A DNA stretch of 64,000 nucleotides, from positions 544,001 through 608,000 of the forward strand of contig CAWFGO010000003.1 of the NCBI GenBank assembly GCA_963815455.1, written 5' to 3'. Every line of letters starts with the position of its first letter. The first letter of the stretch is position 1. The translations under genes were made by a program, and so were the position numbers. The notes beneath the pieces are model-generated. The model ran no database searches. It was given only the letters and a program-made list of their open reading frames with translations, and was not told the DNA's origin. Of the stretch, positions 1-64,000 are shown piece after piece. Origin of the DNA: an uncultured Verrucomicrobiae bacterium. GTDB lineage: Bacteria > Verrucomicrobiota > Verrucomicrobiia > Chthoniobacterales > UBA10450.

Positions 1-320
1 ACGACGCGTTCGGCAAAGCGACGATTCTCGATCCCTCGTCACTTGTCACTCGTCCCTCGTCACTGTTTGGTAATCGCTTCACCTTCACCGGAAGGGAATG
101 GTTGCCCGACCTCGGTTTGTACGATTACAGGAACCGCGCGTATTCACCCGAGCTGGGTCGGTTCCTCCAAACCGATCCCAAGAGCTTCGACGCCGATCCG
201 AGCAATCTCTATCGCTACTGCGGTAATGAGCCCATCGATCGCACCGATCCGATGGGTTTGGAAGAGAACAACTACGGCTACGTGAATCCGTTCTACCGGC
301 AGTCTGAGCATCTGAGTGCG
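1..320 (+). repeat. Rhs core direct repeat, copy 1 (copy 2 at ~1690-2012)
   Basis: Bases 1-257 align to 1690-1946 at offset 1689 with high identity; similarity continues to ~320/2012. Confidence 0.9.
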
Positions 321-866
321 TCAGAGCAGATTGAGCGAAACGAATTAGCAAACCAGAACAGCATCGCCGGCGAGCGCGCCTTTCAAGCAATCCAAGCCGA
401 GCGATACGCAAGAGCCGAATCCGCCAGTCGAGGTGGGGGAGGCTTTGCCGGCGGCGGTGGAGTAATTTCGGCCCGCCAGAACATGGCTTATCTGGTGTAC
501 CGAGGGAGGTGGACCGAGGATGACAAGGAACATCTGGAACACGCTTGGAATGAAAAATACCAAGAATGGAAGGAAGATGCTATAGAACACGAAATCCGCC
601 CAGTTCACCGCTTCGGGCTAGTCTTTTTTGGGGTAACAAATGTTTCGCGTCGCGAATTGTCGCTATGGCAACAACTCGTAGCTGCCATGGTCGGTCGTGG
701 GTCAAAGCCTCAGGATGATAAAAAAACGCTGCGGGATTTGATGCAAAAGCGGGAGAGCATCAAAAACAAAAATCGGGAGTTTCGCACGGGAAAGACCGAC
801 CAACGTCTTAGGGAAAGATTGAAGCAGATTGAAAAGGATCCGCAATCGATGGATCCCGAAGACTGA
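1..866 (+). CDS. Rhs repeat-associated core (5' end outside window) plus C-terminal toxin tip of unknown family
   Basis: Frame open from base 3: DAFGKA...GLYDYRNRAYSPELGRFLQTDP...NLYRYCGNEPIDRTDPMG, the Rhs core ending in DPxG, then a unique ~200 aa tip. Confidence 0.85.
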   Translation, partial: DAFGKATILDPSSLVTRPSSLFGNRFTFTGREWLPDLGLYDYRNRAYSPELGRFLQTDPKSFDADPSNLYRYCGNEPIDRTDPMGLEENNYGYVNPFYRQSEHLSASEQIERNELANQNSIAGERAFQAIQAERYARAESASRGGGGFAGGGGVISARQNMAYLVYRGRWTEDDKEHLEHAWNEKYQEWKEDAIEHEIRPVHRFGLVFFGVTNVSRRELSLWQQLVAAMVGRGSKPQDDKKTLRDLMQKRESIKNKNREFRTGKTDQRLRERLKQIEKDPQSMDPED

Positions 867-868
867 CT

Positions 869-1444
869 ATGAGCTCCGACGATTGCAAGGTACTCCACAG
901 AGAACTAGCGGCGGCTGAGGCACGAGGTGACTTTCGAGGGCGGATCAAAGCTTGTCGCAGAGCAATGACAACCGAGTTGGATTCAAATCCAAAAAATCTC
1001 TGGTTCTTCGGAATAAAACTAGTTGCTTGTTTGCTCGCCGACCAAGACCAGCCCAGCGACAAGGATGTTAATGAGGCAATCCAAGTAATGAATCGAATGC
1101 TAACAGTGTTCACAAGGGAAAAACAGCCCAAATACTGGGCGCACGTGCACTTACAGCTCGGAAGGGCTGTCCGCGATCCGAAAGAAGCATTGCTGCACTA
1201 CGAGAAAGCCTTGGAGGTTTTTACAAAAGAAAAGCACCCCGAAGATTGGGCTTTGGCAAAAAAAGCCGCAGGCGAAGTATATTACCACCTTGCTGATTCA
1301 ATCCCTGAACTCAACAAATCGCTAGACTATCATCGCGACGCCCTCACGGTCTTTACGCCGGAAAAATATCCAGATGAGGGTTTGGTCGAGGCGATTGAAA
1401 TGATCGAAAGTGCCATCGCGAAGGCGGGTTCGAGGTCGACTTGA
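869..1444 (+). CDS. TPR-repeat protein, putative immunity protein of the upstream Rhs tip
   Basis: Starts 2 nt after toxin stop; three repeats LTVFTREKQPKYWA / LEVFTKEKHPEDWA / LTVFTPEKYPDE. Confidence 0.65.
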   Translation: MSSDDCKVLHRELAAAEARGDFRGRIKACRRAMTTELDSNPKNLWFFGIKLVACLLADQDQPSDKDVNEAIQVMNRMLTVFTREKQPKYWAHVHLQLGRAVRDPKEALLHYEKALEVFTKEKHPEDWALAKKAAGEVYYHLADSIPELNKSLDYHRDALTVFTPEKYPDEGLVEAIEMIESAIAKAGSRST

Positions 1445-2573
1445 TGGTGAGCCGGACGGTTCGACCGGGAACTTCAGCACGGTCACCTATTTTTATTATG
1501 ACGGCTGGGAATTGATCGAAGAGCACGATGCCAGTGCCACGTTGCTAGCCCGCTACATTCACGGCGCGCGCGAGGATGAACTGATCGCCAAGATCGACAG
1601 CTACGGCACGGTCTATTATCACACCGATGCCGAAGGCAGCGTCGCGGCGCTGACCAATTCGAGTGGCAACGTGATCGAGCGATATAAGTACGATGCGTTC
1701 GGCAAAGCGACGATTCTCGACCCCTCGTCACTCGTCACTCGTCCCTCGTCACTGTTTGGCAATCGTTTCCTGTTTACCGGCCGCGAATGGTTGCCCGACC
1801 TCGGCCTGTACGATTACCGGAATCGCGTTTATTCACCCGAGCTTGGCCGGTTTCTCCAAACTGATCCCAAAAGCTTCGACGCCGACCCGAGCAACCTCTA
1901 CCGGTATTGTGGGAATGATTCATTGGATCGGACCGATCCAATGGGGCTACAGGACGAAAGTTCTTCAGGATATGTGAATCAGTTTTACCGGCAGTCTGAA
2001 CACATGAGCGCAACTGAAATCCTAAGCATGTGGGACCGGCTAGAACGGAGCATGCCGCTCACCATGGGGCAAACAGCAGCCATTAACGAGCAAAAGGCAA
2101 TGGGTGAAGCCGCTGCGCGAGATCGAGAGGGAGTCCAAGCTACCCAAAGATGCATGGACAAAATGGGCGATGCCAAAGCCGGAGTTCCTCGTTCGCAGGT
2201 AGTGCTTATTAATAGCAAGGGCGAGAAAGTTTACAGCGATATCGTGGCGGGGGAAAAACACGGCAAGGGATTCACTGAATCAATCCCATTGGGCCCCGAT
2301 TATTTTGAAGCGTTTAGGTCTGGTGCACAAAAATGGGATCCAAAGAAATGGAGTGTATACGTCATCGGTCACACTCATCCTGATGAGAAATCGGCTGATC
2401 CCCGGATGAGCGGAAAAGATCGGTCTATCTCCCGAAAAGAAAACGCTCCGGTTTACAAGAACCACTTTAACAGCAGTACCATTTTCGATAAGTTTTTCAA
2501 CGGTCGGGAAACTCGGCTAAAAATCGACCGCGGAAACATTAAGGATGTCGGGCCGGATCCAGATTGGCAATGA
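1410..2573 (+). CDS. Orphan Rhs core fragment plus toxin tip with JAB/MPN-like (DUF4329-like) motif; start uncertain
   Basis: TYFYYDGWELIEEHD...YYHTDAEGSV...DPMG core; tip contains VIGHTHP...SGKD (HxH...SxxD). Confidence 0.8.
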   Translation: MPSRRRVRGRLDGEPDGSTGNFSTVTYFYYDGWELIEEHDASATLLARYIHGAREDELIAKIDSYGTVYYHTDAEGSVAALTNSSGNVIERYKYDAFGKATILDPSSLVTRPSSLFGNRFLFTGREWLPDLGLYDYRNRVYSPELGRFLQTDPKSFDADPSNLYRYCGNDSLDRTDPMGLQDESSSGYVNQFYRQSEHMSATEILSMWDRLERSMPLTMGQTAAINEQKAMGEAAARDREGVQATQRCMDKMGDAKAGVPRSQVVLINSKGEKVYSDIVAGEKHGKGFTESIPLGPDYFEAFRSGAQKWDPKKWSVYVIGHTHPDEKSADPRMSGKDRSISRKENAPVYKNHFNSSTIFDKFFNGRETRLKIDRGNIKDVGPDPDWQ

Positions 2574-3244
2574 AAAGACTATTCGTGAGTATAATTTTTG
2601 CGGCGTTAGCAACAGTGGACGCGGCGAGCGCTGCCGAGAAGAAGTCCGATTATCTCGAACCTGTCTTTCGCGACGATCCACTTAACAATAAGCATCTGGA
2701 GCTTGTCACTACCAAGCTCGGAATCACGCCGTTTGATTATGGTAGGCTAATCACAATCCCTTCGTTCGTACCAGAAAGTTGTCTATCGATGTATTCAACT
2801 GTCAAAAGCGACGGGAGAAAGTACTATGTCACATATACTGAAGCCACGTCTTACCTAAGGCGACTAATTTCATTAAGAAAAAAGTCGAAAGAAGATGAAG
2901 GAACTCACGTCAAGAGATTTGACGCCGAAATTTCCAAGGAGACTGCGGAGAAGGTGCGACAGATATGGATGCAAATGCTGAAACAGAAGCGCGTTAGGCC
3001 GCCTTGGAACGAGGTACAGGATCCCATCTTGGAATTTTCGATTCAGAGGTCGGGCAAGCCGCTTCTTGAGGCTCAACTAACGATGCCACCGCTCGGCCCG
3101 AAAACTGAAGCATTGGTCAAGCTGAGCGACGCTCTCTCCGAGTATGCGCAAGCTCCGAATGACCAAAAAGCTCGTGCGATTGGGGAGCAAGCAAAACGGC
3201 TCCTCGAAATGTTGAAACAAGGTCGGGAGAAGGGGTCAGAGTAG
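2570..3244 (+). CDS. Exported protein, putative immunity protein
   Basis: ATGA overlap with toxin stop (2570-2573); signal-peptide-like MKRLFVSIIFAALATVDAASA. Confidence 0.6.
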   Translation: MKRLFVSIIFAALATVDAASAAEKKSDYLEPVFRDDPLNNKHLELVTTKLGITPFDYGRLITIPSFVPESCLSMYSTVKSDGRKYYVTYTEATSYLRRLISLRKKSKEDEGTHVKRFDAEISKETAEKVRQIWMQMLKQKRVRPPWNEVQDPILEFSIQRSGKPLLEAQLTMPPLGPKTEALVKLSDALSEYAQAPNDQKARAIGEQAKRLLEMLKQGREKGSE

Positions 3245-3602
3245 GGTTGCCCTGATTGTACGGACCCGCCTTCGAGGCTGCGGCGCGGCAAGCAGTGGGC
3301 TAAGGGTCAATTCAGTTCAGATGGTTGGCTCCCAATCTGCGTAAATCTGCGAAATCTGCGGTCAGAAACGTTCCTGAGTTCATGCTTTCCTTAGCGATTC
3401 AGAATCCGGTGTAATTCGATGACGCAATGTGTCCTCGCGAGGTCCTTCGGCCGCAAGGCGGCCTCAGGATGACAGAAAGGAAGTGTGGCGCCTTTGGCGC
3501 ATGAAGTTTTAGCAACGCGCTCGGAGATCGCGTTCCACCTGCGGAGCGAAGGGCCCCTTTTCTAGGGCGTGGGGGCTTCGGGGTCAGTGGAGGCTTCCGG
3601 GG

Positions 3603-4982
3603 TCAGAGCTTACTATCGACAGTGGTGGCCACCATTCCTTGCGCGTCCTGGACAACGGGTACGTGCGCGATCGACTCGTCCATTTCGGTGCGGAGGCGCC
3701 GGCCCCAGACGTAGCGCGTTAATAGCACTTTAAGTGTGGCGGTTAGCGGCACAGCTACAATGGGTCCCAGCAGGCCGCCGATGAGCAAGCCCCAGACGAA
3801 AATCGACACGATCACCGTCATCGGGTGCAATCCGACATAGTTTCCGACGATGCGCGGTGCGTAAAACATTCCTTCGAGATTTTGGATCACCACAAAAATA
3901 AGCGTGACCCACAGCGGCCACCAGCCGCCGAATTGAAAAGCAGCGATGAGCACCGCCGGCACCCAGCAAATAACGATGCCGATGTAGGGAATCATGGTCA
4001 GGATCGCGACCATCACGCCGATCAGCGGCGCGAAGCTGAGCCCGATAATGCTGAGGGCGCTGCCGATCAGGACACCATCCACCATGCAAACGAGCAACTG
4101 CCCGCGAAAATACGCGATGATGTAGTAATTGATCTGCGCTAAAACGTCTGCCACTTCATCTTTGAAGGGTGAAGCGCGCAGCGGCAGATATTCTCTCCAA
4201 CTCCTGGAAATGCGCGGGCTCTCCTTTAAAAAGAAAAACAGATAGATCGGCACGAGGATGAGACTAAGCAAAAATCCAGTGATCCCGAGGAATCCGCCGA
4301 TACTTGTCTTGACCAGGTTCCAAAACTTTTCCGCCAGGGTTGGAACATAACGCTCCAGATTTGGAATCTGCTTTTCCACGTAAGCCTGGATGCGTTGGCG
4401 GTCCTGCGATGAAATTTTGGATGGAGTCGGGCCAATGGCTTCTTCGGACGCAGATGTGATCTCCGGCGCCGGAGGTGGACTACTCTCTGGCGACGGGTTC
4501 GGGGAGGGCGTGCCGAGAAGCCAGTTCACCACACTGGCGGTGGGCGATCCAGTCTTGCCATGCGATACCGTGGTTGCCGCGGCGATGTTTCGATTGAATT
4601 GGACCAGAAGATCGACAACGTAATCGCGCGCTTTTTGAGTGTAGGCCGGAAGTTCCTTTGCGAAATTGCTGCTCTGCACCGAGATGGTCGGCCCGAGCCA
4701 CCAAACGAATCCGCCGGTGGCCAGAAAGACGAGCAGAAATATGAACACGATTGCCGGCGTTCGCCCCATCCCGCGCTTGCTCATTCGCGTCACCAACGGG
4801 TCTAGCAAATAGGCAAGGATCGCGGCAATGGCCACCGGGATCAGGATCGGCTGGAGAAAACTCATGACGCTGGCCGTTGCCCAAACCACCGCGCAAGCCG
4901 TGACCACAATGAAGACAACGAAGAACACCGTGAGCGCGGCCCACATCGTCTTTTTCTGCCACGGCGTCGGATAATTGCTCAT
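3603..4982 (-). CDS. AI-2E family (PerM-like) transporter
   Basis: LAYLLDPLV, YFRGQLLVC, IPYIG, PRIVGNYVGLHP and LLGPIVAVPL motifs. Confidence 0.9.
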   Translation of the reverse strand: MSNYPTPWQKKTMWAALTVFFVVFIVVTACAVVWATASVMSFLQPILIPVAIAAILAYLLDPLVTRMSKRGMGRTPAIVFIFLLVFLATGGFVWWLGPTISVQSSNFAKELPAYTQKARDYVVDLLVQFNRNIAAATTVSHGKTGSPTASVVNWLLGTPSPNPSPESSPPPAPEITSASEEAIGPTPSKISSQDRQRIQAYVEKQIPNLERYVPTLAEKFWNLVKTSIGGFLGITGFLLSLILVPIYLFFFLKESPRISRSWREYLPLRASPFKDEVADVLAQINYYIIAYFRGQLLVCMVDGVLIGSALSIIGLSFAPLIGVMVAILTMIPYIGIVICWVPAVLIAAFQFGGWWPLWVTLIFVVIQNLEGMFYAPRIVGNYVGLHPMTVIVSIFVWGLLIGGLLGPIVAVPLTATLKVLLTRYVWGRRLRTEMDESIAHVPVVQDAQGMVATTVDSKL

Positions 4983-4995
4983 TACATTTCAGGCC

Positions 4996-6787
4996 CTACT
5001 TAATCGGATTGGGAATAGGTGACTGGCCTTTGCTGACCTTGGTTTTGGCGTTGTCGATCTTCTCGGCCAGCTTTTTGTTTTCGGGGTCGATAATGAGCGC
5101 TTTCTGCCACGCTTCCAAGGCTTGCGGCACGCGATTGAGCTCCAAATAGGTATCGCCCAAGTGATCGAATACGACGGAATCGTCGCGCGACATGTTCTCC
5201 GCCGCGCGCTGCAAATCGGTTGCGGCCTGCTCGAATTTCCCCTGTCGATACTCGACCCACCCCAGGCTGTCGAGATAAGCGCCGTTATCCGGCTCCGCCT
5301 CCAGCGCGCGCCTGATCATCTGCTCGGCTTCATCGAGATGCATATTGTGCTCGGCCCACATGTAACCGAGATAATTGCAGGCGTCCGCCGAATTGGCCGG
5401 ATCGAGCGCGATCGACTTGCGAAATAAATCCGCGGCCTTCTCGTACAAGCCCGGCCTGCTCCGCCGTTGCGCCGTACTGGAAATAGAATTTCGCGTTTAC
5501 GATTTCGTTGTCTTCCAACTCGGCTTCGTGCAGGGCTTCGGCAAAAGTGGCCAGGGCTTGCTGCGTCTGTTTGGATTCGCGCTGGGCCAGGGCCAGATAA
5601 TAAGCGATTTCCGGCGCGCCCGGGAACCGGTGGCGCGCTTCTGTGAGAACTTTCACCGCGCGCTCCGGATCTTTTACCGGGCCGAGGAGTAATTCCGCCA
5701 GGCGCAAGTAAGTCGTCGCTCGACTTGGGTTGATCAGCACGCACTGCTCGTAGTTGGCCGCCGCTTTCGCAAACGCGGCCTTTGCCTGCTCGGGTTGGTT
5801 TTCCCGCTGGGCCGCTCGCCCTTCATCATCCAGGACCTGGGCCAGCAATTCGTAGGACTGATATTTCTCCGGCTGCGTCTTGATAATCTGCTCCAGCATC
5901 TCGACTGCTTTGGCCCGCTGATTGGTCAGGACAAAGCCGGTCGCGAGTTTCTCCCGGGCATTGGCGTCGTCCGGTTGCAGTTCGAGCACGCGAAGATAAA
6001 GGGGGATTGCTTCATTGATTTGCTGCGAGGCGGCATAAAAATCCGCGACGTCCTTCAAAACCGACGGGTCATCCCCCGCGTGTTCGGCCGCTTTTTTGAA
6101 AATCGCGCTTACCCGTTCGATGTCCGCCGGTTTTTGGTCTGCATCAGTCTTGAAAAGAACGGCGGCGTAAAGTTTTCCGAGCTGCGCCCAGAAAGTCGGA
6201 TCGTCGTTTTGCACCTTCAGCGCTCGATCCAGCGACTGGAGCGCTTTTTTCTCTTCTCCCGCCGCCAGCTCGATTTCGAAAAGGCGTTGGTAAGCATCGA
6301 TGTTGCGCGGGTCGAGGTTAATGGCGCGGTTCGCATAATCGACCGCCTGATCTGTTCGTTTCAGATATTTCGCGTAAATGAAAGCGAGCTGAAGATAAGG
6401 ACCGGAATCTTTCGGGTTGGCCTTGATCGCGTCCTTCAGCACATCGATTGCCTGGGGAAAACTATCCTGCTTCGAAAGCAGGGTGGCGACTTGGACCGCA
6501 AGCTCCGACTGGCCAGGATCGACATTGAGCACTTTGCGGTAGGCCTCGAGCGCTTTGTCCACTTCGCCATTTTCTTCAAATGACCTTCCCTCGACAAAAT
6601 GAGCCAGGGCATCGGCCTGGCGCCCCCCCTCGGGACGAAGAGCCAAATCTTTGGCCGCGACAACGTTAAACGAATCGTCCTGGCGCTGGCTGGTTCCCCG
6701 CGGGCTCCGTGCGGCCGCACCATTGACCAAAAGGACCAGGCCACAAAGAAAATAGCCAAAAAAACGGAGACCCCGGCGCCTGGTCAT
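4996..6787 (-). CDS. Long TPR-repeat exported protein (apparent frameshift near 5448)
   Basis: Two ORFs join into one TPR protein; C-terminal NYLGYMWAE...YLDSLGWV; signal-like N-terminus. Confidence 0.8.
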
Positions 6788-7094
6788 GCATTCGAGTGTA
6801 GCTGGAGCCGGGCCATTCGCAAACCAGCTTGCGCTGCCTAACAATGCGTTGGCCGCAAGCCGGCGCTTACGCCTTGTAACGCAAGCGCTTCTTGTGGCGG
6901 CTCGCTCGCATGCGCTTGCGGCGTTTATGTTTGGAAATTTTCGCTTTACGTCGTTTTTTGAGAGATCCCATATCAGAAGTCGAAAGTCAGATGTCGATCC
7001 AAGCATCTAACCCGCGCGGGCGCAACCTCCTTCTTTTCCACAACGTTCGCGCTGCCGGCCATGTCGCGGCGCTGACTTTGCCGAAAGATCGACA

Positions 7095-8021
7095 TCAGAC
7101 GTTGTCTTCCGGCGCGAGATTACATTCGTGGTCGAGCGTTTCGAATTGCAACGTGGCGTGGTGAATCTGGAATTGGTCGCGCAAATCCCGGGCGGCTCTG
7201 TTCAAGAGAGAACAATCGCAATCATTCACATCTCGCACCAAATGGGCGGTGAGCGCGGTCTCGGTCGTGCTCATGGGCCAGATATGAAGATCGTGCACCG
7301 CCGTCACGTGCGGAAGATCGGTCAGATATTTTCGCACATCGCGAATCTCAATTCCTCGCGGAACGGCTTGCAGGGCAAGGTCGATGGAATCGCGGAGCAG
7401 ACCCCACGTCCCCCAAATGATAGCAGCCGCGATGAGAAGACTAACCACCGGATCGATCCAATGCCAGCCGGTTGCCAGAATCGCAAATCCAGCCAGGACG
7501 ACTCCGAACGAAATTACCGCATCGGCCGCCATGTGCATGAACGCGCCTCGAATATTCAAATCGCGTTTGCGTCCCGACATGAACATCAACGCGGTCGCGC
7601 CATTAACGAGGATCCCGATGGCAGCGATCCAAATCACCGTCGGAGCAACGACTTCAATGTGCACTCGAAATCGATGAATCGCTTCCCAGGCAATCGCGCC
7701 CACGGCAACCAGCAAAAAGATTGCGTTAAACAGGGCCGCGAGAATCGTTGTGCTTCGCCAACCGTAGGTGCGCCGTTCCGTCGGCGCTCTTCGCGCCAGA
7801 GCGCTGGCCGCCCATGCCAGCACCAGCCCGAGAACATCGCTAAGGTTGTGGCCGGCGTCGGCGATCAGCGCCAGCGAATGAGCGAAGATGCCGAAGATGA
7901 CCTGAATGACGACGAAAAGAACGTTCAGCGTCACGCCGACAGCGAAAGCGGCGCCAAAATTCCCCAGGCCTTGACCGCATAGCCCCGCGGCATTGATCCG
8001 GTCGTTGTCCTGGTGATTCAT
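7095..8021 (-). CDS. Cation diffusion facilitator (CzcD/ZitB-like)
   Basis: SLALIADAGHNLSD, NIRGAFMHMAAD, VHDLHIW and HHATLQ motifs. Confidence 0.92.
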   Translation of the reverse strand: MNHQDNDRINAAGLCGQGLGNFGAAFAVGVTLNVLFVVIQVIFGIFAHSLALIADAGHNLSDVLGLVLAWAASALARRAPTERRTYGWRSTTILAALFNAIFLLVAVGAIAWEAIHRFRVHIEVVAPTVIWIAAIGILVNGATALMFMSGRKRDLNIRGAFMHMAADAVISFGVVLAGFAILATGWHWIDPVVSLLIAAAIIWGTWGLLRDSIDLALQAVPRGIEIRDVRKYLTDLPHVTAVHDLHIWPMSTTETALTAHLVRDVNDCDCSLLNRAARDLRDQFQIHHATLQFETLDHECNLAPEDNV

Positions 8022-8046
8022 GTCGATCCTTTTGCCTGATCGGGCG

Positions 8047-8781
8047 CTATTTTTCGAAGAGAATAATCAGCACGCCCACGACAGAGAGCAATACGCCCAT
8101 TAATCCGAGCTCGTACTTCTCCAAGAGACCAAGGTTGATCCGACGCAGGCCCGCCAGGGTAAGCGAAGTGAAAATGATCATGCCCGCGACCGTAGCGATG
8201 GACAGGATCGCTGTGAGCAGCACAAATCCCAGCCACCCGTATCGGATGCCATAAACATAAAACGGGACGAAGCTTTCGCACGGCGAGAAAGTCAGCAGCG
8301 CCAGCAAACTGGTGATGGCAATCCGATCCGACACCGGTGGCGGTAACTCACTGATGGACGGCAATTCCAAAGCATGGTCGTGATCGTGTTCGATCAGGTG
8401 ATGTGCGGCGTGCACCGCCGGATTTTCGCCAATGGCACGACTATGCCCGTGAACTTTGCCCATCATTTGACGATACAAATAGAACAGTCCACAGGAGAGC
8501 AGCGCGCCTCCGGCGATTCGCGGAAACCAACTTCCGATTTTTTCGTGAATCGCAAAGCCGAAGAGCGTAAGAAGAAATCCTAAAGCGGCGGTAAACAACA
8601 CGTGACAGCTACCAGCCAGCGCGGTGATAGCGAGCGTCTTGGAGTGATTCCATCGTTGAGCCCGAGCGGTGAGCACGAACGGCAGCCAATGCGTGGGAAT
8701 GGCGGCGTGGAAAAATGCGACGCCAAAGCCGCTGATGGCGATGGTGGTGAGAACCGCCTCGTCGATTGCATTAGTGTTCAT
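8047..8781 (-). CDS. His-rich membrane protein, RcnA/NicO-like nickel/cobalt transporter
   Basis: FFHAAIPTHW, central His-rich loop, LTFSPCE; co-oriented with the CDF gene. Confidence 0.6.
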   Translation of the reverse strand: MNTNAIDEAVLTTIAISGFGVAFFHAAIPTHWLPFVLTARAQRWNHSKTLAITALAGSCHVLFTAALGFLLTLFGFAIHEKIGSWFPRIAGGALLSCGLFYLYRQMMGKVHGHSRAIGENPAVHAAHHLIEHDHDHALELPSISELPPPVSDRIAITSLLALLTFSPCESFVPFYVYGIRYGWLGFVLLTAILSIATVAGMIIFTSLTLAGLRRINLGLLEKYELGLMGVLLSVVGVLIILFEK

Positions 8782-8856
8782 GCTCGTAATCGTGATGCCC
8801 ATTGAGCATGACCATGATCAGGAGCATGAGCACGAGAAAAATCGGGCTGAACCCTC

Positions 8857-8987
8857 TGTCATCCCGAGCGCAGCGAGGGAGCTCACAACCGTACTTCGAC
8901 CAACCGAGCAATAGTGAATCCAGTCCGCATCCTTGCTCCCGAATGTTGCCTTCGCTCGCGGGTTCCTTCGCTTCGCTCAGGATGACA
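8857..8987. repeat. REP-like palindrome family A (TGTCATCC.GAGCG...CTC.GGATGACA)
   Basis: Inverted arms; further full or half copies at ~3439-3474, 16913-16938, 21503-21596, 23605-23828, 25231-25312, 27687-27794, 44474-44500 and 53659-53754. Confidence 0.85.
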
Positions 8988-9036
8988 TGCATGTTATCCC
9001 GCTTCTCACATGGACCCTGCCATCCAAATTCAAAAA

Positions 9037-9067
9037 ATCGGGCTGGTGGGATTTGAACCCACGGCCT
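9037..9067 (-). repeat. 31 bp duplication of the tRNA-Pro 3' end
   Basis: ATCGGGCTGGTGGGATTTGAACCCACGGCCT is identical at 9037-9067 and 9360-9390. Confidence 0.95.
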
Positions 9068-9091
9068 GTCGCCGCGGCGGCGACCGCTCTC

Positions 9092-9334
9092 CTAGGGTAG
9101 GCTCGATCTGTCGAGTTCGTCACGACCGTGTCCGGTTTTATTATGGCGCTCTCTCTTGAGCGCTTCCGTACACGTTGGAAAACTCTCGGCGTGGACGAGC
9201 ACCCATGGCACGCCTTGTTTCGTTGCCTTTGAATGCCCGGCGTTGTGTCGCCTAAGCCGATCATCGAGATCTTCGCACGATCCGACATAACGCCGTCCGC
9301 TGCTGGCGCTCCGCAGAACGTAGACATGAAACAT
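9092..9334 (-). CDS. Small GIY-YIG nuclease (80 aa)
   Basis: MFHVYVLRS...RRYVGSCEDLDDRLRRHN...EALKRE. Confidence 0.9.
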   Translation of the reverse strand: MFHVYVLRSASSGRRYVGSCEDLDDRLRRHNAGHSKATKQGVPWVLVHAESFPTCTEALKRERHNKTGHGRDELDRSSLP

Positions 9335-9360
9335 GAAGCTTGGGGCCAAAATCCTAGCTA

Positions 9361-9434
9361 TCGGGCTGGTGGGATTTGAACCCACGGCCTCCTGCACCCG
9401 AGGCAGGCGCTCTACCAAGCTGAGCCACAGCCCG
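9361..9434 (-). tRNA. tRNA-Pro(CGG)
   Basis: Reverse complement CGGGCTGTGGCTCAGCTTGGTAGAGCGCCTGCCT-CGG-GTGCAGGAGGCCGTGGGTTCAAATCCCACCAGCCCGA folds as a cloverleaf. Confidence 0.95.
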
Positions 9435-9535
9435 TTCCAGCGAAACGACGCAGCGCACTCTACTCATGCGCCCGTTGCAATCGCGGCGTCACTCTTCGCC
9501 TGTTTTGATGTCGATGGCAAGCCGCCACCGGCGAA

Positions 9536-11266
9536 TTAAGCCAGGACCTCGCTCCGGCCCTCCACCTCTTTTCGCCCAGCCTCACCCTTGCTTTCCAGCA
9601 GGCCTTCGGTAGCTGCGCGAACCGCTTCCAAGAGATCGGCGCCTTCCCGTAGCCGCGGCAGACTGACGTAATCCGCCCCAGCGGCATAGCTGGCCCGCGC
9701 GGCCTCAAAGGTCTCGGCTGTGACAATAATTTTCGCCTCCGGATTCAACCGGCGCAGCACGCGCACGAGTCGCTCGTTATTAACTCCCTTGAGGTAAGTG
9801 TCGGGCACAGTGCTGACGAGCACCTCGGCCTTGTCCACGCCGGCGTGAACCAGGGTGTCCCGCTGGCTGATGTCGCCGTAGATCACGGGCACTTCTTTGG
9901 CGAGCAGACCAGCTCGAGCTGCCGGGCTAAAGTCGACCACCGCAATTTGGGACAGCAAATCGGGCTCGTGACGTCCAAGCTCCTCGAGCAACGAACTGGC
10001 GCTGCGAAAAAAGCCGAGAAAAAGGATCCGCGCGCCAAGAGCGTGACTTTGTCCGGCGCCGTGCCCCTCGACATGCCCGGCGTCCAAGTCACGCAGCCCG
10101 CGTTTCTTGAGGAAACGAACGAGTCGCGGCGTGAGACTATCGCTCTTCGATATCGCGAAAGTAGAAATGGCGGCCAAAAGCACGAAAGCCAGCGCAGTCA
10201 GACCGGAGGTCGCCGGATTGGCAAAATGGCCTGAAGCCGCGCCGAGGGCGATAATGACCAATGAGAATTCGCTAATCTGGCTAAGGTTGATTCCCGGCAG
10301 GACGCTGAGCCGCAGTCCCTGCCGAAGCGCGTAAAGCGGCACAAAAACCGTGAGCAACCGGCTGGCCATAACGAACCCGGCCATGACAAACGCCCAGCCA
10401 ATCAGCGTGCCTGAAGGCATCGGGATTTGCATCCCGAGTCCGACAAAGAATAGCGTTACGAAAAAATCGCGCAGGCTGGTCACTTTCGCCGTCACGTCGA
10501 GCGCATAGGGGAACGTCGAGAGCGCCACGCCGGCGACCAGAGCCCCCATTTCCCGCGAGAGATGAAGTTGCGCGCCGAATTCGCCGACCAGAAAACACCA
10601 GGCGATCGCGCCCACTTGCATCAGTTCCGGCAGGCGCGCCACACTGTGAAAAAGCGTCGGTAGAACAAACCGGCTCACGCCCAGCGTCACCAAAACGAGC
10701 AACCCAGCCCGGGCAAAGCTGCCAAAAAGCACGCTGGTCTGGAGATTCCCCAAGTTCGGTTGCACGGCGAGAAAAAGAATCGCCGCCAGATCCTGCAGCA
10801 CGAGCACGCCCAGCGTAATGCGGCCGCCCAGCGTATCGAGTTCCTGTTTTTCGTAGAGAATCTTTACGATGATGACCGTGCTGCTTAGCGCCGCGGCCAT
10901 TCCGAGATAAAGCGCATCCCATTTACCGCCACTAAGCGGAAAACCGCATAGCCAAAAAAATCCAACGCCGAGAACGACGCCGCCGATGATTTGCACCCCG
11001 GCCGTCAGCGTGATGCTGCTTCCCGCGCTCACGATTTTTTTCAGGTCGATTTCGAGCCCGATCATGAACAGCAGAAAAATCAGCCCCAGTTCGGAAATCG
11101 TGGCCACGGACTCGTGCGACGAAACCCAATGCAACCCATGCGGCCCCAGGACGAAACCGCCTACCAAATAAGCGAGCAGGACCGGTTGCCGGAGCCAGTT
11201 TGCCGCCAGACCGAACAACCACGCCGCCAGGACGCAAAATGTAATGTCGCGGATGATTTCGTGCAT
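9536..11266 (-). CDS. CPA2 cation:proton antiporter with TrkA-N domain (KefB/KefC-like)
   Basis: LLFMIGLE, LSSTVII, LVLQD, LRDFFVTLFF, SQISEFS; C-terminal VIYGD RCK domain. Confidence 0.9.
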   Translation of the reverse strand: MHEIIRDITFCVLAAWLFGLAANWLRQPVLLAYLVGGFVLGPHGLHWVSSHESVATISELGLIFLLFMIGLEIDLKKIVSAGSSITLTAGVQIIGGVVLGVGFFWLCGFPLSGGKWDALYLGMAAALSSTVIIVKILYEKQELDTLGGRITLGVLVLQDLAAILFLAVQPNLGNLQTSVLFGSFARAGLLVLVTLGVSRFVLPTLFHSVARLPELMQVGAIAWCFLVGEFGAQLHLSREMGALVAGVALSTFPYALDVTAKVTSLRDFFVTLFFVGLGMQIPMPSGTLIGWAFVMAGFVMASRLLTVFVPLYALRQGLRLSVLPGINLSQISEFSLVIIALGAASGHFANPATSGLTALAFVLLAAISTFAISKSDSLTPRLVRFLKKRGLRDLDAGHVEGHGAGQSHALGARILFLGFFRSASSLLEELGRHEPDLLSQIAVVDFSPAARAGLLAKEVPVIYGDISQRDTLVHAGVDKAEVLVSTVPDTYLKGVNNERLVRVLRRLNPEAKIIVTAETFEAARASYAAGADYVSLPRLREGADLLEAVRAATEGLLESKGEAGRKEVEGRSEVLA

Positions 11267-11520
11267 TTTTCGTGCTGCTTGCTACTAGAAACCGGCGCAG
11301 CTTACCAGCTTATATGAATGCTGGGCCTTCCTTTAGGATCAGATAGCCCGCTCAATCAACCGTACAAAGTCGTTGACAGCCGGTTGGTTCGTTCGCAAAG
11401 TCACTACTCGTTTTTGCCATGCTAGCTCCGCAACTTATCTCGCCCGCTCTCCCCGGCAGCGCGGCGACTATTCTTCAATTCCCGACGGAAACGTTTCATC
11501 CCGTTCGTTCCTTGCGCCAT

Positions 11521-11736
11521 ATGACCACTCAACTCCTCCAGGAAGCAGCCCAAGCGATCCCGAATCAGCAAATCCTGATCAACGTGGTCTCCAAACGCGT
11601 GCGTCAGCTCGGCTTGGGACACCGGCCCATGGTGGAGACCACTCCACGCATGTCGCTCACGGATATCGCGCTCAAGGAAATTATCGCCGGCAAGCTTGTT
11701 TACGAATCCATCGAGGGTTCACCGGAGAAAGCTTAA
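11521..11736 (+). CDS. rpoZ: RNA polymerase omega subunit
   Basis: ILINVVSKRVRQL...IALKEIIAGKL. Confidence 0.85.
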   Translation: MTTQLLQEAAQAIPNQQILINVVSKRVRQLGLGHRPMVETTPRMSLTDIALKEIIAGKLVYESIEGSPEKA

Positions 11737-11762
11737 GCTTCGTCGCGTTTCAGGGCGCGATC

Positions 11763-12224
11763 ATGGCTGCCGAGTCGATTCTCAATCGCAAGGCGCTGCG
11801 CGACTATCACATTCTCGATCGCTACGAAGCCGGGATCGAACTCAAAGGCAGCGAGGTCAAATCGATCCGGGCCGGGAAAGCGAACATCGGCGATGCCTTC
11901 GCCCGCATCGAAAAGGGCGAAGCTTTTCTCTACAACGCCGATATCCAGCCCTACGCCCAGGCCAGTCACGAAGTTCCGGCTCCCAAACGCGTCCGCAAAC
12001 TCCTGTTACATCGACAAGAGATCGACAAACTCTATGGCGAGACCCAGGTCGCAGGACGCGCCCTGGTTGTTCTCAAACTGTATTGGAAGAGCGGCAAGCT
12101 GAAAGCCGAGATCGGCGTCGCCCAAGGCAAAGCCGCGCGTGACAAGCGCGCCGACTTGAAAAAGCGCGCCGTCGATCGCGAAACCCAGCGCGAAGTGGCG
12201 AAATTCAATCGCCGTCACAGCTAA
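11763..12224 (+). CDS. smpB: SsrA-binding protein
   Basis: NRKALRDYHILDRYEAGIELKGSEVKSIR...RKLLLHRQEI. Confidence 0.95.
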   Translation: MAAESILNRKALRDYHILDRYEAGIELKGSEVKSIRAGKANIGDAFARIEKGEAFLYNADIQPYAQASHEVPAPKRVRKLLLHRQEIDKLYGETQVAGRALVVLKLYWKSGKLKAEIGVAQGKAARDKRADLKKRAVDRETQREVAKFNRRHS

Positions 12225-12232
12225 TTTCTTTT

Positions 12233-12343
12233 GGGGAGCGCAGGCATCCTGCCTGTGCTTCGCGGCATCTTGCCGCGAAGGCTTGCAGGGCGTCTGTGTC
12301 CCGACGCCATCTAATGATTGGCGTCTCACAGAGACGCCCTACA
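12233..12343. repeat. Composite REP-like hairpins (GGAG- and GTAG-type)
   Basis: GGAGCGCAGGCATCCTGCCTG hairpin and GCAGGGCGTC...GACGCCCTACA; related element at 55024-55124. Confidence 0.65.
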
Positions 12344-12353
12344 ATTACGGTGA

Positions 12354-13235
12354 ATGTTAATTCGCACCGGCTCCTGGATTCGCGATAAAGTCGCCCTTAT
12401 CACCGGCGGCTCCCGCGGTCTCGGCTTGATCATCGCACGACAAATTTGTGATCAGGGCGGCAAAGTCGCTCTCATCGCTCGCGATGCTGATGAGCTCACC
12501 CGCGCCAAGAACGATCTCGAAAGCCGGGGCGGCGAAGCTATTACAATTCAATGCGATTTGCTCGATCGCGCGCAGATTGAATCCGCTGTCCGCCTCGCCA
12601 TCGATCGTTTCGGCAGGATCGACATTCTCATCAATAACGCCGGGATCATCGAAGTCGGTCCGCTCGAACACATGCAGCGCGAAGATTTCGAGCGCAGCAT
12701 GGGCGTGCATTTTTGGGCGCCATTCGAATTGATCATGCGGATCATTCCCGACATGCGACGACTAGGCGGCGGACGAATCATCAACATCGCTTCCATTGGC
12801 GGCAAGATTGCCGTCCCGCACATGGCCCCGTACACCGCGAGCAAATTCGCTCTGGTCGGCTTCTCCGATGCGCTTCGGGCGGAATTGCTCGCGAAAATAT
12901 TTATGTCACCACAGTTACGCCCGGGTCTGATGCGGACCGGTTCGGAAGTGCACGCAAAATTCAAAGGGGATCACGCCGCCGAATTCGAATCGTTTGCCGG
13001 TGCGACCAAAATGCCGCTCGCTTCGATCTCGGCAGAACGCGCGGCCGAAAAATTCTGGCAGCTGCTGCGCGCGGCAAGGCTGCGTTGATGATGCCGTTGC
13101 CGGCGCGCGCGTTGATTATCGCCAATGCGATTTTTCCAAATATCGTCGCGCGGAGTCATGAAGATAGTGAACAAACGGCTACCCGCGACCGACCGGAGCC
13201 GGCGGCGATGAGGCGCGCGCGGCTCGGAAGATTCA
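12354..13235 (+). CDS. SDR oxidoreductase (frameshifted, 3' end approximate)
   Basis: TGGSRGLG, NNAG, YTASK; C-terminal part continues in other frames. Confidence 0.85.
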
Positions 13236-13794
13236 ATGAAGCCGAAACGGCTGTTCGTGGCCATCGATCCGCCGAAATCCATTCGGCAGAGTCTGGTGGA
13301 TCTCGATCCGCAAATTCACGGCGTTCGTTGGGTCGATGGCAATCAAATGCATCTTACCCTCGGGTTTTTTCCGGCCGTAATCGAAGATGTCGAATCTGTA
13401 ACTTGCGCGAAAATTGAGCGCGATCGAATTTCGCGCATTTGTTCTCCCGATGGTCGGCCTCGGAAAATTTCCGGCCAAAGGGGCATCCGAAAATCGTCTG
13501 GATCGGGGTCGGCACCGGTCATCCTCATTTGTTCCAATTGCACAAACGAGTGCAGGAGGCCGCGATTGGCGGTCTGGCTTGGAAGCGGATTTACGCCCGT
13601 GGCATCCGCACATCACTCTGGCGCGTTGCCACAATGTCCATGAAGGCGCATTGCACAAATTTTTCAAAGCCAATGCCGAAGTCGATGCCGGAATGTTTCG
13701 GGTCGAAGCGTTTCATCTTTACTGCAGCGAGCTGACATCCGCGGGGCCGATTCACACCTGCGAGCTATCGATTCGCAGCACCGATGGTTCGTGA
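13236..13794 (+). CDS. thpR: RNA 2',3'-cyclic phosphodiesterase (frameshifted)
   Basis: RLFVAID, HLTLGF and PHITLAR 2H motifs spread over three frames. Confidence 0.85.
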
Positions 13795-13796
13795 AG

Positions 13797-13855
13797 TGTA
13801 GCGACGTTTGTGTCAAACGCCGAACGCTCAGGCGCTTGGCAGAAGCGCCTCTACA
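13797..13855. repeat. GTAG-type REP family B (TGTAG...CTACA)
   Basis: Similar elements at ~16216-16285, 17691-17716, 20280-20353, 27597-27645, 45762-45821, 53995-54062, 54519-54567 and 56544-56648. Confidence 0.75.
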
Positions 13856-13888
13856 ACCGCTAATAAATTCGACGCTAACAGAAGGGCG

Positions 13889-15343
13889 CTACAGATTCCG
13901 GCTTGAGAGCGGTGCGGCGATATGTTCGAGCGATCGGCGCTCGGCTGCTACGCCAATCCAGATTTCCGTTAACGCGCCGACGATCATCAGTACCGCGGCA
14001 ACCAGATAACCGGCAAATAACGCTGTGCTCGAGCCGGTCCCAATCATCCAGCCAAACAAAATGGGCGCGCCAACTCCGCCGGCCAGAGTTCCAATCGCGT
14101 AGAAAATTGCGATTGCCAATGCGCGAATCTCCAATGGGAAAATCTCGCTCACAGTCAGATAAGCAGAGCTGGCCGCGGCCGACGCAATGAAGAAGATGAT
14201 TGTCCAGGCGACCGTTTGAGTTTGAGCCGTCAGCATTCCGGCATGAAACAGCCAGCCGGTTACAGCCAGGAGAATTCCGGCGAGAGCATAAGTTGCAGCG
14301 ATCATTTTCTTGCGTCCAATCGTGTCGAACAAATGCCCGAGCACGACCGGGCCAAGCACGTTGCCGAGCGCGAAGGGAAGGAGATAAAGGCCCACGCTCT
14401 GTTCCGGCACACCGTAAAACCGCATCAGGACCAGCGCGTAGGTGAAGAAGATTGCGTTGTAAAAAAACGCCTGGGTCAGCATCAGAATAAAACCGAGAAA
14501 CGAACGCCGTCGATGCTCGTGCACGATCGCGTCCCAAATCTCGTGCCACGGCGTGTGCGTCCGAGTTCGAATCCGCACGCTGTAGAGATCGGCCGTCGTG
14601 GCTGAGACCCCGATTCTTCGTTCTACTTCACCGACAATTTGCTCCGCTTCATGATTCCTTCCGTGAATCATCAGCCAGCGCGGGCTTTCGGGAATCCACC
14701 GCCGAAAGAAAATGACGATCAATCCAAGAGTCGCGCCGATTGCAAACGCGAAACGCCAGCCAAGCCAGATCGGCAATCGAGCGCGGGTCGAGCAAGACGA
14801 GCGTTCCAAGCTGCACCCATCGCTGCACCTACCCAATACGATCCATTGATCATCAAATCGACTCGGCCACGCACGCGAGCCGGAATCAGTTCGTCAATCG
14901 CCGAGTTGATGGCCGCGTATTCGCCGCCGATGCCGGCGCCGGTGATCGCGCGGAAAACTGCATAGCTTGTGAAATTCCACGAGAACGCGCTAGAGCGCCG
15001 TTCCGACGAGATAAACGGTCACCGTGATGAAAAATAATTTCTTTCGGCCAAACCGATCCGTTCCATAACCGAACAGCAGCGCGCCAATCACCGCGCCGGC
15101 CAGATAACAAGTCGCGCTCGCGCCGACCTCCGTCGGAGTTAGTCCCAGCGTCTCGTGGCGGGTCAAAATTCCGCCAAGCGCGCCGGCGAGCGTGACTTCA
15201 AGCCCATCGAGAATCCAAGTCGCGCCCAGCGCAACCACGATCAACCAATGCCATCGGCTCCACGGCAGATCATCCAGCCGCGCCGGCACATAGGATTCAA
15301 TTGTCTCGCCATTTGTCATAGCAATTTTGGAGTGCGCGGACAT
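13889..15343 (-). CDS. MFS transporter (frameshifted)
   Basis: [34 protein letters not shown] across three ORFs. Confidence 0.85.
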
Positions 15344-15393
15344 GTCCGCGCTTTCAAAGCGGTCCGGCGGCTGCCGGATCGCCGCACTCAAAA

Positions 15394-16846
15394 TTATTGC
15401 ACTCGCGATGGCGCCAAAATCGCGTCGCGCATTCCGTGAAGAAATTTCTTGTCGGCGGGAACGATGGTGGCCAGCGCGCCGCGCAATTTCACTTTGTCTT
15501 CTTCGACGAAGTAATACGGGCAAAGACGGACGCGGCCTTGCATCGTTTTCAACTCGGTGGATCGAGCAGTCCCTTGCTCGATGCTAAAACCAGGCGGCGA
15601 AGCCGCATTCTTATTAGCATCGCCCGACGGAGCGGTCGATCCACCATCTTCCCAATACCGGTGTTCGAACAATCGGCCTTTGTGAAAGCGTTGCATGATG
15701 GTCGGCGACGAATCGAACGTGGCAAGCGCATTGTCGATCCTCTTTGCCCATTCCGCGTGGGCGAGATCGGAGCCGAGCGAGATGCCGCGACTGCCCCAGC
15801 CGAGCGGTGAAAATCCGCTCACTTTCAAAAGAAGATCGCGATCTTTTTGACTGAATCTGGCCGCCTCGCGCCAATCGTGAATTTCCAAACGCGGAATCAC
15901 GCGCATGTTGCGGCAACGGCGTTGGATCAAGCAGCCACGAATACGGAATCACTTCCTGCAGTTTCATGAAATATTTTTCGCCCAGCTCGCGCCGCCAGAA
16001 TTCGCGCAGCGGCTGCATCCAAAAAAGCGCGAACCACATTTTCTCTTCGAGATACGGTTTGATCGGCGGTGTGATCGTGATCCGGCCTTCTGCGTTTGCG
16101 CGAAGCAGATTGTCGATCTTCGGGAATGTTGGGCAGATCGAACAACTCGAAGAAGCGGTAAACATGCGCGCGCCATCCTGCGGCTCATAATTCTCCGCCG
16201 CCACGACGCGCCAGCTGTAGTTCGGGAGCGTTGACCCCGGCCCGTGACGACGTTAACAGAGCCGTGGTCGGCGTTCGCGGCTACAGTTCGCTCGTTCAAT
16301 CGCGCAGCGATCCATTCCATTTCCGGCCGATAGGTGGCCGATTCCTGCGAAATAACGATGTCGCCGCCGTCTGGGAAGAACACTTTGAAATCCCTCCAGC
16401 ATCCCATCCGCGCCGCCGATGATTTCGTTATCGAATTGCGAGTAGGTTTGATTGAGCCACCGGTCAATCCGATTCCGCCCGGCACGGAATCGATTTCCGC
16501 AATGATGTAACCGTCCTCGGTCAGAATGAGATCCGGGCGAATGACGCGCGGAAGATCGTCCCGGATTTCTTTGCGTCGCGAAAACTCGATCAGCTCCTTC
16601 GGTTTGCCCGCATCGAGATAACGCGCAACCCAATCGGGCTGTTTTCCTTTGACACTCTGTTGATAAAGCTGATTACAAGCGCGCTGAAAAACGAACAACT
16701 GATGACCGAGTTGCTCGAGCTCGGCCAGGAATTTTTGCTCGATCGGAAACGCATCGGGCGAAAGGAGCCAGTCCTTTTCTGCGAAGAGGCCTTCCTTTGG
16801 GAAGGCAGTGCGGATGGCGACGAAGCCTGTCGTCTTGAACCTGCAT
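15394..16846 (-). CDS. Conserved protein resembling glutathionylspermidine-synthase/ATP-grasp fold (several frameshifts)
   Basis: VIRPDLILT...IAEIDSVPGGIG, LLKVSGFS..WGSRG, GRVRLCPYYF, pieced from several frames. Confidence 0.6.
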
Positions 16847-16852
16847 TAGAAA

Positions 16853-16898
16853 GCAACGTCCAACGTCCAACGCTCGAACGCTCAACGTCCAACGCTCA
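16853..16898. repeat. Heptamer tandem repeat CAACG(TC/CT)
   Basis: CAACGTCCAACGTCCAACGCTCGAACGCTCAACGTCCAACGCTCAA. Confidence 0.8.
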
Positions 16899-16993
16899 AT
16901 GAACAACGTCGACATCCCGAGCGGAGTCGAGGGATCTCGGAAAAGTGCTTCAGGTGGCACAACGGGCTTCCTCGCCGCGTCGGAATTCCACGT

Positions 16994-17609
16994 TTATCTT
17001 CCCGCGGCGATTTTCTTCAGCGCCAAGCTTACCAATTCCTCCGCCGATTTCGCTTCGCCTTTTTCCTGCAAATCGCGCACCGCTTTGTGGGCATCGACTT
17101 GTTTGTAACCAAGCGCGATCAGCGCCAGCACGGCTTCGTTGGCTTGTTCCTGCTCGGGCGTCGGCGCGTGCGCGCCGATTGCGGCTTCCCACGCCGCCGC
17201 GACCCCGAGCTTGTCTTTCAATTCGAGCACGATTCGTTCGGCCGTTTTTTTCCCAAGCCCGCTAATTTTCGAGATCGCCGCGATATCCGAGTTCACAACG
17301 GCGGCTTTGAAATTCGTTACGCTCATTCCGCTTAATACAGCCAGCGCAAGTTTCGGCCCGATCCCGCTGACGTTATTCACCAGCAACCGAAACAGATCGC
17401 GCTCCGGGCGCAGTCATGAATCCGTAAAGAATGTGCGCGTCTTCGCGCACGGCCAGATGCGTCAGAATGTGAATCGGCTGGCCGACTGACCGGGAGCTTA
17501 TCGTAACTGGAAAGCGGAATCAAAACTTCGTAACCGACGCCGTTGACATCGACAATGGCCTGCGTGGGCAGAGCCGTCGACAAGTTTGCCGGTCGAGAAA
17601 CGTGATCAT
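16994..17609 (-). CDS. ruvA: Holliday junction branch migration protein RuvA (frameshifted)
   Basis: MITFL..., IVDVNGVGYEV, VSGIGPKLALAVLS, ISGLGKKTAERIVLELKDK, ALIALGY. Confidence 0.9.
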
Positions 17610-17771
17610 TGAGAGCGGTTGAAACGCTATAAGATGAAGAGTTGAAACGGAGCGTGTTTGCAAACGCAAGGCGAAGAATCTCCATTATCCTGTAGCGGCG
17701 CTCTGCGAGCGATCGCAGAGATGTATCAATTCGTCCAGACAGAGGAGTAAACGACCGCGCGCTTATCAAGG

Positions 17772-19269
17772 TCATTCCGATTTCATTACAAGCGTAAGAT
17801 CGAGGTGCTTGCCTTTGGCGAGGTTGAAGCCGTGCGTTGAAAATGTTTTCCAGTTGTCCGGATGATTCGCGAAGAGCGTGCCCGTAAGCGAACTCGGTAT
17901 CACCACGAAGCGCGGTCCAGTCTTTTGCCATAAAATCGGCGGCTCCCCTCTTGTTCAAAGGCGTAAGAAAGCCTTTCACCCGGGAACGAAAATACCAGAC
18001 CAGACTTGGCTCGTTGTAATCAACCGCGCCAAACTCCATGTCTGGCCGCAACTGATCGCGAGACTCTCGAAAAAGCGCATAGGCGGGGAACGAACGCGCG
18101 ACCAGCGGCGGAACTATAAACGCGACGGCGAACAACACGCATGTCGTCGCAATCGCGATCCCTTTGAAACGAGGCAATGGTTGTTGCGACCAATGCCGCG
18201 CCAATAACAGCGCAAGCAATGGAAATGCCGGCAATGTGTAATGCGGCAACTTCGTTTTGATGAGCGTGAATATTAGAAAAATGATTCCGGCACGGACGAG
18301 AAGGTAATTGTCGATCCTATCGCGCCCGCTGTAGCCTCGGCCTACTTTGTTACGCCACAATTTCCGGACCAACCAAGGAAACTTGAGCGACCACGGAAAC
18401 ATGCTCAGAAAAACAGTAATGAAATAAAACGGCAGCAACAGCAGATACACGCTGAGAGAATTGGCGCCGTGCCCTTCCATCGCCCCGATCGATCGACCGA
18501 TGACGTGACGCCCGATCCCAACGCTAAAAAATTCGCCATGAGTGCGAATCAAGGCGGGAACGGCCCAGATCGCGACAACGCCGAGCATTAAGAGGACCCC
18601 AGCGATCAACCTAAAAGGACGGCGTGAGACGTTGATCCAACCGACTGTTAACAGCGGGACCCATCCGATTGGTCCTTTGGCCAGAAAGGCCAGCGCCAGC
18701 GAGAGATAAAAAACCAGCCACCAATTCCATTGGACGGTGGACGTTGGGCGTTGAGCGCCTGCCACGCCGAAGCCTTGCGCAGGCGGGTTGGACGTTTTCT
18801 GACCGCAAGTCAATTCGTAATCGGCCCAATAGGCCAAAGTCATGAAAAGCACCAGCCACATGTCGGCGACCGCCGCTTTCGCGTGAACAAATGTCTGGAG
18901 CGAAACCGTAAAGATGATCGCCGCCCACCAGCCGACACGATCGCCGCCAATACGCGCGCCCCAGGCCAGGAGCGTCAATGCGATCAGCGCAGCGGCGATT
19001 GTCGATGGAAAACGTGCGGCAAAATCGTTCTCTCCAAAAATCTTGTAACTCGCGGCCTGGGCCCAGTAGGTGAGCGGAGGCTTGTCGAATCGAATGTTAT
19101 TATTGAAATAGGGAACGATGTAATCGCCGCGTTGAATCATTTCCCTGGTCGCTTCGGCAAAACGCGGCTCGTCCCGATCGATAAGCGGCAGGCTCCAAGT
19201 GCCGGCCAGGTGGAGAAGCACGCAGCCGAAAAATAACATCGCGTATTTCCCGGTGGAGGAGTTTATCAT
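17772..19269 (-). CDS. ArnT/GT39-like glycosyltransferase (frameshift near 3' end)
   Basis: DRDEPRFAEATREM, FDKPPLTYW, AARFPS, LAKGPIG, TKLPHYTLPAFP. Confidence 0.85.
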
Positions 19270-19360
19270 GCTCGTGCTCGTGCTCGTGCTCGTGCTCATA
19301 CTCATGCTCTTGCTCTTGCTCGACTTCCATCGATCATGAGCAAGAGCAGGAGCAAGAGTA
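19267..19360. repeat. Inverted pair of hexamer tandem repeats between divergent genes
   Basis: (GCTCGT)n/(GCTCTT)n followed by (GAGCAA/G)n; the same unit occurs at 8804-8835. Confidence 0.8.
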
Positions 19361-19390
19361 AGAGGACAAAGTGCCGACGGGAACTCATTT

Positions 19391-20011
19391 GTGAAACGCA
19401 GCTCCGTTTTTTACTGGCTGATTTGCATCGTGATTATGCTCGCTGTAATCGTTGCGTCCTTTCATTTCGATGGCGCAGCGCGCGATTTTGTAACGCAGCA
19501 TCAAGACCGGGCTCTGCGGAAGTTCATGCTCAATGTCAGCCGGATCGGCGACTGGCCCGCTCATCTCGCCCTCGGGTCGTTGCTGCTCGCGATTGCCTGG
19601 TGGCGCGGCAACAAGAAATGGACGCGCATTTTCTTGTCGATGCTGGTCGCCCTGGCGCTCGCTGGCGTGGTTAGCCGCGGGATCAAGATCGCCACCGCTC
19701 GCGCCCGACCATCGGTGAAAACGGAAGAAGTCGCAGCGCGATCACATTTCAGCTCCAAGTATCAGGCCTTCCCCTCCGGACACGTCGCGGCATCGATGGG
19801 ATTTTTCGGCGTCCTGTTTTTTGTACGCCGTCGAATCGCCCTCGCCTGCCTGCCAATCCCAATCCTAATCGGAATCTCCCGGATGTATGTCGCGGCACAT
19901 TATTTATCCGACGTCGTCTGCGCGGCGATCCTGGGAATATCGTGCGCGTTTCTAGTCACGCGATTTCCTCATCTGTCAATCAGCAATCAGAAATCAGCAA
20001 TCCGCAATTAG
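19391..20011 (+). CDS. PAP2 family phosphatase
   Basis: K...RARP, FPSGH, SRMYVAAHYLSD. Confidence 0.9.
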   Translation: MKRSSVFYWLICIVIMLAVIVASFHFDGAARDFVTQHQDRALRKFMLNVSRIGDWPAHLALGSLLLAIAWWRGNKKWTRIFLSMLVALALAGVVSRGIKIATARARPSVKTEEVAARSHFSSKYQAFPSGHVAASMGFFGVLFFVRRRIALACLPIPILIGISRMYVAAHYLSDVVCAAILGISCAFLVTRFPHLSISNQKSAIRN

Positions 20012-20176
20012 AATGCGGAGGGGGTGGGATTATCCAAAGCTGCGCTTTGGCTCTGGGGTTAGAGCTTCGCTTATAACCCATGCGCGTAACGCGCCCCACC
20101 AGTCGAACGGCGTTCGAATCGCGAAATTGCAACGCTTCCAAATCGAAAATCGAAAATCGACATTCGAAAATTAAAA

Positions 20177-20264
20177 TGGCGGAGGGGGTGGGATTCGAAC
20201 CCACGAGGGCTTGCGCCCTGCCGGTTTTCAAGACCGGAGCCATCAACCACTCGACCACCCCTCC
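20177..20264 (-). tRNA. tRNA-Ser(TGA)
   Basis: Reverse complement GGAGGGGTGGTCGAGTGGTTGATGGCTCCGGTCT-TGA-AAACCGGCAGGGCGCAAGCCCTCGTGGGTTCGAATCCCACCCCCTCCGCCA; long variable arm, encoded CCA. Confidence 0.95.
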
Positions 20265-20379
20265 GGCGCTGGGCCGACTGTAGCGGCGCTCTGTGAGCGT
20301 CGCAAACTTTGGGCCATCAATTGGCGACCCCGAAGGCTTTCGGGGCCGCTACAGCAGAGATTCGATTCGACAGCGTTAT

Positions 20380-20395
20380 ATGTTCGCGCGAACAT
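20380..20395. promoter_or_regulatory. Verrucomicrobia-type LexA (SOS) box
   Basis: Perfect palindrome ATGTTC-GCGC-GAACAT ending 5 nt before the ATG of a SplB-like gene. Confidence 0.75.
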
Positions 20396-20400
20396 TCTTC

Positions 20401-21561
20401 ATGACCGGGCGCAAGTTTGTTCCAATCGTTGTCGAACAGCCTCAAAGCCGCGCTCCTCTACACGGCCGGGGCGCGTCATGGAGCCCGGCCAACCGTTTCG
20501 AAAAGCTTCATGTCGATCTAACCGATGTCGATGTCGTTGATGTCGATCCCGATGATGAGGAACGACCGCGCCGCCACACCCAGTATTTCCGCGATGCTTC
20601 CAAATCGATTATCACGCGTAACAACAGTCCCGATGTCGGATTCGAGACGAGCCTGAATCCGTATCGTGGCTGCGAACACGGCTGCATTTATTGTTATGCC
20701 AGGCCAACCCATGAATATCTCGGCTTTTCAGCCGGCCTCGATTTCGAAAGTAAAATCATGGTCAAGACCGATGCGCCGGAATTATTGTGCGCGGAAATGG
20801 AATCGCCGCGCTGGAAACCGCAAACGCTGGTAATGAGCGGCGTGACCGATCCGTATCAGCCGATCGAAAAGAAACTGCGGATCACGCGCGGTTGCCTCGA
20901 GGTGCTGGCGAAGTTTCGCAACCCGGTTGCGATCATCACCAAAAACCGCCTCGTGACACGCGATGTCGATCTTCTGCGGGAGCTGGCAAGTCATCATGCC
21001 GCGGCTGTGAATATTTCGATCACATCACTCGATCCGAAATTGCAACGGATTCTGGAACCGCGCACTTCGTCGCCCGAAGCGCGCCTCAACGCCATCCGAC
21101 AGCTTCGTGCAGCGGGAATTCCAGTTGGGGTCATGACTGCGCCGATCATTCCCGGGCTGACCGATCACGAGGTGCCGAAAATTCTCGAAGCAGCGGCCAA
21201 AGCAGGCGCGCAATTCGCCGGTTACACGATTGTGCGTTTGCCGTGGGCGGTGGCACCGCTGTTCGAGCATTGGCTGGAAGAACACTTTCCCGATCGAAAA
21301 GAGAAGGTGCTCGGGCGAATCCGAGAACTGCGCGGGAACGGCAAACTGAACAATTCGCAATGGCACACTCGCATGAGTGGCGAAGGAGCTTTTGCAGAGC
21401 AAATCGCTTCGTTGTTTGCGGTGGGTTGTCATCGTGCAGGGATCGGTGCACGACCGAAACTCTCGGCAACTGCGTTTCGAAGATCGACAACCCAAATTGA
21501 GCTGTCATTCCGAGCGAAGACAAGCGCAGTCGAGGAACCCCGCGGCATTCCTTCTCGCTAG
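20401..21561 (+). CDS. PA0069/SplB-like radical SAM DNA-repair protein
   Basis: SLNPYRGCEHGCIYCYARP (CxxxCxxC), TDPYQPIE; C-terminus runs into a REP. Confidence 0.9.
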   Translation: MTGRKFVPIVVEQPQSRAPLHGRGASWSPANRFEKLHVDLTDVDVVDVDPDDEERPRRHTQYFRDASKSIITRNNSPDVGFETSLNPYRGCEHGCIYCYARPTHEYLGFSAGLDFESKIMVKTDAPELLCAEMESPRWKPQTLVMSGVTDPYQPIEKKLRITRGCLEVLAKFRNPVAIITKNRLVTRDVDLLRELASHHAAAVNISITSLDPKLQRILEPRTSSPEARLNAIRQLRAAGIPVGVMTAPIIPGLTDHEVPKILEAAAKAGAQFAGYTIVRLPWAVAPLFEHWLEEHFPDRKEKVLGRIRELRGNGKLNNSQWHTRMSGEGAFAEQIASLFAVGCHRAGIGARPKLSATAFRRSTTQIELSFRAKTSAVEEPRGIPSR

Positions 21562-21603
21562 CGCATCGTGATCCCTCGACTTTGCTCGGGATGACAGAGT
21601 GAA

Positions 21604-22935
21604 TTATCTAGTCGCCGCGCGCGGTTGTTTGGCCAGACTGACGCGTCCCAAGATCGTTAGCATTAGGATCCCACCGACCACGCCGAACGGCGCCATGAAA
21701 TAAAAATAATTGCCCCAGCTTCGATCCAGCAGCGCCCCGAGAAAGTAACCAGCGAGACTTCCTCCGAAATATTGAAACGAATCGATCACGCCGGAAGCAA
21801 ACCCGGCCATTTTTGCGCCGCCGATGTCCATGGCCGCCGCGGTTCCGAGAATCGAGTGCGTTGAGTTAGCTGTCAGCGAAATAAGAACAAGAAAGAAAAT
21901 TGCGGCATTGACCGAGTGAAACTGCGCCGCGGCAAGAATGATGAATGTTTCCACAAAATACAGAACAGCCGCAACCGGTGCGCGACGCCCGTGAAAAACT
22001 TTGTCGGAAACAAAGCCTGAGATAAGCGAGCCGGCAGACGCCACAAATGGAATCGACGCAGCAAGGACTTGAAATTGCGCGGACTTGAAATCAACGTGAT
22101 GCACTTCTCGCATGAAAAGCGGGAACCATTGGTCGATGCCCTGGCGCACGGCGCCGGTACACGCGTATGCGCACGCTACGATCCAGACCACTGGATTTGT
22201 TACGATGATTTTGAAGACATCGGAAACCCTGGCCTGGACGTGACCGCCGGTTTCCTCATCTGGGTTTACTGGCGGAAAATTCGCCTGCTCGGGCGCGTCT
22301 TTCACAATCAGAGCCATGCAAGTGCCGATCACAAGAGCGATGCCCGCCGGGATCCAAAATAACCAACGCCAATGCAGCGGTGGAATTTGTATCAAGCCGA
22401 GAAATACAAAGCCTGCCAATAGGGCTGCGCCAAGACTGTTGATGCCAAATCGGCCGAGGTTGATCATGAATCCGAAAATGCCGGCAAATCCTCCCCGCTC
22501 GGTGGGACGGAACCAGGCTGCATTAATCTTGACCATCCCCGGTGCGCCAAACGCCTGCACATAACCGTCGATTCCGCGAATTACGACGAAAAGCCAAAGT
22601 AATCCCCAAAACGACGCGACTCCGAACACAATGTTCATGATGATCGTGCCAGCCGCCCCGATGAGCATCGCGCGTTTTCCGCCTAATCGATCGGTCAGCA
22701 GCCCGTTGATAATTTGTCCGCAAGCGTAGGCAAGTAACTGGGTTGTGATAATCGTGCCGATTTGCGCCTTGTTGAATCCGAACTCGTCACTAATGGCGCC
22801 GCTCGCCAAGGGCAGGTTGTAACGACACATGTAGAACGACGTGTAGAGCAGACCGATGAAAGCCCAGTTCAATCCGCGGCGCTGGCGAAAGCCGGGCGGA
22901 TGCGGCACAAAAACTGGAGCGTCGGCCTTAGCCAT
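21604..22935 (-). CDS. MFS transporter, GlpT/UhpC (OPA)-like
   Basis: YTSFYMCRYNL, WFRPTERG, SDKVFHGRR, GVIDSFQYFG. Confidence 0.85.
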   Translation of the reverse strand: MAKADAPVFVPHPPGFRQRRGLNWAFIGLLYTSFYMCRYNLPLASGAISDEFGFNKAQIGTIITTQLLAYACGQIINGLLTDRLGGKRAMLIGAAGTIIMNIVFGVASFWGLLWLFVVIRGIDGYVQAFGAPGMVKINAAWFRPTERGGFAGIFGFMINLGRFGINSLGAALLAGFVFLGLIQIPPLHWRWLFWIPAGIALVIGTCMALIVKDAPEQANFPPVNPDEETGGHVQARVSDVFKIIVTNPVVWIVACAYACTGAVRQGIDQWFPLFMREVHHVDFKSAQFQVLAASIPFVASAGSLISGFVSDKVFHGRRAPVAAVLYFVETFIILAAAQFHSVNAAIFFLVLISLTANSTHSILGTAAAMDIGGAKMAGFASGVIDSFQYFGGSLAGYFLGALLDRSWGNYFYFMAPFGVVGGILMLTILGRVSLAKQPRAATR

Positions 22936-23022
22936 CCTTCACCAGAATGAGCGGCGATGGAGGAACGAGACAACTAAAAACGTTGTTGAGCTTTCCCAAA
23001 CATCTCGGAGGATGCCCGCATC

Positions 23023-23571
23023 ATGTCATTGACCATCGAGAATCTGCACATTGGAATGAAGGTGAATCATCCACGCTACGGCGTCGGCGTGGTGAAAGCG
23101 CTGACTGAACACACGGCCGATATTTCGTTCGACGATGCCCCGCGAACTCTGGATCCGGCGTCGGCTGATCTCGCGTCGGCCGAAGCGACTGCGACCTTGC
23201 GCGAGCTGCAAGTTCCGCTCGCGAATCTAATCCGCGACACCGCTCAAGCGACGGTGGAAGCGCTGGGCCTGGAAAAAAAAGACGCGCTGGTCGAAGGACT
23301 GGCCACTCGCTGGCAGCGTGGAAACCTCGTTATGCAATCCGCCGACTCCTCGCTGCAACCGAAAGAAGTGCCGCTCGAAACTTTCTTTCACAAGATCGTC
23401 ATGATCCGAAACAATCTTCGCGTGCTCGAACAGAAAGTGAACGCCAGCGACAAACTGAGCGATGCCGACAAGTTCGACATACAACAATACATCACCCGCT
23501 GCTACGGCTCGCTCACCACATTTAACGTCTTGTTCAAGAACAAAGAGGATCAGTTTTCGACAAGCAAATAG
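23023..23571 (+). CDS. Conserved hypothetical protein
   Basis: KVNHPRYGVG N-terminus; FFHKIVMIRNNLRVLEQKVN...YITRCYGSLTTFN. Confidence 0.75.
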   Translation: MSLTIENLHIGMKVNHPRYGVGVVKALTEHTADISFDDAPRTLDPASADLASAEATATLRELQVPLANLIRDTAQATVEALGLEKKDALVEGLATRWQRGNLVMQSADSSLQPKEVPLETFFHKIVMIRNNLRVLEQKVNASDKLSDADKFDIQQYITRCYGSLTTFNVLFKNKEDQFSTSK

Positions 23572-23837
23572 ATCACGCGTTAGGGCCTGCTCGTAAACAA
23601 TGCTTGTCTCCTGAGCGCAGCGAAGGACCTCGCGAAAACTGCCTGCGCTCACATACTTTGCTGCCTGTTGTTGCTGCGAGGAGGTCGCGAACGCTTGCGG
23701 GATAATCGGCAAGTTGCGGGATCCTTTCCGTTCGACTCGCGATCGCTCGCTCAGGACAAGCTCACAAAGTGACCGCGCACAGCCGGTAAAAAAATGGATG
23801 CAACGTCACGTTGCCCGCTCAGGATGACGGCGTTTAA

Positions 23838-25202
23838 TTAGCCGAACCAGACCGTTTTGGCGTTCATGAATTCGCGGATTCCAGCCGCGCCGAGTTCGCG
23901 GCCAAACCCGGAGCGCTTTACTCCGCCGAACGGCAATCGTGGATCCGACGCGACCATGGCGTTGATGAAAACCATTCCCGCTTCGAGTTGCGAGGCGAAG
24001 AGTTCCTGTTCGGCACGATCGCCTGTCCACGCACTCGCGCCCAGGCCAAACGAAGAATCATTGGCAATTTCGATCGCCTCCGCGGAATCGCGTACGCGAA
24101 AGATCGCCGCCACCGGCCCAAAAATTTCTTCGCGATAAGCCGGCGAATTCTTCGGAACATCGACAAGGACAGTCGGTTCGTAGAAAAATCCCGACCCATG
24201 GATGCGATTTCCGCCGGTTAGCAATTTCGCGCCGGCCGCGATCGATTTCTGGACCTGCTCGTGCACGCCATTCAGAATTTGCTCGGTGGCCAGCGGACCA
24301 ATATCGGTCGTTTCATCCAACGGATCGCCAATTTTCAACGCGCGCATTCGCTCCACGAATTCCGTAAGAAACTTGTCGTAGATCTTGTCCGCCACGAGCA
24401 GCCGCTTTGCCGCGATACACGATTGCCCGGTGTTGAGTGTCCGCGCCTTTACCGCCGTGGAAATCGCGTTCTCGAAATCTGCGCTCGGCATCACAATAAA
24501 TGGATCGCTACCACCAAGCTCCAGCACCGCTTTCTTTATTTCGCGCGCCGCCGCGCTCGCCACTGCGGCACCCGCTTTCTCGCTTCCGGTAAGGGTGACC
24601 GCCTTTACGCGAGGATCGACAATGATCTTTTCAACCTGGTCGGATTCGATGAGCAACGTCTGGAAAATGCCTTCCTCAAATCCGGCCCGGCAAAAAATTT
24701 CTTCGATGGCAAGCGCACACTGAGGCACGTTGGCGGCGTGTTTGAGAAGTCCCACGTTGCCTGCCATCAACGCCGGCACGGCAAAGCGGAATACCTGCCA
24801 AAACGGAAAATTCCACGGCATGACCGCAAGGACCGCTCCGATCGGTTCGTAATGAACATAGCTCCGCGCGGCATCGGTTTGCCCAGCCTCGTCCTCGAGA
24901 AACCGCTCGGCATTTTCCGCATAATATCGGCAGCAGCGCGCGCATTTCTCGATTTCCTCGCCGGCCGCGCGCAGGAGCTTGCCCATCTCCAGGGTCATAA
25001 CACGCGCGAACTTGTCTTTCTCGCGCTCGAGCAACGAAGCGGCCGCCGTCATTAGTTGGGCCCGAGCAGAAAATGGCTGTCGTCGATGCAGCTCAAATGC
25101 CTTCTCGGCCCGATCGAGCCGTTTCTCGATCTCCTTTTCATCGAACGCCGAAAATTCTTTCAGCTTCTCGCCCGTAGCCGGATTAATCGATGTGATGGCC
25201 AT
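23838..25202 (-). CDS. NAD(P)-dependent succinate-semialdehyde dehydrogenase (GabD/Sad-like)
   Basis: SINPATGE, MPWNFPFWQ, LELGGSDP, GQSCIA, EEIFGP, PFGGVKRSG. Confidence 0.9.
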   Translation of the reverse strand: MAITSINPATGEKLKEFSAFDEKEIEKRLDRAEKAFELHRRQPFSARAQLMTAAASLLEREKDKFARVMTLEMGKLLRAAGEEIEKCARCCRYYAENAERFLEDEAGQTDAARSYVHYEPIGAVLAVMPWNFPFWQVFRFAVPALMAGNVGLLKHAANVPQCALAIEEIFCRAGFEEGIFQTLLIESDQVEKIIVDPRVKAVTLTGSEKAGAAVASAAAREIKKAVLELGGSDPFIVMPSADFENAISTAVKARTLNTGQSCIAAKRLLVADKIYDKFLTEFVERMRALKIGDPLDETTDIGPLATEQILNGVHEQVQKSIAAGAKLLTGGNRIHGSGFFYEPTVLVDVPKNSPAYREEIFGPVAAIFRVRDSAEAIEIANDSSFGLGASAWTGDRAEQELFASQLEAGMVFINAMVASDPRLPFGGVKRSGFGRELGAAGIREFMNAKTVWFG

Positions 25203-25330
25203 ACAATGTAATAAACGCATGCCGACACGCTGTCATCCTGAGCGAAGTCGAAGGATCCCGTGGAGTTGCCTCTAGGTATGCATCGGGATTCCTCGACTTC
25301 TCTCGGAATGACGGCTCAAGCAGACCGCCG

Positions 25331-26854
25331 CTACAGGCGCAACCCCTTCGGAATCAAGACGCGGTCGAGCAAATCGAAAAGCGATTGCACGAGCAGCGCC
25401 AGCAACGCCGCTGGGATCGCTCCCTCAAGAATTGTCACGTGATCGTTCAAGTTCAGTCCGCTCAGGATTGGCTCCCCCAGCCCGCCGGCACCGATCAGCG
25501 CCGCCAGCGTTGCGGTCCCGATATTGATCACGGCGCTGGTCTTGATTCCCGATAAAATCGACCGCGACGCCATTGGCAAATAAATTTGCCACAATTGCGC
25601 AGCTGGTTTGAGCCCGAGGGCAATCGCCGATTCGCGCAACGATCGCGGAATGTCCTGCAAACCGCTTGCGGTGTTGCGCACGATCGGGAGCAGACCATAA
25701 AGAAAAAGCGCCGCGATCGCGGTTCGCACGCTGATTCCAAAGAACGGAAGCGGAACGAGCAATGCGAGTAATGCGAGCGACGGAATCGTTTGCATGACTC
25801 CAGCGAACCCAAGAATCAGGTGTCCAACTGCGCCGCCGCGGCTGGCAAAAATGCCAAGCGGAATTCCTACGATCACCGCCAGAAGCAGCGAAAAACCCGC
25901 CAGTTCGAGATGACGCACCGTCCAGCGGACGAGTTTATGCAAAAACGATTCTCCTGTGTTGGTTGATGTCGATCTTGCGCCATTATCGAAATACAAACTC
26001 GCGGCTCGGGCGTAGTTCTTCGCGCGCTCGGCTTCGGCGTTGAGCCGAATCATTTTCGCTTCGTTGATTGTTCCTTCCAGTTTGCGCAAGGCGGCGATCG
26101 TCGATCCTGGCAGCGAGAGCCGGTACAAGAACACCGCTTCGTAACGCGGAAAAAATTCCAGATCATCGTTTAGAGTGACCAAATCGTATTCGGCAATTTT
26201 GGCATCGGTCGAGTAAGCATCTTTCACGTCGATCTCGCCGCTCTTCAGCGCGGCGTAACCGAGGGCATGATCGATCCCGATGACGTTCGGGAGATTCAAC
26301 TGATAGCGCGCGACCAGAGGCTGCCAGCCGTCCTGTCGATCCAGGAATTCATGGGTGAGCCCGATCTTCAGTTCAGGATGACTTCGCAAATCGCTGATGT
26401 TGCGAATCGCGAGCCGCTTCGCTTCATCCTTCCGCATGACAAGCGCATATGTGTTGTTAAAGCCGAGGGGCTCGGTCATTCCAACGCCGGATTTCGCCAA
26501 CGCGTCGCGCATGTTCGCTTGTCGATCCTTCAATATTTCTTCGCAAATGGTGCCCGTGTATTCGGGATAGAGATCGATTTGGCCACCCTGAAGCGCCTGC
26601 CAGAGAATGATCGTGCCCCCCATGCCTTGTCGATGTTCGGCAGAAATTCCGGCATCGTTCAATGTCCGTGTCGCAATTTCGCCCAATACATACGACTCGG
26701 TAAATTTCTTCGAGCCAACCACGACCGGTTGCGCCGACAGAGAAGAAGAAATAATAATCAGGAAAGCAGGAAGGCAGGAAATGACATGGCTCCGCTTTCC
26801 GATACAAAATCCTCGACCCCCTTCCTGTTTTCCTGCTTTCCTGATTCCTCTCAT
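25331..26854 (-). CDS. Betaine-type ABC transporter, fused substrate-binding domain and permease
   Basis: VGSKKFTESYVL, YPEYTGT, LGFNNTYAL; permease QTIPSLALL, LAALIGAGGLG. Confidence 0.9.
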   Translation of the reverse strand: MRGIRKAGKQEGGRGFCIGKRSHVISCLPAFLIIISSSLSAQPVVVGSKKFTESYVLGEIATRTLNDAGISAEHRQGMGGTIILWQALQGGQIDLYPEYTGTICEEILKDRQANMRDALAKSGVGMTEPLGFNNTYALVMRKDEAKRLAIRNISDLRSHPELKIGLTHEFLDRQDGWQPLVARYQLNLPNVIGIDHALGYAALKSGEIDVKDAYSTDAKIAEYDLVTLNDDLEFFPRYEAVFLYRLSLPGSTIAALRKLEGTINEAKMIRLNAEAERAKNYARAASLYFDNGARSTSTNTGESFLHKLVRWTVRHLELAGFSLLLAVIVGIPLGIFASRGGAVGHLILGFAGVMQTIPSLALLALLVPLPFFGISVRTAIAALFLYGLLPIVRNTASGLQDIPRSLRESAIALGLKPAAQLWQIYLPMASRSILSGIKTSAVINIGTATLAALIGAGGLGEPILSGLNLNDHVTILEGAIPAALLALLVQSLFDLLDRVLIPKGLRL

Positions 26855-27594
26855 ATAAGCGCAAGGCCTCGCTGGGCGTTGATGAATTCGGAGACGAATC
26901 CATTCACGGGTTTTTCTCGAAGATCGACAATCGATCCCTGCTGCACGATTCGGCCTTCGTTCATGAGCACGATCTCATCGCCGAGATAAGCGGCTTCGGC
27001 GAGATCATGCGTCACCAGGAGCGCGGTCTGTTTCAAATTCGCAAAGATTTCCTTCAGATCTTTTTGCAGCGACGCTCGGACGAGCGGATCGAGCGCGCCG
27101 AGCGGTTCGTCGAGCAACAACAATTCGGGCGCGAGCATGAGCGCACGCATCAGACTAACCCGCTGACGCTGGCCACCGGAAAGTTCAAGCGGATAACGCG
27201 AAAGCAGAGTCTCGGAAAATCGTGTCAGCTCGCACAATTCGGAAAGACGTTCCCGCGTCTTGTTTTCGTCTTTTGCGAGATGTCGGGCCATTAAAAGGAC
27301 ATTGGCCCGCGCCGTAAGATGAGGAAATAAGCCGCCTTCTTGAATCACGTAACCGATCCGGCGGCGGACGTTGTCGATCTTATCAGGAGCTATCCGCGCC
27401 CCATCGAATTCAATTGTTCCGGTGTCGGGTTCGACTAAACCAATGACCAGACGCAGTAATGTGGATTTGCCGCACCCGCTAGGCCCGATCAGCGCCGTCG
27501 TTCTGCCATTCTCGACGGCAAGATTGGTCGCGTGCAAAGCCGACGTGCCGGCGTAGCGCTTGCTGACACTGTTGAGCCGAACAAGTGCAGTCAT
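26851..27594 (-). CDS. ABC transporter ATP-binding subunit (OpuBA-like)
   Basis: GPSGCGKST, LSGGQRQR, LLLDEP; ATGA overlap with the downstream gene. Confidence 0.92.
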   Translation of the reverse strand: MTALVRLNSVSKRYAGTSALHATNLAVENGRTTALIGPSGCGKSTLLRLVIGLVEPDTGTIEFDGARIAPDKIDNVRRRIGYVIQEGGLFPHLTARANVLLMARHLAKDENKTRERLSELCELTRFSETLLSRYPLELSGGQRQRVSLMRALMLAPELLLLDEPLGALDPLVRASLQKDLKEIFANLKQTALLVTHDLAEAAYLGDEIVLMNEGRIVQQGSIVDLREKPVNGFVSEFINAQRGLALI

Positions 27595-27805
27595 TGTTGC
27601 AGCCGCGGGCGTCGACCGTGGCCGGGGTCAGCGCCCCCGGCTACAGGTGAAATTGCAAAACGTTGCCCAAACGCGTTCATTTCTCCTGTCATGCTGAGCG
27701 AAAGCCTGCCCTGAGCCAAGGCCGAATGGGTCTCTCGGAGATCATCAGAGATCCCTCGACTCCGCTCCCGCCACGGCGGGCAGGCGGCATGACAACAGCC
27801 GGCGG

Positions 27806-28783
27806 CTAGCTTGCCACAGTGAAATAGAAAACGCCAAACAGACGCGCGTCGTCCGTCCACATTTTTTCAAAATCGAATCCGGCACTGTCCGCAAGTGCCG
27901 AGAAACTCTCCGATGTGTGCTTGTAGGAATACTCCGTAAGAATTTTTTCGCCGGCACCGAATTCAAACTGCCGATTTTCGATGCGCACCTTCTGGTCGAT
28001 GTCGCTGATCAGGTACATTTCGATGCGGCCCTCGTTTGAATTGTAGATCGCGCGGTGCCGCCAATGGGCCAGATCGAAATCGGCCCCGAGCTCGCGATTT
28101 GCCCGCACGAGCAAATTCAAATTAAATTCGGCGGTCACGCCCTGGGCGTCATTGTAAGCGGCCTCGATGATATTTCGATCTTTTCGCAGATCGACGCCGA
28201 TGAGCAGGCCGCTACCGTGGCCGCAGAGCTTCGCAATCCGGCCGAGGAAACCGGCCGCTTCGTCCGGCTCAAAGTTGCCGATGGTCGATCCGGGGAAATA
28301 AACGACCTTGCGCGACGCCGCGGTGCGCGGCGAAGGAAGCACGACTGGCTGCAAATAATCGGCCGCGACGGGCAGGACTTCGAGATCGGGAAAGGTCTTC
28401 CGAAAAACCGCGGCGGATTCGTGGAGTTGCTTCTCGGAAATATCGACCGGCATGTAGACAGCGGGTTTATCGAGCGCTTCGACGAGAATTCGTGTTTTAG
28501 TTCCGGCGCCGGTGCCGAGGCCGATCAGCTCGATGTTCGAGCCGAGACGCGACGCAATCTCAGCGCGATATCGATCCAGGATCGCGATCTCTGTTCGAGT
28601 AACATAATATTCCGGCAGCTCGCAGATTTTTTGGAACAATCCGGCGCCGCGCGCGTCATAAAAATATTTGCACGGCAGCGTCCGCGGCGTGCTGGAAAGA
28701 CCGGCGATAACATCGGCAAAGAAATCCGTGCCGGCGGGTGCGACTGCAGTTGGTGATCGTGCCGTCATTAGTGAATTTGCCAT
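27806..28783 (-). CDS. egtD: L-histidine N-alpha-trimethyltransferase
   Basis: LPCKYFYD, LPEYYVTRTE, PGSTIGNF, AAYNDAQGVTAEFN, TEYSYK. Confidence 0.92.
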   Translation of the reverse strand: MANSLMTARSPTAVAPAGTDFFADVIAGLSSTPRTLPCKYFYDARGAGLFQKICELPEYYVTRTEIAILDRYRAEIASRLGSNIELIGLGTGAGTKTRILVEALDKPAVYMPVDISEKQLHESAAVFRKTFPDLEVLPVAADYLQPVVLPSPRTAASRKVVYFPGSTIGNFEPDEAAGFLGRIAKLCGHGSGLLIGVDLRKDRNIIEAAYNDAQGVTAEFNLNLLVRANRELGADFDLAHWRHRAIYNSNEGRIEMYLISDIDQKVRIENRQFEFGAGEKILTEYSYKHTSESFSALADSAGFDFEKMWTDDARLFGVFYFTVAS

Positions 28784-28849
28784 GGTTGCGCAACGTTTTA
28801 CTCGGCGCGTCCGAAAATGCCAGTCCGGCTCGGACCCGCGCCTAATAAA

Positions 28850-30260
28850 TCATTTTAGATCGCGTGCGAGTCTAATCCCGGTGAACTGCCAGCGTTTTTC
28901 GGGTTGGAAGAAATTGCGATAGGTGTGGCGAATGTGCGTGCGCGACGTCGCGCAGGAACCACCGCGCAAAACGTATTGGTTACACATGAACTTCCCATTG
29001 TATTCGCCGAGCGCCCCGGCTCGGCCCGATAACCGGGGTAAGGCGAATACGAGCTGCGCGTCCATTCCCAAACGTCGCCAAACATTTGCTGGAGCTGTGC
29101 CGAACATCCTCACCTGGAGCTTCGCAGCCCCTCGCCCATCGAAGGGAGAGGATGAGGCGAGTGCAGATCACGGTTAGCCGGATGAAACATTTCGGTTTCG
29201 ACGAAATTGCCGTCGATGCCTACCGCGCCGTAGCCTTGCCCAGGCGGGTCGATCTTCGTTGCGGCGTGTTCCCATTCGAATTCGGTAGGCAACCGCGCCC
29301 CGCTCCAATTGGCGAAGGCATCGGCCTCGAAATAACTGATGTGCGTGACCGGCTCATTTGGATCGACCGGGCGAAATCCGGACAGAGTAAAGTTCCACCA
29401 GGCGCCATCGCGTTTGGTCCAGTAGAGCGGAGCCTGCCAGCGCTGTTCGTTTACGTCGTCCAGCCGAGCGATAACCAGAATTCAGATCGTGCGTAGCCGT
29501 TGTCTTCGATGAAAGCGATGTATTCGCCATTGGTGACCGGTCGCGAGGCCAGGAAAAAAGCGGGAACCAGCGCGCGATGCCGGGGACCTTCGTTGTCGTA
29601 GGAAAATCCGTCGCCGTCGTGCCCGATTTCAGTAATCACTTCATCAAACTCAACGAATTTGGCAGAGGCGATGTCGATCTTGCGGTCCATGATCGGGCGC
29701 TCGCGGAAAACGGGATAGAGCGGGTTTTGGGAGAAGACGTGTTTGATATCGGTGACGAGAAGTTCCTGGTGCTGTTGCTCGTGATGGATGCCGAGAACAA
29801 TCAATGGTTCGATTTCATCGAGAAGCTTTTCGCCGGCGCCGGAGACAAGGTGATCGACGTGTTCGTCGATGGCGGAACGGTAGCGGTGCGTTTCTTCAAC
29901 GGTCGGGCGCGAGATCAACCCTCGAAGATCGCGGCGGTGCATGTCGCCCGCGGCGTTGTAATAAGAATTAAAAAGGTAGGCGTACTGCGGGTTTTCGGGA
30001 CGATACCCGCTGATCCATTTCTTGAGAATGAATGTCTCGAAAAACCAGGTGGTGTGGGCGAGGTGCCATTTGGTTGGGCTCACATCCGGCATCGATTGCA
30101 CGACGCAATCTTCGGCTGCGAGTCCCGAGCAAAGCGAGGTGGTAAAACGGCGAACATCGTGAAAGCGCGCCAGCAAACGCGCGCTCCGCGACGATGTGGA
30201 CCCGGCCCGGGTCGACGACATCGGCGTCTCTTCAATTGTCGCTGCCGCCGTTCGACTCAC
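28850..30260 (-). CDS. egtB: Ergothioneine sulfoxide synthase (frameshifted)
   Basis: [59 protein letters not shown]. Confidence 0.9.
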
Positions 30261-30661
30261 GCGGTTCCTCCTTCCTCTTCGATTTCTTCCTTGCGCGCTT
30301 CCAGCATTTGATCGTGCGTCGCTTCCTCAACTCCTCCCGTAACCAGATGCTCGCCGATCGTTTCCTCTTCTTCGTCAACGCCAGGTCGCGGCATACGTTT
30401 CCCGCGTGAAGGCGCGGGCACGTACCAATCGTCGGTCAGCTCGGCGCTTTGCTTGGTTTCCTCCGGCGGAGTGGGATGCTCCGCGCCGCCCAATTCTTTG
30501 CGGGCCTGGGTCCAATCGGCTTCGGTAAATTCCTCCGGATCGCGCTCGTCGATCATTGCAATCTCGCGAGCCCGCCGTTCAATGTCCTCCGGCGAAGGCA
30601 CACCCATGCCATTTCCATGCAACGAAATTTTTCCCGCGCCTTCCTGTGAGAAATCACTCAT
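30257..30661 (-). CDS. Acidic hypothetical protein
   Basis: 134 aa ORF overlapping the egtB start; IERRAREIA motif. Confidence 0.65.
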   Translation of the reverse strand: MSDFSQEGAGKISLHGNGMGVPSPEDIERRAREIAMIDERDPEEFTEADWTQARKELGGAEHPTPPEETKQSAELTDDWYVPAPSRGKRMPRPGVDEEEETIGEHLVTGGVEEATHDQMLEARKEEIEEEGGTA

Positions 30662-30764
30662 ATCATTGAATACGCAATTGGGATGCGGATTGTCTGTCTA
30701 ATCACAAAGATAACTTGGATGTTGTCGATGCGAAGAGTTTTTTTATTGGTGGGTGCCCGTGGCA

Positions 30765-31628
30765 ATGAAATCAATTGAACTCCACGGCGGGGGCCGCCTG
30801 ACTCTCGATGAATACGGCGACCCGCGGGGCGAACCGGTGTTTTTCTGTCATGGCTGGCCCAGTTCGCGTACGATGGGGCAACTGACGGATCAATCTGCCC
30901 GCGAACTAGGCGTCCGCATCATTTCGCCGGATCGGCCCGGCATCGCCGAGTCAACGCTCCAATCGGACCGCAAATTACTCGATTGGCCTCCGGTCTTGGA
31001 ACAACTCGCCGATCATCTGGGAATCGATCGGTTTCGCATCCTCGCCATTTCCGGTGGCGCGCCCTACGGGTACGCCACCGCCAAAGCGATGCCCCAACGC
31101 CTGCGCGCACTTGCCATCGTGAGCGGAGCGCCACCGATCGCCAATCTTCGCGATCATAGCGGTTTGCTCCGGCTTTATCGCTGGATGCTCGCGCTTTATC
31201 GAATCAATCCGGAGATTCTGCGAATCTGCTTTCGCGTGGCGCAGCCGTTTGCGTCACGCCGAATCCCGATCCGTTTGCGGCCATTATTTCTGAAATTGTT
31301 CCAAGGCGCCGACGCAGATGTTCTGCGTGATGACGTCGCTTTCGAATGCTGTTTCGAGAGCGCCCGCCGAGCGTGGCGCGGGTCGGTCGAGGGACTGTTG
31401 ATCGACGCTCAGGTCTATGCGGAGCCGTGGGGATTCCGGTTGGAAGATGTCGATGTTCCAGTTCGGTTATGGCACGGAAAAGAGGATCGCGCGTTTTCGT
31501 TCCGAGTCGCGGAAGGAGTGGCCCAGCGTCTGCCGAACTGCGAGGCGCGGATTGTCGAGCATGCCGGGCATTTTTCGTTGCCGATTCGTCACATGCGGGA
31601 AATCCTCGCAGACTTGATCGCGGTTTAG
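30765..31628 (+). CDS. Alpha/beta hydrolase
   Basis: HGWPSSR, DRPG, AISGGAPY, WHGKED, AGHF. Confidence 0.9.
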   Translation: MKSIELHGGGRLTLDEYGDPRGEPVFFCHGWPSSRTMGQLTDQSARELGVRIISPDRPGIAESTLQSDRKLLDWPPVLEQLADHLGIDRFRILAISGGAPYGYATAKAMPQRLRALAIVSGAPPIANLRDHSGLLRLYRWMLALYRINPEILRICFRVAQPFASRRIPIRLRPLFLKLFQGADADVLRDDVAFECCFESARRAWRGSVEGLLIDAQVYAEPWGFRLEDVDVPVRLWHGKEDRAFSFRVAEGVAQRLPNCEARIVEHAGHFSLPIRHMREILADLIAV

Positions 31629-31723
31629 CGTTGGTCGACTTGGCAACGGTTCTCATTAAAACCGGTTAATGAGATATGTAACTTTTTCTATGCCTTGGGC
31701 ACGGGCCACGCTAAAGCATAGTC

Positions 31724-32797
31724 GTGGAAGATTTCACAACAGGCGCGATTGCCAAGGAACCGGTCCGGCGGCAATGGAGCATTGAAGCGCCATTCGACGA
31801 GCGGGTGCGCGAACTGGTGCAGGAATGGGGCGCGGAGAAAACGCCGGAGCTGATCGAGGAGATGATCGTGACGGCGTTGAAGATCGCGCGCGACGAGATG
31901 GGCGTGGCCGATCTCAAGCTGATCAATCGTTCTCTTAAAGAATTGCGCTATGCCGGGAAAGTTTTCGCGCCCTACACCGACGTGCGAAAAGTGGCTGTAT
32001 TCGGCTCCGCCCGGACGGCGCCGGACGCGCCCGTCTATCAGATGGCGGAAGAATTCGGTCGCGAGATTGTGAAGCACAAGTTCATGGTTATTACCGGCGG
32101 CGGCGACGGCATCATGGGCGCTGCCCAGAAAGGCGCGGGCCGGGAAAACAGTTTCGGTCTCAATATTCGGCTGCCGTTCGAGCAAAGAGCGAACCCCGTT
32201 ATCGAAGGCGACGGGAAACTCATCAACTTCAATTACTTTTTTACCCGGAAATTGAATTTTGTGAAAGAAACACATGCGTTGGCACTTTTTCCCGGCGGTT
32301 TCGGGACCATGGACGAAGGCTTTGAAGTGCTCACACTAATGCAAACCGGCAAAGCCCGAATTATCCCGATGGTCCTCCTGGACATGCCCAACGGCAAGTA
32401 TTGGGAGACGTGGATGAAATTTGTCCGCGACGACATGTTCAACCTTGGCTATGTGTCGCCCGAAGATTTTTCTCTCTTCAAACTCTGTCACAACGTGGCC
32501 GAGGCCGTAAACGAGGTCGTGCGATTCTACTCGAATTATCACTCGGTCCGCTGGGTAGGCGACCAGCTCGTCCTGCGGATTCACCGCCGCCTGTCGGACA
32601 AAGCGATTGTCGATCTAAACAAAAAATTCGCCGAGCTCGTGCGCGAAGGCGAAATTGTTCAAGGCAACGCGCTGCCGCCGGAAAAAAATGAGCCGGAAAT
32701 CGCGGACCTGCCCCGGCTGGCCTTGACTCCGCACCGCCGGGATTTTGGCCGGTTTCGGCAACTGATCGACGCGATCAACGCCTCGTCAGTCGTGTGA
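31724..32797 (+). CDS. LOG family protein
   Basis: VFGSART, ITGGGDGIM, PGGFGTMDE. Confidence 0.9.
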   Translation: MEDFTTGAIAKEPVRRQWSIEAPFDERVRELVQEWGAEKTPELIEEMIVTALKIARDEMGVADLKLINRSLKELRYAGKVFAPYTDVRKVAVFGSARTAPDAPVYQMAEEFGREIVKHKFMVITGGGDGIMGAAQKGAGRENSFGLNIRLPFEQRANPVIEGDGKLINFNYFFTRKLNFVKETHALALFPGGFGTMDEGFEVLTLMQTGKARIIPMVLLDMPNGKYWETWMKFVRDDMFNLGYVSPEDFSLFKLCHNVAEAVNEVVRFYSNYHSVRWVGDQLVLRIHRRLSDKAIVDLNKKFAELVREGEIVQGNALPPEKNEPEIADLPRLALTPHRRDFGRFRQLIDAINASSVV

Positions 32798-33967
32798 AAC
32801 CAACTCCGCGGTAGCGACCGGCGCGAGCGACGACGGCATCCGCGCCGAAGCAACGGGCTCGATTTGGGGATGGCGGCAAAGAGATGCATCAACCCGCAGC
32901 TTTTTTTCCATCATCCGATCGAACGAAAAATGTTCGCGAGCGTAATGAAGCGCGTTGGCTGCACAGTGCGCCATTAATTTTGGCTCGGAAACAAATTCCA
33001 GAATGGCCTCGGCCAGGGACTCGGCATCCCCCGGCTCGACGGCCAACCCGTTCTGTCGATCCTCGATGATCTCGGGGATGTCGCCCACCTTGGTGGCCAC
33101 GACCGTGCGGCCGCTGGCGAACGCTTCACGCAAGACAATCGGCGACGCTTCGGTATGCAGAGACGCGATCGCCACCAGGTCGCAAGCCGCGTAAATTTCG
33201 GGCGTATCCCAGCGATAGCCGACCATGAAAATTTTACCGGCCAATCGGTTACGATTGATGGCGTTTCTCACTTTTTCGCCCAGCTTGAACGAACCGGTGC
33301 CCTGCCCAACGATGACAAAGCGGACGTCCGGCCGCTCCTCCAACACCAGGCGGGCCGCTTCCACCAGCACGAGTTGACCCTTATCCGGGCGAATCATCCC
33401 GACGTTCCCGATGAGCGGCGTGTCGGCATCGATACCCATCTCACGCCGGAACTTCATCCTGTCGCGCGACGGATTGAACCGATGCAAATCGACAGCCGAC
33501 CCGATCACCTCGATCCGGCTCGAGTCGATTCCATGTTGCTCCACCAGCTGACGTTTGATGACCGATGCGTCGGCAACAATTTTCGTGCAGGCGTGTTTAA
33601 AAATGAATGCGCGGCCTCGGTTGCTGATCGGGTTCGTGATGCAACGGGCCCGCGTCACCGGTATTCCGCAAAAGTATAAGGGCAACGCGAGCCAGTGGTC
33701 CTTCGAGCTATAGGTCTTGATCAGATCTATTTTCCGTCGCCGGCAAAATCTCCAAAGCCGCCAGGAACAGACTGGATCCATCCGATGCTGCATCGGCATG
33801 GTCAGCACCCGGGTGTCGATGGCGCGAGCTTTGACGACGACCTCGCTTCTCGGATCGCAGATCAGCCAGGCCCGATGACCATGGGCATTAAGCCAATTGA
33901 TTTCGAGACAGGTTCGATATTCCTGCCCGCCCCAGCTTCGGCTGCTTTCCAAGTAAAGAATGTTCAC
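32786..33967 (-). CDS. GT4 glycosyltransferase
   Basis: WGGQE, IRPDKGQ, EASPIVLREA, ATKVGDIPEII. Confidence 0.9.
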   Translation of the reverse strand: MNILYLESSRSWGGQEYRTCLEINWLNAHGHRAWLICDPRSEVVVKARAIDTRVLTMPMQHRMDPVCSWRLWRFCRRRKIDLIKTYSSKDHWLALPLYFCGIPVTRARCITNPISNRGRAFIFKHACTKIVADASVIKRQLVEQHGIDSSRIEVIGSAVDLHRFNPSRDRMKFRREMGIDADTPLIGNVGMIRPDKGQLVLVEAARLVLEERPDVRFVIVGQGTGSFKLGEKVRNAINRNRLAGKIFMVGYRWDTPEIYAACDLVAIASLHTEASPIVLREAFASGRTVVATKVGDIPEIIEDRQNGLAVEPGDAESLAEAILEFVSEPKLMAHCAANALHYAREHFSFDRMMEKKLRVDASLCRHPQIEPVASARMPSSLAPVATAELVSHD

Positions 33968-33994
33968 GTGAGTTTAGATCGACAATCGCCAAGT

Positions 33995-34264
33995 TTAGCC
34001 GGTTGCCCCGCGTTTTTCGAGAATATAATCGTGGATCGTATTGACGCTCTTGAGCGCTTTCCCGGCGACTTCCGAGTTTGGCACACCCACTCCGAAGGTC
34101 TTTTCCATGCTGACGGCCAGTTCCAGTGCATCGATGGAATCCAGCCCAAGCCCATTCGGGCCAAACAAAGGCAGATCGTCGCCGATTTTATCGACAGTGG
34201 TTTGCAGCATCAGATTTTTCACCAGCATCTCCTTGATACGAGTGCGTAGATCGGGCTCGGACAT
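33995..34264 (-). CDS. Acyl carrier protein
   Basis: LGLDSIDALEL phosphopantetheine motif. Confidence 0.88.
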   Translation of the reverse strand: MSEPDLRTRIKEMLVKNLMLQTTVDKIGDDLPLFGPNGLGLDSIDALELAVSMEKTFGVGVPNSEVAGKALKSVNTIHDYILEKRGATG

Positions 34265-34332
34265 AACGGAAGGGGCGACTTTGTCGCAAACTGCGTGTCG
34301 GGTCAAACGTGTAGAGGCGGCCGCATGGCCAA

Positions 34333-34454
34333 GGTGGATCGGCCGCTCCGTCGGGCGATGCCAAAACAAATGCGGCTTCGCCGCCTTAATTATCATCGAG
34401 CTCGCCACAGGACGACTCCGTCCGACTGGCGGACAAGAGACTGCTCAATCCACC
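34333..34454. repeat. REP-like family C (GGTGGATCG...ATCCACC)
   Basis: Related copies at 15556-15645 (inside a CDS), 40561-40646 and, more diverged, ~51218-51310. Confidence 0.8.
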
Positions 34455-34455
34455 G

Positions 34456-34779
34456 CTACACCTGATCGACCTTGTCGCCGGGCGTGATCGCTTGATTGGG
34501 ATCGGGCTGCACCGCGCTGCTCGCAGGCGTGTCCGCAACTCGCGGAATAGTTGATTGGGCCGGTTTCACTTCCGGCTTGCCAGTCTCCCCTTCGGTTTTG
34601 CCGGCCTTATGCAGCTCGTCGTTAAACTCGTCCTTGGCTTTTTGAAACTCTTTCACGGCCTGCCCCATTCCCCGCGCAAGCTCGGGCAATTTTTTCGCGC
34701 CGAACAAAACAAGGACGATCAACAGAATGACGATCAAATCCGGCCCGGCCAAATTCATAAAGCTGGCGATAAGGCTCAT
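34456..34779 (-). CDS. tatA: Twin-arginine translocase TatA/TatE
   Basis: LVLFGAKKLPELARGMGQAVKEFQKA. Confidence 0.9.
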   Translation of the reverse strand: MSLIASFMNLAGPDLIVILLIVLVLFGAKKLPELARGMGQAVKEFQKAKDEFNDELHKAGKTEGETGKPEVKPAQSTIPRVADTPASSAVQPDPNQAITPGDKVDQV

Positions 34780-34841
34780 AAGGTGGCCCAAACATCAGAC
34801 CGTTTGCCCGACTTGCAAGGGGATTTCGGTGGGCCAGCTTA

Positions 34842-34913
34842 ACCACGAATGAACACGAATAAACACGAATTCGAATCCCCTCTATTCGTATCCATTCGTG
34901 TTCATTCGTGGTT
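34842..34913. repeat. Inverted pair of ACACGAAT tandem repeats
   Basis: CACGAATGAACACGAATAAACACGAAT...ATTCGTGTTCATTCGTGG. Confidence 0.8.
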
Positions 34914-34989
34914 GATTCCCTTCCAGCACGCAATCTGCTGGAATTTGACAGGTCCACCCGATTGTGGGAAAAAGGCAATCCCTAGCAAT

Positions 34990-35853
34990 ATGCGTCCGAT
35001 TTGGAAAGGCAGTATCAGCTTTGGGCTGGTTTACATCCCGGTGGCCGTTTACCCGGCTACGCGTGAGGAGAAAATTAGTTTCCGTCAACTTCGCTCCAGC
35101 GATCTGAGCCCGATCAAATACAAAAAGGTCGCGGAGGCCGATTCGAAAGAAGTCTCGGCCGATCAGATCGTCAAAGGTTTCGAGTACGAGCGGGGCCGCT
35201 ACGTAGTGATGAAGGACGAAGACTTCGAGAAAGTCCGGATCGAATCGACCCACTCCATCGACATCACCGACTTCGTCGAGGTCGAGCAGGTCGATCCGAA
35301 GTTCTTCTACAAACCGTATTTCCTCGAGCCGCAGAAAGGCGGCGAGAAAGCCTACACCGTCTTGCACAAGGCGCTCAGCGGCACGGGCAAGATCGGCGTG
35401 GCCAAGGTCGTGATCAGCAATCGCGAGCATCTGGCGGCGGTGAAGCCGGACGGACTGTTTCTGATCCTGGAGCTGATGCATTTCGCCAGCGAGATCATGA
35501 GCACGGAGATTTTGAAAAATGGCGCAGCCACGGCCGTGACCGACAAGGAATTGAAAATGGCGCAGGCGCTCATCGAGACCATGACCGTCCAGTGGACCCC
35601 GGAAAAATACCGCGACGAATATCGGACGGCGCTGATGGAAATCATCGAGCAGAAAGCGCAGAACAAACAGATCGCCGCCAAAGCCCCCGCCCCGCCCACG
35701 CCCACGAACGTTGTCGATCTTGTCAAAGTCCTGCAGGACAGCCTCAACCGGAGCCAATCGCTCAAGCAAAAGCGCAGCCCCGCTCGCTCGAATGGCCGCC
35801 GCTCCACCAGCGCGCTGATCAAGCAAAAGCGACGTGCCGGCGCCCTGGGCTGA
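34990..35853 (+). CDS. ku: NHEJ DNA end-binding protein Ku
   Basis: MRPIWKGSISFGLVYIPV, IVKGFEYE, KPYFLEP, NVVDL, basic tail. Confidence 0.95.
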   Translation: MRPIWKGSISFGLVYIPVAVYPATREEKISFRQLRSSDLSPIKYKKVAEADSKEVSADQIVKGFEYERGRYVVMKDEDFEKVRIESTHSIDITDFVEVEQVDPKFFYKPYFLEPQKGGEKAYTVLHKALSGTGKIGVAKVVISNREHLAAVKPDGLFLILELMHFASEIMSTEILKNGAATAVTDKELKMAQALIETMTVQWTPEKYRDEYRTALMEIIEQKAQNKQIAAKAPAPPTPTNVVDLVKVLQDSLNRSQSLKQKRSPARSNGRRSTSALIKQKRRAGALG

Positions 35854-35855
35854 TC

Positions 35856-35914
35856 GGATTAGGCGAACAAATGTTCGCTTTTAATTACGAACGTTCGTCT
35901 ACTTCTCGTTAGGT
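35856..35914 (+). other. Array leader, putative attI-like site ending in GTTAGGT
   Basis: GTTRRRY core at 35908; similar to 63089-63156. Confidence 0.45.
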
Positions 35915-35919
35915 CTTGA

Positions 35920-36342
35920 ATGCCCTCGTTTTTGCGCTTCCAGACAAAGTTGCCTGACCGGGATTCCGGCAAACCGACCGGTATCTTCGTAGTCGCCCAC
36001 GAGCTCCGCGACAGTGATCGGGTCTCGCGGGAAGAGGAAGAGTGGCTCAGGAGTTGCCTCGCTTGGTTCAAAATGCATTTGAAAGTGCCACGCTGTTTGC
36101 GAGATCCAGCAAACCGCCGCGCGATCTCCTGGTTCAAGGGAGACAACCGCAACGCGATTTCGCGCATCTGGGATCTCGTCGCCTTTCTAAAAGATTATGG
36201 CATCTTCATCGACATAGTGCGCACACGCGACCCTGGGATCATTATTTACGAAGATGGCTATCAGGTCGTGGCGAAGCCGCGCCGAAAGAGACCTAACCAA
36301 ACGATGCAGCCAACCACTGGACGGCGTACGGCCTCGCGTTAA
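35920..36342 (+). CDS. Gene cassette 1: hypothetical protein
   Basis: ATG 5 nt after the GTTAGGT core; stop lies inside attC1. Confidence 0.75.
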   Translation: MPSFLRFQTKLPDRDSGKPTGIFVVAHELRDSDRVSREEEEWLRSCLAWFKMHLKVPRCLRDPANRRAISWFKGDNRNAISRIWDLVAFLKDYGIFIDIVRTRDPGIIIYEDGYQVVAKPRRKRPNQTMQPTTGRRTASR

Positions 36343-36414
36343 ATTTATGAAAGCACCTCCCTTGCAGGCCACACGCGCTCTCGCCAGCGGTGGCTGATCT
36401 TGTTCTCGTTAGAC
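36291..36414 (+). mobile_element. attC site 1 (124 bp)
   Basis: R'' ACCTAAC ... R' GTTAGAC; inner complementarity CAGCCA/TGGCTG and CTGG/CCAG. Confidence 0.85.
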
Positions 36415-36421
36415 CTAAAGC

Positions 36422-36763
36422 GTGTCATCAATCCCCTTTGCTCTTTGTGCAGCGATGTTCTGTCTTGCACTAACAAGCTGCGAGAGGAGATCAGCGACCC
36501 CCGAGGATTTCCGCCGCGGTGATGAGATCGTTGCGGCGCTTCAGAAGTATCGTGCTGACCATGGCCACTATCCTGACACACTAGGCCCATTGGCACCTGA
36601 CTATATTCGCGAGATCAAAGACCCGGATTATGGCGAACGGCGATGGGATTACATCCATTATTGCGAGAAAGATACCTACGCTCTTTTCATGTGGACCTCG
36701 ACGAAGGCGGGCTGCGGCTACAACGTACCCGATTCCAAATGGACGCGGATCGACAATTCTTGA
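36422..36763 (+). CDS. Gene cassette 2: lipoprotein with pseudopilin GspG-like segment
   Basis: Lipobox LTSC; EIVAALQKYRADHGHYPDTL..LAPDYI. Confidence 0.65.
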   Translation: MSSIPFALCAAMFCLALTSCERRSATPEDFRRGDEIVAALQKYRADHGHYPDTLGPLAPDYIREIKDPDYGERRWDYIHYCEKDTYALFMWTSTKAGCGYNVPDSKWTRIDNS

Positions 36764-36779
36764 TGAAGCGACGCAACAG

Positions 36780-36903
36780 GTCTAACCAGACGGTCGAGCG
36801 AACGGCGGCTGGCCTTGTGTTCGACACTTTGAGTAGCTAGTATCTTTCTCATGCAATCTACGCGCCCTCTCCGCCGCCGTCGCTCATCTTGTTCTCGTTA
36901 GGC
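36780..36903 (+). mobile_element. attC site 2 (124 bp)
   Basis: R'' GTCTAAC ... R' GTTAGGC; inner GAGCGAACGGCGGC pairs with GCCGCCGTCGCTC. Confidence 0.85.
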
Positions 36904-36919
36904 CGACAGCGAAAATGCA

Positions 36920-37303
36920 ATGAAACGCACATGGACAATCATCGGCGTGAGTGACGTTCCGGGGAGCTTCAAATGGTACCAGTCGCTCTTCGGCCAGCCC
37001 CAGACGCAGCCGGGCCACGACTACTTTGGTCAGATCCTGGATACGGATGGAACCGTTTTGCTCTGTCTCCACCAGTGGGGCGCGCACGAGCATCCCTCCT
37101 TGATGAGTCCGAGCCAGGCGCCACCTGGCAACGGGCTCCTCTTGTTCTTCCGCGTCGACGACTACGACAAGGCCCTGAACAGGGCACGCGCTTTCGTCGC
37201 CCGATTCGAGGAGGAGCCCCACGTGAACCCGAACACTCGAACAAGGGAGTTCTCACTCCGGGATCCGGACGGATACTACGTCACGATCAGCGCTGATCGT
37301 TAG
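36920..37303 (+). CDS. Cassette 3a: VOC/glyoxalase family protein
   Basis: IGVSDVPGSFKWY...REFSLRDPDGY. Confidence 0.85.
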   Translation: MKRTWTIIGVSDVPGSFKWYQSLFGQPQTQPGHDYFGQILDTDGTVLLCLHQWGAHEHPSLMSPSQAPPGNGLLLFFRVDDYDKALNRARAFVARFEEEPHVNPNTRTREFSLRDPDGYYVTISADR

Positions 37304-37344
37304 GCTTATGCAGTGCAGCGTCAGAATCAACTCAACATAACCAA

Positions 37345-37782
37345 ATGCCCACAAAACCAATTCCTGACGGATTCCACGCCGTTACTCCCTATCTATTCGC
37401 CCAAGGTGCTTCGCGGTTGATTGAGTTCATCTCCGCGGCATTCCACGGCGAGGTGATCTTCCGACAAACCCGGCCAGATGGCGCAATCATGCACGCCACA
37501 ATGCGAATCGGAGACTCGATGCTCATGCTGGCCGACCCAACCCCACAGTTTGGACCGATGCCCGCCTCGATCTATCTGTACGTGCACGACTCCGACACCG
37601 TTTATCATTCCGCGCTCAAGGCAGGCGGAGTTTCTGTTTTTCCCATCATGACGTTGCCTTCGGGTGAACGGTATGGCGGCGTCAAAGATCCCTGCGGCAA
37701 CATTTGGTGGGTTGCCACCCACGTCGAGGATGTTCCTCTCGACGAGCAGGAACGACGCTGGAAAGAATTCAAAATGCCATGA
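37345..37782 (+). CDS. Cassette 3b: VOC (PhnB-like) protein
   Basis: PDGFHAVTPYL, IMHATMRIGDS, GERYGGVKDPCGNIWW. Confidence 0.88.
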   Translation: MPTKPIPDGFHAVTPYLFAQGASRLIEFISAAFHGEVIFRQTRPDGAIMHATMRIGDSMLMLADPTPQFGPMPASIYLYVHDSDTVYHSALKAGGVSVFPIMTLPSGERYGGVKDPCGNIWWVATHVEDVPLDEQERRWKEFKMP

Positions 37783-37802
37783 GTCAAGCGAATCTGAACC
37801 CG

Positions 37803-37941
37803 GCCTAACCATTCGATACAGCCAACCGCTGGCCGCTGTACTGAGAAGGTTGAGGGTTGAGAGATGATAGTTGAGAGTAAAGCAAAGCTCGCCATACAAC
37901 TCCGGCGTGTCTGCCACGACACCCTGCCGCAGCTCATCTCT
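37803..37941 (+). mobile_element. Degenerate attC site 3 (R' missing)
   Basis: R'' GCCTAAC plus CAGCCAACCGCTGG; ends at GCAGCTCATCTCT with no GTTRRRY. Confidence 0.6.
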
Positions 37942-38036
37942 GAGCGCAGCAAGGAAGGTAGTGAGCTTCGCCATCTGCTTATAAAGGGCAGAGTCGACGA
38001 ACAGGTCGGGTTCGGCTAAGAAATAAGGCCGCTGAA

Positions 38037-38681
38037 ATGAAAACGCTTGGTCATTTATTCGAGAACAACAAAGCCTGGGTTGAACGCATCCGGAAGCAGG
38101 ACCGGGATTTTTTCGTTAAGCTTTCGCGTCAGCAATCGCCCAATTATCTGTGGATCGGTTGCGCCGACAGCCGGGTTCCGGCCAATGAGATCGTCGGGCT
38201 TCTCCCGGGCGAGTTGTTTGTTCATCGTAATGTCGCCAATCTGGTGGTTCACACCGATCTAAATTGTCTGTCGGTGATTCAGTTTGCAGTGGACGTGCTG
38301 AAGGTGAGCCACATCATCGTGTGCGGTCATTATGGATGCGGCGGGGTGAAAGCGGCGTTTCACGGCGACCGAGTTGGCTTGAGCGATAACTGGCTGCGTC
38401 ATGTGAAGGATGTGCGCGACAAACACCTTCGCCACCTGCCAGTTGCCAGAAAAGATGACGATGCCGTCGATCGCCTTTGCGAGTTCAACGTCATCGAGCA
38501 GGTCACGAATGTCTGCCAGACCACAATCGTGCAGGATGCCTGGGAGCGCGGCCAGAGCCTGGCGGTGCACGGCTGGATCTACGAACTGAAGGATGGACTT
38601 CTGCGCGATTTGAAAATGACCATTAGCGGCGTCGATGAGGTTCGCCCCGCCTACCAGGCTGCGATTTCAGCCGCGACCTAG
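38037..38681 (+). CDS. can: Beta-class carbonic anhydrase
   Basis: WIGCADSRVP, GELFVHRNVAN, CGHYGCGG. Confidence 0.95.
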   Translation: MKTLGHLFENNKAWVERIRKQDRDFFVKLSRQQSPNYLWIGCADSRVPANEIVGLLPGELFVHRNVANLVVHTDLNCLSVIQFAVDVLKVSHIIVCGHYGCGGVKAAFHGDRVGLSDNWLRHVKDVRDKHLRHLPVARKDDDAVDRLCEFNVIEQVTNVCQTTIVQDAWERGQSLAVHGWIYELKDGLLRDLKMTISGVDEVRPAYQAAISAAT

Positions 38682-39910
38682 GAAGGTCGGCCCGCGGCGG
38701 CTGGAGCGTGCTGTGAAACCGCGCTGGCAGCATGTTGCGCTTGCAAGATAGTTTCCATCGGTTCGGGAATGTTTAGTTTTAGCCCGGAAGGTTTATCGGT
38801 GTAGTCCATCCCACGACGCTTCTTAAGAAGATCGACATCGCGACGAACCCGGCTCCGGTTCGTGCAGTAGATCATTACCGTTTCTTCGGAAATCAAGTCG
38901 GCCTCGAATGCCCGGAGCAGCGATTGATCGAAAGTGTGCCAACCAAGCGTGGATCCGGATTCCATCATTTCGGCAAAGGTTTTGTTTTCCGATTCGCCGT
39001 AAACAATTGCCTCGCGCGTGCGCAGGCTGCTGCCCATCACTTCCGTTACCAGCAGACGGCCCCCGCCCGTCTTGCTGACGAGACGCTGGCTGGCGATGTA
39101 ACGCACCGTTTCCGAGAGACGCTGGCGGACCTGCGATTCTTCTTCGCGTGGAAACATTCCGAGAATTCGACCGATGGTTTGCCCGGCATTGACAGTGTGA
39201 AGGGTGCTGAACACCAAATGGCCGGTTTCGCTCGCCGACATGGCGATCTCCATCGAGTCACGGTCGCGAATCTCGCCCACGAAAATTACCTTTGGCGCCT
39301 GGCGCAGGGAGGCGCGCAGTCCATCCGCATACGTGGGAAAATCTTTGCCCAGTTCTCGCTGATTAATGACTGCCTTCTTATGCCGATGTTGATATTCAAC
39401 CGGGTCCTCCAGCGTGACGATGTGAATTGCCTGCGTCTCGTTAAGCGCGTCGAGCAACGCGGCCAGAGTCGTGCTCTTGCCCGAGCCCGTGCTGCCGGTA
39501 ATCAAAACGATCCCATCTTTTTCTTTTGCAAATTCATGGAAAACCGGCGCCAACTGGAGGCCTTCCAACGTTGGGATTTGTGAATCGAGCTTGCGCATGA
39601 CGACGGCATGCCGGCCGTTTTGCCTAAAGATGTTGACTCGAAATCGCGCCACGCTGTCGATGGCATAGCTGCAGTCGCACGAGCCCAACCGATCAAAGTC
39701 CCGGAGCAACCGCTCGTTGCCGCCGATGATATGATCAGCCAGCGTCTGGATCTGATCGGAAGTGAGGACCCCCGTATCGACGGCGAATTCATTCAACCGG
39801 CCGTGGATTTCGACCAAGGGCGGCTTGCCGGCGACGAAAATAAGGTCGGAAACGCTGTCGCTTACCCTCAGCATTGCGGAAAGCAACGCATGAATCGTTT
39901 CCTTGTTCAT
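38678..39910 (-). CDS. PilT/PilU family ATPase
   Basis: GSTGSGKSTT, TLEDPVE, LRQAPKVIFVGEIRD, TGHLVFSTLH. Confidence 0.9.
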   Translation of the reverse strand: MNKETIHALLSAMLRVSDSVSDLIFVAGKPPLVEIHGRLNEFAVDTGVLTSDQIQTLADHIIGGNERLLRDFDRLGSCDCSYAIDSVARFRVNIFRQNGRHAVVMRKLDSQIPTLEGLQLAPVFHEFAKEKDGIVLITGSTGSGKSTTLAALLDALNETQAIHIVTLEDPVEYQHRHKKAVINQRELGKDFPTYADGLRASLRQAPKVIFVGEIRDRDSMEIAMSASETGHLVFSTLHTVNAGQTIGRILGMFPREEESQVRQRLSETVRYIASQRLVSKTGGGRLLVTEVMGSSLRTREAIVYGESENKTFAEMMESGSTLGWHTFDQSLLRAFEADLISEETVMIYCTNRSRVRRDVDLLKKRRGMDYTDKPSGLKLNIPEPMETILQAQHAASAVSQHAPAAAGRPS

Positions 39911-40101
39911 TTCCCGCGGGAGAACAAAGCTTGGATCGTGCCGAATCGGCGACGGCTTGGGGTAATTATCCGCTAAAACCGCGCCGGCCAGCGAGCAGGG
40001 CAAGATCTTGCCTACGATGCGCTTGGAAGACGTTCCAAAGGGTCAAATTCCAAAGCGTAACCGGAGCCTTCTGCCCTCCTTCCGGCTTCCTCGTTTCCAG
40101 C

Positions 40102-40497
40102 TCAGGTAATTTGCCGTACGAACAGCGGGATCGAGGCCTCATGTCGATCGTCCACGGCCAAGTCGATCGAATACTCGCCAAACTTCGGCAGTTTGAGTTG
40201 CTGGATCACAAGGACCAGGCACGAGGTGATGCTCGACTCGCCGGGCGGAAATTGCACCTGAGTCGCCGCATCCAGGGTGGGCATGATCGATTTTCCATCG
40301 GAATCGACAAACGAAATCCGGATCCGTTTCTGTCCCTCCTCCAGCCGCTCGTAGCGCAATTTGATGGCCAGGGCGCATTGCGGATGCATGACCGGCGCTT
40401 CTTTCGCGTTCAGCCGGTCGAACGAGCCCAGGATATTCAGTTTCCCGCCGGCATCGGTCGTTGCCGCATCGCACAACGTAAAAATTTCAACTTTCAT
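40102..40497 (-). CDS. Hypothetical protein (DUF6941-like)
   Basis: LCDAA...GKLNILGSFD...GEYSI pattern. Confidence 0.7.
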   Translation of the reverse strand: MKVEIFTLCDAATTDAGGKLNILGSFDRLNAKEAPVMHPQCALAIKLRYERLEEGQKRIRISFVDSDGKSIMPTLDAATQVQFPPGESSITSCLVLVIQQLKLPKFGEYSIDLAVDDRHEASIPLFVRQIT

Positions 40498-40673
40498 TTA
40501 TGGCCTAATTAACCACACAGATCACAAAGATCGCAGAGAAAAATCCATCTTTATCTGCGAGGTGGATCGACCGCTCCGCGGGCGAGGCCAAAATGGCGCC
40601 GAAGGCGCATCATTTTAGCATCGAGCAAGGGACTGCTCGATCCGCCCGCTGCGAATTCGCGCCGACAGGGGGT

Positions 40674-41160
40674 TCACTCTTCCCCCTCGAAGTAATCGGC
40701 CTCCTTGCCAATTACGATCACCTCATCGGTCCCTTCCCTGAGCACCGCAAACTTGCCGCTATCGGGATAAAAACAGGAATCGCCGCGCGGATTATCGGCA
40801 ATAACGTAGTAAACGAAATCGTCATCTTCCCGCGCAGCGAGCTGGTGCGCTGCGCCTGGGCCGAAAAAAGAATGAGTCGCCCGGTCCGACTTCAGTTGGT
40901 CCGTCCTTGTCCCGAATTTTGCCGCGGCCCGAAACCACCAGATAAAACTCGAACTCGGCCGAGTGCGAATGATACGGGCAATACGTCTTCCCTTTTGGAA
41001 TTCGCACCAGAGCCAGGTCGAACGGATGCCGTTTCATTAGGTCGAGCGACTCCGGCTCGCGCCCCAGCGCGACCGAAATGTTTTTTACAAATTTATGAAA
41101 GTTCCCCTTCGGCGATTTCCGCTCCTGTTCTTCAACATCTTTCAGGTTCACTTTGCGCAT
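40674..41160 (-). CDS. Cupin domain protein (frameshift near 40860)
   Basis: PYHSHSAEFEFYLVVSG; C-terminal YPDSGK...DYFEGEE in a second frame. Confidence 0.85.
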
Positions 41161-41235
41161 ACGGCAACTCCTATCCGCGCCTGCGAAGACACGCGAGAAA
41201 AAATCAGCGGCATCCCGCCTCGTCCGAACGGAATT

Positions 41236-42195
41236 TCATTTCGGGGCGGGAAATATGATTAGGTTAATGTCGCCCAGACGGCGGCTGCAGAGGATCTTCA
41301 TTCCATCCGGCGACCATCTTGGATTTGTGAATTCGCCCAGCGCGGTGTCCGTCAACTGCCGCGCACCGCTGCCGTCGCGATTCATCACGAAAAGTTGAAA
41401 TCGATCAACCACACGTCGCGAAAAAATAATGCGCTTGCCATCCGACGACCATGCCGGCCATCCATCCAGTTTCGATTCGCCGGAAACGTTGCGATCATTC
41501 GAGCCGTCCGCGTTCATCAAAAAGATCTGCGAGAGTTCACCCTGGACCCGGCGGTGCAGGATCGACATCCCATCGAGCGAAAAGGATGCATAGGTGTAGC
41601 CGCCTCCTGTTGTAACTCTCTTTAGATCGCCGCCATCGGGTGGAATCATGGCCAGATCCATTTTCTCATCGATCTTTTCACCAACTACCTTGTTATCGCT
41701 TGGGACGTTTCTGCCGTCGGCCGCGGTCGCGCCGGCAAAATGGGTGGTATTAAAAAGAATCCGCGCGCTGTCCGGCGACCACATCGGATGAATATTTTCC
41801 GCGTTACCCTTCGTGAGCTGACGCACATCGCTGCCATCCGCGTTCATTACGCAAATCTGCGAAACACCCGCACGGATCGACACGAACGCGATTTTCTTCC
41901 CGTCGGGCGACCAAGCCGGCGAATCGTCCTCGTCCTCGCCGAACGTTAACTGGCGCATGTCGCTGCCGTGATTGCTGCTGCTCGCGTCCATCACGTGAAC
42001 CTTCATTCCCCCGTGCCGGCTCGAGATGAGCACAATCTGCCGGCCATCAGGCGACCAAAACGGCTCGTAATCAACAACGTAGGTAAATGACTTAACGCGC
42101 TTGAGTGGAAAATCCTCGGCACTCGACCCAGCCGCGCCGAGCAAAAGCGCAACCAAGGGAAAAACAACGCTGCGTCTCACGCTTAGAGCTTCCAT
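41236..42195 (-). CDS. TolB-like PD40 beta-propeller protein
   Basis: Repeated PxWSPDG and MNADGS units. Confidence 0.85.
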   Translation of the reverse strand: MEALSVRRSVVFPLVALLLGAAGSSAEDFPLKRVKSFTYVVDYEPFWSPDGRQIVLISSRHGGMKVHVMDASSSNHGSDMRQLTFGEDEDDSPAWSPDGKKIAFVSIRAGVSQICVMNADGSDVRQLTKGNAENIHPMWSPDSARILFNTTHFAGATAADGRNVPSDNKVVGEKIDEKMDLAMIPPDGGDLKRVTTGGGYTYASFSLDGMSILHRRVQGELSQIFLMNADGSNDRNVSGESKLDGWPAWSSDGKRIIFSRRVVDRFQLFVMNRDGSGARQLTDTALGEFTNPRWSPDGMKILCSRRLGDINLIIFPAPK

Positions 42196-43100
42196 TTCTT
42201 CGAGAGCTTTTGCTTCATCTTTTCAATGGACGCAAAAAAGTCGCCCATTTTTTCTACCCGGGCCAGGGTTTGGTCGGAGCGGAATTTCAGGAGATCGCCT
42301 TTTTTCTTTTTCAGGCAGTTGCCGACCTCATCCCATGTGACCGGGGTGGAAACAGTCGGCTCTTCCCGGGCGCGAAGTGAGTAAACGCAGATGGTCGTTT
42401 TATGTTCGTCGTTCTGGCTCCAATCGACGAACACTTTTCCTTTGCGCACTGCCTTCGACATGTTCGAGGTGACAAGCTCGCCCTGTTCGTTTTCCAGATA
42501 CTGCGCGAGCGCGCGCGCCAAGTCCTTGGTTTGATCGTAGGTGACCGGCGTATTCAGCGGCACGTAAACCTGGAGACCTTTTGAGCCGCTCGTTTTCGGG
42601 AAGCTCTTCAATTTCATTTTCGCCAACAGATCGCGCAGCCAAAGCCCGACCTGACAGCACTGAACAATGTCGGCCGGCGCGCCAGGATCGAGATCGAACA
42701 CCATCATGGTAGGGCGTTCGATGTTGCTCTTTCGCGAGAGCGACGTGTGCAATTCGAGATCGGCCAGATTCGCTGCCCAAACCAGCGTCGGCAAATCCTG
42801 GGCCAGGCAATAATTCATCATCCGATTATTACCCTCGCTCCAGACCTTCGCCGTTTTTACCCAGGCCGGCCGGTGCGACGGGCAGTTTTTCTCGTAAAAG
42901 AATTCGCCATCGACCCCGTCCGGATAACGCTTCATGGTCAGGGGCCGGTCTTTCAGATGCGGCAACAACGCGGGCGCGATGCGAATGTAATAATCGATCA
43001 CCTGCCCTTTGGTGAATCCGACTTTCGGGTACAAAACCTTGTCGAGGTTCGAGACCGAAAGTTTTTTGCCTTGGACGACGATCTCGGCTTTTTGAGGCAT
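42183..43100 (-). CDS. ligD: Stand-alone LigD polymerase (primase-polymerase) domain
   Basis: SNLDKVLYP, RYPDG, FDLDPG, KTSGSKGLQ, VFVDWSQN, YSLRAR. Confidence 0.88.
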   Translation of the reverse strand: MPQKAEIVVQGKKLSVSNLDKVLYPKVGFTKGQVIDYYIRIAPALLPHLKDRPLTMKRYPDGVDGEFFYEKNCPSHRPAWVKTAKVWSEGNNRMMNYCLAQDLPTLVWAANLADLELHTSLSRKSNIERPTMMVFDLDPGAPADIVQCCQVGLWLRDLLAKMKLKSFPKTSGSKGLQVYVPLNTPVTYDQTKDLARALAQYLENEQGELVTSNMSKAVRKGKVFVDWSQNDEHKTTICVYSLRAREEPTVSTPVTWDEVGNCLKKKKGDLLKFRSDQTLARVEKMGDFFASIEKMKQKLSKKWKL

Positions 43101-43201
43101 TGACTCAGAACATCACATGAAGTCCACGACGATTCACAACGATTTATTCTCCTTTCCGTCTGGGCCCGCCGTGGGCCTTTGTGGCCTTTGTGTGAGATTT
43201 C

Positions 43202-44398
43202 TCAGGCAAAAAATCTCTCGGGCGAAAGCAGCGGCTGCGGCTTGCAGATGCGGGCCACGCAATGCTCCCAGCTCTCGTGTCCGCTCAGGATTTCGATTTC
43301 AACGCGCAGGAAAAAAATTGGCACCTTCACCTCCGTGTCCGGCAAATGGGGCATGCGCACCGCGTCCTTCTCGGTGGTTACGATCATTGCCAGATCGCGC
43401 CGGATGCAACGATTGACGAAGCTCTGCAGTTCCGCCTCGGTGTAATAGTGGTGATCGATGTAGCGCTTGGCCAGGTCGACTCGAGCGCCCAGCTGCTTGA
43501 GGGCTCGCTCGAAACTTTCGGGTGCGGCAATGCCGCAAATCGAACCGACAAACGCATCGCGCAGACGCTCGAGCGGTAAGCGTTCGCCGGTTTGGACATT
43601 TTGCAGATAAAGCGGCTTATGCGCGCACTCGATGATCTCGGCGGTCCGATTGTATCGCCGGATGCGCGCGATCAGCGCTTCGTTCGATTCGCCTGTGCTC
43701 TTGGTAATAAAAACGTAGCTGGCCCGACGCAAATTGCGCGGCGGCTCGCGCAGCGTCCCGCGGGGCAGCAGGAATTCGTTCCCGAAAGGCGCTTGTCGAT
43801 CCACCAACACAATATCGAGCCGATGTTTGAGATGCAGATATTGCAGCCCGTCATCGAGGAGAAGCGTATCCGCTTTCCATTTGTCGATGGCGAAGCGGCC
43901 GCTTTTTACCCGATCCTTGTCCACCAGGACAACTACATCCTTAAGATTGTGCGCCAGCATGTACGGTTCGTCGCCGGCGGTTAACGAATCGAGCAGAAGC
44001 GATTTGCCGTCGGACACAATTCTTGGAGGATCGACATCCCCGTTTCGCAGCCGATCGAGCCAGCCTCGTTTGCTCGGATGCGGCACGCTCTTGTAACCTC
44101 GGGTGAGGATGGCGACCCGTCGCCCGCCCGTTTGCAAGGCCCGCGCGAACTTTTCCACGATTGGCGTTTTGCCAGTGCCGCCTACGGTCAAGTTCCCGAT
44201 GCTAATGACCAAGCAGCCCAGCGTGCGCTCGCGAAAAATCCGTTTCCGGTAAAGGTAGAGGCGAAGTTGAACGATCCGTTCATAAATGAAAGAGAGAGCG
44301 TAGAGGAGCGCGCGCAGCATCGATGCGCGCGCGCCGCGGCGGCGCCCCAGGACAACGTCGATGCCGAACTCCTCTAGGTTTTCAAGACGCCGGCCCAT
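43202..44398 (-). CDS. lpxK: Tetraacyldisaccharide 4'-kinase
   Basis: [40 protein letters not shown]. Confidence 0.95.
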
Positions 44399-44524
44399 TC
44401 CGGTTAGTTGATAGTTGAGAGTTTATGGTTGAGAGACGGATCCTGGTTTATTGGGCGCATCGCCAAAAATAGGTGTCATCCCGAGCGAAGTCGAGAGATC
44501 ACGCGGTGCCTCTTTCTCCGAGAG

Positions 44525-45442
44525 ATGAAAAAGAAGTCCGAATGGATCGATTCAGTTCTGCTCCGCGAATTCGAGACGGAAGGAACCGATGTGCATCGAC
44601 TCTGTACCATCGACAACGGATGGGTGGAACGCTTTAGGCGGGATATTCTCATTTCCTACAAGAACGAACCGGCCCTGGATCGGCTGATTGCCGAACTCGA
44701 ATCGTGGGGCAAAAGCGCCGGTTTCACACCCAGCCGAATCTTCGTCCGCTTTCTCCCGCGGAAAAACGAAGAACGGGAACGGCCCCGCTTGCTGGTGGGC
44801 GACGCCAACGAAGATTTGCAAACAGTCGTGACCGAACGGCAGCTCCGGTTCGGGATCGATTTCAGCGCCGGCTATTCGGTTGGCTTGTTTATCGATCAAC
44901 GAGAAAATCGCAGTTACCCGCGCAAGATCGCGTCGAAGAGGTTATTAAACTGCTTCGCTTACACCTGCTCGTTTTCCGTGGCGGCGGCTTCAACCGGAAC
45001 AACGACGGTCAATGTCGATCTTTCGAACAAATCACTCGCACGTGGCCGGGAAAATTTCTCTCTCAATGATCTCCCGATGAATGATCACCGTTTCGTCGCG
45101 GACGATGTCATGTCCGTCCTGCCGCGGTTCGCGCGCAAAGGAGAAAAATTTGATGCGATCATTCTCGATCCGCCGACGTTCTCGCGCTCGCATCGCGGCA
45201 AAGTATTTCATGCTGAAAACGATTTTGAGACGTTGTTGCTGGCTGCATTGGATGTGGCCGAGCGCAACGCATCGATCCTGCTCTCGACAAACTGCTCGAC
45301 ATTAAAAGAAAGCGCGCTCGAAACGATGGGACGTTATTGCCTGAAAGTCTCGCGGCGGGGCGGCACATTTCACCGGACGCCTCCCCTGGCCGATTTTCCG
45401 CCCGGTGCAGGCGCGAGCACAACCTGGCTAACTTTACGTTGA
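44525..45442 (+). CDS. Class I SAM methyltransferase (RlmK/RlmI-like)
   Basis: GLFIDQRENR, LNCFAYTCSFS, ILDPPTF. Confidence 0.85.
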   Translation: MKKKSEWIDSVLLREFETEGTDVHRLCTIDNGWVERFRRDILISYKNEPALDRLIAELESWGKSAGFTPSRIFVRFLPRKNEERERPRLLVGDANEDLQTVVTERQLRFGIDFSAGYSVGLFIDQRENRSYPRKIASKRLLNCFAYTCSFSVAAASTGTTTVNVDLSNKSLARGRENFSLNDLPMNDHRFVADDVMSVLPRFARKGEKFDAIILDPPTFSRSHRGKVFHAENDFETLLLAALDVAERNASILLSTNCSTLKESALETMGRYCLKVSRRGGTFHRTPPLADFPPGAGASTTWLTLR

Positions 45443-45492
45443 CCGAGGTCACACCCGCGGACAATGATTGCGGAGGGATATTATATTGCCAT

Positions 45493-45759
45493 ATGGACGA
45501 ATCAGAAGATTTCTCGCAGCACAGTCTTCAATACGCCAAAGACCAATTCGACGCGGTCCTGAGCCAAACTGAAGATTACGTTCGCGAAAAGCCCGCGCAG
45601 TCGCTTCTCTACGCGTTTCTTGCCGGTTTTATTGTAAATCGATTGCCGGTCGGCCGAATCGTCGGCGGCGTGTTTCGACTTTCATTGCTTGCGCTCAAGC
45701 CGGCGATTCTCATCTACGGCGCGACCAAGCTGTATCAGGCGACGCAGGAAGAAGAATAG
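45493..45759 (+). CDS. Small membrane-anchored protein (ElaB/YqjD-like)
   Basis: EDYVREKPAQSLLYAFLAGF. Confidence 0.6.
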   Translation: MDESEDFSQHSLQYAKDQFDAVLSQTEDYVREKPAQSLLYAFLAGFIVNRLPVGRIVGGVFRLSLLALKPAILIYGATKLYQATQEEE

Positions 45760-45824
45760 CCTGTAGCGGCGGTCTCTGACCGACGGACGAATCATGCGGC
45801 GCTGACCAAGAGGCCGCGACAAAT

Positions 45825-46034
45825 TCAATCGTCCAGCGTGAAGCCAATCTTGAGCGTGACCTGCCAGTGATCGATCTTGTCCTTGTCGATGTAACCGCGG
45901 GTCTCGACCACCTCGAACCAGCGCATGTTACGCACAGTCTTCGCCGCGCGGGTCAGCGCATTCTTCACCGCTTCGTCAAAACTCTTCGGCGACGAACCAA
46001 CCAGCTCGATTTTTTTGTAAGTATGATCTGCCAT
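45825..46034 (-). CDS. Dodecin
   Basis: HTYKKIELVGSS...WFEV...WQVTLKIGF. Confidence 0.92.
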   Translation of the reverse strand: MADHTYKKIELVGSSPKSFDEAVKNALTRAAKTVRNMRWFEVVETRGYIDKDKIDHWQVTLKIGFTLDD

Positions 46035-46153
46035 GTCTGCATTCTTCCGGTTCGCTCCCGAGAAAACAAGAATAACTCACGAGGCGCACGGCCCAGATTC
46101 GCCATTTGGACGGGTTGACCGTTCTCACCGACAACGATATTAAAAAACTACGC

Positions 46154-48101
<1,948 letters not shown>

Positions 48102-48146
48102 CGCCTGGCCATTGTCGATCCTGTTGCGTTCGACTAACCTTCCCAT

Positions 48147-50018
48147 GTGAGCTTTATACGCACAGGCCTGCGCGAAATCGGATTAAAGGTCCGGCGGCAG
48201 CGCACCCGCATGGCGCTTCGGCACGAGAAGCGGCTTTTGCAGAAGAGCGAGATCGCCCTTGGCCGGGAGGGAACGTCGCAGGCGGGAAACTTTCCAGAGC
48301 TGCGCACCGAGATCGTGGCGTTGAAGAAATTGGAGCAGGAACAGAAAGAGGTGGCCCTGCGAATTGCCCAGATCGAAGAGGGCATTAAGAAGATCGAGAC
48401 GGAACGCGAACAAAACAAGCGCGAGCAAAGCGAAACGATCGAAAAACTGGAGACGGAGAAAAAACCGGTTCTACAGAAGCGGAATCAGGCAAAAAGCGCG
48501 GCTGAAATTTGCGAGCGCGAATTGGCCGCGGTGGAAAAGCGCGTCGCAGAAAACGACGCAGCCGATCGCGATCTGGTAAGAAAACTCGAAGAGTTGCAGG
48601 CGATCACACCACGGCCAGCCGATCTGGAGGCGCAGTCAACCAGCATCGCGGCGCGACGCGCCCGGTTGCCGGAAGAAAAAGCCGAACTTGTCCGGGCCCG
48701 GCTCGGCAGCACCGAAGCCGCCCGGTTGGCGAAGGAAAAGCTCGCCGCCGCAGAAGCTGAACTCGCCGTCGTTGAAAAAAATATCGAAAAGGTCCGCGCA
48801 GAATTCGAGGCGCGCGACAAGGCGTTGACTGAGAATATCCGCACCCAACAGGAAGCCGTAGACGAAGCCAAGGCACATCATGAAACCGTGGAGGAGCGGA
48901 AAAATCCGGCCTATTTGAACATCGGGCGGCATCTCGCTTCGCAAGGGATCGCGCCACCGAACGCGCCGCAATTGCTCGCCGAAGCGCAACGGCGCCGCAC
49001 CGCGGTGGATCGACATCTCGAGCACACGGCCGAGCTGGCGCTGCTTTCCAGCCAGATCGACAAACAGGAACTGCGAAAGTTTTATTTCAGCGTGGTTTCC
49101 GTGCTCGCGCTGCTGGCGATCATTCTGCCGCTGGTTTTCCAATCTCCGCCGAAACGCGAATGGTTGCCGCTCGAAACGGACGCTATTTTGTCAATCAACT
49201 CGGATCAATTCGACCGCGATGATCTGCCCAAACGCTGGCGAAAGGATTTGCCAGATGATTGGCCGAAGATCTGGTCCGGTTTGATTGGCCCGGCGGCCCG
49301 AACACCCGGGCTGACTCTGCCGCGCGATGCCCTTCGGATCACCCGAGCCCTAACGACAAATGAGACTGGCCAGACACGCGAATTCATTCTGGTCGAAACG
49401 CGGGGGGAGGCTTCGCGCGTTATGGACGCAATTAACCGCGACAAGAACTTCGACAAGCGCGTCATCAGCGGTCTGCCGGTTTGGGAGCGGCCCGATCTCG
49501 CAGTGTCGCGAGTAGGTCCCACTACATTGGCGGTGGGTGCATCGAGTGAAGTGAACGAGTTGGTTCGGGTTCGGCTCGGGATCGATTCGGACCTGAAAAT
49601 CACCGGCCAACTCCTGGACAGTTTCCAGTCGCTCGATCGCGAGAGCACGCTGCGGTTGATCTCGCGCAACCCGCCGGACCTGTCGCGGGTCTTTCAACCA
49701 GTCTTTACCCGCGAACTGCTCGATGCGGCGCAATTGCTCGGCCTTGCGCTCAACCTGCAGAATCCAGTAAAAGCCAGGTTGCTCTTGAAATTGAGTTCGC
49801 CCGAAGCCGCCTCCGAGTTTGCGCGCACTTTGAAAGACGAACCACAACGCTGGCTGCGTCTGGAGGATTCGGATTTGTTGCTCTACCTGCAGCCACCGGA
49901 GATTCAAAGACAAGGCGCGACCATGGAATTGCGTTTCACCATTCCCGACGCCAGTGCGCGCCTTTTGCTCCAACGCATCGCAAAAGCAGGTGAGTCGACT
50001 GTGGCGGTAACACGGTAG
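48147..50018 (+). CDS. Hypothetical protein: coiled coil, one TM helix, C-terminal domain
   Basis: E/K/A-rich N-terminal ~300 aa; TM FYFSVVSVLALLAIILPLVF. Confidence 0.7.
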   Translation: MSFIRTGLREIGLKVRRQRTRMALRHEKRLLQKSEIALGREGTSQAGNFPELRTEIVALKKLEQEQKEVALRIAQIEEGIKKIETEREQNKREQSETIEKLETEKKPVLQKRNQAKSAAEICERELAAVEKRVAENDAADRDLVRKLEELQAITPRPADLEAQSTSIAARRARLPEEKAELVRARLGSTEAARLAKEKLAAAEAELAVVEKNIEKVRAEFEARDKALTENIRTQQEAVDEAKAHHETVEERKNPAYLNIGRHLASQGIAPPNAPQLLAEAQRRRTAVDRHLEHTAELALLSSQIDKQELRKFYFSVVSVLALLAIILPLVFQSPPKREWLPLETDAILSINSDQFDRDDLPKRWRKDLPDDWPKIWSGLIGPAARTPGLTLPRDALRITRALTTNETGQTREFILVETRGEASRVMDAINRDKNFDKRVISGLPVWERPDLAVSRVGPTTLAVGASSEVNELVRVRLGIDSDLKITGQLLDSFQSLDRESTLRLISRNPPDLSRVFQPVFTRELLDAAQLLGLALNLQNPVKARLLLKLSSPEAASEFARTLKDEPQRWLRLEDSDLLLYLQPPEIQRQGATMELRFTIPDASARLLLQRIAKAGESTVAVTR

Positions 50019-50020
50019 AC

Positions 50021-50704
50021 ATGAAACAGGAACGCTTCATTCCCAGGGGCCGCCTTTGGCGTCTCATTGCCATATCAACGGCGGCGACGGCGTTTCATGC
50101 GGCGCAGGCGCAGGATAATATTCCGTTGGTAAACATAAAGTCGGTGGATCCTTCGATCGTTGTCGAGTTGCGCTACGCCAGCTCGAAAAATCTTGCCGGT
50201 CGTCCGTTGTATCCGCCGAAAACAGCGGCTCTTGTTCGTCCCGAGGTTGCCCAACGGCTGGCCGTGGCCCAGGCCATTCTCAAGCGCTATCAATATTCAT
50301 TGAAAATCTGGGACGCCTACCGGCCGCAGTCGGTGCAAGTGGAGCTGTGGAAGGCGGCGGGCAAGAACGACTACGTGGCAAATCCGGATGCCGGCGCGGG
50401 TTCGTTGCACAAGTGGGGCGTGGCTGTCGATGCGACTCTCACCGATTTCTACAACCGGCCGGTCAGTATGCCTACCGATTACGACAATTTCACCCCGGCC
50501 GCGATGTGGAAATATCAGGGGGCCGATCCCGCCATTCGCTCGCACCTTTATCTACTGCAAGCCTCGATGCGCGACGCCGGATTCCTCGGACTCCGCACTG
50601 AGTGGTGGCATTTCACCGTCGAAGGCTGGGAAAAATTCCTGCCACCGGAAGAAGCGAAGCGGGCCCTGGAAGTTTTCGGCACAAAGTGGGAAGGGAAATT
50701 ATGA
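50021..50704 (+). CDS. D-Ala-D-Ala dipeptidase, M15 (VanX/DdpX-like)
   Basis: IWDAYRP, SLHKWGVAVD, EWWHF. Confidence 0.88.
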   Translation: MKQERFIPRGRLWRLIAISTAATAFHAAQAQDNIPLVNIKSVDPSIVVELRYASSKNLAGRPLYPPKTAALVRPEVAQRLAVAQAILKRYQYSLKIWDAYRPQSVQVELWKAAGKNDYVANPDAGAGSLHKWGVAVDATLTDFYNRPVSMPTDYDNFTPAAMWKYQGADPAIRSHLYLLQASMRDAGFLGLRTEWWHFTVEGWEKFLPPEEAKRALEVFGTKWEGKL

Positions 50705-51210
50705 TCGACACCCTGCTCCGGGATTTGCGCCAGCCTGAATACATCCACGTGCTGCTCAATCCGTTGCCGGTCTATGGGCTGCTGGTGGGCTGGATCGGAT
50801 TACTTATCGCAATTTTTCTGCGAAGCCGGCCTGCGACAATCGCCACGCTCGCCCTCGTCATGATCAGCGCGGCCTCGGCCTGGCCTGTATATGAATACGG
50901 CGAAGATGCCTACGATCGGGTCCTGTCAATGACGGACGACCCCGGCCACGCCTGGCTGGACGAACACAAGGATCGCGCCGAGGACCTCATCTATTTCTTT
51001 TACGCGCTCGCAGTTTTGAGCGCTGCCGCTATCGCACTCCCGATTAAGTGGCCGAAGTTGTCGTTGCCGTTTGCGATCGCTGTGCTTCTGCTTGGTGCGG
51101 TCACCCTGGGAACAGGCACCTACATCGCTTACGCCGGCGGCAAGATTCGGCACAAAGAGTTCCGCAACGAGCCTCCGCCACCGCCAAGACCTGAGCACGA
51201 GCACGACTAG
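50701..51210 (+). CDS. Membrane protein (DUF2231-like)
   Basis: HVLLNPLP, four TM segments, AGGKIRHKEFR. Confidence 0.65.
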   Translation: MIDTLLRDLRQPEYIHVLLNPLPVYGLLVGWIGLLIAIFLRSRPATIATLALVMISAASAWPVYEYGEDAYDRVLSMTDDPGHAWLDEHKDRAEDLIYFFYALAVLSAAAIALPIKWPKLSLPFAIAVLLLGAVTLGTGTYIAYAGGKIRHKEFRNEPPPPPRPEHEHD

Positions 51211-51365
51211 GATCGAAGGTGGATCGCGACCTCCGGGCGCGATGCTAAATCAATCGCGGCGCAGCCGCGCAAGCAAATCAATAGTCGCCTCGACGGAGTC
51301 TCGCCCTACCGGTAATGGGCCAGATTTCGATTCGGCAACGCGGGCGATTGCCCTAGAATCCCGCC

Positions 51366-52784
51366 GTGACAACGGAATTCAACCAGACGGAACGCGATGT
51401 CGAACAGCACAGCATCGCGCTCAAGAAGCCGCTCGGGTTGCGCGATCTCGTTCTCATGCAGATTGTCTTTGTCGTCGGTTCGAGCTGGGTTGGCGCCGCC
51501 GCGAAACTCGGCTCGGCTCACCTGTTTTTCTGGCTGCTCGCGATCTGCCTTTTCTACATTCCGCAGGCTGCGGTCGTTATTTATTTAAACAGGCGCATGC
51601 CCCTGGAGGGCGGGATCTACCAGTGGGCCAAGCTTGGGTTTAACGAATTTGTCGGATTCATCGTGGCTTGGAATCTCTGGCTGCTCTCCATCACCGTGAT
51701 CGCGCTGGGCGGCATGTTTGTGACCACCAATCTTTCCTACGCAATTGGCGAAAGCGCCACCTGGATGCCGCACAGCAAATGGTGCGTATCGCTAATCAGC
51801 TGCGCGCTGGTGGCCGGCCTTGCCTGGACGGCCGTTCGCGGCCTTGCCCTCGGCAAATGGGTCAACAATATCGGCGCACTGGCAATGTTTCTTGCCTATG
51901 GCGCGCTTATCGTCCTGCCTTTCATCGCCCTCGCCCGTGGGGATCTGAAAGAATATCACCCGGTCCAGTTCGCCCTCCCAACCGTGTCGATCTTCTTTTG
52001 CCTGAACATCTTCACCAAACTTTCGGTCGGTGCGCTGAGCGGCTTCGAGTATGTCGCGATTCTCGCGGGCGAAGCGCGCTCGCCCGCGCGAAACATCGGC
52101 CGCTCCGTCATGATCGCGTCTCCAATCATCGCGCTGATGTTCATTCTCGGCACCAGCTCAGTCCTTGCTTTTGTCGGCAACAATCAAATCGATCTCATCG
52201 GCCCGGTGCCGCAAACGCTGCGGCTGGGCCTCCGTTTTTTCCCAATCGCCGGCGCCATCGCTTCCGTGGGAATCATTATGATGACGGTTCGATCAATCTC
52301 GGCGACGAGCATTCATCTGATCGGCAGCTCGCGACTACCGATGGTCGCGGGATGGGACCGGCTTTTGCCGGCATGGTTCTCGGGGTTACATCCTCGATAC
52401 AAAACACCGATCAATTCGATTCTGTTTGTCGGCGCCGTCACGGCAATCCTCGCCATCACCAGCCAGATCGGAACCGGAATCCAGGAAGCGTTTCAACTCG
52501 TCGATAACGCCGCGAACGTTTTTTATGGAATCGTTTATTTCGTTCTCTTCGCCATTCCCATCGTCGGCGCAAAAGCGATTCGATCCGGCGCGCGGCTCTG
52601 GCTCCGAGTCGCGGCCGTGTGCGGACTCACCGTTTGCCTGCTAACCATCTTTTTTACCGTCTACCCGATCATCGACGTACCCAATCCGATGATCTTCGGC
52701 GCAAAGATCATCGTTGTGACCGCGATCGCGAACCTGATCGGCGTGATCATCTTTGCGATCGGCCAAAAACGCCGCCGCGCCTAG
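51366..52784 (+). CDS. APC family amino-acid permease
   Basis: PLEGGIYQW, GFEY..AGE, LHPRYKTP. Confidence 0.9.
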   Translation: MTTEFNQTERDVEQHSIALKKPLGLRDLVLMQIVFVVGSSWVGAAAKLGSAHLFFWLLAICLFYIPQAAVVIYLNRRMPLEGGIYQWAKLGFNEFVGFIVAWNLWLLSITVIALGGMFVTTNLSYAIGESATWMPHSKWCVSLISCALVAGLAWTAVRGLALGKWVNNIGALAMFLAYGALIVLPFIALARGDLKEYHPVQFALPTVSIFFCLNIFTKLSVGALSGFEYVAILAGEARSPARNIGRSVMIASPIIALMFILGTSSVLAFVGNNQIDLIGPVPQTLRLGLRFFPIAGAIASVGIIMMTVRSISATSIHLIGSSRLPMVAGWDRLLPAWFSGLHPRYKTPINSILFVGAVTAILAITSQIGTGIQEAFQLVDNAANVFYGIVYFVLFAIPIVGAKAIRSGARLWLRVAAVCGLTVCLLTIFFTVYPIIDVPNPMIFGAKIIVVTAIANLIGVIIFAIGQKRRRA

Positions 52785-52792
52785 GAAAGAAC

Positions 52793-53059
52793 TCATTTGA
52801 CTTGTGCGATGGAGAGCAGCGATACCGTTTCTTCATCGAACATGTAATATAGCGAAACTTGTTCGCCATTGATTGGAGTCATTGGCAGGAACCAGATATC
52901 TGATCCTGGCTCAAGCTGAAACCCAACCTCTGGGTCACGCACCAACAGAAACTCAGCCCCTTCCACAAACCGGTCGGCATCGATTGCATCAGCAATCAAT
53001 GCCCGTAGCTCGCGTTCGAAACGATGTTCCCGGATGACGCGACGAAGACGATCGGCCAC
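52793..53059 (-). CDS. Small protein, possibly RelE/ParE-like
   Basis: 88 aa; RRVIREHRFERELRAL...PEVG...SLYYMFDEETVSLLSI. Confidence 0.45.
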   Translation of the reverse strand: MADRLRRVIREHRFERELRALIADAIDADRFVEGAEFLLVRDPEVGFQLEPGSDIWFLPMTPINGEQVSLYYMFDEETVSLLSIAQVK

Positions 53060-53070
53060 GCAGGGAAAAC

Positions 53071-53304
53071 TTAATTTGCGCGGGCAAGCTTGCGGGTTTT
53101 CTGGCCGTTTCGCGCGGCTCTGCGCAAATCCCGTGCACGGGGCTCGAGCGATTTTCCATATGCCCGCTCGGCGGCGGTCGGTTTGCGAAAATCGATAAGA
53201 TCGACTCCGGCAGGAATATTTTCCTTTTTCTCGCGGGCGATAATAGCCAGCGCGCGCCGCTTGCGCGATTGCGCATCATGGGAAGCCGGCGACCTTACTT
53301 TCAT
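53071..53304 (-). CDS. Small basic hypothetical protein (possible antitoxin)
   Basis: 77 aa ORF ending 11 nt upstream of the RelE-like gene. Confidence 0.4.
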   Translation of the reverse strand: MKVRSPASHDAQSRKRRALAIIAREKKENIPAGVDLIDFRKPTAAERAYGKSLEPRARDLRRAARNGQKTRKLARAN

Positions 53305-53352
53305 ACCACATACGCTAGCATTTCGCGGGCCGGTTCGTCAAAGGGTGATCCT

Positions 53353-53664
53353 CTATTGTCGGCAATTCTCCGCCACCCAACGCAGATAGTCGGGCAAGCC
53401 GTTATCGATCTTCACAAAGACGATTTCGGGAACTTCATAGGAATGAAGCGAACGGAGTTTGTCTTGAAATGCAGATTGTCTGTCTTCGCTCAACTTGAAA
53501 AGGACGAGGGTTTCGTTTCCGGTCTCGATCTTTTCTTTCCAGCGATAAATCGATTCCACGCCCGATAGAATGTTCGCGCAGGCGGCGAACTTTTCCGTGA
53601 CGAGTCGCGTTGAAATTTTTCTCGCTGTTTCAACGTCAGGAAACGTGCTGATCGCAACTGTCAT
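53353..53664 (-). CDS. cutA: Divalent-cation tolerance protein CutA
   Basis: AACANI, SIYRWK, LHSYEVPEI, YLRWV. Confidence 0.92.
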   Translation of the reverse strand: MTVAISTFPDVETARKISTRLVTEKFAACANILSGVESIYRWKEKIETGNETLVLFKLSEDRQSAFQDKLRSLHSYEVPEIVFVKIDNGLPDYLRWVAENCRQ

Positions 53665-53698
53665 TCCGAGCGAAGTCGAGGAATCCCGTTGCATTATC

Positions 53699-54973
53699 TT
53701 AAGCTACCGCCACGGGATCCTTCGACCCCGAAAGCCTTCGGGGCTCGGGATGACGGTCGGCTCGTGATTCGGTCTGCTTGGCCGGCTCAAAACGGTCAAG
53801 CGCCTCGCTTCGGCAGATCCAGCCGCCACCGAGGACAATGTCGCCGTTGTAGATCACCGCGGCCTGTCCCGGAGTCACGGCGCGTTGTGGCTCGTGCAAA
53901 CGAATCCGGGCTCGATCATTCTCCAATGGCGTGACCGTTGCGTGCGTTCCGGGATGATTGTAGCGGATTTTAGCCGTGGCTTTGATCTCTTTGTTGTAGC
54001 CGGGGTCGTTGACCCCGGCGCCGCGGTCAGCGGTGCGAGCCGCACTGGCATTTCCGGCTACAGGATGCCAGTTCACATTATCGATCTCGAATTCATCCAC
54101 GACCAGGTCGTCGGCGTCGCCGACAATGACGCGATTTGTTTCCGGATCGAGATCGATAACGTAACGCGGCGTGGGCGAACCGCCGGGTAATCCCTTGCGC
54201 TGGCCGATGGTGAACAACTCAATCCCTTCGTGCTCGCCCACAAAATTACCATCGACATCGTAAATCTCGCCGCGATGAAATTCCTTTTCACCGAGATGCG
54301 AGCGCAGGAACGCCTTGTAATCGTTCCCGGGAACGAAACAGATTTCCTGACTGTCGATCTTATCGGCTACTTTTAGGCCTAACGAATGCGCAATCTCGCG
54401 GATTTCCGGCTTTTGCATCGTGCCCAGCGGGGTCAGCGCGCGGCGCAACTGCGGCTGGCGCAGACTAAACAGAAAATACGATTGATCTTTTCGCGGGTCC
54501 ATTCCTTTGCGAAGCACAGCAGTGCGAGCCGCACTGGCATCTCCGGGGTCAGCGCCCCCGGCTACAGTGTGCTCGATGATCGCGTAATGGCCCGTCGCGA
54601 TGTAATCGCATCCTAACGCTTTGGCTTTGCTCCAGAGGTTGCCGAACTTGAGTTTCTCGTTGCACATCACGCACGGATTCGGCGTCCGGCCGGCCTGGTA
54701 TTCGCTCGCGAAATAGTCGATCACCACGCGCTCGAACAAATCGGCCTCATCGACCACGTAATGCGGAAAACCGAGCGAGTGCGCCACGCTACGCGCATCG
54801 GCCACGGCCTGCGGTCCGCAGCATTTGTCTTCCGCGCGCGAGATGCAGTCCTGCGGCCAGACCTTCATCGTCACGCCGATAACTTCGTAGCCCTGTTCGC
54901 GCAGTAAATATCCGGCGACGCTGGAGTCGACTCCACCGCTCATACCGAGCAAAACGCGCTGTTTCCTGTTCAT
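53699..54973 (-). CDS. mnmA: tRNA 2-thiouridylase MnmA
   Basis: GMSGGVDSS, TPNPCVMCN, ATGHYA, KDQSYFL, DSQEICF, TIGQRKGL, TPGQAAV. Confidence 0.95.
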   Translation of the reverse strand: MNRKQRVLLGMSGGVDSSVAGYLLREQGYEVIGVTMKVWPQDCISRAEDKCCGPQAVADARSVAHSLGFPHYVVDEADLFERVVIDYFASEYQAGRTPNPCVMCNEKLKFGNLWSKAKALGCDYIATGHYAIIEHTVAGGADPGDASAARTAVLRKGMDPRKDQSYFLFSLRQPQLRRALTPLGTMQKPEIREIAHSLGLKVADKIDSQEICFVPGNDYKAFLRSHLGEKEFHRGEIYDVDGNFVGEHEGIELFTIGQRKGLPGGSPTPRYVIDLDPETNRVIVGDADDLVVDEFEIDNVNWHPVAGNASAARTADRGAGVNDPGYNKEIKATAKIRYNHPGTHATVTPLENDRARIRLHEPQRAVTPGQAAVIYNGDIVLGGGWICRSEALDRFEPAKQTESRADRHPEPRRLSGSKDPVAVA

Positions 54974-55138
54974 TTCGCGAATGACTCTCGGTCAAGACGT
55001 GCGGGCGTCAACGCTCAGCATTCTGGGGAGAGCAGGCAGTTTGCCTGCAGTCGTCGGCAGCTTGCCGACGACAATTCTTTTCGGCAAGCTGCCGAAAAGC
55101 ACAGGCTGGCAGCCTGTGCTCCCCGGATTCATAACGCG

Positions 55139-55705
55139 CTACATCTTCACTGGCCGGCTTACGAACTTGCTCCCGCGCAACGTGAATCGCCAGGGATGGT
55201 GCGCGGACCGGCTAATGCCAATGCGCGCGTCGGCAACAACATCGACATTGGTTTCCGCGCGTTTCACAAAGCAATGCCGCGGATCGGTGCATAAATCCGT
55301 TTCGTGATGCCGACCGGTAATGGCCAGGGCTTGCGCGAGTTTGCCCGGGCCGGAGCAAAGTTGTCGAAGCTCGTTAACGCCACGGCGCTTGCTCATTAGC
55401 CTTATGCCGCGTCGCGGCTCGATCGCACGAAACAAAACAAAGCCGTTTTCTTTGCCCTTGACCAGCACGTTCAACATCCAGTGCATTCCGTAATTGAAAT
55501 AAACGTAGGCAGTGCCGGCACGGTTCCGTTCGATAAACGCGCGCGCGCTCGGCCGGGTAAAAGTATGAGCGGCTTCATCGCCGATGGCGGCATAGGCTTC
55601 GACCTCGACCACGACTCCCGAGCAATGACCCCAGATCAATTCCGCGCCAATTAGTTCGCGCGCGCAGGTCAACGGATCGCGCTGAAAAAACGAAGCGCGG
55701 ATCAT
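55139..55705 (-). CDS. 3-methyladenine DNA glycosylase (MPG)
   Basis: VEVEAY, YVYFNYGMH, GPGKLAQAL, RIGIS. Confidence 0.92.
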   Translation of the reverse strand: MIRASFFQRDPLTCARELIGAELIWGHCSGVVVEVEAYAAIGDEAAHTFTRPSARAFIERNRAGTAYVYFNYGMHWMLNVLVKGKENGFVLFRAIEPRRGIRLMSKRRGVNELRQLCSGPGKLAQALAITGRHHETDLCTDPRHCFVKRAETNVDVVADARIGISRSAHHPWRFTLRGSKFVSRPVKM

Positions 55706-55735
55706 CCGCTCTGCCGCCCTGCGCCTTGCGATCAC

Positions 55736-56497
55736 CTAGCCGCTAATATTCCAGGGCTTCGGTATGTAGTGAATCGGGAGCGTGATCTTGCTCTCCACCG
55801 GCCGGCCGTCACGAAATGCAGGAACGAATTTCGCGCCTTTGAAATCCTTCAGGGCAGCATCCCCAAAACCTAAAAACGGCGGCTCTTCCGATTTTACTGC
55901 GATCTCTTTCAGAATCCCATTGGCGTCCACACTTAGGGAGAGTTCGACGATGCCGTCCACCTGCACCGCCACATCTGGCGGATAATGGAGCCCGAGGTAT
56001 TTGGATTGGTTGCCGAAGATGGGCTGAGGACTGATGAAATCGCTTTCCTTCTTCAACTCCTCCGGCTCCTGGTTCGAAAAAATACGAAGCCGCGGCTTCC
56101 CATCGACAACCGCGAAAACCACCGTGCCGTAATACACGGCATCGACCGGCTTGGAGTCATAAATTCCGGGAATAAACTTGGCCGTGTCGAGGCGTTTTCC
56201 GAGTTCTTCATTGAGCACCTTCGACCCGGCCGTGCCACGGTAAGTTTCGCTCCAGATCATCCTGCCGTTCTTGTCGACAATGCAAAAAAACATGACTGCC
56301 GCATCTTTTTGGCCCTTCGCCATCAAACTGCTCGTGTCGATCTGATCGATCAGAGAAGTTGGCCCGGTGCCGAGCAAGATCGGCCGGTACTTTGGAACGG
56401 GGGCCACTGGCGGTGAGGGAGTTGTCGAAACGGACTGTGATGACGCAACATCGACAGCAAACAACAAGGCCATAGCTGGAAATGCCAAAAAACGCAT
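55736..56497 (-). CDS. Exported protein with TonB C-terminal-like domain(s)
   Basis: VELSLSVDANG...FGDAAL...KFVPAFRDGRPV; similar upstream repeat KFIPGIYDSKPV. Confidence 0.7.
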   Translation of the reverse strand: MRFLAFPAMALLFAVDVASSQSVSTTPSPPVAPVPKYRPILLGTGPTSLIDQIDTSSLMAKGQKDAAVMFFCIVDKNGRMIWSETYRGTAGSKVLNEELGKRLDTAKFIPGIYDSKPVDAVYYGTVVFAVVDGKPRLRIFSNQEPEELKKESDFISPQPIFGNQSKYLGLHYPPDVAVQVDGIVELSLSVDANGILKEIAVKSEEPPFLGFGDAALKDFKGAKFVPAFRDGRPVESKITLPIHYIPKPWNISG

Positions 56498-56675
56498 GGA
56501 CAGATACGCAAGCGGAACGTTTCTGCTTTGCAAGGGCAAATTCTGTAGCCGCCTCGTCCGCCAATGGACAGACTCGCTGTGGCGAGCTGGGTCGAGGCGC
56601 GGCCCGATCCCTTGCCGCTAAACACGGCGGCGGAGCGCCGTGGCTACAACTATTATACGATGGCTTCTGACAAAC

Positions 56676-58301
56676 TCAGGCTGCAACCGGCCATGCCCCG
56701 GCAGCCGCAATCTTGTGCACGATTTTGTGGCGTCGGAAATACTCGATCAGCGCATCGCGGGTTTGGACGGGATGAAACGTGCAGTTTGAAGCCGGCAACT
56801 CAAGCAATCGGCGCAAGGTCATGAAACGATGGCCGGCGCTGCGGGAATCGAAGCTGTTGAACGCGATCACGTATTTCCGGCCATTCTCCAGCGGTGCTCC
56901 GTCTTCGAGCGAGATGCCGGTGATCCGCCGCTCGCTCCCTAAGCCTTCGCTGCGAACCGACAGGCCTATCAAATTTCGATCCTCCCGGCTCCGAAACACT
57001 TCTTCCATCACCGCGACGATTTCATCCCGCGTCAGCTCGCCGGTTACGGTATAATTTTCGTAAGGAAGAACGTTCCAGATATCCCTCACCGTTTTCGGGC
57101 CGGCGACAAAATCGTGTTCGTCATCGAAAATGCCATGCATCGCTCCATCGACATGCGCGCCGCGCTGACGCAGCGATTCCAGAATAGCTGCACCAATCAA
57201 TGCTTCCACATCGCTCGGCTGACCAGGGTGACTGCGCACGCGCAGGGTGTCGGCCAACTCGCCTATCGGTTCAGACAATGCCACCTCGGATTCGGCCAGC
57301 AGCGATTTGGTCCGCGACAGGACGACATGATCGCGGCGAACACGACGATCCATTAATTCGCAAGATGCCTGTCGCTCCAGCAGCTTTTTCGAACGCCTAT
57401 CGAAGACTAAATCGACGCGCCCTGCATGAATGCCGAAGTGGTCGGCCTGCGTAAGAAGCACACCGTTCACGATGCGACTCGGGATTGTCTGATGGGTGTG
57501 CCCGGCAATGAACACTGCGGTCTCGGGAAACTCCGAAGTTAACGCCGTCACATTATTCGCAAAATCATCGCCGCCCGTGCGGGCCTTCAAACCCATGTGA
57601 CCGCTCAGAACAATGGCATCGGCGCCGTCTGCCTTGGCCCGCGCGATCGCGCGACGGACCGGCGCGACCGGATTCTCGAAGTCGATCCCACGGGTAAATT
57701 CGGGCCGAAACCAAAATGGCATCCCGGGCGTCGTCACCCCGATGATTGCAATCCTAATTCCCGCGATCTCTTTTATTATGAACGGCTGAATTTTCGCGAA
57801 GGGATGTTTCGCATCGGAAAACGCGCCGGCTGGTTTTCCCTCCAGCAAAGTGTTCGCAGCCAGGATTGGCATCGCCGATCTGGCCAGCGTTTGCTGGAAC
57901 GGCTCGATCCCCCAATCGAACTCGTGGTTCCCGAGAATCCAGGCGTCGTATTCGAGATGATTGAAAAGATCGATCATTAACTCACCCTTGCTGCGCAGGC
58001 CGATCTCAGTGCCCTGATAGACATCGCCTACATCGATCAAAATCGAGTTCCGGTTTTGCCGGCGCCAATGCCGAATTTGCGTAACGCACCGGGCGAATCC
58101 GCCGCGATCCGGGTTTCCCTCGTAATCGGAGGTCGGCAGAATGTGCCCGTGTAAATCCGTCGTGTGCAAGATCGAGATGCGCACCGTATCGGAGTGGAGC
58201 CGCACGGCACTCGGCAGAGTTGGGACTGCGCTCATCAAACCCGCTTGCCCAACGAGTTTCAAAAATTCGCGTCGAGTCCAGAATTTGTCCGGATCAAACA
58301 T
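56676..58301 (-). CDS. 5'-nucleotidase / bifunctional metallophosphoesterase with Tat-like signal
   Basis: TRREFLK, HTTDLHG, DVGD, GNHEFD, AGHTH. Confidence 0.9.
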   Translation of the reverse strand: MFDPDKFWTRREFLKLVGQAGLMSAVPTLPSAVRLHSDTVRISILHTTDLHGHILPTSDYEGNPDRGGFARCVTQIRHWRRQNRNSILIDVGDVYQGTEIGLRSKGELMIDLFNHLEYDAWILGNHEFDWGIEPFQQTLARSAMPILAANTLLEGKPAGAFSDAKHPFAKIQPFIIKEIAGIRIAIIGVTTPGMPFWFRPEFTRGIDFENPVAPVRRAIARAKADGADAIVLSGHMGLKARTGGDDFANNVTALTSEFPETAVFIAGHTHQTIPSRIVNGVLLTQADHFGIHAGRVDLVFDRRSKKLLERQASCELMDRRVRRDHVVLSRTKSLLAESEVALSEPIGELADTLRVRSHPGQPSDVEALIGAAILESLRQRGAHVDGAMHGIFDDEHDFVAGPKTVRDIWNVLPYENYTVTGELTRDEIVAVMEEVFRSREDRNLIGLSVRSEGLGSERRITGISLEDGAPLENGRKYVIAFNSFDSRSAGHRFMTLRRLLELPASNCTFHPVQTRDALIEYFRRHKIVHKIAAAGAWPVAA

Positions 58302-58406
58302 CGCTTTCTCCCTTCGCATCCTACCGATTGGCTCCCTGTTATCTCAAGGAAAATGCCGGGCTCGCTTTTCTTGACCGCATCACATTTCCAGACATGGTGG
58401 TTCATT

Positions 58407-59800
58407 ATGCTCCAGAAAAATTCCATCGAAGAATTTCGAGCCAAGCCTGCGCGGAACCCTCACGCAACCAGGCGATAAGGATTACGATGAGGCTCGCAAG
58501 GTTTACAACGCGATGATCGACAAAAAGCCGCGCCTGATCGCGCGGTGCGCGGACGTGGCGGACATCATTCACTGCATAAACTTTGCCCGAGAAAACAACG
58601 TCCTGGTTTCTGTCCGCGGAGGCGGACATAACGCGGGAGGTCTGGGAATTTGCGACGACGGCCTCGTTATCGATCTCGCGCCGATCAAGTACCTCCCGTG
58701 TCGATCCGGCGGCGCGCACAGTCACCGTGGGAGGCGGATGCACGTGGGGAGATGTCGATCATGCCACGCATGCATTCGGTCTCGCGACTCCGAGCGGCGT
58801 TATTTCGACCACGGGCGTTGGAGGTTTGACCCTCGGTGGCGGAGTCGGGCATCTCACCCGCAAATGCGGGCTCACGATCGACAATCTACTTTCAGCCGAC
58901 GTTGTTTTGGCGAACGGGAGCTTTGTAAAAGCCAATGCCGAAGAGAACAGCGATCTGTTCTGGGCCATCCGGGGCGGCGGCGGAAACTTCGGCATCGTAA
59001 CCGCTTTCACGTTCAAGCTGCATCCCATCGACACGATTTACGGCGGCCCGATGCTGTACGAATTGAGCGAAGCGGCGGATGTGATGAAATGGTATCGCAA
59101 ATTGATACCAGCCGCTTCCGACGATTTGAGCGGTTTTTTCGCCTTCTTGACCGTGCCGCCGGGGCCGCCTTTCCCCGAACACCTTCACCTGAAGAAAATG
59201 TGCGGCGTGGTTTGGGCCTACACCGGTCCGCAGGCGAACGCGGAGGAAACATTCAAACCGATCCGCTCGTTCAAGAAGCCGGCCCTGGACTTTGTCGGCC
59301 CGCTGCCACATCCGGCGCTGCAAAGCATGTTCGATCCAATATATCCCCCGGGACTGCAATGGTACTGGCGCGCGGATTTCGTGAACGAACTGAGCGATGA
59401 AGCGATCGCGCAATATGTTCGTTTTGGTGAAAAGCTGCCCTCAATGCACTCCACCATGCATCTTTATCCCATTAATGGCGCCGCGGCGCGCGTCGACAAG
59501 AAGGCAACGGCCTGGAATTATCGCGGCGCGAACTGGGCGCAGGTGATCGTGGGTGTCGATCCCGACCCGGCCAATAAACAGAAAATCATTTCCTGGACGA
59601 AGGACTACTACGATGCCGTGCATCCGTTTTCGGCAGGCGGCGCGTATGTAAACTTTCTAATGGGCGACGAAGGCGAAGAGCGGGTTAAGAAAACCTACGG
59701 CGACAATTACGACCGGCTGGTGGCAGTGAAACAGAAATACGATCCGCAAAATTTCTTTCGAGTGAACCAGAACATCAAGCCCAACGGCAAAGCCGGATGA
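58407..59800 (+). CDS. FAD-binding oxidoreductase with BBE domain (frameshifts near 58445 and 58695)
   Basis: VRGGGHN, GLTLGGG, RGGGGNFGIVT, YVNF, KYDPQNFF. Confidence 0.9.
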
Positions 59801-60309
59801 CCGCGGATCAATTGAAGGCGTTGCAGGCGCCGATCAAAGATCGCTATCGACAAAATCCGGAAGCCGCGTTGGTCACACTCCGAGCCGAGGGACGAATCGG
59901 CGAAAATGTCACCTGCAAAATCGAGACGGGAAAAGCGCGCGTGGAGGCCGGGCTCCATCCGGCAACGGGAGGCGACGGGAGCAGTGCGTGCTCGGCCGAT
60001 ATGCTGTTGGAAGCGCTGGTGAGTTGCGCGGGCGTGACGCTCGGCGCCGTCGCGACGGCCCTGGGAATCCAATTGCGGGACGCGACGATTCGGGCCGAGG
60101 GCGATCTCGATTTTCGCGGAACCCTCGGCGTATCCAAAGAGGCGCCCGTTGGATACGGCCAGATTCGATTACAATTCGATTTGGATACGGATGCCAGTGA
60201 AGAACAGATCGCCACATTGATTCGCCTGACCGAAAGGTACTGCGTCGTTTACCAAACGTTAAATATGCCGCCAAAAATCGTCGTGAACCACCGGGCAAAA
60301 CCGTCATGA
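59797..60309 (+). CDS. OsmC family protein
   Basis: CSADMLLEALVSCAG...TERYCVV; ATGA overlap. Confidence 0.88.
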   Translation: MTADQLKALQAPIKDRYRQNPEAALVTLRAEGRIGENVTCKIETGKARVEAGLHPATGGDGSSACSADMLLEALVSCAGVTLGAVATALGIQLRDATIRAEGDLDFRGTLGVSKEAPVGYGQIRLQFDLDTDASEEQIATLIRLTERYCVVYQTLNMPPKIVVNHRAKPS

Positions 60310-60368
60310 AATCCCGTGCTACCGCGCATCTTGTCCGGGCCGAGATCGTACCGTAGCTTCGCCTCGCC

Positions 60369-61205
60369 ATGCCGCTCTACATGGACATCCACGAACTCGG
60401 GCCGGGCGTCACCCCCGAAGATGTGGCCAAGGCCCATGCCCACGATCTCGAAGTGCAGGGCAAATACGGCGTCAATTACAGCAAGTACTGGGTCAACCAG
60501 AAAGCCGGAAAAGTTTTCTGCCTCTGCCATGCCCCAAACGCTGATGCCGCGGTCCAGGTCCACCGCGAAGCTCACGGTTTGATCGCCGAAAAACTCATTC
60601 AAGTCGAGCCCGACGTGGCCGATTTGTTTCTCGGCAGCAGTGAAGTGAACTCGGCCGGGGCGGTGGTGCTGTCGGATGCGGCGGCCGATGAGCGCGACCC
60701 CGGGATTCGCACGATTCTTTTCACCGACATTGTCGATTCGACAGGCTTGACCCAAAGACTGGGCGACGACGATGCCATGGCTCTACTCGATATCCATAAT
60801 GACGTTGTTCGAAAAGCGCTGTCCAATTCCGGCGGCCGCGAGGTGAAGCACACGGGCGACGGTATCATGGCCTCTTTCGTATCAGCGGCAGCCGCCGTAA
60901 GATGCGCCGCTCAAATCCAGCGCGATTTAGCCAGGCTGATGGAAGATCAAGGAGAACGTACGTTTAAAGTCCGGATCGGCGCCGCCGCCGGGGAACCGGT
61001 CGAACAACATGACGATCTTTTTGGTTGCACCGTGCAACTCGCAGCCCGGCTCTGCTCCTCTGCTTCAGCCGAGCAAATCGTGGTCTCGAACGCGATCGCC
61101 GAACTTTGCCTGGGCAAAGGAATTTCATTTCAAGACATGGGTGAGCTTCCCTTGAAAGGGTTCGATCGCCCGGTCCGGGCTCACTCGGTGATATGGGCCG
61201 GCTAG
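60369..61205 (+). CDS. DUF4242 (SCO4226-like) domain fused to a class III nucleotide cyclase
   Basis: MPLYMDIH...AHAHDL...FCLCHAP...VHREAHG; FTDIVDST, VKHTGDG, DLFGCTVQLAARL. Confidence 0.85.
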   Translation: MPLYMDIHELGPGVTPEDVAKAHAHDLEVQGKYGVNYSKYWVNQKAGKVFCLCHAPNADAAVQVHREAHGLIAEKLIQVEPDVADLFLGSSEVNSAGAVVLSDAAADERDPGIRTILFTDIVDSTGLTQRLGDDDAMALLDIHNDVVRKALSNSGGREVKHTGDGIMASFVSAAAAVRCAAQIQRDLARLMEDQGERTFKVRIGAAAGEPVEQHDDLFGCTVQLAARLCSSASAEQIVVSNAIAELCLGKGISFQDMGELPLKGFDRPVRAHSVIWAG

Positions 61206-61229
61206 TCTTGTTAGGCTGCGTTTTCGTCC

Positions 61230-61640
61230 ATGCAGCTTGAAGGCATCGACCATGTGGCCTTAAGCGTTCGTGATGTCGAACGTTCCGCCCAATGGTACAT
61301 CGATGTGCTGGGATTTGAGAGAAAACACCAGGATGTCTGGGGTGGAATTCCCACTTTCATCGCCAAAGGCAGCACCGCGATTGCTTTGTTCCCGATAAAC
61401 GCAACCGCAGAATCGACAACCCTGGGGGCCGTAGCCTCGGCGAAGGTGGCGTCGGCTCCAGCCCCGATCCGAATGCTTCATCTGGCCTTTCGCGCCGGCC
61501 GGGAAAACTTCCGTGCGGCCCAGGAGGAACTCAAGCACCGTGGAATCAAATTCGAGTTCAAGGATCACGAAATTTCGCACTCAATCTATTTCAGCGATCC
61601 CGACGGCCACAAATTAGAGATCACGACTTACGAAATCTGA
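61230..61640 (+). CDS. VOC/glyoxalase family protein
   Basis: IDHVALSVRD, HLAF, YFSDPDGHKLE. Confidence 0.9.
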   Translation: MQLEGIDHVALSVRDVERSAQWYIDVLGFERKHQDVWGGIPTFIAKGSTAIALFPINATAESTTLGAVASAKVASAPAPIRMLHLAFRAGRENFRAAQEELKHRGIKFEFKDHEISHSIYFSDPDGHKLEITTYEI

Positions 61641-61752
61641 TTGCGGCTCGCTGCGAATTGTGCGGAAATACGCCCAGGGGCAACCGATGGATCTTTCAGT
61701 GCGCGGGGTTCAATAAATCAGGGACGTTTAACCAACCACAAAACTCTTACTC

Positions 61753-62973
61753 ATGCCGGACGATAAACCAGAGGAACGACGGCACCCGCGACAAAAAGCG
61801 ATCAGCCCGCAACTGCGCCGTTTTCTAGGGCCGGCCCGCTCCGTTCACGATCAGCCGCCAACAAAGCCCAAGCCCGAACCGGCTCCGCCCCCGGAACGCG
61901 AGACAGACGAACCCAGCCCGGCTCCGCCCGAGTTCGAAGAAAAGATCCAATCGCCGAGCCCGGAGTTCGCCGACGAAAACGTAGCCGAATCCGAACCCGA
62001 GTCCGAGCCCCAGCGGCGGCCCACCGGGACTGGAGTTGCCCTGGCTCCGGCCCGGGAACTGTCGCGCAAGATCGAGATGCAAACCGTTTTCCTCATCATC
62101 GGAGGTCTGTTCCTCCTGGCCGGCATGTTCTACGTCGGCAAGAAATTCGAATACTGGAAGTACCTCATCACCTCCCGGAACAAACCGCAGTTGTCCAGCA
62201 TCGTGCCCGACAAATTCCAGGGCCTGACCGCCGATGAACTGGTCGAGCAAGCGCTCGCCGCTCAGCGCCTCGGCAACTGGCAGGAAGCAGCCGAACGATT
62301 CTTCGCCGCCAAACGCAAGAACACTGCCTACCGCGGTCTCCTGTTTCGCGTCGGCAAACTTCATTACGACCACGGCGAGTTCGACACCGCGGACAAGTTG
62401 TTTGAAAAATCCGTCGCCTTTGGCGAGAACGTCGATACCGCAAGTTTTCTGCGCGGGCTGATCGCCGTGGGCCGCAGCAACTTCGCCGCCGCCGAACGTT
62501 TCTTCGAGGCCGCGGCCAACGCCGAGCCATTAATGCCGGCTTATCCTTACTATTGGGCGGAAGCGATCCGGCGCGATCACCAGCCGCTGGAAGCAATCCC
62601 GGTCTACGAGCGGGCGTTACGCCGCTTCGATACCGACCAGGAACGGACCATATGCAATTTCAAGATTCGCATGGCCATGATCGAAGCCGGCCAGACCGCG
62701 CCGCTCAGTGTTGAGATCGACGCCAAACAACAAGCCGGCCCGTTACCGGTGGACTGGCTCATGACCGCCGCCGCGATTCATATCCGCGAGGGAAACATTG
62801 CCGAAGCGTTACCCCTCATCGAAAAAGCGCGTAACACCGACCGGGCCAATTTGTACAGCCTGTTCGCCTCATGCACCGGCGACATGTTCTTCGCCGCCGC
62901 CAGCGTAAGAAATCCCGAAATCGCCCAAGCCTGCCAAATCCAGACGCCCCCCACCGGATCGCCCCCGCGCTAA
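61753..62973 (+). CDS. Membrane-anchored TPR protein with Pro/Glu-rich N-terminus
   Basis: Low-complexity N-terminus, TM VFLIIGGLFLLAGMFYV, TPR-like helices. Confidence 0.7.
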   Translation: MPDDKPEERRHPRQKAISPQLRRFLGPARSVHDQPPTKPKPEPAPPPERETDEPSPAPPEFEEKIQSPSPEFADENVAESEPESEPQRRPTGTGVALAPARELSRKIEMQTVFLIIGGLFLLAGMFYVGKKFEYWKYLITSRNKPQLSSIVPDKFQGLTADELVEQALAAQRLGNWQEAAERFFAAKRKNTAYRGLLFRVGKLHYDHGEFDTADKLFEKSVAFGENVDTASFLRGLIAVGRSNFAAAERFFEAAANAEPLMPAYPYYWAEAIRRDHQPLEAIPVYERALRRFDTDQERTICNFKIRMAMIEAGQTAPLSVEIDAKQQAGPLPVDWLMTAAAIHIREGNIAEALPLIEKARNTDRANLYSLFASCTGDMFFAAASVRNPEIAQACQIQTPPTGSPPR

Positions 62974-63088
62974 GCGCAAAGGCAATCACGAGCTGAATCT
63001 AACAGTTTTGAATTGCACAGGAACGGACCCGGCTGGCAAACTGCCGGACATGTTCGACAATCCCACCGTCCCCCGCCAAGAGGCCACT

Positions 63089-63156
63089 GGATTAGGCCGA
63101 ATCATTCCCCTTTTCCCACGAAATTGCCGAATAATTCGGCCCACTCCTCGTTAGAC
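63089..63156 (+). other. Array leader, putative attI-like site ending in GTTAGAC
   Basis: Similar to 35856-35914. Confidence 0.45.
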
Positions 63157-63158
63157 CT

Positions 63159-63848
63159 ATGCGCCACGCGTGCATCATTTGCTTCACGGCCTTGGCAACA
63201 TTGGTGCATGCCGAAGACATCAAGCTGCTTAACGGCACGCTTCTCAAGGACGCCAAGATCACGAGCTATGACGCGATCGGCGTCACGATCACTCACTCGG
63301 CGGGCATTGCTCGTGTTCCATTCGATGAGCTTCCCGCCGAACTGCGTCAGAAATTCACCTACGACCCAGAGAAGGCACACGCGCAAGCAGACGCAGAAGC
63401 GCGCGCTATTGCGCAGCGCGCGCAGGAACAACAGTCACTGCAAAACAACGCGGCGCACGAAGCAGCAGAGGCGCAATTAGCGCAGGAGTTGGATAAGGTC
63501 GCTGTGACCATCACAGGCAAAGTTCTGTCAGTTGCACCCGACGGCCTTCTACTTAGTCATGTTTCGGTCAAGGTTCCAGCGCTGAAAGATGTTGTAGTTT
63601 GGCGCAACCCACTGGATGGCTCCCCACGCTACGCGCGGGTTCCCGGCTTCGACACAATTCGCCCGGATGAGCCGATCTTTATTTATGGCGCTCACGGTTT
63701 GGTCGATGGAGACATTTATTCCGCAGTCGTTTACCCAGCGCCGCACTACTCATACGCTGCAGCGTCAGGCGCAGCGAAGACGGTTCGGGCGTTTGCGGCG
63801 TCAAAACAACTTTGCAGGGAACTGCTTCAGAATGAAGATGCCAAATAG
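63159..63848 (+). CDS. Gene cassette: exported hypothetical protein
   Basis: ATG 2 nt after the GTTAGAC core; signal peptide; stop abuts attC. Confidence 0.75.
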   Translation: MRHACIICFTALATLVHAEDIKLLNGTLLKDAKITSYDAIGVTITHSAGIARVPFDELPAELRQKFTYDPEKAHAQADAEARAIAQRAQEQQSLQNNAAHEAAEAQLAQELDKVAVTITGKVLSVAPDGLLLSHVSVKVPALKDVVVWRNPLDGSPRYARVPGFDTIRPDEPIFIYGAHGLVDGDIYSAVVYPAPHYSYAAASGAAKTVRAFAASKQLCRELLQNEDAK

Positions 63849-63944
63849 GTCTAACCAGACGATGAAGCCAATTTGCCCCCTGCAAGAAAACCTCAGTGAT
63901 TTTGCCACGGCGCCCTCGCCTGGCTTATCTTTTTCTCGTTAGAT
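63849..63944 (+). mobile_element. attC site (96 bp)
   Basis: R'' GTCTAAC-CAGACGATGAAGCCA ... TGGCTTATCTTTTTCTC-GTTAGAT R'. Confidence 0.85.
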
Positions 63945-64000
63945 GTTTAGGCGCAGCCTCAGACTTTTGTTCGCTATTGGGCTCCTCGTCGTCGGCCCAT
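63943..64000 (+). CDS. Start of next cassette gene (runs off window)
   Basis: ATG overlaps R'; MFRRSLRLLFAIGLLVVGP is signal-like. Confidence 0.5.
   Translation, partial: MFRRSLRLLFAIGLLVVGP

Follow-up and report, generated by a model that had tools for sequence, protein, structure and literature searches.

Cassette arrays headed by attI sites without a functional integrase gene in an uncultured Verrucomicrobiae bacterium

Two arrays of integron cassettes lie in a 64,000-nucleotide stretch of DNA from an uncultured Verrucomicrobiae bacterium (the window, G000:C3:544001-608000, where G000 is the source genome). The arrays begin with similar leaders, which the first-pass annotation took for candidate attI-like docking sites served by a distant integrase. 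We asked what these leaders are, how they came to stand apart from an integrase gene, and whether they could receive cassettes in trans.

Identity of the two leaders

The relevant features of the window are as follows.

34990..35853, + strand: Ku gene (Pfam Ku, E 1e-46), host flank; stop codon 2 nt before leader 1
35856..35914, + strand: leader 1, solo attI 1 of the 49-nt subtype; whole-genome profile scan 53.2 bits, E 6.9e-14; 44/52 nt identity to the attI of intact intI-B; upstream box 35859-35864, two quasi-palindromes, L-like inverted box 35897-35903, R box 35908-35914
35909..36408, + strand: array 1 cassette 1, ORF without a Pfam family; attC 36290-36414
36409..36897, + strand: array 1 cassette 2, ORF without a Pfam family; attC 36779-36903
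36898..37299, + strand: array 1 cassette 3, glyoxalase/VOC protein; attC lost
37300..37945, + strand: array 1 cassette 4, glyoxalase/VOC protein; attC from 37802, cut before its R' box; end of array
61753..62973, + strand: TPR-repeat gene (Pfam TPR), host flank of leader 2
62979..63051, - strand: decayed, frame-shifted 5' stub of a divergent intI; KLLD motif 62997-63008, in the register of intact integrons
63089..63156, + strand: leader 2, solo attI 2 of the 58-nt subtype; whole-genome profile scan 44 bits, E 5.1e-11; 55/61 nt identity to the intI-linked attI of G013; upstream box 63092-63097, L-like box 63139-63145, R box 63150-63156
63151..63938, + strand: array 2 cassette 1; attC 63848-63944

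Array 1 comprises four cassettes with two whole attC sites. Array 2 has three attC sites and runs beyond the window, where two further attC are followed by a last cassette that lacks one. Both arrays fit the definition of a CALIN, with at least two attC and no functional intI nearby (leader 2 has a short stub only). Neither leader has the adjacent intI of a complete integron: the nearest match to an IntI profile lies ~178 kb from leader 2 and ~205 kb from leader 1, and the intact genes are on contig C1. The earlier statement that no intI stands beside the leaders held for leader 1, which has no IntI remnant, and failed for leader 2, which adjoins the decayed stub.

As first reported, GGATTAGGC begins at 35856 and at 63089 and is common to both leaders; by itself it is not diagnostic, as the genome holds 11 copies, two of which are the leaders. 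Inspection of the sequence also bore out that the inner palindrome of each leader stops 9 nt short of GTT, and 12 of the last 14 bases are indeed common. The TTTT run to which attention had been drawn is unconserved in the alignment of intI-adjacent attI sites. The crossover G of GTTAG is 35908 in leader 1 (G/TT at 35908/35909) and 63150 in leader 2; at both, an R box of the form GTTRRRY carries the cassette junction at G/TT. The inverse core of the first cassette is the exact complement of the R box at leader 1 and at leader 2, and this complementarity of the bases after G/TT is a mark of cassette insertion at both sites.

We built an attI profile from 25 array-head sites adjacent to intI (3 in this genome, 22 in relatives), using no solo site. 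Both leaders matched it strongly in the genome scan. Right ends of attC sites scored at most 5.4 bits on the profile, versus 51 and 43 for leaders 1 and 2, and of the genome's other GTTAG sites, 2151 in number, a single one came to 8 bits, and it is itself another attI head. The leaders are therefore almost certainly attI sites, as the match to intI-adjacent sites bears out for the docking sites first proposed. Leader 1 resembles attI-B and leader 2 resembles the G013 attI, but leader 2 is only 56-59% identical to attI-A and attI-B; the two are thus attI sites of different subtypes and of separate origin, not copies of one another.

In the attI sites of this bacterial family a TTAGRC-type box stands upstream, followed by one or two quasi-palindromes, then by an inverted L-like box and, last, by the R box. 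The single conserved upstream box is in R orientation and stands at discrete distances from the crossover. The inverted, degenerate L-like box is conserved in the alignment, 4-5 nt 5' of the R box, its exact register being unfixed by sequence alone.

Could the leaders instead descend from attC by decay, or from mini-cassettes by collapse, so that a former R' survives as the upstream box and a former inverse core as the L-like box? The last ~10 nt are common to attI and attC, and the upstream and L-like boxes are inverted and co-vary (8/10 pairs with two-sided changes, 0/500 shuffles, among kin that are not independent). Yet the same motif occupies the attI position beside 25 intI genes and is conserved across genera, and attC ends score poorly on the attI profile. 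This reading is largely refuted by position, and we consider it highly improbable; the two site types may nevertheless be linked in evolution. The first-pass view that neither leader is an attC was upheld: the real attC sites of the genome are hairpins of ~96-127 nt that open with an inverse core, no inverse core was found 5' of the leaders, and the attC detector found neither of them. In the family, attC sites measure ~123 nt, R' is preceded by an 8-nt spacer, and the right end of the site is common to 31/32 genomes searched.

A second alternative makes the palindromes a promoter or repressor-binding module heading arrays, for example a LexA box, with recombination secondary. Leader 1 does contain a GAAC-N4-GTTC palindrome resembling Gram-positive SOS boxes, and the internal symmetry of attI sites is strong (median folding z -4.8 against mononucleotide shuffles). 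The lexA promoter of this genome, however, has the reverse arrangement, which is absent from the leaders, the palindromes vary in sequence and length between subtypes, and homology stops at the G/TT crossover. Nor was a sigma-70-like promoter (Pc) found, in a scan that may not suit the lineage. We judge a regulatory module to be very unlikely. LexA-box identity was rejected for the leaders, as the lexA-type box is missing from them and the exact box occurs in 1/24 intI-linked upstream regions. The genome has five exact TGTTC-N4-GAACA palindromes, the arrangement found upstream of lexA; the one that lies elsewhere in the window, at 20381-20394, is likely an SOS box near the start of ORF 20293-21561. 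The attI symmetry would fit both paired binding sites and a cruciform; predicted folding has no strand bias (top strand 44, bottom strand 53 of 124 sites), so that a single-strand hairpin was set aside, and helical phasing of the box distances is moderate (0.66).

Other features of the window were also recorded. An Rfam search returned tRNAs only. REP-like palindromic repeats are dispersed between genes (at 16909, 25230, 44473 and 53658), with other short families. Homologues of array 1 cassette 3 occur in 17/60 family genomes searched. In both genus g13 genomes, cassettes lie 1-5 kb downstream of Ku (L434 in G013:C6 and L435 in G159:C2); the G013 Ku locus holds a homologue of cassette 3 (84% DNA) with no attI detected, by chance or through a shared hotspot.

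attI sites in the genome and its relatives

The genome scan revealed 13 attI-type heads, of which 11 scored at least 12 bits, one 8.2 bits and one 4.3 bits, the last being 91-94% like another head over ~40 nt. Every one of the 11 distinct sites of at least 12 bits heads a cassette. Two heads have an intact intI, two a broken one and nine none, in agreement with the earlier claim of several chromosomal docking sites. One more array, without attI, abuts an intI 5' fragment. Contig C1 carries two full-length intI genes that pass the family cut-off; a split copy (C3:784758-785697) and two fragments make up the rest. The intI-A gene is directed away from its array and intI-B into its array; among named organisms, the closest IntI (68-75%) belong to Chthoniobacterales, Ca. 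Udaeobacter and unclassified Verrucomicrobia.

The head at C2+421869 is 95% identical to attI-B over 85 nt, with different cassettes. At G000:C2:421700-421875 this solo copy of attI-B follows a 14-codon piece resembling the 5' end of intI-A on the opposite strand, forming an A/B chimera. The only recent cassette sharing was among intI-bearing arrays, where array B has 537 nt in common at 100% with the array of the split intI. We also observed a 1.54-kb element with an IS110-like transposase (judged from sequence) inside attC sites at five places, at 96-100% identity:

G000:C1:1710983-1712522; C1:1489071-1490607; C3:790209-791742; C2:711010-712546; C6:21561-23064: copies of the 1.54-kb IS110-like element

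Sequence like the end of this element also interrupts the terminal attC of two solo arrays. Contig C6 (G000:C6:20400-23064) resembles the end of the C3+785765 array (C3:790200-793000) at 96-99%, possibly through an assembly overlap or strain variant.

Among the matches listed (150 of 234), the profile matched in 26/28 relative genomes, each of which has 0-2 intI. In the loci examined, 104/132 matches had no IntI match within 700 nt upstream (two were reverse-strand echoes). We then set 105 arrays in 15 relatives by attC pattern alone, among the matches listed (3 more existed) and with some contig-end arrays left out. Fourteen of the 105 were intI-linked, all with attI. Ninety-one had no intI, and removal of 4 cut by a contig end left 87. 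A profile match was present within ~3.8 kb upstream on the same strand in 52 of these 87; another 4, judged by eye, had a different attI subtype (total 56), and 31 had none. For integrase-less arrays with at least two attC the figure was 28/45, or 31/45 with the subtypes judged by eye. The profile scan of the genome and its relatives that had been proposed, made here from intI-adjacent sites, found matches that head attC arrays and resemble the site beside intI; neither a lack of enrichment before other arrays nor signs of a decayed attC or generic repeat came to light.

The distance between upstream box and crossover was 27-31 nt in 22 of 124 sites, 46-53 nt in 86 and 57-60 nt in 16; the box was indistinct in 16/140 distinct attI sites. 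Exact complementarity of the first-cassette inverse core to the R box was found at 55/71 solo and 15/19 linked scorable sites. The gene upstream of attI was co-oriented at 92/118 sites and divergent at 26/118, a count made without a control. One attI family serves both integron layouts, with attI at the 5' end of intI in 18/25 and at the 3' end in 7/25:

L002, L003, L058, L061, L065, L070, L076: integrons with attI at the 3' end of intI

Whole attI sites were also seen inside cassette regions (L117/L118 at G000's relative G018:C2:1104000-1120000, G009:C2:250726 and G027:C2:596365); G018 has five attI sites in 15 kb, including two near-identical pairs with different cargo. Unpublished genomes entered some tallies only, and no main claim depends on them.

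Loss of intI and turnover of cassettes

The KLLD codons of the stub beside leader 2 lie 141 nt from the crossover, compared with 131-144 nt in 12/14 intI-linked sites; this pattern arose at 16/20000 random positions. As leader 2 retains a decayed 5' stub of intI, it is a relic of intI deletion: leader 2 at least remains from a site that has lost its intI and is not a dock born without an integrase. Loci of its subtype form a decay series, with intI whole in 7, truncated in 5, reduced to a stub in 3 and absent in 14 of 29, and blastx detected an IntI remnant at 21/120 non-linked sites (a few being linked sites cut by the locus edge). Taken together, the stub, the decay series and the remnants establish intI erosion as one route to a solo attI.

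Leader 1 has a different setting. Ku is common to close relatives up to a few bases past its stop, after which the sequences differ, indicating that leader 1 is a lineage-specific arrival. The position directly after Ku held no orthologous site in 29 relatives (including unpublished G003 and G008) or in the 29 closest Ku loci (two genomes overlap the former set), and no match ran through the attI among the 150 matches listed from 355 genomes (256 more matches existed). These loci also bear on the proposal that the arrays began by insertion at secondary genome sites (attG), the shared leader being a favoured host sequence. The attG target has a 3-nt GWT consensus and is a published route to small CALINs (available text of Loot et al., 10.1101/2022.09.11.507474). 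The leaders, however, are homologous to intI-linked attI over 50-60 nt, and sequence of this kind is missing after Ku in the 29 closest Ku loci. An attG origin is refuted for both window sites; it may hold for the 31 headless arrays.

Searches for sites orthologous to the other solo attI were likewise negative. For leader 2 none was found, matches covering the attI part only, and the pyrG-type solo site C3-85925 was not found in 180 relatives at E 1e-35. In an empty-site search of five close genomes, the carbonic anhydrase and TPR genes were not found with the queries used. A metagenome search for the junction pattern gave three unrelated matches attributable to chance, contigs from public sequencing runs (shares 0.05-0.06) came from other organisms with none bridging the junction, and phages and viral contigs gave no match.

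In G018, an 850-nt unit starting at an attC and ending at an attI is present twice, and would fit a circle closed by attI. The idea that every solo attI starts at a G/TT crossover within the upstream box found no support, since left boundaries range from ~49 to 240 nt and many sites keep bases 5' of the box.

One locus allowed solo attI sites to be compared between species. Eight species from two genera have the same attI behind an M48-peptidase gene; they share both flanks, and an IntI match is found on neither side (unpublished G072 was left out of this comparison). The site is empty in G071 and decayed in G083, where GTT is lost; it carries two cassettes in each of G011, G035 and G084, one in each of G089 and G077, and three or more in G078. 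The 11 cassettes in these six species had no DNA or tblastx match to one another in 15/15 pairs. An attI was absent from this position in the other 20 loci examined. Elsewhere in these genomes, intI is intact in G011, G078 and G071 and a fragment only in G035; none over the cut-off was found in G084, G089, G077 and G083, whose assemblies are incomplete (60-94% complete). This patchiness suggests that the helper may come and go.

Three more solo pairs across genera share 0.9-1.3 kb upstream and diverge at G/TTAG; two of them lie near nuoB and a SurA-like isomerase. The attI was clearly better kept than the preceding 50 nt in 2/4 pairs. The attI and attC have ~10 nt in common at the crossover, through which a deletion by slippage might look like excision, though not like insertion. 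Differential deletion through this microhomology could alter the first cassette, though it needs disjoint subsets of one long ancestral array. The M48 locus provides good comparative evidence for cassette capture in trans at a solo attI, which supports the distributed integron first inferred, and such capture very probably takes place somewhere in the bacterial family.

Status of the window sites and comparison with known systems

For the two window sites, the reading we prefer is that they are attI without a functional intI that are likely usable as docks, loaded in trans at G/TT; we put its probability at roughly 0.6. The observations behind it are the identity with intI-linked attI, the precise attI/cassette junctions, the two intact intI on another contig and the stub at leader 2. 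Whole integrons would have been gained or duplicated repeatedly in the family, and intI then eroded by deletion with retention of the 30-60 nt attI. The IntI of a remaining or passing integron would bind the R box, L-like box and upstream box, and carry out attC x attI recombination in trans. IntI-B, of the same subtype, would serve leader 1, and leader 2 would need cross-recognition by an integrase of another subtype. Similarity between IntI and attI correlates only modestly (Spearman 0.40 over pairs of 21, the pairs not being independent), so cross-recognition would be possible. As a guess, transcription running on from the host gene upstream (Ku, TPR) might express the cassettes. Counting against this reading are the 31/87 integrase-less arrays without attI and the M48-locus genomes in which intI over the cut-off was not found (four) or is a fragment only (G035).

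Several observations speak against current use, and they favour an alternative in which the leaders are true attI but inert relics, filled while intI was adjacent and without recombination since its deletion. The subtype of leader 2 has no cognate intI in this genome, both window arrays end in damaged cassettes, and no near-identical cassette is common to either window array and the intI arrays; the stub at leader 2 and the decayed solo attI of G083 point the same way. Weighing against inertness, leader 2 and G013 agree at 55/61 positions of the attI but at only 21/36 of the stub; in the two linked pairs whose attI agree at 51/61 positions or more, the latter figure is higher (26/36 and 30/36; few pairs). 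The turnover at the M48 site would, if there were no capture, need disjoint subsets of an ancestral array of at least 11 cassettes. We regard inert relics as unlikely, though far from implausible.

A broader proposal is held more tentatively, at less than even odds: that the integron of this family has come apart into an integrase that is rare and often transient and, under selection, a network of attI docks without integrase, 5-15 to a genome and placed behind housekeeping genes. These docks would be copied within genomes, partly as attI-closed circles, and still capture cassettes over species-level time, so that most CALINs here, both window sites included, would be working satellite integrons.

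CALINs, in which attC sites cluster with no integron-integrase (Cury et al. 2016, PMC4889954), outnumber complete integrons. The available text of that paper proposes intI loss, secondary-site insertion and rearrangement as their origins and discusses them as cassette donors; because attI is unknown for most integrons, and hence unsearchable outside the clinical classes, their origin and use remain open questions. Cassettes of CALINs can be mobilised in trans, according to the available parts of PMC9668308, PMC11389934 and 10.1101/2025.06.18.660453. A clade with recognisable attI allows CALINs to be sorted, and ~60% of the integrase-less arrays here keep one. If this is general, gene capture would be spread over many chromosomal sites with differing expression contexts, 'integrase-less' would not mean dead, and integron finders would miss empty or single-cassette docks. 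The open literature searched, subscription papers lying outside it, held no description of many receptive solo attI per genome or of integrons in this taxon.

Like the CALINs of the published definition, the arrays described here have at least two attC and no nearby intI, in genomes that often encode IntI elsewhere. That definition includes no attI, whereas 52/87 arrays here retain a recognisable one, and one locus gives signs of capture, which would make such arrays recipients too. By their sequence, the window sites would constitute a CALIN variant that retains a receptive attI. Their resemblance to attI1 of class 1 integrons, as presented in the available text of PMC12901181 and PMC4792948, extends to the R box GTTRRRY, crossover after G, an inverted L box and a length of ~60 nt; attI1 has further repeat boxes upstream (DR1/DR2), to which the one conserved upstream box seen here may correspond. 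Unlike attI1, they occur in many copies per genome away from intI, in three length classes and with long internal inverted symmetry, and within one family their place is 5' of intI (divergent) in some integrons and 3' in others.

As in SALIN formation or attG insertion, integrase acting in trans would place cassettes away from the integron, but the target here is a full attI homologue, which is reused. In the Delta-attI-type cassettes of mobile integrons (as described in the accessible text of PMC12901181), attI is likewise out of its usual place, within arrays, and still recombines there. Those are truncated attI replacing attC in clinical integrons, whereas here whole attI head chromosomal arrays; the attI copies within G018 arrays may be the nearer parallel. 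Finally, solo attI recall hitcher elements such as MITEs, non-autonomous remnants that depend on a helper after loss of the enzyme gene (PMC11389934, in the part available), except that for solo attI what was observed is the turnover of cargo.
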